The notes under the pieces: generated by a model | The model's database searches: none | What the model saw: the letters and a program-made list of their open reading frames with translations, nothing else | Told to the model about the DNA's origin: nothing | Translations under genes and position numbers: made by a program | DNA from: a virus | Direction: 5' to 3' (one strand) | Length of the DNA stretch: 34,562 nt | Virus record (IMG/VR): IMGVR_UViG_3300045988_048182 | Coordinates: 1-34,562 of that record | Part shown: one piece after another, positions 1 to 34,562 of the stretch | Layout: each line of letters begins with the position of its first letter | Position numbering within the stretch: the first letter of the stretch is position 1

Positions 1-85
1 CGCTCTGTGGCATCGTTTTGAATTGGTAGATAGGTAAACCCACCACATTCAATCAAAACTCGCTTGTAGACGTCATTTTTTGAGA
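1..85. repeat. 85-bp terminal overlap, left copy (identical to 34478-34562); redundancy from assembling a circular genome
   Basis: Compared base by base: both 85-mers are identical. The repeat lies inside an open reading frame, not in an intergenic end region. Confidence 0.9.
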
Positions 86-302
86 TGTAGGCATGTTTTG
101 ATAATTCACGGGCTATCTTATCGCACAATACCCACGCATAAGCGTTGGCATTTAATGAACGGCGCTTTATTTTACGTTTAATTTCAACTATGTATTCAAT
201 GTCCGGGTCTAACTTTTTTAACGCTTCATCAATCGGCGCGGGAATTAATATATTCCAGCCAATCGACTTTATTAAATTAATTCCCTTTGTTACCCACTTC
301 AT
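1..302 (-). CDS. NinB/Orf-like recombination mediator, 5' part. The gene wraps the window junction and continues at 34477 down to 34225 (184 aa when joined).
   Basis: ATG at 300-302 overlaps the TAA of the upstream gene (TAATG). The frame stays open to base 1 and is in frame with 34225-34477 (302+253=555 nt). The motif RSLNANAYAWVLCDKIA resembles the RSLDQN...W...L motif of lambda NinB. The gene sits directly after the annealing protein. Confidence 0.55.
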   Translation of the reverse strand, partial: MKWVTKGINLIKSIGWNILIPAPIDEALKKLDPDIEYIVEIKRKIKRRSLNANAYAWVLCDKIARELSKHAYISKNDVYKRVLIECGGFTYLPIQNDATE

Positions 303-1030
303 TATTTTGCGCTTTCTTCAATTCGCTTTTTCAACCAGGTTAATGCAGCCACCATTTCAAACTCATCTAGCAATGCAACACGCGGTTTCTTGAATTCTGC
401 TGCAACATATTTCGTAATTTCAGCAGGCGGTACATTGTATTGCTTTTGCAATGCTAGAAACTCATCATATCCTTGTACGTGTTCTTTCTTTTGTGTTGTT
501 GGTTGTGCATTATTACTTCCCATTGTGAAACGTACTGAGCCTTTATTATCCACAATAACCAATTTTCTTATATTGCGGTTTTCATCATATTCAATCTCTT
601 GTACTTTGAATTTTGCATATGATTTAGGTTTTCCGTCTTTTCCGGTGTACCATTCGCCTTTATTTAACTGAATATATGTGAATGGCGCTGAATACAATTC
701 ACGCCCTATGCCCCAATTAAAGCAGGCGCGCTTGAAACTATCAGATGCTTGCCCCTTTTCCTTCTCTGTGTTGCTTTCTGTGCCTACATCACTTTTACTT
801 ACCCATTCACCAGTTTTTTCATTGTAAATCGAAACTGTACAATACAAGCGATCACCAACAATTTTATGTTCACGTTGCCAATTCAATGCGCCTACAACTT
901 CATCAAGCATACGCATGTCAACGCGCGCATCTTTGTATAGCAATACCACCGCACCGACTGCACCGTTCTTTTCGCTCAATGATTGGATACGGCAATCAAT
1001 TTCATTTTCTCTTAGTGTTCTAAATTCCAT
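302..1030 (-). CDS. Rad52/Sak-type (DUF1071-like) single-strand annealing protein
   Basis: 242-aa ORF. The motif GQASDSFKRACFNWGIGRELY matches the conserved Rad52/Rad22-family signature seen in phage Sak proteins. The gene lies in the recombination module. Confidence 0.7.
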   Translation of the reverse strand: MEFRTLRENEIDCRIQSLSEKNGAVGAVVLLYKDARVDMRMLDEVVGALNWQREHKIVGDRLYCTVSIYNEKTGEWVSKSDVGTESNTEKEKGQASDSFKRACFNWGIGRELYSAPFTYIQLNKGEWYTGKDGKPKSYAKFKVQEIEYDENRNIRKLVIVDNKGSVRFTMGSNNAQPTTQKKEHVQGYDEFLALQKQYNVPPAEITKYVAAEFKKPRVALLDEFEMVAALTWLKKRIEESAK

Positions 1031-1041
1031 ATCTACACCGC

Positions 1042-1530
1042 CTATTTAATATAGAAATTTTGGTTTACTTTAATTTCTGCGCCTTCTACCATTTCCCCAG
1101 CTTTAATAGCCTTCTTAATTGCCGTTTTATCGGCTTTGATTTCAACCTTTGTAAAGTCCGCCGGGATTACATCAAGGTTGATAATTTCAACACTTTCACT
1201 TTTACGGTATCCGCATTTGAAAGTACCAACGGTTAGCGTTTCAAGTCCTTTTTCTTTTAGTGCAAATTCAACGTTATTTTTTAACCGTTCAACAAAATTC
1301 TCTTTTGTTTTCTTCATTGCGGTTAAACGGTCGATTTCTGCTTTAATACCAGCGATATCGCTTTCCGTATTTTTGATAAATTTACCCGTATTTTCTAGTT
1401 TTTCTTCGATTGATACGTTAATCATTTCTAACGTATCTTGAATTGCTTGAATTTCTTCTTCTGTTTCTGCCGCTTCAAGCATTGCGGAAAGTTCTGCATA
1501 ATCTTTGTTTAATTCGTAGATACTAGCCAT
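1042..1530 (-). CDS. Siphovirus Gp157-family protein
   Basis: 162 aa. N-terminus MASIYELNKDYAELSAMLE, a central coiled coil and a C-terminal ADKTAIKKAIKAGEMVEGAEI segment are typical of Sfi21 gp157 homologues. Confidence 0.8.
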   Translation of the reverse strand: MASIYELNKDYAELSAMLEAAETEEEIQAIQDTLEMINVSIEEKLENTGKFIKNTESDIAGIKAEIDRLTAMKKTKENFVERLKNNVEFALKEKGLETLTVGTFKCGYRKSESVEIINLDVIPADFTKVEIKADKTAIKKAIKAGEMVEGAEIKVNQNFYIK

Positions 1531-1532
1531 TT

Positions 1533-1808
1533 TTATTTATCACCTTTCAAGAACGCAATAATTTCCGCTATGTTATTATTCGTTATAGGTGAGTCCATTA
1601 ACGAACGATGTTCGCCCATATTTACATAAATTATTTTGTCTTTAAATATTGCGTACACATCATAAACAAAAACTACTTTGCTATCTTCCGTGCAATCTTT
1701 TCTAATACTAAGGTTTAAAGAAACGTCTTTATCCGTTATTTTTTCACATAACTCTGTATACATTGCAGTAACTTCTGCAATTTGTTCTTTATTTAATTTC
1801 CAGTCCAT
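1533..1808 (-). CDS. Hypothetical early protein (91 aa)
   Basis: The ORF track begins at a TTG at 1829. ATG 1806-1808 (MDWKLNKEQ) is preceded by AAGGAG and is the better start. Confidence 0.6.
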   Translation of the reverse strand: MDWKLNKEQIAEVTAMYTELCEKITDKDVSLNLSIRKDCTEDSKVVFVYDVYAIFKDKIIYVNMGEHRSLMDSPITNNNIAEIIAFLKGDK

Positions 1809-1898
1809 TTTTTCTCCTTGCCACCTCAACTACATCGTTGTATGATGTGGTTAAGATGCTTTCTCATGGTTTGCATCGTTGCCCAATTGTAGTTGCCG

Positions 1899-2075
1899 CT
1901 ACTGTTGGGCATTTCTTTTAATTTCATCAATGTATATTCCGCCGCATAATAACAATATCCCAATAGTGATTTGCAAGCATGCTTCGTACATTGTGATGCG
2001 GTCTAGTTCTAAACTTCCAGGCGTACCAGCTAGGAATACCGCACCGATAATTTTAATTATCGTGAGTAATCGCAT
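1899..2075 (-). CDS. Small 2-TM membrane protein (58 aa), not in the ORF track
   Basis: ATG 2073-2075 overlaps the TAA of the upstream gene (TAATG), and GGGAGA lies 7 nt upstream. Translation is MRLLTIIKIIGAVFLAGTPG...ITIGILLLCGGIYIDEIKRNAQQ with two hydrophobic segments. It is preferred over the antisense 1879-2091 ORF. Confidence 0.55.
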   Translation of the reverse strand: MRLLTIIKIIGAVFLAGTPGSLELDRITMYEACLQITIGILLLCGGIYIDEIKRNAQQ

Positions 2076-2365
2076 TACATTTCTCCCGTGATCATCAGCA
2101 TTTGGCTGGTGATTTTTTTTATACCTTGTTTGAGTTTTGTGTTTTCCTCTTCAAGTTCTTCACATCGTTTCAATAATTTGCGGTAGTTAAACGCGTTACA
2201 CTCGTTCTCTATGCCCGCCACATTTTGAATTTCTTGTACTGAAAACAATACACCTGGTAATTTCTCTATGGCGTGAATAACGCCATTATTCCTAAGGTTA
2301 TACACCGAAGATTTTGAAATGCCTAACACTTCAGCTACTTCATCAACGGTGTATGTTAATTTCAT
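2075..2365 (-). CDS. Excisionase/MerR-type HTH DNA-binding protein with a C-terminal coiled coil
   Basis: The N-terminus LTYTVDEVAEVLGISKSSVYNLRNNGVI is a classic HTH_17/excisionase-family helix-turn-helix. It is the second gene of the early leftward operon. Confidence 0.6.
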   Translation of the reverse strand: MKLTYTVDEVAEVLGISKSSVYNLRNNGVIHAIEKLPGVLFSVQEIQNVAGIENECNAFNYRKLLKRCEELEEENTKLKQGIKKITSQMLMITGEM

Positions 2366-2571
2366 TTCGTATCTCCTTTCATCAATTCAGATAACCCACA
2401 CTTGAAATAGTGTGCCACCTTTACCAGGCTGCTAACGCTAGGCGATTGCTCACCACTTCGCCACCTAGAAATAACGCTTTCCGATATTCCCGTTTCTTTA
2501 GATAGCTTATAAGCGCTAACACCCTTGTTATCCATCAAGCGAAAAATATTCTTCGAAACAGTTTTAATCAT
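2362..2571 (-). CDS. Cro-like XRE-family HTH regulator
   Basis: 69 aa. VSAYKLSKETGISESVISRWRSGEQSPS is an XRE HTH. The gene is divergent from the CI-like gene across an operator-bearing intergenic region. Confidence 0.8.
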   Translation of the reverse strand: MIKTVSKNIFRLMDNKGVSAYKLSKETGISESVISRWRSGEQSPSVSSLVKVAHYFKCGLSELMKGDTK

Positions 2572-2591
2572 TTACACCACCTTTTCTATTT

Positions 2592-2620
2592 GATATACTT
2601 GCGTTATAGCAAGTAATAAA
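2592..2620 (-). promoter_or_regulatory. Candidate early lytic promoter (-35 TTTATT, 17-nt spacer, -10 TATATC) with operator O1 filling the spacer
   Basis: The minus strand reads TTTATT-ACTTGCTATAACGCAAG-TATATC. The layout matches the promoter at 25735-25763, with the operator in the spacer and its last T being the first T of the -10. Confidence 0.45.
2597..2614. promoter_or_regulatory. Operator O1: ACTTGCGTTATAGCAAGT
   Basis: 18-bp inverted repeat with one mismatch to the palindrome ACTTGCG-N4-CGCAAGT. Confidence 0.7.
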
Positions 2621-2665
2621 TATTTCACCTTTCATACCTGCTATAACACGATTGTTTATAAGATT

Positions 2666-2683
2666 GCTTGCGTTTTCGCAACT
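2666..2683. promoter_or_regulatory. Operator O2: GCTTGCGTTTTCGCAACT
   Basis: Same 7-N4-7 palindrome with mismatches at the two outer positions. It overlaps a candidate cI-side -35 (TTCGCA 2675-2680, 18-nt spacer, TATAGT 2699-2704). Confidence 0.65.
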
Positions 2684-2701
2684 ACCTTATGGCTTAATTA
2701 T

Positions 2702-2719
2702 AGTTGCGTTTCCGCAAGT
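2702..2719. promoter_or_regulatory. Operator O3: AGTTGCGTTTCCGCAAGT
   Basis: Same palindrome with one mismatch. Its centre is 36 bp from the O2 centre. Confidence 0.65.
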
Positions 2720-2780
2720 AGTCTAGTAAACTTTTCGTAAATTATCATAAATAATCGTTTATAATTTGCGGAGGTTAAAC

Positions 2781-3125
2781 ATGTTTTACCAAAGGTTCAG
2801 TGATGCCATGCAAAAAACAGGCGTTTCTATGTATCAAGTTTCAAAGGATACAGGCATAGCACAAAGTACTATTTCACGTTGGAAAACTCAAAACTCAACG
2901 CCTAGTTTAAAGACTGTTAAAATTTTGGCTGAGTATTTCAACGTGCCAACCTCTTATTTTACGGAAGGCGTAGCGGGAACGCCTGAGATTAAACCAACCG
3001 AAAGAAAAGTTGATTTAAAACAATTAAGTGATAGCACTTTAATTTGTTATTATGGTGATCGTAAACTGACTACTTCGCAAAAAGCGAAATTATCAAAGGT
3101 GTTGAAAGCTGTATTAGAAGATTAA
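2781..3125 (+). CDS. CI-like XRE-family repressor
   Basis: GGAGG at 2770-2774 precedes ATG 2781 (the ORF track starts at an upstream TTG). HTH is VSMYQVSKDTGIAQSTISRWKTQNSTPS. An ImmA-type protease gene follows. Confidence 0.8.
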   Translation: MFYQRFSDAMQKTGVSMYQVSKDTGIAQSTISRWKTQNSTPSLKTVKILAEYFNVPTSYFTEGVAGTPEIKPTERKVDLKQLSDSTLICYYGDRKLTTSQKAKLSKVLKAVLED

Positions 3126-3149
3126 TAATATTCAAGGGGAATTGTTAGC

Positions 3150-3509
3150 ATGTTCAATATGTGTTCTTTTGTCTTAGATTTAATTAAGTCGCACGGCTCA
3201 AATGAACCGCGCAGCATTGCAAGCAAGTTAAACATTAAAGTATTTTATAAACGTATGCCCGTAGGTGTTAGTGGTGTACTGATTAAACCGGAGATTAAAA
3301 AGGCTATTATTATAAATAGCCGGTTAAGTAGGCGCCAGCAGCGCGAAGCACTTGCGCATGAATTAGGGCATGCATTGCTTCATGGTGAATACGATTTATA
3401 CGGCGGCTTAGATAGCACCACACGCGCAAAACTTGAAATAGATGCGAATACTTTTGCGCATTTATTGTTAAATAAAGGGGTTCAACATGAAAAAGAAAGA
3501 TGCAATTAA
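3150..3509 (+). CDS. ImmA/IrrE-family zinc metallopeptidase (likely repressor-cleaving anti-repressor)
   Basis: Carries the HEXXH motif in the context ALAHELGHALLH. The gene is small and sits immediately downstream of an XRE repressor, as in ImmR/ImmA pairs. Confidence 0.8.
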   Translation: MFNMCSFVLDLIKSHGSNEPRSIASKLNIKVFYKRMPVGVSGVLIKPEIKKAIIINSRLSRRQQREALAHELGHALLHGEYDLYGGLDSTTRAKLEIDANTFAHLLLNKGVQHEKERCN

Positions 3510-3699
3510 TGTAGCTTTTTATCAAAGTGTTTTTTATTTAATTATTGGCTTGGCTTTGGGCCTTGTGCCGTGGCAAGAACATAGATATATATTAGCGATT
3601 ATAGTATTAGCTTTATTTATTGCCGCGCATTACATAGCCAAATATTCAATAGAGGAATTAGACGATGCAATGCAATATAACCATAAGAAAGAAAGATAA
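3487..3699 (+). CDS. Small 2-TM membrane protein in the lysogeny module
   Basis: 70 aa. AAAGGGG lies upstream of the ATG. Two hydrophobic helices are present (FYLIIGLALGLV, ILAIIVLALFIAAHYI). The gene overlaps both neighbours. Confidence 0.55.
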   Translation: MKKKDAINVAFYQSVFYLIIGLALGLVPWQEHRYILAIIVLALFIAAHYIAKYSIEELDDAMQYNHKKER

Positions 3700-4717
3700 A
3701 GGGTTTCAATGCATCGTTTCGTACAAAGACGGCAACCGCTGGCGCCAGAAATCTAAACAGGGTTTTGAAACGCAAAAGGCTGCTAAAATTCACGCGCAAA
3801 CGATCATTGATGAATTAAAAAAGACTATCACCTTTTCAATAGATGATAGTCTAAAAGATTTAACCTTAATGCAATTTTTCAATATATATTTAAACGAACA
3901 GTTGAATTTAACGGCCAATACTTTAATCGCGTACAAAAACGCATTAAATGTAGTTGATGCGTTAAAAAATAAGAAAATAACAGAAATAACAACGCTAGAT
4001 ATTACGCGCGAATTTAATAATACAAGCTACTCAATCAGTTCAATTAATCTATGCACCGCCGTTTTAAAATTGTTATTCAATTACGCCATATCACCATACG
4101 CCATTATCCACACAAACCCTTGCATGCGGCTTAAAACCCTAAAGAAAAAGGATAATAAAAAACTATCAGTCTTTACTGAAAGCGAATTATCATTATTAGA
4201 AAACATGCAAGATAAACATTATATGTATTATGTGCTATTTTCTGTTGCACGTTATACCGGGGCGCGTTATGGCGAAATCATAGGCATAAACTGGTCTGAT
4301 ATTGATTTAGTAAATCAAACAATGACAATTAATAAGCAATGGACGGCGCTAATTAACGGAAAATACGGATACGCCAACACAAAATCAACAAACGGCGTTC
4401 GCACTATTCCAATACCGCCAGTTTTAACAGATATATTATCTAATTTTAAAAAAGTATCTAGCAAAGAACGGTTATTTGATTTTAAAAATAATAAATCTAC
4501 ACTAGCCAATCAAGTATTAAAACAATACGTTCAAAATAAAACTATGCATTCATTTCGGCATACTTACGCATGTACGCTTTTGGCAAATAATGTAGATATA
4601 AAAACCGTTGCCAGTCTATTGGGCGATACCGTGGATACGGTAATAAACAATTATATTCACTACACGGACGAAATGCGAAAAAATGCCGCTGATAAAGTGG
4701 CAAATATTTTTGGATAA
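3665..4717 (+). CDS. int: Tyrosine recombinase / phage integrase
   Basis: 350 aa. GAGGAA lies 7 nt upstream of the ATG. Catalytic-type motifs are ARYTGARYGEI, HSFRHTYAC and a C-terminal NNYIHY. The N-terminal KDKGFQCIVSYKDGNRWRQKSKQGF resembles an arm-binding domain. Confidence 0.9.
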   Translation: MQCNITIRKKDKGFQCIVSYKDGNRWRQKSKQGFETQKAAKIHAQTIIDELKKTITFSIDDSLKDLTLMQFFNIYLNEQLNLTANTLIAYKNALNVVDALKNKKITEITTLDITREFNNTSYSISSINLCTAVLKLLFNYAISPYAIIHTNPCMRLKTLKKKDNKKLSVFTESELSLLENMQDKHYMYYVLFSVARYTGARYGEIIGINWSDIDLVNQTMTINKQWTALINGKYGYANTKSTNGVRTIPIPPVLTDILSNFKKVSSKERLFDFKNNKSTLANQVLKQYVQNKTMHSFRHTYACTLLANNVDIKTVASLLGDTVDTVINNYIHYTDEMRKNAADKVANIFG

Positions 4718-4938
4718 TAGTTTTTGCCGTTTTTATGCCGTTTTAGAGAAAAACGCATTAAAAAACATGGTTTTACTCATATATTTAACAATACTTTATT
4801 ATAGCGTATTTAATAATTTTTATCTATAATATCGCACATCGTAGTTTTTAATTGATTGGCCATAACGTAAATTTAAAATTCTAACCACAAAATTATATAG
4901 CTTTACATGAAATTTTTGACGTATTTTTGCCGTCAAAT
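4718..4938. other. Putative attP region (AT-rich, with repeated TTTTNTGCCGT motifs)
   Basis: Non-coding, AT-rich stretch directly downstream of int. TTTTTGCCGT occurs at 4721-4730, TTTTATGCCGT at 4731-4741 and TTTTTGCCGT at 4924-4933. The core site cannot be defined without a host sequence. Confidence 0.4.
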
Positions 4939-4975
4939 AAAAAAGAGGGGTACCGCTTATGGTACCCCTTTATTA
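4939..4975. terminator. Bidirectional rho-independent terminator
   Basis: 11-bp stem AAGAGGGGTACC / GGTACCCCTTT (4944-4954 with 4961-4971). An A-run flanks it on the left and TTTATT on the right. It lies between convergent plus- and minus-strand genes. Confidence 0.75.
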
Positions 4976-5137
4976 CTAATCTAATTCAACAAGACGTTTT
5001 AATTCGCCATTTACAAACCACATTTCACAACGTACATTGTTATGGTCTGTTAAAGTTGCGGTGTATAAACCGTCTTTCTTTGGTTCTACTTCTTCTGCGA
5101 ACATATGCGTTTTGCCTTCAAATGTAAATGTTTTCAT
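4976..5137 (-). CDS. Small hypothetical protein (53 aa), not in the ORF track
   Basis: ATG 5135-5137 with AAAGGG upstream. Translation is MKTFTFEGKTHMFAEEVEPKKDGLYTATLTDHNNVRCEMWFVNGELKRLVELD. The terminator follows immediately. Confidence 0.45.
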   Translation of the reverse strand: MKTFTFEGKTHMFAEEVEPKKDGLYTATLTDHNNVRCEMWFVNGELKRLVELD

Positions 5138-5207
5138 ATCATATACCCTTTCATTAAATGAATTATAGTTTACCGTAAACCGTACGGCGCGGAGATAATC
5201 GGATCAC

Positions 5208-5777
5208 CTACCATTTCGCGAATGTATAAAGTGCGCTGGCACCTTTAAACTGCTTACCGTCAAAATGCGCTAGGCCTTGAAAGTCGCCAGCTTGATAACC
5301 TACAGTTTCGTATACCTTTCCAGTTTCCAGTACAGTAACGCCGCCCATTATGCGATGTGCCTTATTAAGATTAATTTTATATACATCAACCTTTTGTTCA
5401 TCGGTATTTTCTACAACGGCGGTTCTATCGCTTTTTTCTGTAGCTTCCTTTGGAATATTCGGAGATTTATCCTTAATAGCATTTTTCGTAACTACTGCCG
5501 CATCATGTAACGTTGGCGCATGTGTATAATACGTTGCTACCGGCTGCGCGGTTTCCTTATACGCAATTACTTCCGTTGCTTCCTTTGGCGTGATTTTTAA
5601 CGTATCCGCCAGTTTCTGCGGGTTTTTCGCTACTGTTTGATTGAGGATAACAGGTTCTTGCAATTTCTTTGTATAAGCCATTCTGTAACAAAATAAGCCT
5701 ACCACCACCAGCAGCACAAGTGCTGTCACGGTAATGACCGGCGCATATCGCCTTAATAATTGAATGATAGTATCCAT
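5208..5777 (-). CDS. N-terminally membrane-anchored protein at the end of the lysis cassette (spanin position; function unknown)
   Basis: 189 aa. GGGGG lies upstream of the ATG. There is a single N-terminal TM helix (VITVTALVLLVVVGLFCY). The C-terminal part looks beta-rich and ends in aromatic residues (LYTFAKW). Confidence 0.6.
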   Translation of the reverse strand: MDTIIQLLRRYAPVITVTALVLLVVVGLFCYRMAYTKKLQEPVILNQTVAKNPQKLADTLKITPKEATEVIAYKETAQPVATYYTHAPTLHDAAVVTKNAIKDKSPNIPKEATEKSDRTAVVENTDEQKVDVYKINLNKAHRIMGGVTVLETGKVYETVGYQAGDFQGLAHFDGKQFKGASALYTFAKW

Positions 5778-5789
5778 AATTACCCCCTA

Positions 5790-6386
5790 TTAAATAGGCC
5801 AATTTAGCACTAAATCGGCATCAAATTCCTTGCCCTCGATGTTTTCGCTAAATGTGTACTGCCACAAATTGGCCCCTTCATAGTCGCATTGGTTATTAAG
5901 TTGTGCGCACCAGATAGCGCAACCGCCCAATTGACTAATGTCTAATACATTCACTAACCAATCATAACTAGCGTACAAACCAGTATTAACATATCCAGCT
6001 TGCCACAATTTATTGATGAACACACTACAAATATTTGTTAATTCTTGGCCCGTTGGCATGCCACGATTTGCCTTGTAATCGTCCGCATCTTCCATATCAA
6101 ACCATACGCCCATAGGCAACTTATCAGCAGTTAAGCCGGCATCGTTCAATGTATTCAATACAAATTCTGCTTCGTCCGCTGCACGTTCTTCATTTATAGC
6201 GTAGGAATAATGGTATACGCCAATAGCTAAACCTGCGTTTATTGCACCGTTTACGTTGTTATAGAATTCACTATCTAAATTACCGCGGCCATAACCAATG
6301 CGGATAATAGCAAAATCGAACCCGTTCGCCTTAACCGCGCCCCAATCAACTACACCGTTATTTTCGCTTACATCAATACCCCTCAT
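5790..6386 (-). CDS. GH25 muramidase endolysin, single domain
   Basis: The N-terminus MRGIDVSENNGVVDWGAVKANGFDFAIIRIGYG plus GVYHYSYA are typical glycoside hydrolase family 25 motifs. At 198 aa there is no room for a wall-binding domain. Confidence 0.85.
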   Translation of the reverse strand: MRGIDVSENNGVVDWGAVKANGFDFAIIRIGYGRGNLDSEFYNNVNGAINAGLAIGVYHYSYAINEERAADEAEFVLNTLNDAGLTADKLPMGVWFDMEDADDYKANRGMPTGQELTNICSVFINKLWQAGYVNTGLYASYDWLVNVLDISQLGGCAIWCAQLNNQCDYEGANLWQYTFSENIEGKEFDADLVLNWPI

Positions 6387-6394
6387 GGTACCCC

Positions 6395-6928
6395 CTATAA
6401 TTTAACTTTGTTTTCAATTTTAGTTTTAACTAAATCTAAAAATTTACCTAGCATCATATTTCCGCCGTCGCGTAGGTTTTCCATAATGGATAAGAATTCA
6501 CACGAACCCAAATATAACCATACCAGCGATACCGCGAACTGCTTTTGACCGCTCATTTCATCGAATAAGAAGGCGGCAAGTGTAGCGGCGACGTATGTCG
6601 CCACTTTAAACACAAAACCTTTTCGCATGTATCGGCTTGAAATTAACCCCTTATCAAACGCCAACGGTATTGCACGGTATTTTTCCCAAACCGCAATTTC
6701 GTCTGCTTTATAGTTGTATTCATCAACCAACATTCTATAAGCGATTGCCGCCCATTTAGTGAATAAGTCAACGAATACCAATAAAATAAACACGCCCAAT
6801 ATTTGAACGTGTTTTATATGAATTAACCACATGCCAACCGCACCGGCGCCACTTAGTATAACTTTTAATAAAAAACTATCTGTTAAAGAGTTCCAACCTT
6901 CAACAAAAAACCTAGTGAAATGATCCAT
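6395..6928 (-). CDS. Holin (phage_holin_4_1 / TcdE-like)
   Basis: 177 aa with several TM helices. A C-terminal SIMENLRDGG motif resembles the SILEN motif of this holin family. The gene lies directly upstream of the endolysin. Confidence 0.65.
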   Translation of the reverse strand: MDHFTRFFVEGWNSLTDSFLLKVILSGAGAVGMWLIHIKHVQILGVFILLVFVDLFTKWAAIAYRMLVDEYNYKADEIAVWEKYRAIPLAFDKGLISSRYMRKGFVFKVATYVAATLAAFLFDEMSGQKQFAVSLVWLYLGSCEFLSIMENLRDGGNMMLGKFLDLVKTKIENKVKL

Positions 6929-6938
6929 TACTTACCCC

Positions 6939-9900
6939 TCATTTAACCTTACCTAAGCCATATACGCTACGCGCTATATTAGCTTTTCTCATATTAATTT
7001 TATCTAGTTGTTCCCTCTTTTGTTCGCCGCTCATGCGTTCATTATTAATAATAGCCTTAGATGCTTTATTTAAGTTTTTAAGGCTATTACTTGCATTTTT
7101 GAGTTTTGTAAATTCTTTAGCATCGTATCCTTCCGGCCGTTGCCCTGTTAATTTGAACTCATTATGTAGTTTTTCTTGTTCCTTATAATCGTCATATACA
7201 CGTTGAACGCTATTTGATGATTGATAAGGTGCCGCGGTAAACCCTCTTAACCCCGGAGCTTCGTACCATTTTTTAGATGCATTGTTTTCTTTTACGCCAG
7301 ATACCGCATCAACTGCGTTCAAACCTAACCCAGCAAGGCCGCCGCCGTACCCTCTTATTGTATTGTCTACAACATACGGTGAAACGTTTATTTTATCGCC
7401 TACGAATTTTGCTACCTCGCTAGTGTTCGCGCCGTACTGTAGGCGTGCTGGCAAGTTTTCTTGTGATTGCGGAATAATATTGCGTTGTCTAAATAGTGAA
7501 TAATTGGTTGTTGCTTCAACAATAGGTATCATAGCCGTAGGCATAAAACTTGGTGCAAGGCTATCAAATACGCGATCACCAAATCCTTTAAAACCTACGC
7601 TCTTACGATTGTTTTTTTCATCGTCCATGTACTGTAGCATACGCTCAAATGACGTACCGAATAAAACGCCGGCTTCAAACGGTTTAGGAATTCTATACAT
7701 GTTTTCTTTACCCGGAATAATCCAGAATGTATCTTTTTCCCATTGTGGTAGTTCTTGATAGCGCTCATCATCTTTATTCATGTACCATAACATAACGCTT
7801 GGTAACGTGATATAAAGCATAGTTTTAACCGTCATACCGCGCGGATCTTCTTTAAACGCACGCGCCATTTTGTCTGCGCCTTGAATTGTTGCATTAAAGA
7901 AAGCTATTACTTGGTTAGCTTTCTTTGTGTGCGTACCTCTACGGCTGAAATCTAATGTAATATCACGGCTTTCTAGTGCTGCTTCTCGTACTGATAGCGG
8001 GTTTCTTTCTTTACCGAATAAGCGATTACCAACGCCGGTATAACCCTTTCGTGCATTGTCATATTCTGCCAATCGTGTTGCCATTTCTGTTGCTTCACTC
8101 ATAGCGCGCAACGCTTCAATAGGGTTTTTAATCAACTTCGTAAACTTGCTTTCACGCTTCATAATGTCGCGTAATTGGCCGCCTAAATAGTCGCGGTCTA
8201 GCGATACCATTGCCGCATGTGCCGCGCCAGATTTCTTATATTCCCAGAATGTTTGACCTTTCTTTAAGTACAACGCCAAACCTTTGAACGTATCAACAAT
8301 AGGAATAAAACCGTGTTTAGAGTAAATCGCCGCGCCTATCATATCACGAACTGGGTTACGCAAGATAAATTCTGGCGATAATGTAGCACCAGCGCGTAGC
8401 CAGCTTGCCGGATAAGATAAAATCTTCATAATCATATTAGATTGTTCTTTATCCAACATGCGCATAGTTTCGATAAGTTCCGGTGTTGTTTCATACGTTA
8501 CTTTTTCGCCGTTTTCCCAAACGTTAAACGTATTATCCGTTTTTGCCTTATCACCATTTACACGTTCCACTATTTGCCCTACGCCTTTTTTATCGGCTAA
8601 TTTCGCAAATGTACGGCCAACGTGATTGCGTTCTATTGCGTTATAGAATTGGAATGTATTTTTAATAATGCTTTCCAATGGATCTATAATATCGCGCGTA
8701 CTGCCTTTTAACCGTTTAACCGGACTGGATACATCAATAAAACCCTTGCCACCAGATAAGAACGATTGCATGCCTACGTCTGACATATCGCGGAAAAACG
8801 GAATGTAATGCGGGTACATTTTACGCATTGTATGGTACGCTTTAGCCGTCAACATACCCTCTTTAACAAGCATCGTCAATAGATAATCTTGATATTTATA
8901 GATTTCTTTGGCCGCCTTTTGAAAACGTTCATTTCCGGCGTGCTTGCCTAATACAGCAGCATCTTCCGTGTATGAAAACGTTGCTTTTTGTTGGTTCTTA
9001 TGTAGGTCTAAATCGTGTAATGCCACTAGATACGCGGAAAAATCTTTATGTTCTCTCTTTCCGATATCCTTAATAATATCTTTAAACGCTGGTATTTTAT
9101 ATTCCGGCGCGCCGTGTTCAATTAACGTTTCCGCCTTACCGGCCCAACCACGCGCCAGCCACGCTTGCATATACGGATTATCATCAAACGAAATTTTTTC
9201 ACCTGTTTCCCGTTCGACTTGTTCCACTAAATCTTTTAACGGGTTGAGTTCATCGATTAATTTAGTGTATACATCGCTCATCGCTTTTTTGATAAAGTCG
9301 CGCGTTTCACCACGTTTAACCGCATCAATAGCTTGGATCACTTTCCCTTTACTCTCAAACGAAATACTGCCCTTTACACGTTCCGCCCCGCCTTGACGGT
9401 GCCATTCGTGAACCAGTTGAGATAATTTGTTGGTGATACCGTTCAATTCCGGTTCTTTGGCAATAGCTTCCGTAAAGTGCTTATAAAATTCTGGAAATTC
9501 TCTTTTAGCTTTGGCTCGGTCGCTTACGTAATCATGGAAGAATTCCGCATAACCTTCACCGCGTATACCTTCCATACCTAATTTATTGTACGCTTTACCG
9601 AAACGGTCTTGAACTACACGATTAAATTCATTGTTAAAGCGTGGTTCATTACTAAATTTAAAATAGTTGTCTACATAATGCCCTAACTCGTGCATGATAA
9701 CGCGGAAATCGCCATAATTACCGCTACGAATGACATCGGTATATGTATTGTACCAGCCGCCAACGCCTTTTTTACCTAATCGGCCACTTTTAATGCGTTG
9801 ATTAAACAAGGTATTAACCGTATCTATGATTTCTTTACGTGTTACATTTCGCCCTAATCGTTGCACTTCATCAACACCAGTATGTGGCGTTTCCTTACCT

Positions 9901-12221
9901 CTTACGCTATATTGTAATGGTTCTGTAGGTTTAACGCCTTTACTTTCTAAATAACGATTTGCCATTGCTTCGTTACCGTCAAAGGCTTTCACAACGGCTT
10001 CGTGTACTTGTTCATGCGTAGCGTGTTCAAGTAGTTGGCTAGGTTGCTGCGCGTATGCGCTCACGCCACCTTCTGCCGGTTCTGCTTTTAACGTTTTTAG
10101 TTCTTGCGTATCTGCAATAAGTTTGGCAGCGCGATCATTACGAACACGTTCCATGTATTCATGGCTCAATGTTTCAACTGGTACATCTAAGGCTTCTGAT
10201 AATTTGACTTTCACCGCATCAAGTTCAGTTTTCGGAATATTTGGCTTTGTTGCTTGGTTCAATTCTTTTAAAATTTCCGTATTAGAATTAACTTTATTTT
10301 CTAATTCCGTAAATCTTGTTTCAGATGCATCATGGTTCACAACGTCTTTCAATTCATTTACGATTGTTTCGCGTGCTTTCAATGGCAAATCATCAATAGC
10401 ATTTTTCAAACTTACGTTTGGCGCATCTTCTTCGTATCTAAATTTACTATTTACATCATTTTCAATCGCGTTTTCTTGAATTCTAGGCTTTTCACTCTCT
10501 ACAAACTTAGCATTTATGCGGTTTTCCGGCTGAAATTCATTTATTTCGCCTGTACGGGCCGTTTCACCTTCGCCTTGATAGTTTATACCTAAATCTTCGT
10601 TTTTAACTGATTTATTTTCGGTATTTTCAACAAAACTATTCAAATCTGTATGCGGTTCTTCACCTTTTACAGTTTCATGTTCTACAAATTCATCTTTGAA
10701 TGGTTCATCACGTGTAACGCGATTTGGATCTAGGCTACTATCTTTGAATGATGTATCACGTGGCCCATTTTCATATTTCCCATAGTTCCCATTAAATGTT
10801 TCTTCTGCAATTTGAGCGCGAACATTATCACGAGCAACGGAAGGGTCTGGGCGTTCGTAGGTTTCACGGATAATTTTAGCCATTTCTGCCGGTGTTGCAT
10901 CTGGTCTTGCGCGCATTGCTTCAAGTGCTGCGCTTTCCGTGTTGTGCAATTCCCATACGCTGAAATCAACTTGCGTTCTCCAATCCCATGGGTCTAGCCC
11001 TCTACTTTCGGCAAATTTCAACAAGCCTTTTTCACCGTTCAATCTATCCCCAGTAAATTGAACCAAACCGCGGGAACCGTAGCCGTCGCCACTTGTTATA
11101 GTGGTATTAAAACTACTTTCGGCGCCAATATTACCAGTCATGCCCGCCGCTTCAACGTCGCTTAATCCGTTTTGACGATATCGGTTATATATATCAGCTT
11201 GGATATTCCCTGTTTCTCCTTCGAGCGGTTGCCCGTTAAGTGCATCAGCGGAATATTCTTTTGCTTCAACTGTTGGGGCCGTATCTTCCGGAATGGCTAC
11301 ATCATCAAACGCATTATATTGAACGCCTTCGCGCATTGGTTGTATTTCTGCTACCGCATCATCTTTACTAAATTTTTCGCCAATATCTGCAAATGCATTG
11401 CCAGCTTTTTCTTTAACATGCTCCGTTACACGCCCTACACGTTCGCCAATGGCGCCAGTTACCTTTTTAGGTGTTACGCCTTTAACCATGCCAACCGGTA
11501 AAAACACATCGTCCCATAAATTAGTAGGGTTCATGACAATATTTTTTGCGAACTCGCCCGGATCATCAACTAAACGCCCAACCGGTTCCGTAATAGGATC
11601 TACTAAAACATTTTTTGCCGTAGCAACATATTTATTCCCTAATACCCCGTCCGGTGCCGTTCCTTCGTTTTCTGCCGTTGCATTGGCATCGTACGTTTCA
11701 ACTGCATTGCCGATAACCGTTGGGGCGGCTAATACACCCGCAACCATTCTGACTTGTGGCGGTACAAGCGGCGTAATAGCTATATATCCGGCTGGCTTAC
11801 CAACTCCGGCATTGTATGCCTCTACTCTTGCTTTGTTTAGGCCCGGTGTTTCATGTCCTTCTATAAAGTCCCCGTTATCATCAAATGCTGAAAACTTATC
11901 TCCATTAGCTTCAAGGGCATTAGCAGCACTTTGTGAATACTCCCTACCTAGATTATTTGCTTTATTTACTACATCATCTTTCCAATTTGATAATGTATTC
12001 ATTACATTATCATTAATTTCTTTGCCTGTTTTATCAATCCATTCAATATTGTTTTTAACGCCATTAGCAACATATTCGGCATTATTTTTAACACTATCCC
12101 ATAATGTAGGCTTGGGCGCGTTGCCTACATCATCACCGTATTCGGTTGTTATATCTTCAAAGGCGTTGCCGTTTCCAGCTGCCTTGCCGTATTGGCTTGT
12201 AATATCATCAAACGCACCCAT
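6939..12221 (-). CDS. 1760-aa polyvalent virion (ejection) protein with a phage-tail-lysozyme-like domain, a zincin HEXXH domain and a large C-terminal domain
   Basis: The lysozyme-like segment AAGMTGNIGAESSF...GLVQFTGDR...VDFSVWEL covers about aa 340-475 (nt about 10797-11204). HELGH is at aa 844-848 (nt 9678-9692). There is no coiled-coil or Gly-rich tape-measure character. Confidence 0.7.
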   Translation of the reverse strand: MGAFDDITSQYGKAAGNGNAFEDITTEYGDDVGNAPKPTLWDSVKNNAEYVANGVKNNIEWIDKTGKEINDNVMNTLSNWKDDVVNKANNLGREYSQSAANALEANGDKFSAFDDNGDFIEGHETPGLNKARVEAYNAGVGKPAGYIAITPLVPPQVRMVAGVLAAPTVIGNAVETYDANATAENEGTAPDGVLGNKYVATAKNVLVDPITEPVGRLVDDPGEFAKNIVMNPTNLWDDVFLPVGMVKGVTPKKVTGAIGERVGRVTEHVKEKAGNAFADIGEKFSKDDAVAEIQPMREGVQYNAFDDVAIPEDTAPTVEAKEYSADALNGQPLEGETGNIQADIYNRYRQNGLSDVEAAGMTGNIGAESSFNTTITSGDGYGSRGLVQFTGDRLNGEKGLLKFAESRGLDPWDWRTQVDFSVWELHNTESAALEAMRARPDATPAEMAKIIRETYERPDPSVARDNVRAQIAEETFNGNYGKYENGPRDTSFKDSSLDPNRVTRDEPFKDEFVEHETVKGEEPHTDLNSFVENTENKSVKNEDLGINYQGEGETARTGEINEFQPENRINAKFVESEKPRIQENAIENDVNSKFRYEEDAPNVSLKNAIDDLPLKARETIVNELKDVVNHDASETRFTELENKVNSNTEILKELNQATKPNIPKTELDAVKVKLSEALDVPVETLSHEYMERVRNDRAAKLIADTQELKTLKAEPAEGGVSAYAQQPSQLLEHATHEQVHEAVVKAFDGNEAMANRYLESKGVKPTEPLQYSVRGKETPHTGVDEVQRLGRNVTRKEIIDTVNTLFNQRIKSGRLGKKGVGGWYNTYTDVIRSGNYGDFRVIMHELGHYVDNYFKFSNEPRFNNEFNRVVQDRFGKAYNKLGMEGIRGEGYAEFFHDYVSDRAKAKREFPEFYKHFTEAIAKEPELNGITNKLSQLVHEWHRQGGAERVKGSISFESKGKVIQAIDAVKRGETRDFIKKAMSDVYTKLIDELNPLKDLVEQVERETGEKISFDDNPYMQAWLARGWAGKAETLIEHGAPEYKIPAFKDIIKDIGKREHKDFSAYLVALHDLDLHKNQQKATFSYTEDAAVLGKHAGNERFQKAAKEIYKYQDYLLTMLVKEGMLTAKAYHTMRKMYPHYIPFFRDMSDVGMQSFLSGGKGFIDVSSPVKRLKGSTRDIIDPLESIIKNTFQFYNAIERNHVGRTFAKLADKKGVGQIVERVNGDKAKTDNTFNVWENGEKVTYETTPELIETMRMLDKEQSNMIMKILSYPASWLRAGATLSPEFILRNPVRDMIGAAIYSKHGFIPIVDTFKGLALYLKKGQTFWEYKKSGAAHAAMVSLDRDYLGGQLRDIMKRESKFTKLIKNPIEALRAMSEATEMATRLAEYDNARKGYTGVGNRLFGKERNPLSVREAALESRDITLDFSRRGTHTKKANQVIAFFNATIQGADKMARAFKEDPRGMTVKTMLYITLPSVMLWYMNKDDERYQELPQWEKDTFWIIPGKENMYRIPKPFEAGVLFGTSFERMLQYMDDEKNNRKSVGFKGFGDRVFDSLAPSFMPTAMIPIVEATTNYSLFRQRNIIPQSQENLPARLQYGANTSEVAKFVGDKINVSPYVVDNTIRGYGGGLAGLGLNAVDAVSGVKENNASKKWYEAPGLRGFTAAPYQSSNSVQRVYDDYKEQEKLHNEFKLTGQRPEGYDAKEFTKLKNASNSLKNLNKASKAIINNERMSGEQKREQLDKINMRKANIARSVYGLGKVK

Positions 12222-12236
12222 AGTCTACCCCTTTTA

Positions 12237-13784
12237 TTAATAAGATTTTAACCACGATTTATAATTGCCGTATCCGGCCGCATCAAGTTCCGCCGCTATC
12301 TGATCATCGCTCCAGCCTTGCGCTGATAGTTCATTCATTCGCTTGGAAACCGCTGCTTGTTCTTCGCTTGAATATGTCGGTTGACGTTTAACCGTTGGCG
12401 TTCCAGCACCACCGCCACCAGTAGGCGCACCGCTTAATGCGCTTTGTAACTGCCCATAATAAGGACTTTCTGTTTCCGCCTTATCTGGGTTAGCTTTTAC
12501 CCATGCAGTATGCTGCGCGGATAAAGTCCTTAATACTTGCGCATTATAACCGCTTGTGCCTGTTTGTGTAGCCGTTGCCGGTTTAATATGAGTACCTACA
12601 TATTTCATGCTGCCGTCTGTGCCAACAATATACGTTTTACCGTCTGGTAAAACTTTAATGTTCTTGGCCCCGAAATTACCGATATTTTTCATTTGGCCGT
12701 CTGGTGTCATTACGATAACTTGGCCGTTAGCGAATTGCTTAGTTTCAACCTTGCCATAACCGCCCATATCTTGAATAGAACCGTCGCCCATGTTGTAACG
12801 TACAATGTGTCCGTTTTGCGCACTACTAAATTTATAGTCCGGTTTATCCAACGCCGCAATGCTATTCAAGTTATTCATATCAATAGTGCCAGCACCTACT
12901 TTACTTGCTAGATAATTGTATCTTGCAACGGCTGGCGCTAACCCTTTAACCCGTTTTGTGTTGTATGTATCTACAACCGGGTTGCCGTCTTTATCTTGCG
13001 TAAATACAAGATTATTCATGATTTGTTGGCGCATAGGTTCAAGAACTTTTTCTTGGTATTCGTTGACTTGTTGCGCATACATCGAATTGATATCGCTTTG
13101 ATATTGTTCGCTTGCAAGCCCTTGCGCGGTTTTAAAATCAAAGCCCGCTTTGACTAGTGCTAATGTGTTAGCACCCAATCGTTTGCGGGCCTCTGTGGTT
13201 AGACTTGCTTTATCCGGAATGGCGTATTGTCCTTGCGCTTTATCCTTTTCGGTATTACCATTGCTTACCAAATTGGGCGCTTGGTGAAAAAAATTAGTAC
13301 CCCGTTGTTGTACCATGTCTTGGTACGTTTGAGGTACGCCAATACCGGTATTGTTTAGATTTTGAAAGTTCCATAAGCCGGTACTTTGTTGTGGTTGCGT
13401 TGCCACCGCCGGTGCATCTGTATTCGCTTGTACAGGTGCTGCCGGTTGTAGTGTTTGTGCCACTTGGCCAGGTTGTGTAGGTTGTCCCCATAACCCGTTA
13501 TGTTGTGCCACCATTTGAGCGCCTACGGAATTGTTCCGCATTGCATCATTTACATATTGCGCGGAGTTGAATTGTGTCGGTTGCATCTGCATTGCATTTC
13601 TGTTTTGGTTATCAATCACTTGCAACTGGTCTTGCCCTTGTTGAGCATCACCATTTAACATGCTTTGATACCCTTTCGCCATTTTATTATTTTGCAATGC
13701 ACCTAGCCGATGTGATGCATATTGTCCGGCTAGTTCGCCAACGGCTGCCCATGGTTCAAAGTCTTGTAAATAAATAACTCCCAT
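12237..13784 (-). CDS. Q-rich virion protein (515 aa), putative internal or ejection protein
   Basis: Long ORF between structural genes with an N-terminal third rich in Gln, Asn and Ala. No recognisable catalytic motif. Confidence 0.5.
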   Translation of the reverse strand: MGVIYLQDFEPWAAVGELAGQYASHRLGALQNNKMAKGYQSMLNGDAQQGQDQLQVIDNQNRNAMQMQPTQFNSAQYVNDAMRNNSVGAQMVAQHNGLWGQPTQPGQVAQTLQPAAPVQANTDAPAVATQPQQSTGLWNFQNLNNTGIGVPQTYQDMVQQRGTNFFHQAPNLVSNGNTEKDKAQGQYAIPDKASLTTEARKRLGANTLALVKAGFDFKTAQGLASEQYQSDINSMYAQQVNEYQEKVLEPMRQQIMNNLVFTQDKDGNPVVDTYNTKRVKGLAPAVARYNYLASKVGAGTIDMNNLNSIAALDKPDYKFSSAQNGHIVRYNMGDGSIQDMGGYGKVETKQFANGQVIVMTPDGQMKNIGNFGAKNIKVLPDGKTYIVGTDGSMKYVGTHIKPATATQTGTSGYNAQVLRTLSAQHTAWVKANPDKAETESPYYGQLQSALSGAPTGGGGAGTPTVKRQPTYSSEEQAAVSKRMNELSAQGWSDDQIAAELDAAGYGNYKSWLKSY

Positions 13785-13788
13785 TGTG

Positions 13789-15324
13789 TTATTCCTCTAC
13801 TTTCTCAGTGTTTTTCTTACTGCCTTTTTTGCTTGTTTTTTTAGTGCCTTTGTTATCAGCATCTTCATTACTATTTAATTTGTCTTTAATGGCTTGCAGT
13901 TCATCTTCATTGATACCTTCTGCCATAATGCCGTTGGCATAGAATAAATTATCGCCAGTACATTGCAATTCATAAACCTGTTCAATTTTCCCAGTCGGTT
14001 CGCATTGCGTTACAGGCTGATACCCATGCACGGTCATAATTGGTTCCCCAATTACGAGGCTTTCAACTACTTTCAAGCCTTCCGGAGTTAATACCTTTTC
14101 ACTTGCAGTAGTTGGTACTGTGCAATCTTCAGTAGATAACATATATGTTTCATGCTCGCCCATATCATGCATTTCAATTACATCGTTTACCGCATCAAGT
14201 GAAATAACGGCATCACCCGCTTTAAATGTTTCAATTGCTTTCCCACCTTCCGGTGTTGCAATTTCTGTACCTGCTACAAAGCAAAATCCTTTCATAAACC
14301 CTCCTAAGAAACCGCCACTACCTTGGCGCACTGTAGTTTGTGCTGGGCTAGCTAACCCGTACCGTAACGTCATGTAGCGGTTCAATAAATCTTCCTGATC
14401 TGCGTTATTAAGTTGTGCCATAGAATAGTAATCTTTCGCCGGTTGAATTGCCGCTTCTTGTGTAGTTGCGCCCGTGTTAATTGGGTTTTGTGCTAACCCT
14501 TCACGTTGGCCAACTAGCCCAGCGGCCGTTCCTGCGTTGCTCATTTGATTAGTATATCCTTGGTTCATCAAATTAGCTTGATTTACTATCCCATTTTGTT
14601 GGTTATTATATGTATTACCCCATAACCCCATTTTAGCGCCTATGCCACTTAGATTATTATTAAGTGCTTGGGTGTTAAGCCCTGCCGCTTGGTTAAGGTC
14701 TTGGGCGTATTGTGCTGCTAATGTATTAGATGCATTTTTACTGATATTGTTAATAGCAGTATCTGCTTGGGAAGAATTGATAATACCACGGCTTGCAAGT
14801 CCGGATACTGCACTACCTAATGTGCTTTCTAAATCATTGTTTAGTGCCTTTTGGCGTGCTTCCTGGTATGCAGTAGGCAATTGGCCCGATGTAATAGCGT
14901 TCATAGCATTTTGATTTTGCAATAATGCCCCGCTATACTCATTAGCCAATTGACTTGCCGTATTGTTCATATTATCAACGCTTGCCGCTAACTGATTAGC
15001 GTATTTTGTGTTATCGGTTAGGTTCTGCGCACCAGCACTTGAAATCTGATTTTGTAACGCACCAATCGCATTTTGATTATTTTGATTAGTCCCTAGATAC
15101 TGATTGAACATATCTTTATATGCCGGTGTAATCACATTGCTTAGTGCTGCATCACCCATGCCTTGCAACGCATTAGCGCTTTGGTTAGTTCCGTTTATCC
15201 AACCAATTTGCCCTTTTAGCAATTCTTTTTCTTCCGCGCTGGCCGTAGGTAGTTTTGCATCAATGCTACTTACCTTTGATTTTTTGCCGCCACCGCCGAA
15301 TAATTGCAAGTCAAATATAAACAT
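13789..15324 (-). CDS. Q/N-rich virion protein with a C-terminal Hint (bacterial intein-like) domain and a Lys-rich tail
   Basis: An intein-type block A, CFVAGTEIATPEG, starts at Cys348 (codon 14281-14283). A later block is VYELQCTGDNLFYANGIMAEG. The C-terminal tail is KGTKKTSKKGSKKNTEK. Confidence 0.65.
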   Translation of the reverse strand: MFIFDLQLFGGGGKKSKVSSIDAKLPTASAEEKELLKGQIGWINGTNQSANALQGMGDAALSNVITPAYKDMFNQYLGTNQNNQNAIGALQNQISSAGAQNLTDNTKYANQLAASVDNMNNTASQLANEYSGALLQNQNAMNAITSGQLPTAYQEARQKALNNDLESTLGSAVSGLASRGIINSSQADTAINNISKNASNTLAAQYAQDLNQAAGLNTQALNNNLSGIGAKMGLWGNTYNNQQNGIVNQANLMNQGYTNQMSNAGTAAGLVGQREGLAQNPINTGATTQEAAIQPAKDYYSMAQLNNADQEDLLNRYMTLRYGLASPAQTTVRQGSGGFLGGFMKGFCFVAGTEIATPEGGKAIETFKAGDAVISLDAVNDVIEMHDMGEHETYMLSTEDCTVPTTASEKVLTPEGLKVVESLVIGEPIMTVHGYQPVTQCEPTGKIEQVYELQCTGDNLFYANGIMAEGINEDELQAIKDKLNSNEDADNKGTKKTSKKGSKKNTEKVEE

Positions 15325-15335
15325 GCTTTTCCTTT

Positions 15336-15752
15336 CTACAAAGTTGCTTCAAGGTGTTTTCTAACAGTCTTTAGCACTTTATAATTGAACCCGTTATATA
15401 CATAGTCCATAGTTGGAACGCGTTCCATTTTCCACTTCTTAATAAACCCTTTAACGCTGCGATGTGTGGCCGTAACGATAATGTCTAAATCGTTTAACTT
15501 CATCACATCAACAATGTATTTCCCGATTACTTTCATATCACCGTATGTCTGCCATATCGTAAAATACTTATCACCGTTAAACTCATTAATCGTCCAAAAT
15601 AGGAACCCTGCACCAGGGAAGAATTTAAAGTAATAATTGTACTTATCTTTGTAGTTATTATTTTCATCGAAATAAAAACCGCTTAGATCTACTCGTTCCC
15701 CTGTTCTACGTTCATAGTCCTTTATCATTGTTTCTAGGTTATCTAGCTTCAT
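15336..15752 (-). CDS. Hypothetical protein downstream of the tail fibre (138 aa)
   Basis: ATG 15750-15752 overlaps the fibre TAA (TAATG), so it is preferred over the upstream start in the ORF track. Confidence 0.5.
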   Translation of the reverse strand: MKLDNLETMIKDYERRTGERVDLSGFYFDENNNYKDKYNYYFKFFPGAGFLFWTINEFNGDKYFTIWQTYGDMKVIGKYIVDVMKLNDLDIIVTATHRSVKGFIKKWKMERVPTMDYVYNGFNYKVLKTVRKHLEATL

Positions 15753-17056
15753 TATGATACCCGCTTCCACATATACACCGATAAATAAGGCTGCATAATA
15801 CTGTGTGCTTGTCCGCCACCTTCAGCGTTGATATCGTGTGAATGTGCCCCGCTACTATTAATTACTACTTCATGAGAATGTGCTCCACCTGGTTGTATAT
15901 CTACTTTTGCGCCAGTTTCAGATCCAATACCGCCTTTTATAATATCGACATTATATAGTCTAATGTTTTTTTCCCCAGTACGCCCGTAGGGCTTAATATC
16001 CGCGGAATGAGTATGTTCGCCCGCTTCACTTGCCGTTCCTGTATGCGTATGTGCGCCACCATCACCAGTAGCCCCACCATGTTTATGGCTAGGCATTTCT
16101 TGCACTGTTAATGTATGTGTTTCAGCGCCGCCAACACTACCAGCATTATACTTAGTGCCTTGGGATAACAGTACTCTACCTTGCTCGATATATTCCCATG
16201 TGCCAAACCCAAACAAATCATTCGGGTTAGTTTCTACGGTACTGCAATAGATAGCCCCTATCGGATATGCCTTTGTTAATACCTCATTGATTTTAGGCTT
16301 TAACGCATCTATATCTTTTCGAACCGCATCAAACATATCATTAATGCTTTTAGCTAAATGCGCGCTAGTAATCTGTTCATTACCGATATTATCGCTTTTC
16401 ACTTCGCCAATGCCGATTTTATTGCCAGTAATAGAACGGTCAGCCATTACATCACCGCTAAACCCTGGGCGGTAGTATTTGATACTTTTAATCGATGTAC
16501 TATCTGTAACTACAATAGCGACTACAATGCGAAGCACTGACTTCCATTGTACGCCGTTATATAGGTACATCTTATCGGCTACCGTGTTATAGTGCATTTT
16601 ATCCATTTCAGCCTTCGGCGCACTTGCTTGGCGCACTGGTTCAATAGTAGTACTGCCATAACTTAACGCGCCCGATGCGGAACGTTCGATATATAAATAC
16701 GATGTAGATCGTGCTGGTAAATTCCATGCACTCGTTTTATTTGTAATCGTATTTACATAGTCTACGCTTCCGTTATCATCGTACCCGTCGGCGAATGATA
16801 ATAATACAGGGGTTTGACTGCCGTCAATCATTACACTTAGGTTATCACCAATCAAAAACGCCCATTCACTATTACCAACCTTACCGTTTAGCACCCTATT
16901 CCGTAGCACGCCACCGCCTGTATTACCGCCACCGCTAGCCTTTAATTCTACGGCTTTAGCGACTTCTAATATTTCAGCCCGGTTTTTCTGAATGCTATCC
17001 TGCACCGTATCCCCTTGGGGTGTAATATCCAAAGGGTGTTTTTCTTTATATGCCAT
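15752..17056 (-). CDS. Tail fibre / receptor-binding protein with a phage tail-collar domain and HxH repeats
   Basis: The C-terminus contains ETHTLTVQEMPSHKHGG, GAHTHTG, GEHTHS, GAHSHEV, GAHSHD and QAHSIMQPYLSVYMWKR. These are typical of the Collar/MdpB-type domain. Confidence 0.75.
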   Translation of the reverse strand: MAYKEKHPLDITPQGDTVQDSIQKNRAEILEVAKAVELKASGGGNTGGGVLRNRVLNGKVGNSEWAFLIGDNLSVMIDGSQTPVLLSFADGYDDNGSVDYVNTITNKTSAWNLPARSTSYLYIERSASGALSYGSTTIEPVRQASAPKAEMDKMHYNTVADKMYLYNGVQWKSVLRIVVAIVVTDSTSIKSIKYYRPGFSGDVMADRSITGNKIGIGEVKSDNIGNEQITSAHLAKSINDMFDAVRKDIDALKPKINEVLTKAYPIGAIYCSTVETNPNDLFGFGTWEYIEQGRVLLSQGTKYNAGSVGGAETHTLTVQEMPSHKHGGATGDGGAHTHTGTASEAGEHTHSADIKPYGRTGEKNIRLYNVDIIKGGIGSETGAKVDIQPGGAHSHEVVINSSGAHSHDINAEGGGQAHSIMQPYLSVYMWKRVS

Positions 17057-17057
17057 T

Positions 17058-18476
17058 TTATACTTCCTCGTATGTATAATCTAACTGCCTTAGGGATATA
17101 GCCCCTTTTTGAACGTGTATTTTAAACTGCACATTACGATTAGCACCGTCACCAATCTTATACGCTTTGGTGTATTCGTTAGTATTCATCTTGCTTGTAG
17201 CGTTTATAGTTTTCATCGTTGCATAATATGTCTTAGTAGCCTTACTAGCAAAATTAATAGGCTTAGCCTTCTTATTGGAAATGCCAATTGTGCCATATCC
17301 ATTAATAATATTATGTGTTACGAAATTGTAGTTCATAATCAATATGAATTGACGTGTAGCCAATCGGTTGCCACTAATAATAGAGGTTTCAATTTGTACG
17401 CCATCATCTGTATCTATGCTTTCATCAAGAATACCAATCTTATTGCCATAGGCTACATATACATCTTTGTCAACGCTTACAACGGAATTGATGCTATACG
17501 TGAATTTCCTAGATGTGAATACACCGCGACCGTCATTGTATCGTGGTAGGTAATGATAGATGAATAAGCTATCCCCATTGTAGGGTTTTATCCACAATTG
17601 CTTACGGCTAGGTACATGCCACATTTCACAATCTTTAGTGATGTATTTAAGCAGGTAGGAATTGATATTAAGCCCAGTTTCAAAAGGTTGTATTTCTGCA
17701 TACGTATTAGTAGGCATGAATGACATAAACCCTTGCTCTCCTAGATAATATGATCTATCGTCGATATTACAAGTTGAACCGCTACAATACCCAGTAGATG
17801 ATAGCTGGTAAACAGTTAAGTTGTTTTCGTCCGGTGTCCCCACTACTTGATACACGCGCCCGTATTCCTTATATACGATAATTGCACGCGTTAGGAAATC
17901 AACGGCAATAATACTGCCCTGGTCTTTATACCCGACGTCTAACCACTGCGCACTAGATGCATCATTCCCATTGTGTGTCCATGATTGATAATCACCTACC
18001 GCCGACCAATTCAACCGATGCGAATAAATCGATGAAAGTAACACACGTCCGGAATGACTGGATACCATTTCACATGTAGGGCTTTCTACTGTAATGAGTT
18101 GCCCTGCTCCCGTAATTGCCTGTAGCTTTCCGCCACTAGCAATCAGAATATCACCACCAAATGCATGATACATAGGCTTTTGCACACCACTTAATACCCC
18201 TAATAATTTGCGAGTGCTGAAATCTGTTTCATATAAATTCTTATTCGATGAAAAATACCAACGCTTTCGATACACATCGTAATACAACGTTTCAATAGGC
18301 AAGCCGAAATCATACAGTACTCTAACCCCTGGTACTGTACGTAATGCATTATCAGTTCTATCGAATTCGCATTGCCTAGCTTGCGTTAAGGCTTGCATAT
18401 CAATATTTTCGGGCGGGTTCGACCAGTCAAGGCCCAATCGGAAACCGTTTGTTGTTGCTACCTGTTTTACGCCCAT
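17058..18476 (-). CDS. Tail structural protein (472 aa), function unassigned
   Basis: Large ORF between the head-completion genes and the fibre. No motif recognised. Confidence 0.45.
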   Translation of the reverse strand: MGVKQVATTNGFRLGLDWSNPPENIDMQALTQARQCEFDRTDNALRTVPGVRVLYDFGLPIETLYYDVYRKRWYFSSNKNLYETDFSTRKLLGVLSGVQKPMYHAFGGDILIASGGKLQAITGAGQLITVESPTCEMVSSHSGRVLLSSIYSHRLNWSAVGDYQSWTHNGNDASSAQWLDVGYKDQGSIIAVDFLTRAIIVYKEYGRVYQVVGTPDENNLTVYQLSSTGYCSGSTCNIDDRSYYLGEQGFMSFMPTNTYAEIQPFETGLNINSYLLKYITKDCEMWHVPSRKQLWIKPYNGDSLFIYHYLPRYNDGRGVFTSRKFTYSINSVVSVDKDVYVAYGNKIGILDESIDTDDGVQIETSIISGNRLATRQFILIMNYNFVTHNIINGYGTIGISNKKAKPINFASKATKTYYATMKTINATSKMNTNEYTKAYKIGDGANRNVQFKIHVQKGAISLRQLDYTYEEV

Positions 18477-18949
18477 TATGTGATACCCCTTGCCACTTTA
18501 ATTTGTTCCGTGATGTAGTCAATAAAGGTCTTATCATAGGCAGCATAATCAGTCATAAGTGATTTTTTCTTCACCATGAAAGATATAAGCTGCACTAGAT
18601 ATTGATGAAAGAATTCGGAAAACGGAATAGGATCGTCCATATCATCAACGTGGTTTTTACGCACGCTATAAAACACACCTTTTACTGTTTCCCCGTCATA
18701 CGTTTCAAATGTTCCGTTAATGATGCGGATAGGATAGCCACTCTTTGGAACGAACCCCATAAAGTCTGACGGTACGGCTTTTAAGTTCGGTATATCCGTA
18801 TTCTTAACTACTTCGCGGTCTTTAATACTAACCAATATAGTAGCTAGCCAATCAATAGCTGCGTTAATGTACTGGATATATTCTAATTGTTCATCTAGTA
18901 TTTCGTTACTTTCAACATTAACTAGAGTAATCAGTTCTTTTACAACCAT
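18476..18949 (-). CDS. Putative head-tail connector/adaptor protein (157 aa)
   Basis: Assigned by position only, as the second gene after the capsid gene. Confidence 0.35.
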   Translation of the reverse strand: MVVKELITLVNVESNEILDEQLEYIQYINAAIDWLATILVSIKDREVVKNTDIPNLKAVPSDFMGFVPKSGYPIRIINGTFETYDGETVKGVFYSVRKNHVDDMDDPIPFSEFFHQYLVQLISFMVKKKSLMTDYAAYDKTFIDYITEQIKVARGIT

Positions 18950-19475
18950 AATCCCAATACCCTTCCGCTATAATACAATCATTTTCACCTAGTCCACTGT
19001 TAATTGCTTGTAGTGCATTTACCATATTGCTAGTAATACCGGTAATATCCATATTCATTACGCGATACACGATGTAGTCAACTAACAATGTTTCTAGTTC
19101 TGCCGGTAGTCCGCTTTCATCATCTAACGTTTTATATCCAGCCGTCTTTATATAATCAACGGTGATTTTCTGTTCATGATCCGCATCAAATACCACCGTT
19201 TGTAAATTCAATACGTGATACCCTTGCACTTCCGCATCATCTGCTTTAACCTTCAACACTCCAATACATTGAAACGGTAGTACAATTCGCCCCGTTCCGT
19301 TATCTTCATGTGTGGCAGTTGCAAGGCTAGGGCAATATTGGCTAATTAAAGCGTTCAATAGGTGATTGCCTTCGTTGTAATACTCCAATAACTGGTATGG
19401 TGTATACGTTTCTTGCGATGTATCGCCTATTTGCATGAACGCCCTATTTACTATTTGTTTTACGTTCATATTCAC
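18918..19475 (-). CDS. Putative head-completion/adaptor protein (185 aa)
   Basis: Assigned by position only, as the first gene after the capsid gene and its terminator. Confidence 0.35.
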   Translation of the reverse strand: MNMNVKQIVNRAFMQIGDTSQETYTPYQLLEYYNEGNHLLNALISQYCPSLATATHEDNGTGRIVLPFQCIGVLKVKADDAEVQGYHVLNLQTVVFDADHEQKITVDYIKTAGYKTLDDESGLPAELETLLVDYIVYRVMNMDITGITSNMVNALQAINSGLGENDCIIAEGYWDYGCKRTDYSS

Positions 19476-19482
19476 CCCATAT

Positions 19483-19510
19483 AAGAATAAAGGCGGGTAT
19501 CACCCCGCCT
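19483..19510 (-). terminator. Hairpin terminator/attenuator after the capsid gene
   Basis: The minus strand reads AGGCGGG-GTGATA-CCCGCCT followed by TTATTCTT (GGCGGG 19492-19497 pairs with CCCGCC 19504-19509). Confidence 0.6.
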
Positions 19511-19521
19511 ATACCTATAAA

Positions 19522-20505
19522 TTAGCGTTCAACAACGCCGCCAGTCATTACTTGAATTACGCCGTAGTCTTTGCTATTGAATTTAGTTTTTTCAACTGCA
19601 CCATAGAACGCAATACCGTTACCAGCAATGTTGCCGTAATCGTCTGTTTGTTCAATGTGTTTCGCTGGTCTAGCTACTGCGAAACATGCCGCCTGTTTGC
19701 CCAACAATAAGTTATGGCATACATTCGCACTAGATGCGCCTGTAGTATCAGATAATACGCGTTCGTATTCGTAAAGAATTACACCGTCATATTCGCCTAA
19801 TGCACCTGTGAAAATAGGGTTTTTAGAACCACGAACATTTGCGTTTTGTTGTGCTGCTAACCATTTAGCATCGTCTTTTAAATCACGAGCCGCCCATGGG
19901 GATACAAGCATAATATACTTGTCCATGCCGTCAACCTTAATCGGCTGCACTTTAGGGCCGTGCATCATTGCTTTACGTTTCGCACGAGAAATAATAGTTG
20001 TTGTTAATTTATCATTTGCCGTAATGCTTGCTTGCGAGTTAGCTGCGCTTGCATATAATACTTCGGTGCTAGTAGGACTTGCAGAAAGTTTAGAAATTAA
20101 TTTATCGTCTAACCAGTCCGATAACCATTGTTTTAACGCGCTTTTGATTTCTTTCAACATATCATATTGTGTTTTTTGGTCGTCCGCTTCAAAACGGGAA
20201 ACCGCATTACGCACTAATTGAGTATTTACTTCGAAATCATAAATGTTCAAGGTATCTTCTGCACCGGATAATTTTGCTCTGTTACCTTCAACGCCGGAAC
20301 CTGTTAAGTTCATCATCAAGCCGAATACTACGCTATCGCCTTTTACGTTTTCTAAATCTTTGTTTTTATGTACAACGTTGGAACCGTCCAATGCCGTAAA
20401 TTTATCAAAATAGCTTTCTTTCAAGCCTTCGCGCCATACTTTTTTGACCCATACTTTAGGAACTAAGGCCGCTGGAATATTAACTTGATTTCTTTGTTCT
20501 GCCAT
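19522..20505 (-). CDS. Major capsid protein (HK97 fold; resembles the N4-gp56 family)
   Basis: 327 aa, following the scaffold gene. The N-terminal pattern VWVKKVWREGLKESYFDKF...KGDSVVFGLMMNLTGSGVEG...LSGAEDTL matches my recollection of that family. Confidence 0.75.
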   Translation of the reverse strand: MAEQRNQVNIPAALVPKVWVKKVWREGLKESYFDKFTALDGSNVVHKNKDLENVKGDSVVFGLMMNLTGSGVEGNRAKLSGAEDTLNIYDFEVNTQLVRNAVSRFEADDQKTQYDMLKEIKSALKQWLSDWLDDKLISKLSASPTSTEVLYASAANSQASITANDKLTTTIISRAKRKAMMHGPKVQPIKVDGMDKYIMLVSPWAARDLKDDAKWLAAQQNANVRGSKNPIFTGALGEYDGVILYEYERVLSDTTGASSANVCHNLLLGKQAACFAVARPAKHIEQTDDYGNIAGNGIAFYGAVEKTKFNSKDYGVIQVMTGGVVER

Positions 20506-20515
20506 GTTTTACCTC

Positions 20516-21421
20516 TTATAATTCGTCAAAATATTTGCGTACATCGTCCGGCAATGCATCAAGGTTGCCCGTTTGATACGCTTTCAATATATCTTCTTCC
20601 GTTACTTTGTTAGGCGTAGGAACGCCACCATTTAACGCGCCAGCTTTTGGCAACGTAGCCGCAACTTGTAAAGGGTTGTTCGGTACTTCGGTACTTGTCG
20701 CCCGTTCATTTTGCAATTCTGTTACAAATTTTCTAATGGTTTCAAAATCGGCTTCCGTACCTTCGCCAATATCAACACGATAAAAAGCATCGTTAATCGG
20801 TTGTGCATCGCGCATCGTCATTCCGTTTAGCTTTTCTAAACCGCGTTGATACAATTCCCCAAAGTTCGGTAATGATTTAATTTCATTTACGAAATTAATG
20901 TTAGTTTGTCTTTGTTGATGTATCGCCATTTGCTGATTAGTAATTGTATATTCTGCGTTGGCTTCAAAACGAATGAACTCGTTATATTTCTGTACATCTT
21001 CAAACATAAGACTTTCTAAATCTTCCGCCGTAATGTTAAAGCGTTTCAATGCTTCACGGCGTACAAAGTCGCGAATATTTGATACTTCTTCATCTGGCAA
21101 TGTAATTGGCCGTTGTTGTGCTTCGTATTGTCTAGCCCGTTCTTCCGCTGCTTTACGTCTTGCGCGTTCCTGTGCAAGTGCTGCCTTTAAGTTCTGATCG
21201 TTCGCATGCGTTTCTTCCGTTTCTTCGTTAGTGTTCGGCGTTTCCGGTTCTACTTCCGCATCATTCGCATCACTTTCTGCCGCATCATCTGTAGAGGGTT
21301 CATCTGGTGCAGTTTCCTGTGTATCCGTTTCTTCGGTTGTTTCTTCCAGTTCAACGCCCGCGTTTTCTAAATCTTCCGGTGTGAAACCAGCTTCTTCGAT
21401 GTTTACTAAATCTTTTTCCAT
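20516..21421 (-). CDS. Scaffolding protein
   Basis: 301 aa with a very acidic N-terminus and an Ala/Arg/Glu coiled-coil region. It lies between the portal and capsid genes. Confidence 0.6.
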   Translation of the reverse strand: MEKDLVNIEEAGFTPEDLENAGVELEETTEETDTQETAPDEPSTDDAAESDANDAEVEPETPNTNEETEETHANDQNLKAALAQERARRKAAEERARQYEAQQRPITLPDEEVSNIRDFVRREALKRFNITAEDLESLMFEDVQKYNEFIRFEANAEYTITNQQMAIHQQRQTNINFVNEIKSLPNFGELYQRGLEKLNGMTMRDAQPINDAFYRVDIGEGTEADFETIRKFVTELQNERATSTEVPNNPLQVAATLPKAGALNGGVPTPNKVTEEDILKAYQTGNLDALPDDVRKYFDEL

Positions 21422-21436
21422 ATCAAATACTCCTTA

Positions 21437-21535
21437 TTGCCTTTTAACGTCATTGCCGGACGAATATAAGAATATGGCAGTTTAACGCCGTTGCCGGGCG
21501 ATAATGTATAAGCAAGCCTTTTAACGCCATTACTT
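21437..21535. repeat. Three direct repeats of about 20 bp (core TTTAACGYCRTT) spaced 38-39 bp apart, upstream of the scaffold gene
   Basis: The three copies are TTGCCTTTTAACGTCATTGCCGG (21437-21459), TGGCAGTTTAACGCCGTTGCCGGG (21475-21498) and AAGCCTTTTAACGCCATTACT (21515-21535). Confidence 0.7.
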
Positions 21536-21548
21536 AGGGCGAAAGAAA

Positions 21549-21576
21549 TATAAAAAACGCCCCATTACGGAGCGTT
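21549..21576 (-). terminator. Rho-independent terminator after the portal gene
   Basis: The minus strand reads AACGCTCC-GTAAT-GGGGCGTT followed by TTTTTAT. Confidence 0.7.
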
Positions 21577-21599
21577 TGTTATTGTGTTGATAGTTTATA

Positions 21600-23582
21600 T
21601 TACATAGTGCCTAAATCGTTCATAGGCGGTAAAATTGGCGGTGCATTTTGAATGTTTTGTTGCTTACCTTTCAAGGCTAACCGTTCCGCCATGATTTGCT
21701 GCGGTGAAATCTGTACGCCTAGCGTTTGTAAATACATGCTTAACGCTTCCGCCGGCATATCATCTAGGCTGCCGCTAACACGCAATTCTGGTAAAGCTGG
21801 TTTTTCTGCTGCTTCTTGCATGCGTTTCTTAACCGTTTCTTTTTCCGGGAAGTCCATAAAATCGAGAATGATATCCATAGGAATATCAACGCCGCTTTTC
21901 TTGGCTTCCAATAATTGATATAGGTTAGCACGCCTTGCCGTTGCGCTTGCTTGGCTTGTAGTGATTACGATATCAAAATCAAAGGCGGATAGATCATATA
22001 AGACTTGTTTAATCGGATTACCTTCCGCATCACGTTGCGGTTGCCCTAGCGCATCGGTTAAAACCTGTTCTTGCATAGGTTGATTTAACCCCGGTGCAAT
22101 CTGTACAAATTCCTTTTGCCCGTCATCGCCCATAATGCGCATTGCTTTGGCTTCATTGTAGAATTGTGGAATTAAACCCGGTGCGTTTTTCTCACCCCAT
22201 AATAGTTTAACAATTTGTAACTCCGCTTCTTTTGCTTGTGCGAATATATCCGCCGTTTGTACGGTTGTTACAGATTGCCGCAAGTCGATTGCCTTACCAC
22301 TCATAGAACCAATGCTACCGGAAAGGCTTTCCGGAGTTATACCGCTGATTGAATAAAAATCATTGTCTGATTGTTGTTCCAAAGTTAGATTAATTGCGCT
22401 ATCCATTGCCGGCGTGCCGTCTACAAAGGAAACGCCCGGCGGTAGGAATATATTGGCGCCCGGTTTTGTACTATCATTCTTGATAGTTTTCTTTAATTGT
22501 TCCGTGAATTGACCTTGCCAGAATTTAACGCCTAAAGACTGTTGATTAACAACGTGCATGCGTTGACTTCGGTTTTTATTCTTTTCGCGTTGAGCATCTT
22601 TAAGATCACGCACAATGCCAGCTGGTTCTAGTTCATCATCTACCAATTCACCGGTATAGTAACAATACTCACGCACTAACGGGAATTTACCATGCTTATA
22701 AGGACTTTCGCCTTCTTCCAATAGAACACTATCGGCGAACGTTGCGTATCGAATTTTAGTATCTGGTATGCTTGTAGGTTTCTTGCCTGTAGCCATTAAT
22801 ACAACAAACAACGGGTTAGCTTCATCAATTAACCCCTCTTTTGTCATGTATACATTCTTTTTACTGTATTCTTTATACCAATACTGCACTACACGAATTT
22901 TATTGTAGTTACTGCTATACCAAAGAGCTTCGCCGTCTACTGTTTCAATAATACCAGCTTCCTGTTCGGTTTCATCATATCGGCTTTTTAATGCGTTGAT
23001 TTCGTCAACCTTTTCCGGATAAATCTGCTTTAACTTAGCAGCACTTTCCCAGCTATAACGGCCAACATATTGCGCATCGCTTAAATCGTCCTTTTTACAT
23101 TCCGGATCTATGAAAGCATCAAACGGAGAAACACGTTCAATTTGAATAGTGCCGTCTAACTTCGTATAGTCAAATTCATAAGATACCCAGTAATTGGCTA
23201 AACCGCAAATAATTTTATCGCGGAAACATTTGCCTTTATTGCGTTGATAGTTCGCACGATCTAAACAGTATTTTGTAATACCTTTCGCAACGCGGCTTAT
23301 TCTATCATCTTCTTCGGAACGTGGTAAAAAGTCCGGTTCCGTTTCATTCTGAGATGCATAACCGCATAACAGATTAATAACCGGTCTAATTCTATTAATC
23401 GTAATTGCTGGCCGTCCAGCTTCACGCATCTTTTTCATGTCGCCGTCTTGCCATTGCTTACCTTGCATAAAGGCAAAATCTTCAGCGGCAGCCTTGCGCC
23501 ATTCTGACGTGGCGGCCAATGCATTTTTTACATTGTTTTTCGCTTCGTATATATCAAATGTTGTTTGTTCTATATCCATCAT
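21600..23582 (-). CDS. Portal protein
   Basis: 660 aa. It is the first large gene after TerL and its start is ATGA-coupled to the preceding small ORF. The assignment rests on size and position. Confidence 0.75.
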   Translation of the reverse strand: MMDIEQTTFDIYEAKNNVKNALAATSEWRKAAAEDFAFMQGKQWQDGDMKKMREAGRPAITINRIRPVINLLCGYASQNETEPDFLPRSEEDDRISRVAKGITKYCLDRANYQRNKGKCFRDKIICGLANYWVSYEFDYTKLDGTIQIERVSPFDAFIDPECKKDDLSDAQYVGRYSWESAAKLKQIYPEKVDEINALKSRYDETEQEAGIIETVDGEALWYSSNYNKIRVVQYWYKEYSKKNVYMTKEGLIDEANPLFVVLMATGKKPTSIPDTKIRYATFADSVLLEEGESPYKHGKFPLVREYCYYTGELVDDELEPAGIVRDLKDAQREKNKNRSQRMHVVNQQSLGVKFWQGQFTEQLKKTIKNDSTKPGANIFLPPGVSFVDGTPAMDSAINLTLEQQSDNDFYSISGITPESLSGSIGSMSGKAIDLRQSVTTVQTADIFAQAKEAELQIVKLLWGEKNAPGLIPQFYNEAKAMRIMGDDGQKEFVQIAPGLNQPMQEQVLTDALGQPQRDAEGNPIKQVLYDLSAFDFDIVITTSQASATARRANLYQLLEAKKSGVDIPMDIILDFMDFPEKETVKKRMQEAAEKPALPELRVSGSLDDMPAEALSMYLQTLGVQISPQQIMAERLALKGKQQNIQNAPPILPPMNDLGTM

Positions 23583-23770
23583 TCCACCATTTCAGAACCA
23601 TAAATCATATCGTACATTTGCTCTAACTGCCATTGCGGCATTGCTTTGGCAAATTCCGCCAGTTGTGCATCTGTATATTTAGCCGGAATAATAACGCCTT
23701 TTTCTTCGCGTTCACCGTATTCCGATTTAAGAACCTTATAGGCATAATCACGCAACGCCCTTTCACTCAT
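23579..23770 (-). CDS. Small hypothetical protein between TerL and portal (63 aa)
   Basis: ATG 23768-23770 overlaps the TerL TGA (ATGA), and its own stop overlaps the portal ATG. Confidence 0.5.
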   Translation of the reverse strand: MSERALRDYAYKVLKSEYGEREEKGVIIPAKYTDAQLAEFAKAMPQWQLEQMYDMIYGSEMVE

Positions 23771-25128
23771 ACACCCCATGCGCTTATATCTCCTTCGCTA
23801 TCATCAACATATTTATAACCGTCATTAAATGGCTTTTCTGGTTTAACCGATTTTACTGGCCGTGCCATACACATATAACGCACCGCATCATACGCATGAT
23901 CTTCTTGTTTCGTGTCTACGTCCTCAACTTTTATTTTGTCATAAGTTAAAGCTGGCAATGTACGTATTAGGTGTACGCAATTACTGAATATCTTTAACTT
24001 ACCTTCTTTTAATCGTTGATGTACTTGCATCAATCCGGCCAATCTATCATTATCAGCACGCACCCAGTACACGCCTTCCGTTGCAAATATTTCCGCAATC
24101 GTTGGCCCGTCATGCCCTGTACGTTGCCATATAGCGGGGTCTGCTACGCCTTGATAGTCTTTCAAGTGTTCTATCTTTTGCGCTACTTCTCGCGCCGTTT
24201 CCTGTGTTCCTGTATCAGGCATGCCCGGCTTGCAACCGTAATACTCACCTGTGATATATAACACATCGTCATAATCAATCGCGTAGGAATATACTGCATA
24301 TGGTTTTGTATATCCCCAGTCCATTGAACGATATCGTTGCCAATGATGCGGAACTTCAAACGGTTCTATTACATGCTTCTCCGTTCTAAATTCCGTAAAT
24401 ACTTGACCTTCGAATATGTTCCAGTCGCCTTCTAAGTATGCTTTACGTAGTTTTTCGGGTAGCGTATTAAGTGCATCTATATAATTCTGTGATAGATGCG
24501 GGTTATCACTTGCCCTTGCTTGAATATATGCAATCTTATCGGCGAACGGTTGCATTTCTTTTGTAAAATTTCTATCAATGAATAAATCTTTAACCCACAT
24601 ATGGCCTTTACCGCCTGGATTAGTTGCCGCGATTAACTTAGTATCACTTATACCAACCCAGCGTAGACGCATACGCAAGAAGTCGAACACGTCGCGACTA
24701 TTCAAGGTTAATTCATCAATAGCAATAGCAGCGAATTCGCTTGATAAATATTTACTTGGGTTATCTAAGTTACGAAAACAGATAACGCCGCCACCTAATT
24801 CATTATTTAATGTGAATTCATGGTTACTTTCTTTATAGCTTCCCAGCCATTCGGGAAATTCCATTTTTATTTTAGAGATTTGACGATCATCTAAACTGGG
24901 GTAATCTTCACAAAACAACCCTACGCGTATTCCTTTAATTCCTGTTTGAATGAACCAGTCAATTAAAAGCCATACTAAACCCCAGCGGAGTATATACGAT
25001 TTACCACCACCAGCAGCGCCGCCATATAGCGTATATATATTTTGCTTTACCGCGCGCAAGAATTCTTTCTGCTTAGGCGTTGGCCGTATCACATCGCGAA
25101 ACAGATTTGTTTTACTCATCTGTATCAC
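23767..25128 (-). CDS. terL: Terminase large subunit
   Basis: Walker A in the context LYGGAAGGGKSY, a Walker B-like AIDELT and a C-terminal nuclease-type region. 453 aa. Confidence 0.9.
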   Translation of the reverse strand: MIQMSKTNLFRDVIRPTPKQKEFLRAVKQNIYTLYGGAAGGGKSYILRWGLVWLLIDWFIQTGIKGIRVGLFCEDYPSLDDRQISKIKMEFPEWLGSYKESNHEFTLNNELGGGVICFRNLDNPSKYLSSEFAAIAIDELTLNSRDVFDFLRMRLRWVGISDTKLIAATNPGGKGHMWVKDLFIDRNFTKEMQPFADKIAYIQARASDNPHLSQNYIDALNTLPEKLRKAYLEGDWNIFEGQVFTEFRTEKHVIEPFEVPHHWQRYRSMDWGYTKPYAVYSYAIDYDDVLYITGEYYGCKPGMPDTGTQETAREVAQKIEHLKDYQGVADPAIWQRTGHDGPTIAEIFATEGVYWVRADNDRLAGLMQVHQRLKEGKLKIFSNCVHLIRTLPALTYDKIKVEDVDTKQEDHAYDAVRYMCMARPVKSVKPEKPFNDGYKYVDDSEGDISAWGV

Positions 25129-25483
25129 TCAATTCATCATTATCAATAACCAACTTAACAGCACTTTCTGTTGTAATTTCCTGTTGTATCTTATCGCGCC
25201 ATTCTTTAGACTTGCGATTTTTAAGCCAAAATATAATTGCGGTAGTGTTTCCCCTTAACGCTTCTTTATAAAGTGCATTTTCAACTTGTAAATCTGCTTC
25301 ATCTTTTCCTATTTTTAGGGCGTTCGATATTTCCGGTGATTTCTTACGCCATTCCCATAAGGTGGAAACGGCAATACCCATATTAGATGCAATTTGTTCA
25401 TTTGTTAGGCCGTTACGCGCCCAACCTTTTAGCAGTAAAATCTTTTCTTCTGCTTCCCAATCCGTATATGTTGTTTTTGCCAT
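25112..25483 (-). CDS. terS: Terminase small subunit
   Basis: An N-terminal HTH (LTNEQIASNMGIAVSTLWEWRKK) is followed by ENALYKEALRGNTTAIIFWLKNRKSKEWRDK, which is typical of Firmicutes-phage TerS proteins. Confidence 0.75.
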   Translation of the reverse strand: MAKTTYTDWEAEEKILLLKGWARNGLTNEQIASNMGIAVSTLWEWRKKSPEISNALKIGKDEADLQVENALYKEALRGNTTAIIFWLKNRKSKEWRDKIQQEITTESAVKLVIDNDELSDTDE

Positions 25484-25495
25484 TGTTTCACCCCC

Positions 25496-25684
25496 TTATT
25501 TCAGAATGTTATTATCTTTTGCTTTCATGCGCCCATGTGATCGCGCACATATGCCGGCTACTTGCTTGGCTGCGTGTTTGCTAGTGCAATATGTTTGGCA
25601 TAAACCGTCATAATATATTTCGCTGGCCGTGCATTGGCCCTTCTTATTGTTAAGGCATTTTGACTTTGTACATATGATATTCAC
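25496..25684 (-). CDS. Cys-rich small protein (DUF1540-like pattern)
   Basis: GTG start 25682-25684 with GGTGGTGA upstream. The pattern IICTKSKCLNNKKGQCTASEIYYDGLC resembles the C-x-x-x-C...C-x-A-x-x-I signature. Confidence 0.45.
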   Translation of the reverse strand: MNIICTKSKCLNNKKGQCTASEIYYDGLCQTYCTSKHAAKQVAGICARSHGRMKAKDNNILK

Positions 25685-25734
25685 TAGCTTTTCACCACCT
25701 TTACAAACTTTTTTGAAAAAATTTTAATTTTCCT

Positions 25735-25763
25735 ATTGACTACTTGCGAAAACGCAAGTATAA
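25735..25763 (+). promoter_or_regulatory. Near-consensus sigma-70-type promoter (TTGACT, 17-nt spacer, TATAAT) with operator O4 in the spacer
   Basis: TTGACT at 25735-25740 and TATAAT at 25758-25763. The spacer is occupied by ACTTGCGAAAACGCAAGT. Confidence 0.75.
25741..25758. promoter_or_regulatory. Operator O4: perfect palindrome ACTTGCGAAAACGCAAGT
   Basis: Same 7-N4-7 motif as O1-O3 in the immunity region and the only perfect copy. On the minus strand its TTCGCA, an 18-nt spacer and TAAAAT (25749 down to 25720) form a possible back-to-back promoter towards the packaging operon. Confidence 0.7.
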
Positions 25764-25816
25764 TGAAGCCATAAGATACATCGGAAAACGCAATTAAGCG
25801 AAAAGGAGAAATTAAA

Positions 25817-25972
25817 ATGCTAACACTTAAAGACTTAAACACAACTCAAACATGGAACTTTGAAAACAAAACAGATGCTTCCGATTTCATTAGTACAATG
25901 AGTTTCGGTTTTGAATGGCAATTAATCGACAATAACACAAACGAAGTTATTGCTTGCCACTACTTCGAATAG
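25817..25972 (+). CDS. Small acidic hypothetical protein (51 aa), not in the ORF track
   Basis: AAGGAG at 25803-25808 lies 8 nt before the ATG. Translation is MLTLKDLNTTQTWNFENKTDASDFISTMSFGFEWQLIDNNTNEVIACHYFE, with 8 acidic and 2 basic residues. Confidence 0.6.
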   Translation: MLTLKDLNTTQTWNFENKTDASDFISTMSFGFEWQLIDNNTNEVIACHYFE

Positions 25973-26032
25973 CAAATAAAGGCGGTAGATAACCACTACC
26001 GCCAACTATTTAAACCAAAGGAGAATACAACA

Positions 26033-26350
26033 ATGCAAATGACTATTCAAGAAATTAAAAACGCGATCAAATACAACGAACTAAACAATATCGAAACATT
26101 ACAAGCCGCATATACCGGCGTTAAATACAACAATGACGGCATAATTCAAACACTAGGTTATGACGATTTAAGCAACATTGTTATGATGCTTCGTTATCTA
26201 GCTGAAAAATGCGAGTTACTACGCCGCCGTACTAACTCAATATATGATGCGTTCGCTGCATTTAACCTACGCGAAACAATATTCGATACTATAGACGAAT
26301 ATCAGAAAGAAATGAATAACCAAATACGCCAAATGTTAGCCGCTAGATAA
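26033..26350 (+). CDS. Hypothetical protein (105 aa), second gene of the plus-strand island
   Basis: AAAGGAG lies upstream of the ATG and a terminator follows the gene. The composition looks helical. No motif recognised. Confidence 0.6.
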   Translation: MQMTIQEIKNAIKYNELNNIETLQAAYTGVKYNNDGIIQTLGYDDLSNIVMMLRYLAEKCELLRRRTNSIYDAFAAFNLRETIFDTIDEYQKEMNNQIRQMLAAR

Positions 26351-26363
26351 TAGCGGCTTTTTT
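26338..26363 (+). terminator. Rho-independent terminator of the island
   Basis: AGCCGCTA-GATAA-TAGCGGCT followed by TTTTT. The stop codon lies in the loop. Confidence 0.8.
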
Positions 26364-26464
26364 AATTACTCAAAACCAAACACGGGGCAAACGTTCCATA
26401 ACTAGTATCAAACAGATGCAGCGCGTTCAGTTTTCAATAATCAAATGTTACTTTTATACAAGAA

Positions 26465-26508
26465 ATGGGGTATATCGTCGCGGATACACCCCATTTTATT
26501 TTTGTTTT
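26465..26508. terminator. Second strong hairpin terminator (plus orientation has a long T-tract; minus orientation also plausible)
   Basis: 12-bp stem ATGGGGTATATC / GATACACCCCAT (26465-26476 with 26483-26494). It has one A-C mismatch that becomes a G-U pair on the minus strand. On the plus strand TTTTATTTTTGTTTTATT follows; on the minus strand TTCTTGTAT follows. Confidence 0.65.
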
Positions 26509-26521
26509 ATTCTATTTTATT

Positions 26522-26679
26522 GCATATTCTAAACAAATACCGATAGTTCTCATGCGCTCTTATGAAACTTTTGAAACGATACAAGTATTCAACCACGAAA
26601 AAACAAATGAAATTTAACAACAGCAAAATTATTTATAGTATGAAGGTTTTCACTATATCGGTATTTGTTTACAGTATGC
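26522..26679. repeat. Long-range inverted repeat (24 of 26 positions) enclosing a 104-nt loop
   Basis: The left arm GCATATTCTAAACAAATACCGATAGT (26522-26547) pairs with the right arm ACTATATCGGTATTTGTTTACAGTATGC (26652-26679). Confidence 0.8.
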
Positions 26680-26681
26680 AA

Positions 26682-26706
26682 TTGCGGGGCGTTGTGTACC
26701 CCGCAA
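26682..26706. other. GC-rich hairpin TTGCGGGG-N9-CCCCGCAA
   Basis: 8-bp perfect stem read directly from the sequence, with no adjacent T-tract. Confidence 0.6.
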
Positions 26707-26766
26707 CTACTAACCTGTTTACCTAAGGAGAGAATGCAAATGCTCAACTAGCACTTTACACCTTAT

Positions 26767-26831
26767 ATTATACTATATATGGCGTTTCCACCTATTTCCG
26801 ATATAGTCCGATATAGTCCGAATTATACCGA
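26767..26831 (-). promoter_or_regulatory. Candidate activator-dependent late promoter: four tandem 10-bp repeats upstream of a TATAAT, with no -35
   Basis: The minus strand reads TCGGTATAAT, TCGGACTATA, TCGGACTATA, TCGGAAATAG (plus-strand 26792-26831), then 19 nt, then TATAAT (26767-26772). The last repeat overlaps the stop codon of the DUF1492-like gene. Confidence 0.45.
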
Positions 26832-27296
26832 TTTAGCAGTATACATACACGCATAATATGTATGGTGCAAATAATAGCCAACTTGTACAAGGCCGGCCGT
26901 TTTTATTTCTGCCGCTTGCGACTTTTCCAAATCTGTAAAGTATCGCGCATGCTTCGCGCTTTTGCCGTCGATGTATTCGCGTAGCAATAAAATATTTGCT
27001 TTCCCTGTGGTGCATGTGTTGATGATATCCGCTGCGGTTTCCCGCTCATCAATTAATGCGCCTATTTCTTTGTGTACTGCATCGCGTTTGCTTTCAAGGC
27101 GTATAATCTGTTGTTCCAATCCGCCAGGTGTTCCGCCACCTGTTAGGTGTTCTTTGGAATAATCAACGGCGCCTATTGTTGTAATATCTGATTGTAAATG
27201 CTTTAGATCTTCCTTCAATGAGTTAATTTTCATTGTGATTAACTTGATAGGCTCTAAATATTCTTTTGCTATTTCCCTGTACTCTTTATCAGTCAT
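26823..27296 (-). CDS. DUF1492-like putative late-gene transcriptional regulator (sigma region-4-like family)
   Basis: The architecture is YL...KINSLKEDLKHLQS...LTGGGTPGG...IIRLESKRDAVHKEIGALIDERETAADIIN...LLLREY. This resembles DUF1492 proteins encoded just before the packaging genes in Firmicutes phages. Confidence 0.45.
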   Translation of the reverse strand: MTDKEYREIAKEYLEPIKLITMKINSLKEDLKHLQSDITTIGAVDYSKEHLTGGGTPGGLEQQIIRLESKRDAVHKEIGALIDERETAADIINTCTTGKANILLLREYIDGKSAKHARYFTDLEKSQAAEIKTAGLVQVGYYLHHTYYACMYTAKSV

Positions 27297-27315
27297 ATTT
27301 CCCCCGTATGGTTCA

Positions 27316-27681
27316 TCATCTTAGATTCTTAACCGTTTCCCCTAACATGTTTAAATAATCCTGTAAATTACCTTTGATTGCATCATTTACTAATTGGATA
27401 TTATCAGTTGTTACATAATGCGCCAGTAGCATTTTATACATCATATCTTTTGTTGGTACAAATATACAAATTGATAACGATACTAGCCATATCGCACCAA
27501 TAGCCTTTGTCCACCACTTTAACGACGCAATTTCTTCCTCTGGCATTTCGTCTACGCCAATATACAAACCAGCCAATATAAACATTGCAATACTTAACAA
27601 CAAAAACAAACCTTGATTAAGTACATCAATATTATGTAGTACCTCAATCAAATACAAATACATCGGGTTAATAATAGGCAT
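27316..27681 (-). CDS. Membrane protein (121 aa, 2-3 TM helices), hypothetical
   Basis: Hydrophobic segments are GLFLLLSIAMFILAGLYIGV and AIGAIWLVSLSICIFV. Confidence 0.5.
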   Translation of the reverse strand: MPIINPMYLYLIEVLHNIDVLNQGLFLLLSIAMFILAGLYIGVDEMPEEEIASLKWWTKAIGAIWLVSLSICIFVPTKDMMYKMLLAHYVTTDNIQLVNDAIKGNLQDYLNMLGETVKNLR

Positions 27682-27722
27682 TACACATTTCCCCTTTCGC
27701 CTACTAATATTATATTAATCGT

Positions 27723-28202
27723 TCATTTCCCTGTGCTTCCTATTCCGCCAGTACCGCGCGCCGTTTCTGTTAGTTCCTTGACCTCTAACAGTTTTAATGC
27801 GCCTACTGGTACAAGAATACCCTGTACTAACCTATCGCCCTTTTGAATTAGATACGCATCATCGCTGGTATTGTGTAATATCGCTTTTATTTCGCCCCGA
27901 TAATCCGCATCAATCACACCGAACGAATTTGGAATAATTAACGGTGTTTTACTCATGCTAGATCGTGGCGCCAGCATCAACATATACCCTTTCGGAATTT
28001 CCACCGCTAAACCCAGCGTTACATATTGCGTTTGATGCGGTTCTATTACTACGCCTTCTGGTTGATAAAAGTCCATGCCGGCAGCATCTTCGCTGCCAAC
28101 TTTTGGCATCAATACACCTGGCATGCATCGCTTAACTTTGATAACGTCCGCATTATATCGTTTATATCCAAATATGCGTTTAATCCTATTTAGTAGTTCC
28201 AT
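27723..28202 (-). CDS. dut: dUTP diphosphatase
   Basis: Motifs AAGMDFY, PRSSMS, GVIDADYRGEI, GDRLVQ and RGTGGIGSTG. Confidence 0.9.
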   Translation of the reverse strand: MELLNRIKRIFGYKRYNADVIKVKRCMPGVLMPKVGSEDAAGMDFYQPEGVVIEPHQTQYVTLGLAVEIPKGYMLMLAPRSSMSKTPLIIPNSFGVIDADYRGEIKAILHNTSDDAYLIQKGDRLVQGILVPVGALKLLEVKELTETARGTGGIGSTGK

Positions 28203-28212
28203 TTATTGCCCC

Positions 28213-28614
28213 TCATTTCAATAATGCTTCCAACACTTTATTTTTCCTATCCATAATGCGAATTTCTGCCCGCGGGTTTTCTTTATCTATACCCGCTATG
28301 CAGCTTTCACCATAAGAACATATCCATTTATCATCATCAATAACTTTGGCTTTTGTTAATATATCGCTAGTCGCCTGTAGCAACCCGATTAAGTCCGGCC
28401 AACTTCTTTTATTAGGCAAATAATATTTACATTCAACAACTACAATGCCAGATATATGCAGTTTCTTGCCAGCTAGTTGCCATAAACAAGCATCTTCATA
28501 ATTTCTATACGCTTCTGACGGAATATAACCCCGCTTATTACCGTTTTTAACTATTTGCCCGTGGTTCTTTTTAGTAATCGGGCGGCCTTTGAATACTATG
28601 TCAATTACGCTCAT
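28213..28614 (-). CDS. rusA: RusA-family Holliday junction resolvase
   Basis: 133 aa. Carries GRPITKKN...IPSEAYRNYED...CKYYLPNKRSWPDLIGLLQATSDILTKAKVIDDDKWI and the acidic cluster typical of RusA. Confidence 0.8.
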   Translation of the reverse strand: MSVIDIVFKGRPITKKNHGQIVKNGNKRGYIPSEAYRNYEDACLWQLAGKKLHISGIVVVECKYYLPNKRSWPDLIGLLQATSDILTKAKVIDDDKWICSYGESCIAGIDKENPRAEIRIMDRKNKVLEALLK

Positions 28615-29023
28615 TTTCTGCTAGCCTCGCATCATCTTCTTCATAAATCCACAACATAGCATTTTCGGAATGACTCCACGATGTACTACCACACGGAAAA
28701 CAACATATAAAGCCTTTTTCGCCTACACCAGCAAAATATAATTTCCGTTCACCGAATACCGTTTTAACAATTATTTGCGTATCAACTGGAACCTTTTCCC
28801 ATTCCACAATACCCAGTAACGCACCAATAGAATATTTATCGGTTTTAGGACTTAAACCCAATACACGGCATGGAATACGCGGCGTATGCTCCCGCACTTT
28901 AAAATGTCCACCGTTTTCAATAAACGTTGGGTTTACAAAATAGGCATATACACCGATTATTTTAATATCGCGGTACCCTTCATCATACATTTCTTGCAAT
29001 AGCCATTTTTGCTCATTCGTCAT
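28601..29023 (-). CDS. Hypothetical protein (140 aa)
   Basis: ORF with coupled start and stop codons. No motif recognised. Confidence 0.5.
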   Translation of the reverse strand: MTNEQKWLLQEMYDEGYRDIKIIGVYAYFVNPTFIENGGHFKVREHTPRIPCRVLGLSPKTDKYSIGALLGIVEWEKVPVDTQIIVKTVFGERKLYFAGVGEKGFICCFPCGSTSWSHSENAMLWIYEEDDARLAENERN

Positions 29024-29156
29024 TTTCTAATTTCCCTTCTATCATTAATCGTTTCGTTTTTGTTTCGACTTCATCGACGATAACTGCCGTTGATGCATTT
29101 TCTAACAGATTTCGTTGACGTTCTTTTTTAATTCTTTCCAGTAAATCGTTATTCAT
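29013..29156 (-). CDS. Small hypothetical protein (47 aa), not in the ORF track
   Basis: ATG 29154-29156 lies 4 nt after the upstream stop, with AAAGGG upstream. Translation is MNNDLLERIKKERQRNLLENASTAVIVDEVETKTKRLMIEGKLENDE. It overlaps the next gene by 11 nt. Confidence 0.4.
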   Translation of the reverse strand: MNNDLLERIKKERQRNLLENASTAVIVDEVETKTKRLMIEGKLENDE

Positions 29157-29159
29157 CTA

Positions 29160-29665
29160 TTACCCTTTCAATTGATATTCAAACATTATTTCCGTTTTCG
29201 GCGCATTGATCATCATAATAACGCTATGATGTGCCGGCGATTTTGTATGCTCGCCAGTTTCGCTTATAAACTTAATGCGCTTAGTTGGTACATATACGCT
29301 TATATTTGTCTTACTAAACAATTTATGCCTTTGTACCCCACCAATGTATCTATGGGTAATACCAGTACACACGGACGCCCAGTTTCGATGCATCGCGCTA
29401 TAATTTCATCTTTATTACTGTACGGCGGATTAGTAATCAAATAGTCGAATTCATATTCTTTATTCAAAAAATCATTAATGCCGTATATAGCCAACGGATC
29501 ATATTCACGCGTAATAATTTTTGTGAAATTGCTTTTATCTGTATCAAACGGCAATATGATTTTATCGCCAGTTTTTGGCGGGAATACATCAAGCATCGTT
29601 CTAACCGTTTCTATCGGTGTATACCATTCATCGCTTTTAGCGCCTTTTATTAATGCTTGTTTCAT
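29160..29665 (-). pseudogene. N6-adenine-type DNA methyltransferase split by a frameshift at a G4 run
   Basis: The N-terminal ORF (29300-29665) carries SDEWYTP and ITNPPY. The -1 frame (29160-29393) continues plausibly as GVQRHKLFSKTNISVYVPTKRIKF. The switch point is at CCCC 29336-29339, and one extra G would fuse the two parts into about 168 aa. Confidence 0.6.
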
Positions 29666-29925
29666 CGCTTCCGCCTTTCAAGAGTTAAACCAGCAGCCAA
29701 TAAGCGATTTCTAACAAATGTACCAGATACACTATATACGCTCGCAATCTGCCTTATGCTCAACCCTTCATTACGCAATTTAATCAATGCACTTGTTTCA
29801 ATATCCTGGTATGCCGGTTTTCGTTTTATTTCTTTCCTTAACCCTAGCGCGGCCAATGCTGTATCTACGGTTTTCCTACTGTATATGCAAGCACCCAGCG
29901 CAAACCAGTTTTCTATGTAATTCAA
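29662..29925 (-). CDS. Small HTH DNA-binding protein
   Basis: The C-terminal half ALIKLRNEGLSIRQIASVYSVSGTFVRNRLLAAG looks like a resolvase or sigma-70 region-4-type HTH. Confidence 0.5.
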   Translation of the reverse strand: MNYIENWFALGACIYSRKTVDTALAALGLRKEIKRKPAYQDIETSALIKLRNEGLSIRQIASVYSVSGTFVRNRLLAAGLTLERRKR

Positions 29926-29938
29926 GATATATCACCTC

Positions 29939-30702
29939 TTACTGCCATTTAATATATTGATCGCATCGCTTCAAAATATCTTTCACTAACTCCAACGGGA
30001 TACTTGACCTTACGTTATACCTATTAACACCAGTTATATTTAGCTTATTGAATTTAATAGTGTTCTTTATATCATCTTTCAATAATTTCAAATTGATATT
30101 ACTACCAAACTTGGTGGGTTTCTTGATTGGATAATCATAGTTGTTGTAATATGTTAGGTTTTCATAAGGAATATTAAACCCTATCACATTGGCTATGTAT
30201 TCCCATATCCGCCCATATGCTGGGTTTTCAATCACAAATACTTTAGGTTGGTAACGCTCAATGATTTTTAACGTGTTATAGATACACATCTCACCATTGA
30301 TGCGTGTTAGGAATGACTTGTCATACTTGAATTGGTAGTTTTCATAATCAATGTGATTTCTGATTGTGAATTTACTTCCTTGTTCGTACTCACCGAATAG
30401 GTTTATAGTCATATCCTTTTCTTGTTTCCAGCACGCATTACCACCTTTCATCGCACTTGCTACACTCCAACTTTCACACGGCGGACTAGCTAATATCACA
30501 TCAGGTTTATCTAGTTTGTCTAATTGCTCCCATAGTGCGTTAGGCTGATGTAATGTATTAATCGCTAAGTCTTGATTGATGCACGCATCACCAATTCCTA
30601 TTGATGTTATTGTGTGTTGCCCCCCCCCGTATTCATGTTATATTCATCTACCGCTTGACGATAACAGCCGTTGCCGTCGTCAAATAACCCCCATATATGC
30701 AT
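29939..30702 (-). pseudogene. C5-cytosine-type DNA methyltransferase interrupted by a G9 homopolymer (OFF frame in this assembly)
   Basis: ATG 30700-30702 with GGAAGGTG upstream. A 32-codon N-terminal frame ends at TAA 30607-30609. The downstream 186-aa frame carries ASPPCESWS (PPC motif) and FVIENPAYG (ENx motif). C9 on the plus strand is at 30620-30628. A G10 (or G7) tract gives a single 254-aa ORF. Confidence 0.65.
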
Positions 30703-30712
30703 TTTCACCTTC

Positions 30713-30895
30713 CTAATATTTACCTTTACTCCGCTTGATGCGGTTGTTATTTGTCTTGATATACCCGTGCACACAATGCCGGATATTACGGGTTTCTAAT
30801 TCTTCTTTTCGGCTCAAACTGTATTTTATATAGGCCGCGCATGTACTATGGCAGCCTATCGCCCTAAACTTACAACCTTTGCATGGTGCTTTCAT
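30713..30895 (-). CDS. Cys-rich small basic protein (60 aa), possible zinc-binding
   Basis: Contains CKGCKFRAIGCHSTC plus later Cys and His residues. The start is coupled to the upstream gene. Confidence 0.45.
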   Translation of the reverse strand: MKAPCKGCKFRAIGCHSTCAAYIKYSLSRKEELETRNIRHCVHGYIKTNNNRIKRSKGKY

Positions 30896-31356
30896 TTCCT
30901 GTTTCCACCTTTAAAAAATACCAACCAAATTGTTTTTCCGCGCCGTTGGCCTAAAATCGGTTTATCTGGCAATAACTGGCGTACTTTTGGCAAGGTTACT
31001 TGTTCTTCATTCCATTTAAAAATTAACGTTCCGTTTTGTTTGAGTACCCGCCAACATTCCGCAAGGCCCTGTTTTATATCCTTTTTCCAGTCTGGCCCTA
31101 ATTTCCCGTATTTCAGTTTTAGAAATGACGTATTGCCAGCGCTCACCAGATGTGGCGGATCAAAAACAACCAAATAAAATGTTTCGTTTTCAAAAGGCAT
31201 TTTTCTAAAATCTGCAACTATATCCGGTTTTACAATTAACTTCCTACCGTCGCATAGTGTTGTATTTTCCATTCGGTTATCCATGTAAACTGTTTCTTTA
31301 TGTTCTCTATCAAACCAAAACATTTTGGAACCACAACACGCATCTAATATCTTCAT
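30892..31356 (-). CDS. SAM-dependent DNA (amino) methyltransferase, intact
   Basis: Motif I-like ILDACCGS and motif IV-like VVFDPPHL (DPPH). 154 aa. Confidence 0.65.
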   Translation of the reverse strand: MKILDACCGSKMFWFDREHKETVYMDNRMENTTLCDGRKLIVKPDIVADFRKMPFENETFYLVVFDPPHLVSAGNTSFLKLKYGKLGPDWKKDIKQGLAECWRVLKQNGTLIFKWNEEQVTLPKVRQLLPDKPILGQRRGKTIWLVFFKGGNRK

Positions 31357-31559
31357 AGCGCGCCCTTTTTAATCATTTCCATTAACGCACCGGTAATCAG
31401 CGCTAAAGCAAGCGTTGATACAAATAAACCCAATACCGTATTACCAGTAATGCCAAATAAACCTAATAACCATAGCACCATTGAAACAAGGAACGCTAAG
31501 CCTAAAACTTTTACTAATAGCGCAAGTACTACATACGCCAACAATGCAACATTTTTCAT
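31353..31559 (-). CDS. Small 2-TM membrane protein (68 aa)
   Basis: Almost entirely hydrophobic (LLAYVVLALLVKVLGLAFLVSMVLWLLGLF...). Confidence 0.5.
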   Translation of the reverse strand: MKNVALLAYVVLALLVKVLGLAFLVSMVLWLLGLFGITGNTVLGLFVSTLALALITGALMEMIKKGAL

Positions 31560-31948
31560 GCTTTTATCTCCTTATTTTCAAAAGGGTTTATCGTTTCACG
31601 CACCACAAAAGAAGTATTGTTATACCCATGGCGGTTTTCCCATTTACGGAATACATCGGTTAATTCTTTTTGTAATTCGTCTATATGTTCTTGTTTTACA
31701 TTCAAAAGATAATCTTCCGACCATTCCTCAATTTCATCGTCTAGATCACTATAGACAATATCCTCAATTACACGATCTGCATCAACAGTAGGAACATAAT
31801 AATATGGATTTCCAACTTTAATCATTGGTACTTCGTAGGCTGGATAACTATCCGCAAAATCTTTTACAGCATCTTCTATGCTTTTTTGCGGCCAACCTAC
31901 ATATTCACCTAAACACCAGCACCATTCATTCTCGTTTTTTACTAACAT
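31556..31948 (-). CDS. Acidic hypothetical protein (130 aa)
   Basis: ORF with a coupled stop/start. No motif recognised. Confidence 0.5.
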   Translation of the reverse strand: MLVKNENEWCWCLGEYVGWPQKSIEDAVKDFADSYPAYEVPMIKVGNPYYYVPTVDADRVIEDIVYSDLDDEIEEWSEDYLLNVKQEHIDELQKELTDVFRKWENRHGYNNTSFVVRETINPFENKEIKA

Positions 31949-31957
31949 TTTCGCACC

Positions 31958-32350
31958 CTAGAACGGAATATTTTCATCGTTCCCCTTATCATCTGCAAAA
32001 TTATCAAAATTGCTTTCTGTTGCCGCATCATTTAAAGCGGATACCCCAACGAAACCGGCGATAACTTCCATAACATATTTCTTTTGGCCGTCCTGTGTTT
32101 CATAACTTCTTGTTTGAATTCGACCTTCCACAAATAGGCGGTTTCCTTTTCTGTAGGTTCCTACTGCTTCGCCAAGCTTGCCCCACGCAACGCAATTAAT
32201 GAACGCCGTTTGTTCTTTTGTTTCATTCGTAGCACTATCAATATATGTATTGCTGGCTGCAATTGTGAAGGTGGCAACCGCTCGACCAGATTGCGTATAA
32301 CGTACTTCTGGATCACGTGCAAGATTTCCCAATAATTGAACACTATTCAT
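31958..32350 (-). CDS. ssb: Single-stranded DNA-binding protein
   Basis: OB-fold N-terminus MNSVQLLGNLARDPEVRYTQSGRAVATFTIA, plus WGKLGE and an acidic C-terminal tip ending DENIPF. Confidence 0.9.
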   Translation of the reverse strand: MNSVQLLGNLARDPEVRYTQSGRAVATFTIAASNTYIDSATNETKEQTAFINCVAWGKLGEAVGTYRKGNRLFVEGRIQTRSYETQDGQKKYVMEVIAGFVGVSALNDAATESNFDNFADDKGNDENIPF

Positions 32351-32528
32351 AATATAATTCCCTTTCTATTTTCTAATTCTACGGGGCAAATCCACTCAAT
32401 TTACCCCTTTTACTATTTCTCCCTTATGAATTATCATTGACTGTTTAAAACTTCCATACAACGCATTTAAACGATTTTTTTGAGGTGTAAACAATTCATC
32501 AAGCATTAAATTCGTTTGAATTTATTAT

Positions 32529-33191
32529 TCACTTCAACACCCCCAGAATTAACGCCTTCCCTTCGTCAGAAATATTCGCTTTTTCAACGGCTCTTTTAAG
32601 GTCTATAGGCTCGTACTTTTTAACCTCAATCAAATGGCCGTTATCCAGCATCTTAACTTCTGTTTGTTTCGGCATATTTAGTTCTGCGCGCTTCCGTGCT
32701 TCCATTAAAAGCCCGTTATTCTTGATGCCTTCCGCAATTTCCATATTCTTTTGTTCGCGTGCTGCCAGTTGTTCATATGCTTTACAAAATTGGCTCATTG
32801 CTGCGCTTTCGTTGTAGCTTTGGCAATTTCTTGGATCAAAGAAATGCCATACAGTTTTAGCTGCTAACTTTGTTATACCTTCCAATTCATCAAGGCCTTT
32901 TTCATAACCTACGCTACTGGCTTTCTTTCTGACTACACCCCATGCATCTTGCGCTATCAACCGTTCTTCTTTTCCGTTTACATATCCGGAAATTTCTTCC
33001 GCTTTCTTGCGAATAGTGGCAACGGCTGGAACGAATTCACACGTATTAATGCATTGCTTGATTGCTTCGGCCAGCGTTACCGGGTTAATATCCTGTAACA
33101 TGTAGGCGTACATTTCTGTTTTCTTTACATCAATATTCGGATATATCAATAACTGGCCCGTAGCTGCATATATCTTCGCGTTCGGTTTCAT
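32529..33191 (-). CDS. Putative helicase loader (G39P-like) / replication accessory protein
   Basis: It sits directly after the replisome organizer, and AAAGGGGA precedes ATG 33191. The segment TLAEAIKQCINTCEFVPAVATIRKKAEE resembles the loader/inhibitor-of-G40P family. The similarity is weak. Confidence 0.4.
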   Translation of the reverse strand: MKPNAKIYAATGQLLIYPNIDVKKTEMYAYMLQDINPVTLAEAIKQCINTCEFVPAVATIRKKAEEISGYVNGKEERLIAQDAWGVVRKKASSVGYEKGLDELEGITKLAAKTVWHFFDPRNCQSYNESAAMSQFCKAYEQLAAREQKNMEIAEGIKNNGLLMEARKRAELNMPKQTEVKMLDNGHLIEVKKYEPIDLKRAVEKANISDEGKALILGVLK

Positions 33192-33996
33192 CTGTTCCCC
33201 TTTCTACCGCATCAATTAGCGCGTGTAATTCTGCAACCTTTCTTTCTGTATCCGTCATTGCAGCCGTTTCATTGCTGTTTAAGTATGTATCAAAATGGCT
33301 TGGCGCAAATAGAGTTTTAGGTGTTAGGTACTTTTCTAATTTCGTACCTTGCCATTCACGGCATTTCTTATCAATCACGGTTTTAAAATCGTCAACAGTA
33401 TAACCTTCTTTTAATCGTGATCGTATCGCTTGTACATATGGTTTAGTTGTAGGCTTGAATTTTGAACCGGTTTTAAGATTAAGATATTCGATAATTTCAA
33501 AGTGAGATTTATCCACATCGTCATGTGAAACATGACATATTGTTTCTATTCTATTCTCTTCTTCTCTTATCTTATCTATTCTTATCTGTGTATCCATTTT
33601 GTATCCATTTTGTATACATTTTGTATCCATGCAGGTATTATCTGTGTTCATAGGCGGTTCAACCACTTCATACACCTTGTTTTTTAACTCTACCTGTTTT
33701 GCTTCTGGTAGTTCTGATTTTGAATACCTATCAGATTGAACATAATTATGTATGCGCCAATGGCGAATTACGATAACACCTGTTTCAAAACCAATAACAA
33801 ACCGTTTGGCAATGAGTAGTTTTAAATCATCTTCCTTACACCCTGTTATACGCATAATGCTTTTTGGTGATTGGATAAACCCGTCATCGTCTGCCCTTAA
33901 TAGGAGATGAAAGTATAAGCATTGTGTGCTTTGTGGCATGTCTAGGAAATTATCAGTATCAATAATTTTCTTTGACATCATTCGTCGTTCGGCCAT
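33130..33996 (-). CDS. Phage replisome organizer (DnaD-like initiator) with conserved phage C-terminal domain
   Basis: The N-terminus IIDTDNFLDMPQSTQCLYFHLLLRADDDGFI matches the replisome-organizer N-terminal domain. The C-terminus IIEYLNLKTGSKFKPTTK...IRSRLKEGYTVDDFKTVIDKK...W matches the Phg_2220_C type. Confidence 0.75.
   Translation of the reverse strand: MAERRMMSKKIIDTDNFLDMPQSTQCLYFHLLLRADDDGFIQSPKSIMRITGCKEDDLKLLIAKRFVIGFETGVIVIRHWRIHNYVQSDRYSKSELPEAKQVELKNKVYEVVEPPMNTDNTCMDTKCIQNGYKMDTQIRIDKIREEENRIETICHVSHDDVDKSHFEIIEYLNLKTGSKFKPTTKPYVQAIRSRLKEGYTVDDFKTVIDKKCREWQGTKLEKYLTPKTLFAPSHFDTYLNSNETAAMTDTERKVAELHALIDAVERGTDETEREDICSYGPVIDISEY
33590..33631. repeat. Four tandem 11-bp iterons (GTATCCATTTT x2, GTATACATTTT, GTATCCATG) inside the initiator gene; candidate origin
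   Basis: Read directly from the sequence. A 49-bp polypyrimidine tract precedes the iterons (33541-33589, TTCTATTCTATTCTCTTCTTCTCTTATCTTATCTATTCTTATCT). Confidence 0.65.
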
Positions 33997-34250
33997 TCAA
34001 TCCCCTCATTTCGTTCAATCAATATTTCCCGTATCTCTTTTGCATGTTCGCCGTGTGCTTTATTGTGGCAATCACGGCATAAGCACGCTAAATTTTTTAA
34101 ATTCGATAACCCCATTTGTGATCTAAATACAATGTGGTGTACTTCCGATGCAGGCGCACCGCATAGTACGCATTGGCCGTTATCTCTTTCGTACGCCCAT
34201 TTTCTAGTGCGAGCGTATAATACGTTATCCAGCTTTTTCCTTTTGTTCAT
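33978..34250 (-). CDS. HNH endonuclease
   Basis: Contains CVLCGAPASEVHHIVFRS...N...CLCRDCHNKAH, a CxxC...HH...N...CxxCH zinc-finger HNH motif. Confidence 0.85.
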   Translation of the reverse strand: MNKRKKLDNVLYARTRKWAYERDNGQCVLCGAPASEVHHIVFRSQMGLSNLKNLACLCRDCHNKAHGEHAKEIREILIERNEGIEWPNDE

Positions 34251-34562
34251 GTTCGCCCCATTCCTGTACTAATGAATTGATGTACTCATCATTTTCTAAA
34301 GGAATACCTAGTTGACTGCACTCATCAACAAGTGCATCAATTAACCTTGCCATTTCTTGTTGGTTATATACTGATGAGCCGTGATATGCACGAATGATTG
34401 TATAACCTTCTGTTTTAGCAGGCCCCGCATTTTCAGCGTGCCACCCTAACCCATGCCCTTTCCAAATCTCGATAAAACGCTCTGTGGCATCGTTTTGAAT
34501 TGGTAGATAGGTAAACCCACCACATTCAATCAAAACTCGCTTGTAGACGTCATTTTTTGAGA
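34225..34562 (-). CDS. NinB/Orf-like recombination mediator, 3' part (continuation of 1-302)
   Basis: The frame stays open through to the right edge of the window. The ORF track shows only the piece from the internal Met at 34533. Confidence 0.55.
   Translation of the reverse strand, partial: SKNDVYKRVLIECGGFTYLPIQNDATERFIEIWKGHGLGWHAENAGPAKTEGYTIIRAYHGSSVYNQQEMARLIDALVDECSQLGIPLENDEYINSLVQEWGEHEQKEKAG
34478..34562. repeat. 85-bp terminal overlap, right copy
   Basis: Identical to bases 1-85. Confidence 0.9.

What the first reader, a model, noticed from the sequence alone, without database searches (positions are those of the whole stretch)
25817..26363. Orphan two-gene island on the opposite strand, wedged between the late regulator and the packaging genes
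Outside the lysogeny module, 25817-25972 (51 aa, missed by the ORF track) and 26033-26350 (105 aa) are the only plus-strand genes.

Both have strong Shine-Dalgarno sequences and a near-consensus operator-controlled promoter. Their own terminator is at 26338-26363, with a second hairpin terminator 100 bp further on. A hairpin (GGCGGTAG-N7-CTACCGCC, about 25980-26002) lies between the two genes.

The 51-aa product is strongly acidic (8 Asp/Glu against 2 Lys). Neither protein has a motif I recognise.

Small, promoter-proximal, repressor-gated genes that are convergent with their neighbours are the typical context of anti-defence genes (Acr-like, anti-restriction) or host-takeover genes. Their transcription would also collide with any minus-strand late transcript coming from the 26.8-kb region. 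The function is pure inference. The gene structure is seen directly.
Basis: partly seen in the sequence, partly recalled or inferred. Interest (0 to 1): 0.68.

Follow-up and report, generated by a model that had tools for sequence, protein, structure and literature searches.

The report
Repressor-gated early gene cassette in phage
A Veillonella temperate phage carries a small removable cassette, driven by a copy of the phage's own early promoter and operator, that encodes two conserved proteins with no known relatives; it sits backwards inside the leader of the packaging operon and is best read as an early accessory (possibly anti-defence) module.

Summary
Both plus-strand genes are real: conserved in more than 100 related phage contigs, dN/dS about 0.2, confident AlphaFold models.

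New here:
- The island (about 25703-26360) is a discrete cassette. It is missing from 14 of 122 syntenic relatives and its cargo is shuffled in the others.
- Its promoter is a 57-bp copy of the phage's early lytic promoter P_R, with a perfect 20-bp palindromic operator. That operator occurs three more times, only in the immunity region.
- The operator type tracks the immunity type across phages.
- A sister cassette carries its own promoter and its own small HTH gene (32 of 32).
- The single late promoter lies upstream, at about 26.77 kb on the minus strand. Late transcripts must therefore cross the island antisense to reach terS.

Function is unresolved. No hit in Pfam, PHROGs, NCBIfam, PADLOC, PDB or BFVD, and the p105 family is confined to this phage lineage. 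The two genes also occur separately, so they are not an obligate pair.

Best reading: an early-expressed cassette, silent in the lysogen, whose small and mostly acidic products probably act on the host (anti-defence or takeover). The architecture is well supported. The function is inferred.

The parts
25703..26360 (+). The island as a discrete insertion module (promoter, two genes, terminator). It is flanked by 8-bp direct repeats TTTTAATT at 25722-25729 and 26360-26367.
   Evidence: Relatives with an empty slot join ...CACCACCTTT directly to TTTAATTACTCAAAACC (L135, L133, L145, L081). L088 looks like a deletion between the two TTTTAATT repeats. L150 keeps only a terminator remnant. GC is 34.4% against 39.4% for the window.
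25736..25764 (+). Island promoter: -35 TTGACT (25736-25741), 17-nt spacer, -10 TATAAT (25759-25764).
   Evidence: 11 of 12 consensus. Conserved in 76 related loci. Positions 25738-25794 align with the P_R region 2723->2667 (38 nt at 92%, E = 9e-10; extended alignment).
25741..25760 (.). Operator: a perfect 8+4+8 palindrome, TACTTGCG AAAA CGCAAGTA, filling the promoter spacer.
   Evidence: The half-sites are conserved while the central 4 nt vary (AAAA, TATT, AATA) across relatives.
25783..25794 (.). Half-operator remnant GAAAACGCAATT in the 5' UTR. It corresponds to the right half of the immunity-region operator at 2666-2683.
   Evidence: Alignment of the island promoter with P_R. Conserved in type-1 loci.
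25817..25972 (+). p51: a 51-aa acidic protein (pI 4.2) with a beta-beta-alpha-beta-beta fold. It is usually the first gene of the cassette.
   Evidence: The only informative BFVD match is its own orthologue. No PDB match.
25981..26003 (.). Conserved intergenic hairpin: invariant stem, variable loop. It matches the position of the bidirectional terminator that ends p51-only cassettes. On the minus strand it is followed by UUUAUUUGCU.
26033..26350 (+). p105: a 105-aa all-helical protein (4 helices, long C-terminal helical hairpin). It is usually the last gene of the cassette.
   Evidence: A profile search of 1.84 billion representatives finds only 2 full-length clusters. No PDB match by fold or sequence.
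26338..26363 (+). Intrinsic terminator of the island (8-bp stem, 5-nt loop, T6). The stop codon of p105 lies in the loop.
2597..2719 (.). Immunity-region operators at 2597-2614, 2666-2683 and 2702-2719. They share the island operator's palindrome with 1-2 mismatches. The last one fills the spacer of P_R.
2697..2725 (-). P_R-type early lytic promoter (TAGACT-17-TATAAT) driving the cro-like gene. This is the source, or paralogue, of the island promoter.
2362..2571 (-). Cro-like 69-aa HTH protein.
   Evidence: Its HTH is 41-43% identical to that of the repressor (tblastn cross-hits).
2781..3125 (+). CI/ImmR-like repressor: HTH_3 and Phage_CI_repr matches, 114 aa, no peptidase domain.
3150..3509 (+). 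ImmA/IrrE-like Zn-metalloprotease (Peptidase_M78, HEXXH motif), the presumed anti-repressor protease.
26767..26836 (-). Late promoter: -10 TATAAT (26772->26767) with no -35, preceded by direct repeats TCCGATATAG x2-4 (26797-26836) that overlap the stop of the late-regulator gene.
   Evidence: The -10 box is nearly invariant (one listed variant reads TAGAAT). The repeat sequence changes with the late-regulator allele: CCGATATAG, CCGATT or TGACATTTA (with lateR identities). It is the only such array in the window.
26364..26766 (-). Structured leader of the late operon, about 400 nt. It is conserved whether or not the island is present. The island is inserted at its 3' end.
25496..25684 (-). o62: a Cys-rich 62-aa protein and first gene of the late operon. 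Its SD is about 20 nt from the island's left boundary.
   Evidence: (phrog_33034).
25112..25483 (-). Small terminase subunit.
   Evidence: phrog_309, E = 1e-44.
26823..27296 (-). Late regulator (157 aa).
   Evidence: phrog_36, transcriptional regulator, E = 5e-12. Its allele co-varies with the repeats downstream of it.

Best explanation
The island is an autonomous accessory cassette of about 660 bp (promoter, cargo genes, terminator). It is inserted in antisense orientation at the 3' end of the leader of the single late (packaging and structural) operon of an uncultured Veillonella temperate phage.

Its promoter is a slightly stronger copy of the phage's early lytic promoter P_R. A perfect copy of the repressor operator fills the spacer between the -35 and -10 boxes.

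Shown: the anatomy, the presence/absence polymorphism of the cassette, the homology of the promoter to P_R, the match between operator type and immunity type across phages, and purifying selection on both genes.

Inferred, step 1: in the lysogen the ImmR-like repressor occupies the operator and keeps the cassette silent.

Inferred, step 2: when the repressor is removed, presumably by the adjacent ImmA-like protease, or on infection of a naive cell, the cassette fires together with P_R. It gives a pulse of p51 and p105.

Inferred, step 3: the Cro-like protein, which has a paralogous HTH, later shuts the promoter. This clears the way for late transcripts that start at about 26.76 kb and must run antisense through the cassette to reach terS.

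Inferred, with less support: p51 and p105 are independent small host-directed effectors, most likely anti-defence or host takeover. They are not parts of the phage's core machinery.

My confidence is about 0.85 for the architecture and regulatory logic and about 0.35 for the anti-defence or takeover function. The single figure given below (0.55) is for the whole statement.
For: Genes are real:
- Conserved homologues.
- dN/dS 0.17-0.21.
- AF2 pLDDT 87 and 91.

The island is a cassette:
- 14 of 122 syntenic slots carry no recognisable island promoter. 13 of these are empty, with clean junctions; the fourteenth (L037) keeps p51+p105 behind a promoter deletion.
- The island is flanked by TTTTAATT repeats and has low GC.
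- Cargo is shuffled among at least 9 families.

Promoter and operator:
- 11 of 12 consensus promoter.
- 20-bp perfect palindrome.
- 4 operator sites in the window against 0.15 expected; the other three lie between the divergent cro-like and repressor genes.
- A 38-57-bp alignment to P_R, repeated in L075, L080 and L101.

Co-variation with immunity type:
- Type-1 island promoters go with type-1 operators in the immunity region in 21 of 21 phages. Type-2 islands do so in 1 of 6 (Fisher p = 7e-5).
- Type-2 promoters always come with an island-encoded 58-62-aa HTH gene (32 of 32, against 0 of 76 for type 1). That gene occurs nowhere else in these phages.

Late promoter position:
- A near-invariant -10 box, plus repeats that co-vary with the late-regulator allele.
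- It is the only such array in the window.
- The leader runs straight into o62 and terS in empty-slot phages.

Accessory, host-directed character:
- No family match in Pfam, PHROGs, NCBIfam, PADLOC or PDB, and in BFVD (p51 only) nothing beyond p51's own uncharacterised orthologue.
- The lineage is narrow.
- 8 of 10 cargo proteins have pI 4.2-5.1.
- Regulated bursts from a promoter carrying inverted repeats, under a small HTH regulator, are how acr-aca anti-defence operons work (PMC13551039, abstract).
Against: There are no expression data of any kind. Repression by the repressor and shut-off by the Cro-like protein rest on operator position only.

No protein in the slot resembles a known anti-defence protein. 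Small acidic proteins of unknown function are common in phages whatever their role.

No dedicated anti-defence HMM library (dbAPIS, AcrDB) was available.

One phage (L151) pairs a type-2 island with a type-1-like immunity region, so the match between cassette and immunity type is not absolute.

The scan also finds a weak minus-strand promoter-like site (TTCGCA-18-TAAAAT, 25750->25721) inside the island's left end. It could drive o62 and terS independently of the upstream late promoter. If so, late transcripts would not need to cross the cassette.
Confidence: 0.55

Rival explanations
1. The cassette's main role is regulatory. A strong convergent promoter, controlled by the repressor and the Cro-like protein, sits inside the late leader. 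It acts as a transcriptional-interference or antisense gate that blocks premature packaging-gene expression until the Cro-like protein shuts it. The encoded proteins are secondary.
For: The island lies between the only late promoter and o62/terS, in antisense orientation. Its promoter is stronger than P_R and carries the best operator in the genome. The minus-strand terminator-like hairpin at 25981-26003 would add to the block. Unregulated acr promoters are reported to harm phage fitness (PMC13551039, abstract).
Against: 14 of 122 related slots have no island promoter, 13 of them empty, yet they keep the same leader and late genes. A gate is therefore dispensable. Both ORFs are under purifying selection, and the cargo, not just the promoter, is conserved and exchanged. 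L037 has lost the promoter but keeps the genes.
Confidence: 0.12
2. A classical moron: genes expressed from the prophage that benefit the lysogen, for example superinfection exclusion or another lysogenic-conversion trait.
For: It has its own promoter and terminator, low GC, and is present or absent among otherwise syntenic phages. These are the defining features of morons (established usage; e.g. PMC2629481 discusses morons in P22-like phages).
Against: The promoter spacer is filled by a perfect copy of the operator that controls the lytic promoter P_R. That predicts silence in the lysogen. Neither protein shows an obvious signal peptide or hydrophobic membrane segment (my reading of the sequences and the soluble AF2 folds; no predictor was run), which is unlike most exclusion proteins.
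Confidence: 0.1
3. Accessory parts of the lysis-lysogeny switch. For example, an antirepressor or an activator of the ImmA-like protease that gives positive feedback once derepression starts, comparable to P22 Ant or 186 Tum, which are encoded far from the immunity region.
For: The repressor lacks a self-cleavage domain and is paired with an ImmA-like protease, so some extra input to induction is plausible. The cassette is wired to the same operator. Small antirepressors encoded away from the immunity region are known (P22 immI, 186 tum, Gifsy phages; my own knowledge).
Against: p51 and p105 are each dispensable and interchangeable with unrelated cargo. Phages with the same immunity type carry different cargo or none. 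Type-2 cassettes carry the same p51 and p105 families in phages whose repressor is only about 34% identical.
Confidence: 0.08
4. A two-gene toxin-antitoxin or abortive-infection pair.
For: Two small adjacent genes in one operon, the first of them acidic. The type-2 variant includes an HTH with weak similarity to the HTH domains of MqsA/HipB-type antitoxins (below the curated cut-offs).
Against: The genes are not an obligate pair: p105 occurs alone in 14 loci and p51 alone in 12. There are no hits to PADLOC or to toxin or antitoxin families. p51 has no DNA-binding motif. The promoter is predicted to be off in the lysogen.
Confidence: 0.04

Closest known systems
acr-aca (anti-CRISPR / anti-defence) operons of phages and other mobile elements
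   Same: A strong promoter with inverted repeats in or near the core promoter. One to several small, fast-evolving, often acidic proteins of unknown family. Cargo shuffled between relatives. A need to shut the promoter down after an early burst. The sister (type-2) cassette carries a small HTH gene that always travels with its own promoter, like an Aca, and has a hairpin in its 5' UTR (PMC13551039).
   Different: The window's cassette has no HTH gene. It borrows the phage's own repressor/Cro operator by duplicating P_R. No protein matches a known Acr or Aca. The cassette is antisense to the operon it sits in. Activity against CRISPR or any other defence is untested.
Morons of lambdoid phages (autonomous promoter-gene-terminator units, e.g. 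between P_R'/tR' and the late genes)
   Same: An autonomous transcription unit, low GC, present or absent between syntenic genomes. It is inserted just downstream of the late promoter and leader terminator, a position that tolerates insertions.
   Different: Morons are typically expressed from the repressed prophage. This one is predicted to be repressed in the lysogen and expressed early in lytic growth. It also lies on the opposite strand.
Lambda-type early operons under CI/Cro control (P_L/O_L as a second operator-controlled promoter)
   Same: A second promoter in the genome carrying the same operator as P_R, with the operator overlapping the core promoter. It is predicted to be derepressed at the same time as P_R.
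   Different: It is about 11 kb from the immunity region in the prophage map. It is a single operator plus a half-site rather than a tripartite operator. It drives only a dispensable two-gene cassette, and it is evidently a recent duplication of P_R.
P22 immI region (ant, arc, mnt)
   Same: A small, separately regulated transcription unit placed among late genes, far from the main immunity region, with its own operator-controlled promoter.
   Different: immI has dedicated regulators (Mnt, Arc) and a known antirepressor function. Here the regulator is the main repressor (type 1) or an island-encoded HTH (type 2), and the function is unknown.

Membership tests
Operator-controlled early promoter of the phage's own immunity system (P_R/P_L type) | Carries the same operator sequence as the immunity region | tested here: met
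   Perfect palindrome at 25741-25760. Three copies with 1-2 mismatches at 2597, 2666 and 2702. 4 sites against 0.15 expected.
Operator-controlled early promoter of the phage's own immunity system (P_R/P_L type) | Operator overlaps the core promoter, so a bound repressor excludes RNA polymerase | tested here: met
   The operator fills the 17-nt spacer between TTGACT and TATAAT. P_R has the same layout.
Operator-controlled early promoter of the phage's own immunity system (P_R/P_L type) | Operator type follows repressor type across related phages | tested here: met
   21 of 21 type-1 islands sit in phages with type-1 immunity operators, against 1 of 6 type-2 islands. The sequences are related, so the p-value overstates independence.
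Operator-controlled early promoter of the phage's own immunity system (P_R/P_L type) | Repressor binding, and repression in the lysogen | not testable with these tools
   Needs EMSA, reporter assays or RNA-seq.
Moron (autonomous accessory transcription unit in a phage operon) | Own promoter and own terminator flanking the cargo | tested here: met
Moron (autonomous accessory transcription unit in a phage operon) | Present or absent between otherwise syntenic genomes; atypical base composition | tested here: met
   14 of 122 slots carry no island promoter, 13 of them empty with clean junctions. GC 34.4% against 39.4%.
Moron (autonomous accessory transcription unit in a phage operon) | Expressed from the repressed prophage | tested here: inconclusive
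   The sequence predicts the opposite, since the operator sits in the promoter spacer. No expression data are available.
acr-aca anti-defence operon | Small cargo genes followed by, or interleaved with, an HTH (or RHH) aca regulator gene | tested here: not met
   The window's island has no HTH gene. The sister type-2 cassette does (HTH_3, E = 5e-6; 32 of 32).
acr-aca anti-defence operon | Inverted repeats in the operon promoter that serve as the regulator's binding site | tested here: met
   Here the predicted binder is the phage repressor or the Cro-like protein rather than an Aca.
acr-aca anti-defence operon | Sequence or structural similarity of the cargo to known Acr or anti-defence proteins | tested here: inconclusive
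   No hits in Pfam, PHROGs, NCBIfam or PDB by fold and by sequence, and none for p51 in BFVD. No dedicated Acr or anti-defence library was available.
acr-aca anti-defence operon | Inhibition of a host defence system | not testable with these tools
   Needs plating or transformation assays in Veillonella strains that carry defence systems.
Type II toxin-antitoxin pair | The two genes are an obligate, co-inherited pair | tested here: not met
   p105 occurs alone in 14 loci and p51 alone in 12, and both occur with other partners.
Type II toxin-antitoxin pair | Similarity to known toxin or antitoxin folds or families | tested here: not met

The most novel reading that the evidence does not exclude
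The slot between the late leader and terS is an anti-defence hot spot of Veillonella temperate phages. On this reading p51, p105 and the other cargo families (c64, c65, c111/c105b, c106, c95, c54) are new inhibitors of host defence systems such as restriction-modification or CRISPR-Cas. The phages would have evolved two interchangeable ways to give them an early, self-limiting burst: copying P_R with its operator, or carrying a private Aca-like HTH. The antisense position in the late leader would make shut-off of the cassette a precondition for packaging-gene expression.
Probability: 0.3. Interest if true: 0.65.

Novelty: new variant of a known kind. Interest (0 to 1): 0.5.

Why it matters
Veillonella is an abundant oral and gut commensal, and its phages are almost uncharacterised. 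The large terminase here is at most 37% identical to that of any deposited phage.

The cassette gives a well-delimited, experimentally tractable set of about nine small protein families. They are predicted to be made in the first minutes of lytic growth, and the slot can be used as a guilt-by-association anchor for finding more.

It also shows a simple evolutionary route to early, lysogen-silent expression of accessory genes: duplicate the phage's own P_R and operator. A natural comparison, the version with a private HTH, sits in the same slot.

The antisense placement inside the leader of the only late operon makes a testable prediction: cassette shut-off and late-gene timing should be coupled.

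Tried and rejected
Searches that found nothing:
- GenBank phage records. No DNA match for 25400-26900 and no tblastn match for p51, p105, c111, c65, c64 or the late regulator.
- Family libraries. Pfam, PHROGs, NCBIfam and PADLOC give nothing for p51, p105 or any cargo except the HTH gene. The p51 hit to phrog_10805 (E = 0.012) covers 23 residues of a family of unknown function and I ignored it.
- Structure. Foldseek against PDB gives no hit with E below 0.1 for either model; the top hits are generic helical repeats and designed proteins. Foldseek against BFVD for p51 finds only its own orthologue and other uncharacterised small phage proteins. Profile searches against PDB sequences found nothing.
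- Exhaustive profile search with p105. The family is confined to this lineage.
- Rfam, over the whole window at gathering score and over 25600-26900 at E up to 1: only noise. No tRNA genes.

Ideas rejected:
- Type-2 island promoters are also copies of their phage's P_R. No similarity to the immunity region in L109, L122, L134, L137 or L141.
- The island-encoded HTH is a captured cro or cI. It occurs only in the slot.
- A second late-regulator binding site lies just upstream of o62. The single TTCCGATGTATC-like unit at 25779-25790 is not conserved at its key positions, and the tandem array is unique in the window.
- The 50-aa plus-strand ORF at 26465-26617 downstream of the island is a gene. 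It starts inside the leader hairpin, and the region shows RNA-type covariation on the minus strand.

Technical failures: two regex attempts to delimit the leader failed and were redone. One Pfam call and one promoter scan were rejected for wrong coordinates or length.
Full report
WHAT IS THERE

The window is a complete or near-complete temperate phage of about 34.5 kb. Almost all genes are on the minus strand. The plus strand carries a lysogeny module at 2.8-4.7 kb: an HTH repressor, an ImmA/IrrE-type metalloprotease and an integrase.

At 25.8-26.4 kb, two plus-strand ORFs lie between the late regulator and the packaging genes. The late regulator is at 26823-27296 (phrog_36). The packaging genes are a Cys-rich 62-aa ORF, small terminase phrog_309 and the large terminase.

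The only genome-collection hit for p105 is a prophage in a Veillonella parvula MAG. More than 100 related contigs exist in IMG/VR. No deposited phage is close: the large terminase is at most 37% identical.

CHECK OF THE OBSERVATION

- both ORFs and their AGGAG ribosome-binding sites;
- the TTGACT-17-TATAAT promoter;
- a palindrome in the promoter spacer;
- the terminator at 26338-26363;
- the hairpin at 25981-26003;
- a second strong hairpin near 26.47 kb;
- the acidity of the 51-aa product.

The genes are not chance ORFs:
- 37 and 24 homologous protein clusters were found.
- dN/dS is 0.17-0.21 across 40-44 distinct alleles.
- AlphaFold models are confident. p105 (pLDDT 87) has four helices. 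p51 (pLDDT 91) has a beta-beta-alpha-beta-beta fold.

Two details need correction. The intergenic hairpin has a U-rich tail only on the minus strand. The second hairpin is part of a conserved leader that is also present in phages without the island.

THE ISLAND IS A CASSETTE IN A VARIABLE SLOT

I compared the interval between the 62-aa ORF and the late regulator in 122 related loci. The plus-strand unit always begins about 133 nt from the start of the 62-aa ORF, but its content varies:

| Content of the slot | Loci |
|---|---|
| p51 + p105 (as in the window) | 39 |
| p105 alone | 14 |
| p51 alone | 12 |
| p51 + HTH + p105 | 23 |
| Empty | 13 |

Further combinations involve at least six other small families (c64, c65, c111/c105b, c106, c95, c54).

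Empty slots join ...CACCACCTTT directly to TTTAATTACTCAAAACC. That delimits the island as about 25703-26360, flanked by TTTTAATT repeats. L088 looks like a deletion between those repeats, and L150 retains only a terminator. Island GC is 34.4% against 39.4% for the window.

p51 and p105 each occur without the other. They are therefore independent cargo, not a two-component system.

THE PROMOTER IS A COPY OF P_R

- The palindrome ACTTGCG-N4-CGCAAGT occurs four times in the window at up to 2 mismatches, against 0.15 expected.
- It occurs once, perfectly, in the island promoter spacer. The other three copies (2597, 2666, 2702) lie between the divergent cro-like gene (2362-2571) and repressor gene (2781-3125).
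- The copy at 2702-2719 fills the spacer of a minus-strand promoter, TAGACT-17-TATAAT, that reads towards the cro-like gene. I call this promoter P_R.
- Positions 25738-25794 of the island align with 2723->2667. The alignment covers the -35 remnant, operator, -10 box, initial transcribed region and the right half of the next operator: 38 nt at 92% (E = 9e-10), about 57 nt in the extended alignment.
- The same relationship holds in L075, L080 and L101.
- Across relatives the half-sites are fixed while the central four bases vary, as expected for a dimer-binding operator.

So "repressor-gated" is not just plausible. The island uses the phage's own lytic-promoter logic, with a better -35 box and the best operator in the genome.

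CO-VARIATION WITH IMMUNITY TYPE, AND A SECOND REGULATORY SOLUTION

I fetched 80 loci that span both the island and the immunity region.
- Type-1 island promoters sit in phages with type-1 operators and repressor/Cro proteins related to those of the window in 21 of 21 cases.
- Islands with a different promoter (type 2: ACGGTTGACGyGTC...ACCGTGTTATACT) sit in phages with a repressor only about 34% identical and no type-1 operators in 5 of 6 cases. L151 is a mosaic exception.
- Type-2 promoters show no similarity to their phage's immunity region.
- Type-2 promoters always come with an island-encoded 58-62-aa HTH_3 protein: 32 of 32, against 0 of 76 for type 1. That protein occurs nowhere else in these genomes.

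The same cargo families are therefore delivered under two interchangeable control systems: the phage repressor, or a private HTH. The latter is the layout of acr-aca operons, where an early burst must be shut down to protect phage fitness (PMC13551039, abstract).

WHERE LATE TRANSCRIPTION STARTS, AND WHY ORIENTATION MATTERS

Immediately downstream of the late-regulator gene, on the minus strand, lies a near-invariant TAGTATAAT with no -35 box (-10 at 26772->26767). It is preceded by tandem direct repeats at 26797-26836.

The repeat sequence changes with the allele of the late regulator. It is CCGATATAG with regulators 77-99% identical to the window's, CCGATT with about 62% identity, and TGACATTTA with 29-36% identity. 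The array is unique in the window.

This is most simply the single late promoter, activated by the adjacent regulator. That is an inference.

In empty-slot phages its roughly 400-nt leader runs straight into the 62-aa ORF and terS. In the window, the late transcript must therefore traverse the island antisense. On the way it passes the minus-strand terminator-like hairpin at 25981-26003.

The leader itself contains a conserved terminator-like hairpin followed by a U-run on the minus strand (26463-26496). Late transcription in this phage group probably has to read through terminators anyway. That would explain why a cassette with hairpins is tolerated here.

One caveat: a weak promoter-like site on the minus strand inside the island's left end (25750->25721) could offer an alternative start for terS.

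FUNCTION OF THE PROTEINS

Nothing known matches:
- Pfam, PHROGs, NCBIfam and PADLOC gave no credible hit.
- PDB gave none by fold or by sequence.
- BFVD returns only p51's own orthologue and other uncharacterised small phage proteins.
- An exhaustive profile search finds the p105 family only in this lineage.

What can be said:
- The products are dispensable and exchangeable.
- They are predicted to be made early and not in the lysogen.
- Eight of ten cargo proteins have pI 4.2-5.1.
- One variant carries an Aca-like regulator.

These are the hallmarks of anti-defence or host-takeover loci, but they are circumstantial. I put about 0.35 on that function and about 0.85 on the cassette and regulatory architecture.

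RIVALS

- Gate or timer as the primary function: weakened by the 13 empty slots and by selection on the proteins.
- Lysogen-expressed moron: contradicted by the operator position.
- Switch accessory or antirepressor: the cargo does not track immunity type and is dispensable.
- Toxin-antitoxin: the genes occur separately.

COMPARISON WITH KNOWN SYSTEMS, AND NOVELTY

The cassette works like a moron in its anatomy, like a P_L-type early operon in its control, and like an acr-aca operon in its cargo style and need for shut-off.

It is not a demonstrated member of the acr-aca class. The window's cassette has no aca gene, no cargo resembles a known Acr, and no activity has been shown.

I rate it a new variant of a known kind. 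It is an early, repressor-gated accessory cassette built by duplicating P_R and inserted antisense in the leader of the only late operon, with new protein families.

Interest is moderate (0.5). The architecture is neat and testable, and the slot is a useful hunting ground in an understudied host. The central functional claim is still inference.

Noticed in passing
window 26364-26766, minus strand: A conserved, structured leader RNA of about 400 nt for the late operon. A 26-bp long-range helix (26520-26546 with 26655-26681) has 10 pairs with compensatory double changes, and its G.U pairs are legal only on the minus strand. Other elements are a 5' hairpin (26682-26706), a terminator-like hairpin plus U-run (26463-26496), and a 3' helix UUGAAAACUGAAC/GUGUUYGGUUUUGAG (26426-26438 with 26369-26383). 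There is no Rfam match. It may be a new cis-regulatory element (antitermination, or packaging-related) and may be more novel than the island.
   Followed up: partly
window 26767-26836, minus strand: The late promoter has a near-invariant -10 box, no -35 box, and tandem 10-bp repeats. The repeat sequence switches with the allele of the adjacent late regulator (CCGATATAG, CCGATT or TGACATTTA). This is a natural specificity-swap series for an uncharacterised regulator family (phrog_36; no Pfam, NCBIfam or PDB match).
   Followed up: partly
window 2362-3509: The immunity module is of the ImmR/ImmA type. A 114-aa HTH repressor without a peptidase domain is followed by a 119-aa Peptidase_M78 (HEXXH) protein. 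A divergent cro-like gene and three operators complete it. Induction is therefore probably by proteolysis through the ImmA-like protein rather than by RecA-stimulated self-cleavage (ImmR/ImmA tandem, PMC8960796).
   Followed up: partly
L003:5490-6320 and 31 other loci (e.g. L109, L134, L138, L139): The type-2 version of the cassette has its own promoter (ACGGT-N15-ACCGT around a TTGACG -35 box), an upstream palindrome ATTACAC-N5-GTGTAAT, a GGGG-N6-CCCC hairpin in the 5' UTR, and a private 58-62-aa HTH gene. L151 combines a type-2 cassette with a type-1-like immunity region.
   Followed up: partly
L037, L088, L150 (slot region): Natural decay or rearrangement variants. L037 has lost the -35 box, operator and -10 box but keeps p51+p105. 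L088 has lost the cassette between the TTTTAATT repeats. L150 keeps only a terminator hairpin.
   Followed up: no
window 25496-25684, minus strand: A Cys-rich 62-aa ORF (phrog_33034, function unknown) lies directly upstream of terS and is conserved in essentially all relatives. It starts with GTG after a GGTGGTG ribosome-binding site. It may be a zinc-binding packaging accessory.
   Followed up: no
window 29939-31356, minus strand: Two ORFs match different DNA methyltransferase PHROGs (phrog_2882 and phrog_954). Both match only the C-terminal part of the profile, and an ORF-poor gap of about 390 bp separates them (30500-30891). They may be truncated or frameshifted genes, or may use unusual starts.
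   Followed up: no
window 4718-5207: The interval between the integrase and the last late gene, presumably holding attP, contains a 53-aa minus-strand ORF (4976-5137) with no family match.
   Followed up: no

Follow-up and report, generated by a model that had tools for sequence, protein, structure and literature searches.

Late-gene control is well understood for few phages only, and no published work on late-gene control in Negativicutes phages was found in the literature searched. RNase III sites are known in the early and late mRNAs of T7, in the N leader and sib of lambda and in the early RNAs of SP82, and to our knowledge none of these sites is a sequence copy of a host rRNA processing helix. 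Among the closest described systems are the Ltr late activators of Gram-positive phages (RinA, ArpU, LtrA, LtrB/DUF1492 and LtrC; Quiles-Puchalt et al. 2013), for which the parts of PMC3753634 used here state that they, the DUF1492 family included, act at the terS promoter, and that the binding sites of the RinA, LtrC and ArpU families are direct repeats located just past the activator gene.

The window (the whole stretch of 34,562 nucleotides that was analysed, IMG/VR record IMGVR_UViG_3300045988_048182) is complete as a virus record and has terminal repeats, and its source phage is temperate with a Veillonella host. A relative of this phage was present as a prophage in a V. parvula genome, and among the species-representative genomes of the family the element was carried by 1 of 121, a V. 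parvula MAG only. The gap downstream of the activator gene is read here, on the minus strand, as a late-transcription control region composed of an activator site, a leader RNA, a terminator, a hairpin designated M2 and read-through into the late genes, which is considered the probable reading with a fair margin of doubt. All features listed by the initial annotation of this DNA fall on a single minus-strand RNA, and the features described below are on the minus strand unless otherwise indicated. Chance ORFs of at least 50 aa fill the region, the other short ORFs in it did not keep their frame among the relatives, no tRNA was found by a tRNA scan, and the GenBank phage collection gave no match to the window region.

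The gene for the late activator (157 aa, 26823-27296) was obtained by ORF call. Its product matched phrog_36 'transcriptional regulator' in PHROGs (E 5e-12), and no direct match was found in Pfam or NCBIfam. In the remote homologs of the regulator (n = 51), PF07374 DUF1492 was found in 34 of 51 and Sigma70_r4 in 8-9 of 51, and the family profile of the regulator matched FliA region 4 (E 3e-5). The regulator thus appears to be of the Ltr type, being DUF1492-like with a sigma-70 region-4-like C-terminus, with DUF1492 membership reached via remote homologs only. The Q family was absent from the Pfam, PHROGs and NCBIfam scans of the regulator, and an assignment as a Q protein was ruled out, the relatives being DUF1492 and sigma region 4 proteins.

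Five CGGW repeats phased at 10 bp (CGGT, three times CGGA, and TGGA; 26787-26830) were recognised in the sequence and overlap the stop codon of the activator gene, the repeat units beginning within its last codons. Four of them had been reported before and were present as described (CGGT at 26830-26827, CGGA at 26820-26817, 26810-26807 and 26800-26797); a fifth unit, TGGA at 26790-26787, was added here, and the unit nearest the promoter occupies the -35 position. The triple CGGA-N6 pattern occurred once in the 34.6-kb genome, with 0.06 matches expected by chance, and the CGGW repeats were kept in all relatives, even beside regulators that are only 61-70% identical. They are presumed to be the putative binding site of the activator. 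The -10 hexamer TATAAT without a -35 element, also claimed earlier, was confirmed at 26772-26767, and the promoter scanner gave no match at this position. In most relatives, homology to the window ends exactly past TATAAT.

Because the promoter has no -35 element, it is probably activated and not constitutive, and with a regulator that is not Q the mechanism would resemble Ltr-type activation and not Q loading. According to the proposed mechanism, an Ltr-type activator would bind the five phased CGGW repeats, which start at its own stop codon, and the bound activator would switch on the promoter having a -10 but no -35. The transcription start would be expected at about 26762-26759, and minus-strand transcription from about 26760 would yield a non-coding leader of about 305 nt.

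The leader was flanked by the promoter and terminator anchors in 82 of 82 versions (the window and 81 relatives), in which five sequence types with a common order were distinguished, namely P1, a CU-rich single strand, P2, P3, an A-rich linker and the terminator hairpin. P1, the 5' hairpin of the leader (26733-26762), was obtained from the window fold and was predicted in most of the distinct 5' domains (n = 58) despite about four different sequences. The CU-rich stretch UUCUCUCCUU (26725-26734) is conserved in the alignment, reads AAUUCUCCU in the relatives, and is anti-Shine-Dalgarno-like, being complementary to GGAG; it was unpaired in most single-sequence folds. P2 (26680-26708) was detected by inverted-repeat search and fold as a GC-rich hairpin, within which the 8-bp GC hairpin reported before was confirmed with arms at 26682-26689 and 26699-26706, and the P2 helix is kept in the relatives by differing sequences (UGCGGGG/CCCCGCA, CGCUGGG/CCCAGCG, GGGGAAC/GUUCCCC and GGGGAG/CUCCCC). 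The long inverted repeat that had been placed at 26522-26547 and 26652-26679 with 24/26 matches is present, but its coordinates needed correction. In the inverted-repeat search it corresponded to the long-range helix P3, with the 5' arm at 26656-26682 and the 3' arm at 26519-26545, each of 27 nt, 25/27 complementary and separated by 110 nt in the window. The AU-rich interior of P3 (26546-26655) varies between types, with 100-nt insertions in relatives L010 and L075 and deletions in L025 and L067, and the A-rich linker (26518-26497) follows the 3' arm.

A covariance analysis in relatives had been recommended by the initial annotation, and in this analysis the helices covaried. For P3, the helix length was 24-27 bp, and 24 aligned pairs were 99.2% paired with compensatory double changes at 9 pairs; its non-Watson-Crick pairs, in the minus-strand reading, were 159 G·U versus 9 A·C. 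All modelled helices taken together were 99.4% paired, versus 36-57% when the partners were shifted by one to three columns. In silico folding, likewise recommended, gave -91.6 kcal/mol (z = -6.0) for the 315-nt minus strand and -76.7 kcal/mol for the plus strand. The predicted structure of the leader is borne out by this covariation. When the region and the whole window were searched against Rfam 15, no match reached the gathering score, the best being FuFi-1 (14.5 bits with a threshold of 59.6, E = 5) and sraA (22.8 bits with a threshold of 56), and six relatives gave nothing at E <= 1. The leader of about 300 nt would be a new structured RNA with unusually clear covariation, absent from Rfam.

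The sharing of ATACCGAT by the left arm of the inverted repeat and the repeat region, from which binding of all these sites by one protein had been proposed, was seen in the window but was not kept in the relatives. The arms vary by type (GGCGCUGGC/GUCAGCGC), and because they change sequence while the CGGA repeats stay constant, the idea of a single protein for the repeats and the inverted-repeat arms is unsupported.

The terminator hairpin (26496-26463), found by inverted-repeat search and fold and already indicated by the initial annotation, was confirmed with arms at 26463-26476 and 26483-26496 that are 13/14 complementary. On the minus strand it gave -20.2 kcal/mol (z = -4.9); pairing over its 12 aligned pairs was 99.6%, one of them having changed in a compensatory way from GC to AU, and its non-Watson-Crick pairs were 63 G·U and 0 A·C in the minus-strand reading. 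The U-run UUUCUUGUAU that follows (26462-26454) is interrupted, and the consensus terminator scanner left this hairpin uncalled in the window. On the plus strand a U-rich tract also trails the hairpin, which could work in both directions. A conserved UUGUAUAAAAG past the hairpin holds TATAAA, possibly the -10 element of a promoter that has escaped recognition. Polymerases halting at the terminator would release the leader as a small RNA.

Just past the terminator lies M2, an 82-nt hairpin (26362-26443; fold and host rrn match), which is a structured module absent from the initial annotation. Its minus strand had a folding energy of -31.7 kcal/mol (z = -6.8) and its plus strand a weak one of -11.4 kcal/mol (z = -1.75), and the hairpin was found in 83 of 85 scannable relatives, L059 and L087 being the two in which it was missing. 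Its 21 aligned pairs were 97.7% paired, and much of its double-change count was contributed by a single host row in the alignment. The cores of its 5' and 3' strands are UUGAAAACUGAAC (26437-26425) and UGUUUGGUUUUGAG (26382-26369), respectively. The base stem of M2 copies the host pre-16S leader-trailer helix on both strands, the boxA-like strand included; the leader strand and the trailer strand are identical to the host at 13-14/14 positions each, and in the host these two strands are each other's pairing partners. M2 also has the host geometry, 10 bp followed by a mismatch and 13-14 bp, and shares the G·G mismatch and the wobble positions with the host helix. When the 6.5-kb rrn operon was searched, the strongest M2 matches were located on the leader and trailer strands of the helix (E about 0.01-0.05), and P1-P3 showed no similarity to the whole rrn operon. 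The 13-nt UUGAAAACUGAAC matches the host rrn leader exactly, yet the 12-nt boxA core of M2 is GAUUAUUGAAAA, which has 2/12 differences from the host leader GAUCUUUGAAAA; the host spacer has GUUCUUUGAAAA. An interpretation of M2 as a simple single-stranded boxA was dropped once its pairing partner on the 3' side and the trailer strand of the host had been found. In type-B relatives the P3 interior holds a boxA-like stretch, which is weak and which the window type lacks.

Read-through RNA would fold M2 as a miniature of the host pre-16S leader-trailer helix, and M2 may then engage the host factors that act on this helix. Host genomes encode RNase III, and two Veillonella genomes gave NusB scores exceeding the curated cut-off; as the host factor acting on M2 we infer either RNase III or Nus factors. 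The most likely event would be cleavage of M2 by RNase III, by which the leader would be separated from the late mRNA, and an alternative or extra role would be boxA-type modification of RNA polymerase by Nus factors. These likenesses at the sequence level suggest that the phage borrows the rRNA machinery to express its virion genes. P3 was missing in relative L067, and each module beyond P1, the CU-rich stretch, P2 and the terminator was missing in at least one relative, so that none of these modules is strictly essential if the contigs are viable phages.

The first late gene is a Cys-rich ORF of 62 aa (25684-25496; ORF call), followed by the small terminase (25483-25112; ORF call and profile scans) with the large terminase next. 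The homolog of this Cys-rich ORF begins 38-45 nt past the leader terminator in L059 and L087, and because so short a distance leaves no space for a promoter, we infer that the late genes are reached by read-through. Polymerases passing the terminator would thus enter the late operon, comprising the Cys-rich ORF, the terminases, the portal and the rest. In the window, an antisense accessory cassette of about 750 nt and a further sense-strand terminator (26003-25981) are located between M2 and the late genes, and a weak promoter-like site was found at 25750-25721. Terminator enrichment in the late operon was not significant (25 found versus 19 ± 5 expected), and the case for processive antitermination consists of few individual terminators only. 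Of the earlier analogy with lambda pR'-tR', the late promoter followed by a leader of about 300 nt and a terminator stood, this layout fitting the 82 versions, the covariation, the minus-strand G·U pairs and the arrangement in L059 and L087; Q antitermination did not, the regulator not being Q and the promoter being without a -35 element.

A stand-alone structured RNA had also been proposed, and it was kept among the possible readings because a terminated RNA of about 305 nt is an unavoidable product. As a trans-acting late sRNA, this RNA would pair through its CU-rich stretch with the Shine-Dalgarno regions of host or early-phage mRNAs, and transcription of the late genes would start from a promoter of their own. 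The RNA has an apparent activator-dependent promoter and a terminator of its own, AAUUCUCCU is conserved, mostly unpaired and complementary to GGAG, and the late genes of the window lie about 770 nt further on, past the opposing cassette. In Shiga-toxin phage the short pR'-tR' transcript is a regulatory sRNA, as stated in the part of PMC7547250 used here. However, L059 and L087 are without room for a separate late promoter, and the CGGW site is unique in the genome, so that no second Ltr-dependent promoter is visible. A separate sRNA is therefore judged unlikely, albeit the strongest of the alternatives, and it can be reconciled with the leader model should the RNA serve both roles.

The leader might also be a conformational attenuator, riboswitch-like or of the 'zipper' kind, in which upstream pairing with the 5' arm of the terminator would disable the terminator and extend the long stem. 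The zipper of pLS20 has a similar layout, in which a weak hairpin lies upstream of a long imperfect stem-loop and a terminator follows (PMC13401043), and in type-B relatives the outer P3 and the P2 extension compete for the same bases. However, when the 3' arm was withheld, the 5' arm of the terminator gained 1-5 kcal/mol by pairing upstream, whereas the hairpin itself is worth about -18 to -20 kcal/mol, and the GGGG-to-GAGG change in the terminator was unmatched by any change in the CU-rich stretch or P2. No Rfam riboswitch match was obtained. The zipper or antiterminator fold was rejected, its best upstream pairing being weak and without covariation, and attenuation of this kind is regarded as quite improbable beside a leader that is terminated or read through.

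An element acting as DNA, whether a pac/cos site, a secondary origin or a set of binding sites for a dimeric protein, has very little probability. The region is just upstream of the terminase genes and contains long inverted repeats and phased direct repeats, as such an element might. Against this, the helix mismatches are nearly all minus-strand G·U pairs, which would count as plain mismatches in DNA or if the opposite strand were read, the fold of M2 has -31.7 kcal/mol for the minus strand versus -11.4 kcal/mol for the plus strand, and the arms are replaced wholesale among the relatives with their pairing kept, a pattern more in keeping with RNA than with a site for a protein. The pac or origin reading offered by the initial annotation is disfavoured because selection acts on RNA pairing, and on one strand only.

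RNase III-dependent type I toxin-antitoxin systems are known from Bacillus prophages and provide a precedent for a plus-strand hydrophobic peptide (26465-26617, start MGYIVADTPHFIFVLF) with the minus-strand RNA as its antisense antitoxin, and most relatives have an ORF with a hydrophobic N-terminus that starts inside the terminator hairpin; however, the start codon of the plus-strand ORF is without a Shine-Dalgarno sequence, the ORF ranges from 43 to 95 aa with frame shifts between close relatives, its residues track the RNA pairing (GGGG-to-GAGG makes MGY into MRY), and the U-rich complement of the A-rich linker gives hydrophobicity by chance, so that this explanation is considered highly improbable.

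The control region read here as leader, terminator and M2 has a counterpart elsewhere. Unrelated phages carry an element with 39 members that shares the core of M2. It lies directly past a hairpin, which in most members is terminator-like with a U-tract, and is upstream of terS/terL. The GenBank phage collection gave no match to this element, four loci of that phage group gave no Rfam match, and a Bacillus-subtilis-style helix pattern retrieved nothing in viral contigs. That the element recurs in phages of an unrelated group speaks for a general strategy and against an accident. Tentatively, and with somewhat more doubt than confidence, it is proposed that in phages of Negativicutes and other Firmicutes a mimic of the pre-16S helix, with a boxA strand and the conserved G·G mismatch, heads the late operon directly past a hairpin, usually a terminator-like one, as an unrecognised class of cis-element that would enrol rRNA-specific machinery (Nus antitermination or RNase III), accompanied in Veillonella phages by the new leader. 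The data suggest a strategy in which phages copy the host leader-trailer helix so that the longest of their operons is processed or protected. The region offers a testable layout, from activator site through leader RNA, terminator and host-rRNA-helix mimic to the late genes, and, if confirmed, it would be a portable control element for the genetics of Veillonella and other Firmicutes.

Compared with known systems, M2 resembles the RNase III sites of phages, which are long imperfect hairpins inside polycistronic phage transcripts, and cleavage of M2 is predicted. An RNase III site calls for a double-stranded RNA helix of at least about two turns on the transcribed strand, and such a helix is present both in M2 (10 bp, a G·G mismatch and 13 bp) and in P3 (24-27 bp). 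The leader resembles the cATT/conAn system of pLS20 (PMC13401043, PMC8191782) in that a mobile-element operon of great length begins with a long non-coding leader, which carries a long-stemmed hairpin followed by an intrinsic terminator, and more terminators are found inside the operon in both cases. It differs from the pLS20 zipper in that no complementarity extending the long stem into the terminator was found, and the two systems have no sequence or Rfam relationship.

With the rrn leader and the pre-16S helix that RNase III cuts (PMC10250234, PMC6582327) and with the boxA of lambda nut, M2 shares exact copies of 13-14 nt on both strands, and a hairpin precedes M2 as boxB precedes boxA in rrn. 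Unlike the strands of the rrn helix, which are 1.6 kb apart, those of M2 are 50-90 nt apart; M2 heads a phage protein-coding operon with a boxA core that is off at 2/12 positions, and, unlike boxB, the hairpin before it carries a terminator-like U-run.

In the lambdoid Q-pR'-6S RNA-tR' module, as presented in the part of PMC7547250 used here, a regulator gene, a promoter, a short terminated transcript and the late genes follow in the same order, and the terminated transcript (6S RNA/StxS) may have its own role, as it may here. A terminator about 300 nt past the start and ahead of the late genes is also common to both. Unlike the lambdoid module, the present region has a non-Q regulator and a promoter without a -35 element, no sigma-dependent pause element of the lambdoid kind was identified in it, and its leader is longer and far more structured.

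The Ltr/terS arrangement, to the extent described in the portion of PMC3753634 used, is similar in that the activator is the last gene of the replication module, with the packaging genes directly downstream, the direct repeats start right past the activator coding sequence, and activator and repeat block are conserved together, whereas the DNA beyond is swapped. No mention of such a leader, terminator or rRNA-helix mimic was found in that portion. The present locus differs in its Negativicute host and in a protein that is itself below Pfam DUF1492, in having five 4-nt cores phased at 10 bp versus about three 7-nt repeats, and in the covarying leader of about 305 nt, the terminator and the rRNA-helix mimic that are placed between the promoter and the late genes.

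The window was a complete virus record (34,562 bp, terminal repeats present) with nearly all genes on the minus strand. The host is Veillonella, and a relative of the phage was present as a prophage in a V. parvula genome, the two regulators being 85% identical. The studied region was bounded by the regulator gene (157 aa, 27296-26823, minus strand) and the packaging genes, namely the small terminase (25483-25112) and the large terminase (25128-23767), both on the minus strand, and a small accessory cassette lay between these landmarks on the plus strand (25817-26350). The first late ORF (25496-25684, minus strand) encoded a 62-aa Cys-rich protein matching phrog_33034 (function unknown); this ORF headed the late operon in all relatives, immediately 5' of the small terminase.

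Relatives were collected by a protein-guided scan of viral contigs, which gave 80 loci with regulators 77-98% identical; 4 more distant loci had regulators 61-70% identical (loci are designated below by L-numbers). BLAST homology spanned the regulator gene and the repeats behind it, stopped in most loci exactly after the TATAAT at 26767 and picked up again near 26545. Between these points nothing was deleted; the relatives carried substitute sequence with the same architecture. The promoter-to-terminator anchor distance was 173-465 nt, mostly 293-327 nt (82/82 sequences with both anchors), and the leaders were sorted into five main sequence types and a few variants.

All five features listed for this region in the initial annotation (phased repeats, a TATAAT without a -35, a GC hairpin, a long inverted repeat and a terminator hairpin) were found in the sequence. 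The phased repeats numbered five, not four as counted there, and ran at 10-bp phase from 26830 to 26787 (CGGT, three CGGA and TGGA). The triple CGGA-N6 pattern occurred once in the 34.6-kb genome, with 0.06 matches expected by chance. These CGGW repeats started at the regulator stop codon and finished at the would-be -35 position, and a -10 that lacked a -35 came next. The regulator had no direct Pfam match and matched phrog_36 'transcriptional regulator'; DUF1492 was found in 34/51 of its remote homologs and Sigma70_r4 in some, and its family profile matched FliA sigma region 4 (E 3e-5). On account of these homologs and this profile match, the regulator probably belongs to the Ltr group of late activators found in Gram-positive phages. 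According to PMC3753634, DUF1492 (LtrB) is one family of the Ltr late activators, their target is the terS promoter, and members of three families (RinA, LtrC and ArpU) have been shown to bind direct repeats right after the activator gene. Phased repeats from the stop codon and a -10 without a -35 fit this picture, so that, with remote homologs mostly of DUF1492, the earlier label 'DUF1492-like' was reasonable, although reached through remote homologs only. An Ltr-type protein would activate the late promoter, and the transcript would start near 26760. The proposal that one protein binds both the repeats and the arms of the inverted repeat fails, because the arms were replaced completely between types while the repeats stayed.

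The leader has a conserved, covarying and strand-specific RNA architecture. The minus-strand segment 26763-26449 folded at -91.6 kcal/mol (z = -6.0), and the five main types, folded one sequence at a time, gave one plan, consisting, from 5' to 3', of the hairpin P1, a CU-rich single strand, the GC hairpin P2, the long-range helix P3 with about 110 nt inside it, an A-rich linker and the terminator hairpin. P3 corresponded to the inverted repeat, which was present as annotated but with arms of 27 nt rather than 26 nt, 25/27 complementary (26519-26545 and 26656-26682). RNAalifold on a 59-sequence alignment recovered P3 (24 pairs, 99.2% paired) and the terminator (12 pairs, 99.6% paired); both sides were changed in 9 P3 pairs (e.g. 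GC to AU, AU to CG and CG to UA), and one GC-to-AU compensatory pair was found in the terminator. All modelled helices were 99.4% paired, as against 36-57% when the partners were slid by one to three columns. The RNA strand was settled by the wobble pairs, which were G·U rather than A·C (159 vs 9 in P3 and 63 vs 0 in the terminator, respectively). P1 and P2 were kept as helices in the folds despite unrelated sequences between types, P2 being formed by UGCGGGG/CCCCGCA, CGCUGGG/CCCAGCG, GGGGAAC/GUUCCCC or GGGGAG/CUCCCC; both were shifted between types in the MAFFT alignment, and the formal covariation counts cover P3 and the terminator. No Rfam match was obtained for the leader region. The exposed CU-rich stretch could serve, either in cis or in trans, as an anti-Shine-Dalgarno seed, and P3, with 24-27 bp, is a plausible RNase III substrate.

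Coding by this region was weighed and set aside: the frame and length of its short ORFs varied between close relatives, with amino-acid changes that followed those in RNA pairing, and the region is therefore judged to be non-coding. Also rejected was an antisense ORF (26465-26617, plus strand) whose product would have a hydrophobic N-terminus (MGYIVADTPHFIFVLF...), as its frame and length were not conserved; in most relatives it started within the terminator hairpin.

Two further observations were made on P3. Two tandem P3-like long helices with similar outer stems and different inner sequences were present in L005 (~4790-4940), which points to P3 being a module that can be duplicated. The P3 3' arm (26519-26545 in the window) contained CGGUAU in 4/5 sequence types, a word shared, orientation included, with the first promoter repeat (CGGTATAA); this may be due to chance.

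In two loci, L059 and L087, 38-45 nt separated the terminator U-run from the start of the ORF homologous to the Cys-rich first late ORF (about 62 aa), and no plausible promoter was found in this interval. From this spacing and the single copy of the activator site in the genome, we infer that late transcription is initiated at this promoter and continues past the terminator. Partial termination would give a ~305-nt RNA, and read-through would lead to the late genes. The terminator U-run was interrupted in the window (UUUCUUGUAU), the consensus terminator scanner did not call this terminator, and it may be partial by design; a search for an alternative fold able to switch it off found none. The read-through path in the window crosses the antisense of the accessory cassette, including another strong, terminator-like hairpin in the sense (minus) strand at 26003-25981 (GGCGGUAGUGGUUAUCUACCGCC then UUUAUUUGCU), between the two plus-strand cassette genes, which late transcripts would need to pass. 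More terminators lay 3' of the portal and capsid genes, and terminator-like sites in the late operon showed no overall statistical enrichment. Directly 3' of the leader terminator hairpin, UUGUAUAAAAG (26451-26461, minus strand) contained TATAAA and was conserved beyond the needs of a U-run; it may belong to the terminator, serve as a spacer signal ahead of the next element or be an unrecognised -10.

That next element, M2 (26443-26362, minus strand), is an 82-nt hairpin directly after the terminator, which the initial annotation did not list. Its minus-strand fold had an energy of -31.7 kcal/mol (z = -6.8), compared with only -11.4 kcal/mol (z = -1.75) for the plus strand, and the hairpin was present in 83/85 scannable loci (at 50-119 nt), the exceptions being only L059 and L087, in both of which the late ORF abutted the terminator. 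Leader and trailer segments of the host rrn operon pair to form the pre-16S leader-trailer helix. The M2 5' strand shared UUGAAAACUGAAC with rrn leaders of several Veillonella genomes and was first read as boxA; the 3' strand (UGUUCGGUUUUGAG) was then matched to the host 16S-23S spacer just past the 16S 3' end, the segment that pairs with the leader segment. Against the whole 6.5-kb rrn operon, M2 gave matches of E about 0.01-0.05 on the leader and trailer strands (up to 14/14 each), and P1-P3 gave no similarity. The host non-Watson-Crick choices (a G·G mismatch and two U·G wobbles) and the host geometry (10 bp, mismatch, 13-14 bp) were both found in M2. Its 21 aligned pairs were 97.7% paired, with many G·U (34 phage versions and the host), the host row supplying much of the double-change count. 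M2 is a copy of the host leader-trailer helix, and the gene order is likewise established. Host factors would act on M2, and RNase III and NusB were both encoded in host genomes. RNase III, or another helix-recognising factor, is tentatively favoured over Nus factors because both strands and the helix geometry were conserved while the boxA core deviated at 2/12 positions; by analogy with the host, both roles may apply. In 14 relatives (L019 type; L019 ~4790-4895), a second rRNA-helix mimic (CAUUGAAAACUGGGGCC...GGCUCCGGUUUUGAGUG) lay between P3 and the terminator, and therefore one copy stood on either side of the terminator.

A two-core-strand pattern scan of viral contigs gave 76 loci, of which chance could explain a few tens (rough estimate). 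Among them, 39/76 formed one 66-nt hairpin family (UUUUGCUUUGAAAACUGCAUCAAAC...GUUUGGUGUGGUUUUGAGAGCAAAA; L097:4181-4248 and 38 other loci within L098-L172) with the rRNA-helix core and G·G mismatch of M2, in unrelated Firmicutes phages with SPP1-type portals and terminases quite different from those of the window phage group. It folded at -33.9 kcal/mol in sense vs -18.8 kcal/mol in antisense and was not found in Rfam or GenBank phages. A hairpin stood immediately 5' of the element in every case, terminator-like in most members, with varied sequence and a U-run running into the element. The genes terS/terL, which tblastn placed in 35/39 loci, lay on the same strand 0.3-2.7 kb downstream of the element, and in the 19 loci where a homolog of the L097 regulator was found, that regulator lay 0.6-4 kb upstream of it; in 3/3 loci inspected, direct repeats belonging to the regulator and a long non-coding region came after the regulator gene. 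After such repeats, L158 (oriented copy ~9400-9570), L148 and L143 carried a conserved GC-rich structured stretch (GGAGGUCGGACAGG...CCGACGACCGACCUGCG...GGCCGGCCCAUAUUUUUU) with no Rfam match, which looks like another uncharacterised late-leader RNA.

With respect to known systems, the activator, repeats and promoter of the window appear to extend the known Ltr kind by one new member, and both RNase III sites and boxA elements are already known from phages. As an RNA motif, the ~300-nt leader is new. No report was found in the literature searched of a late operon headed by a sequence copy of the host rRNA leader-trailer helix, and there is a real chance that the whole arrangement is a broader new class. 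The layout resembles lambda Q-pR'-tR' in working the same way, but it falls outside that family because it has neither a Q protein as its regulator nor a -35 in its promoter.
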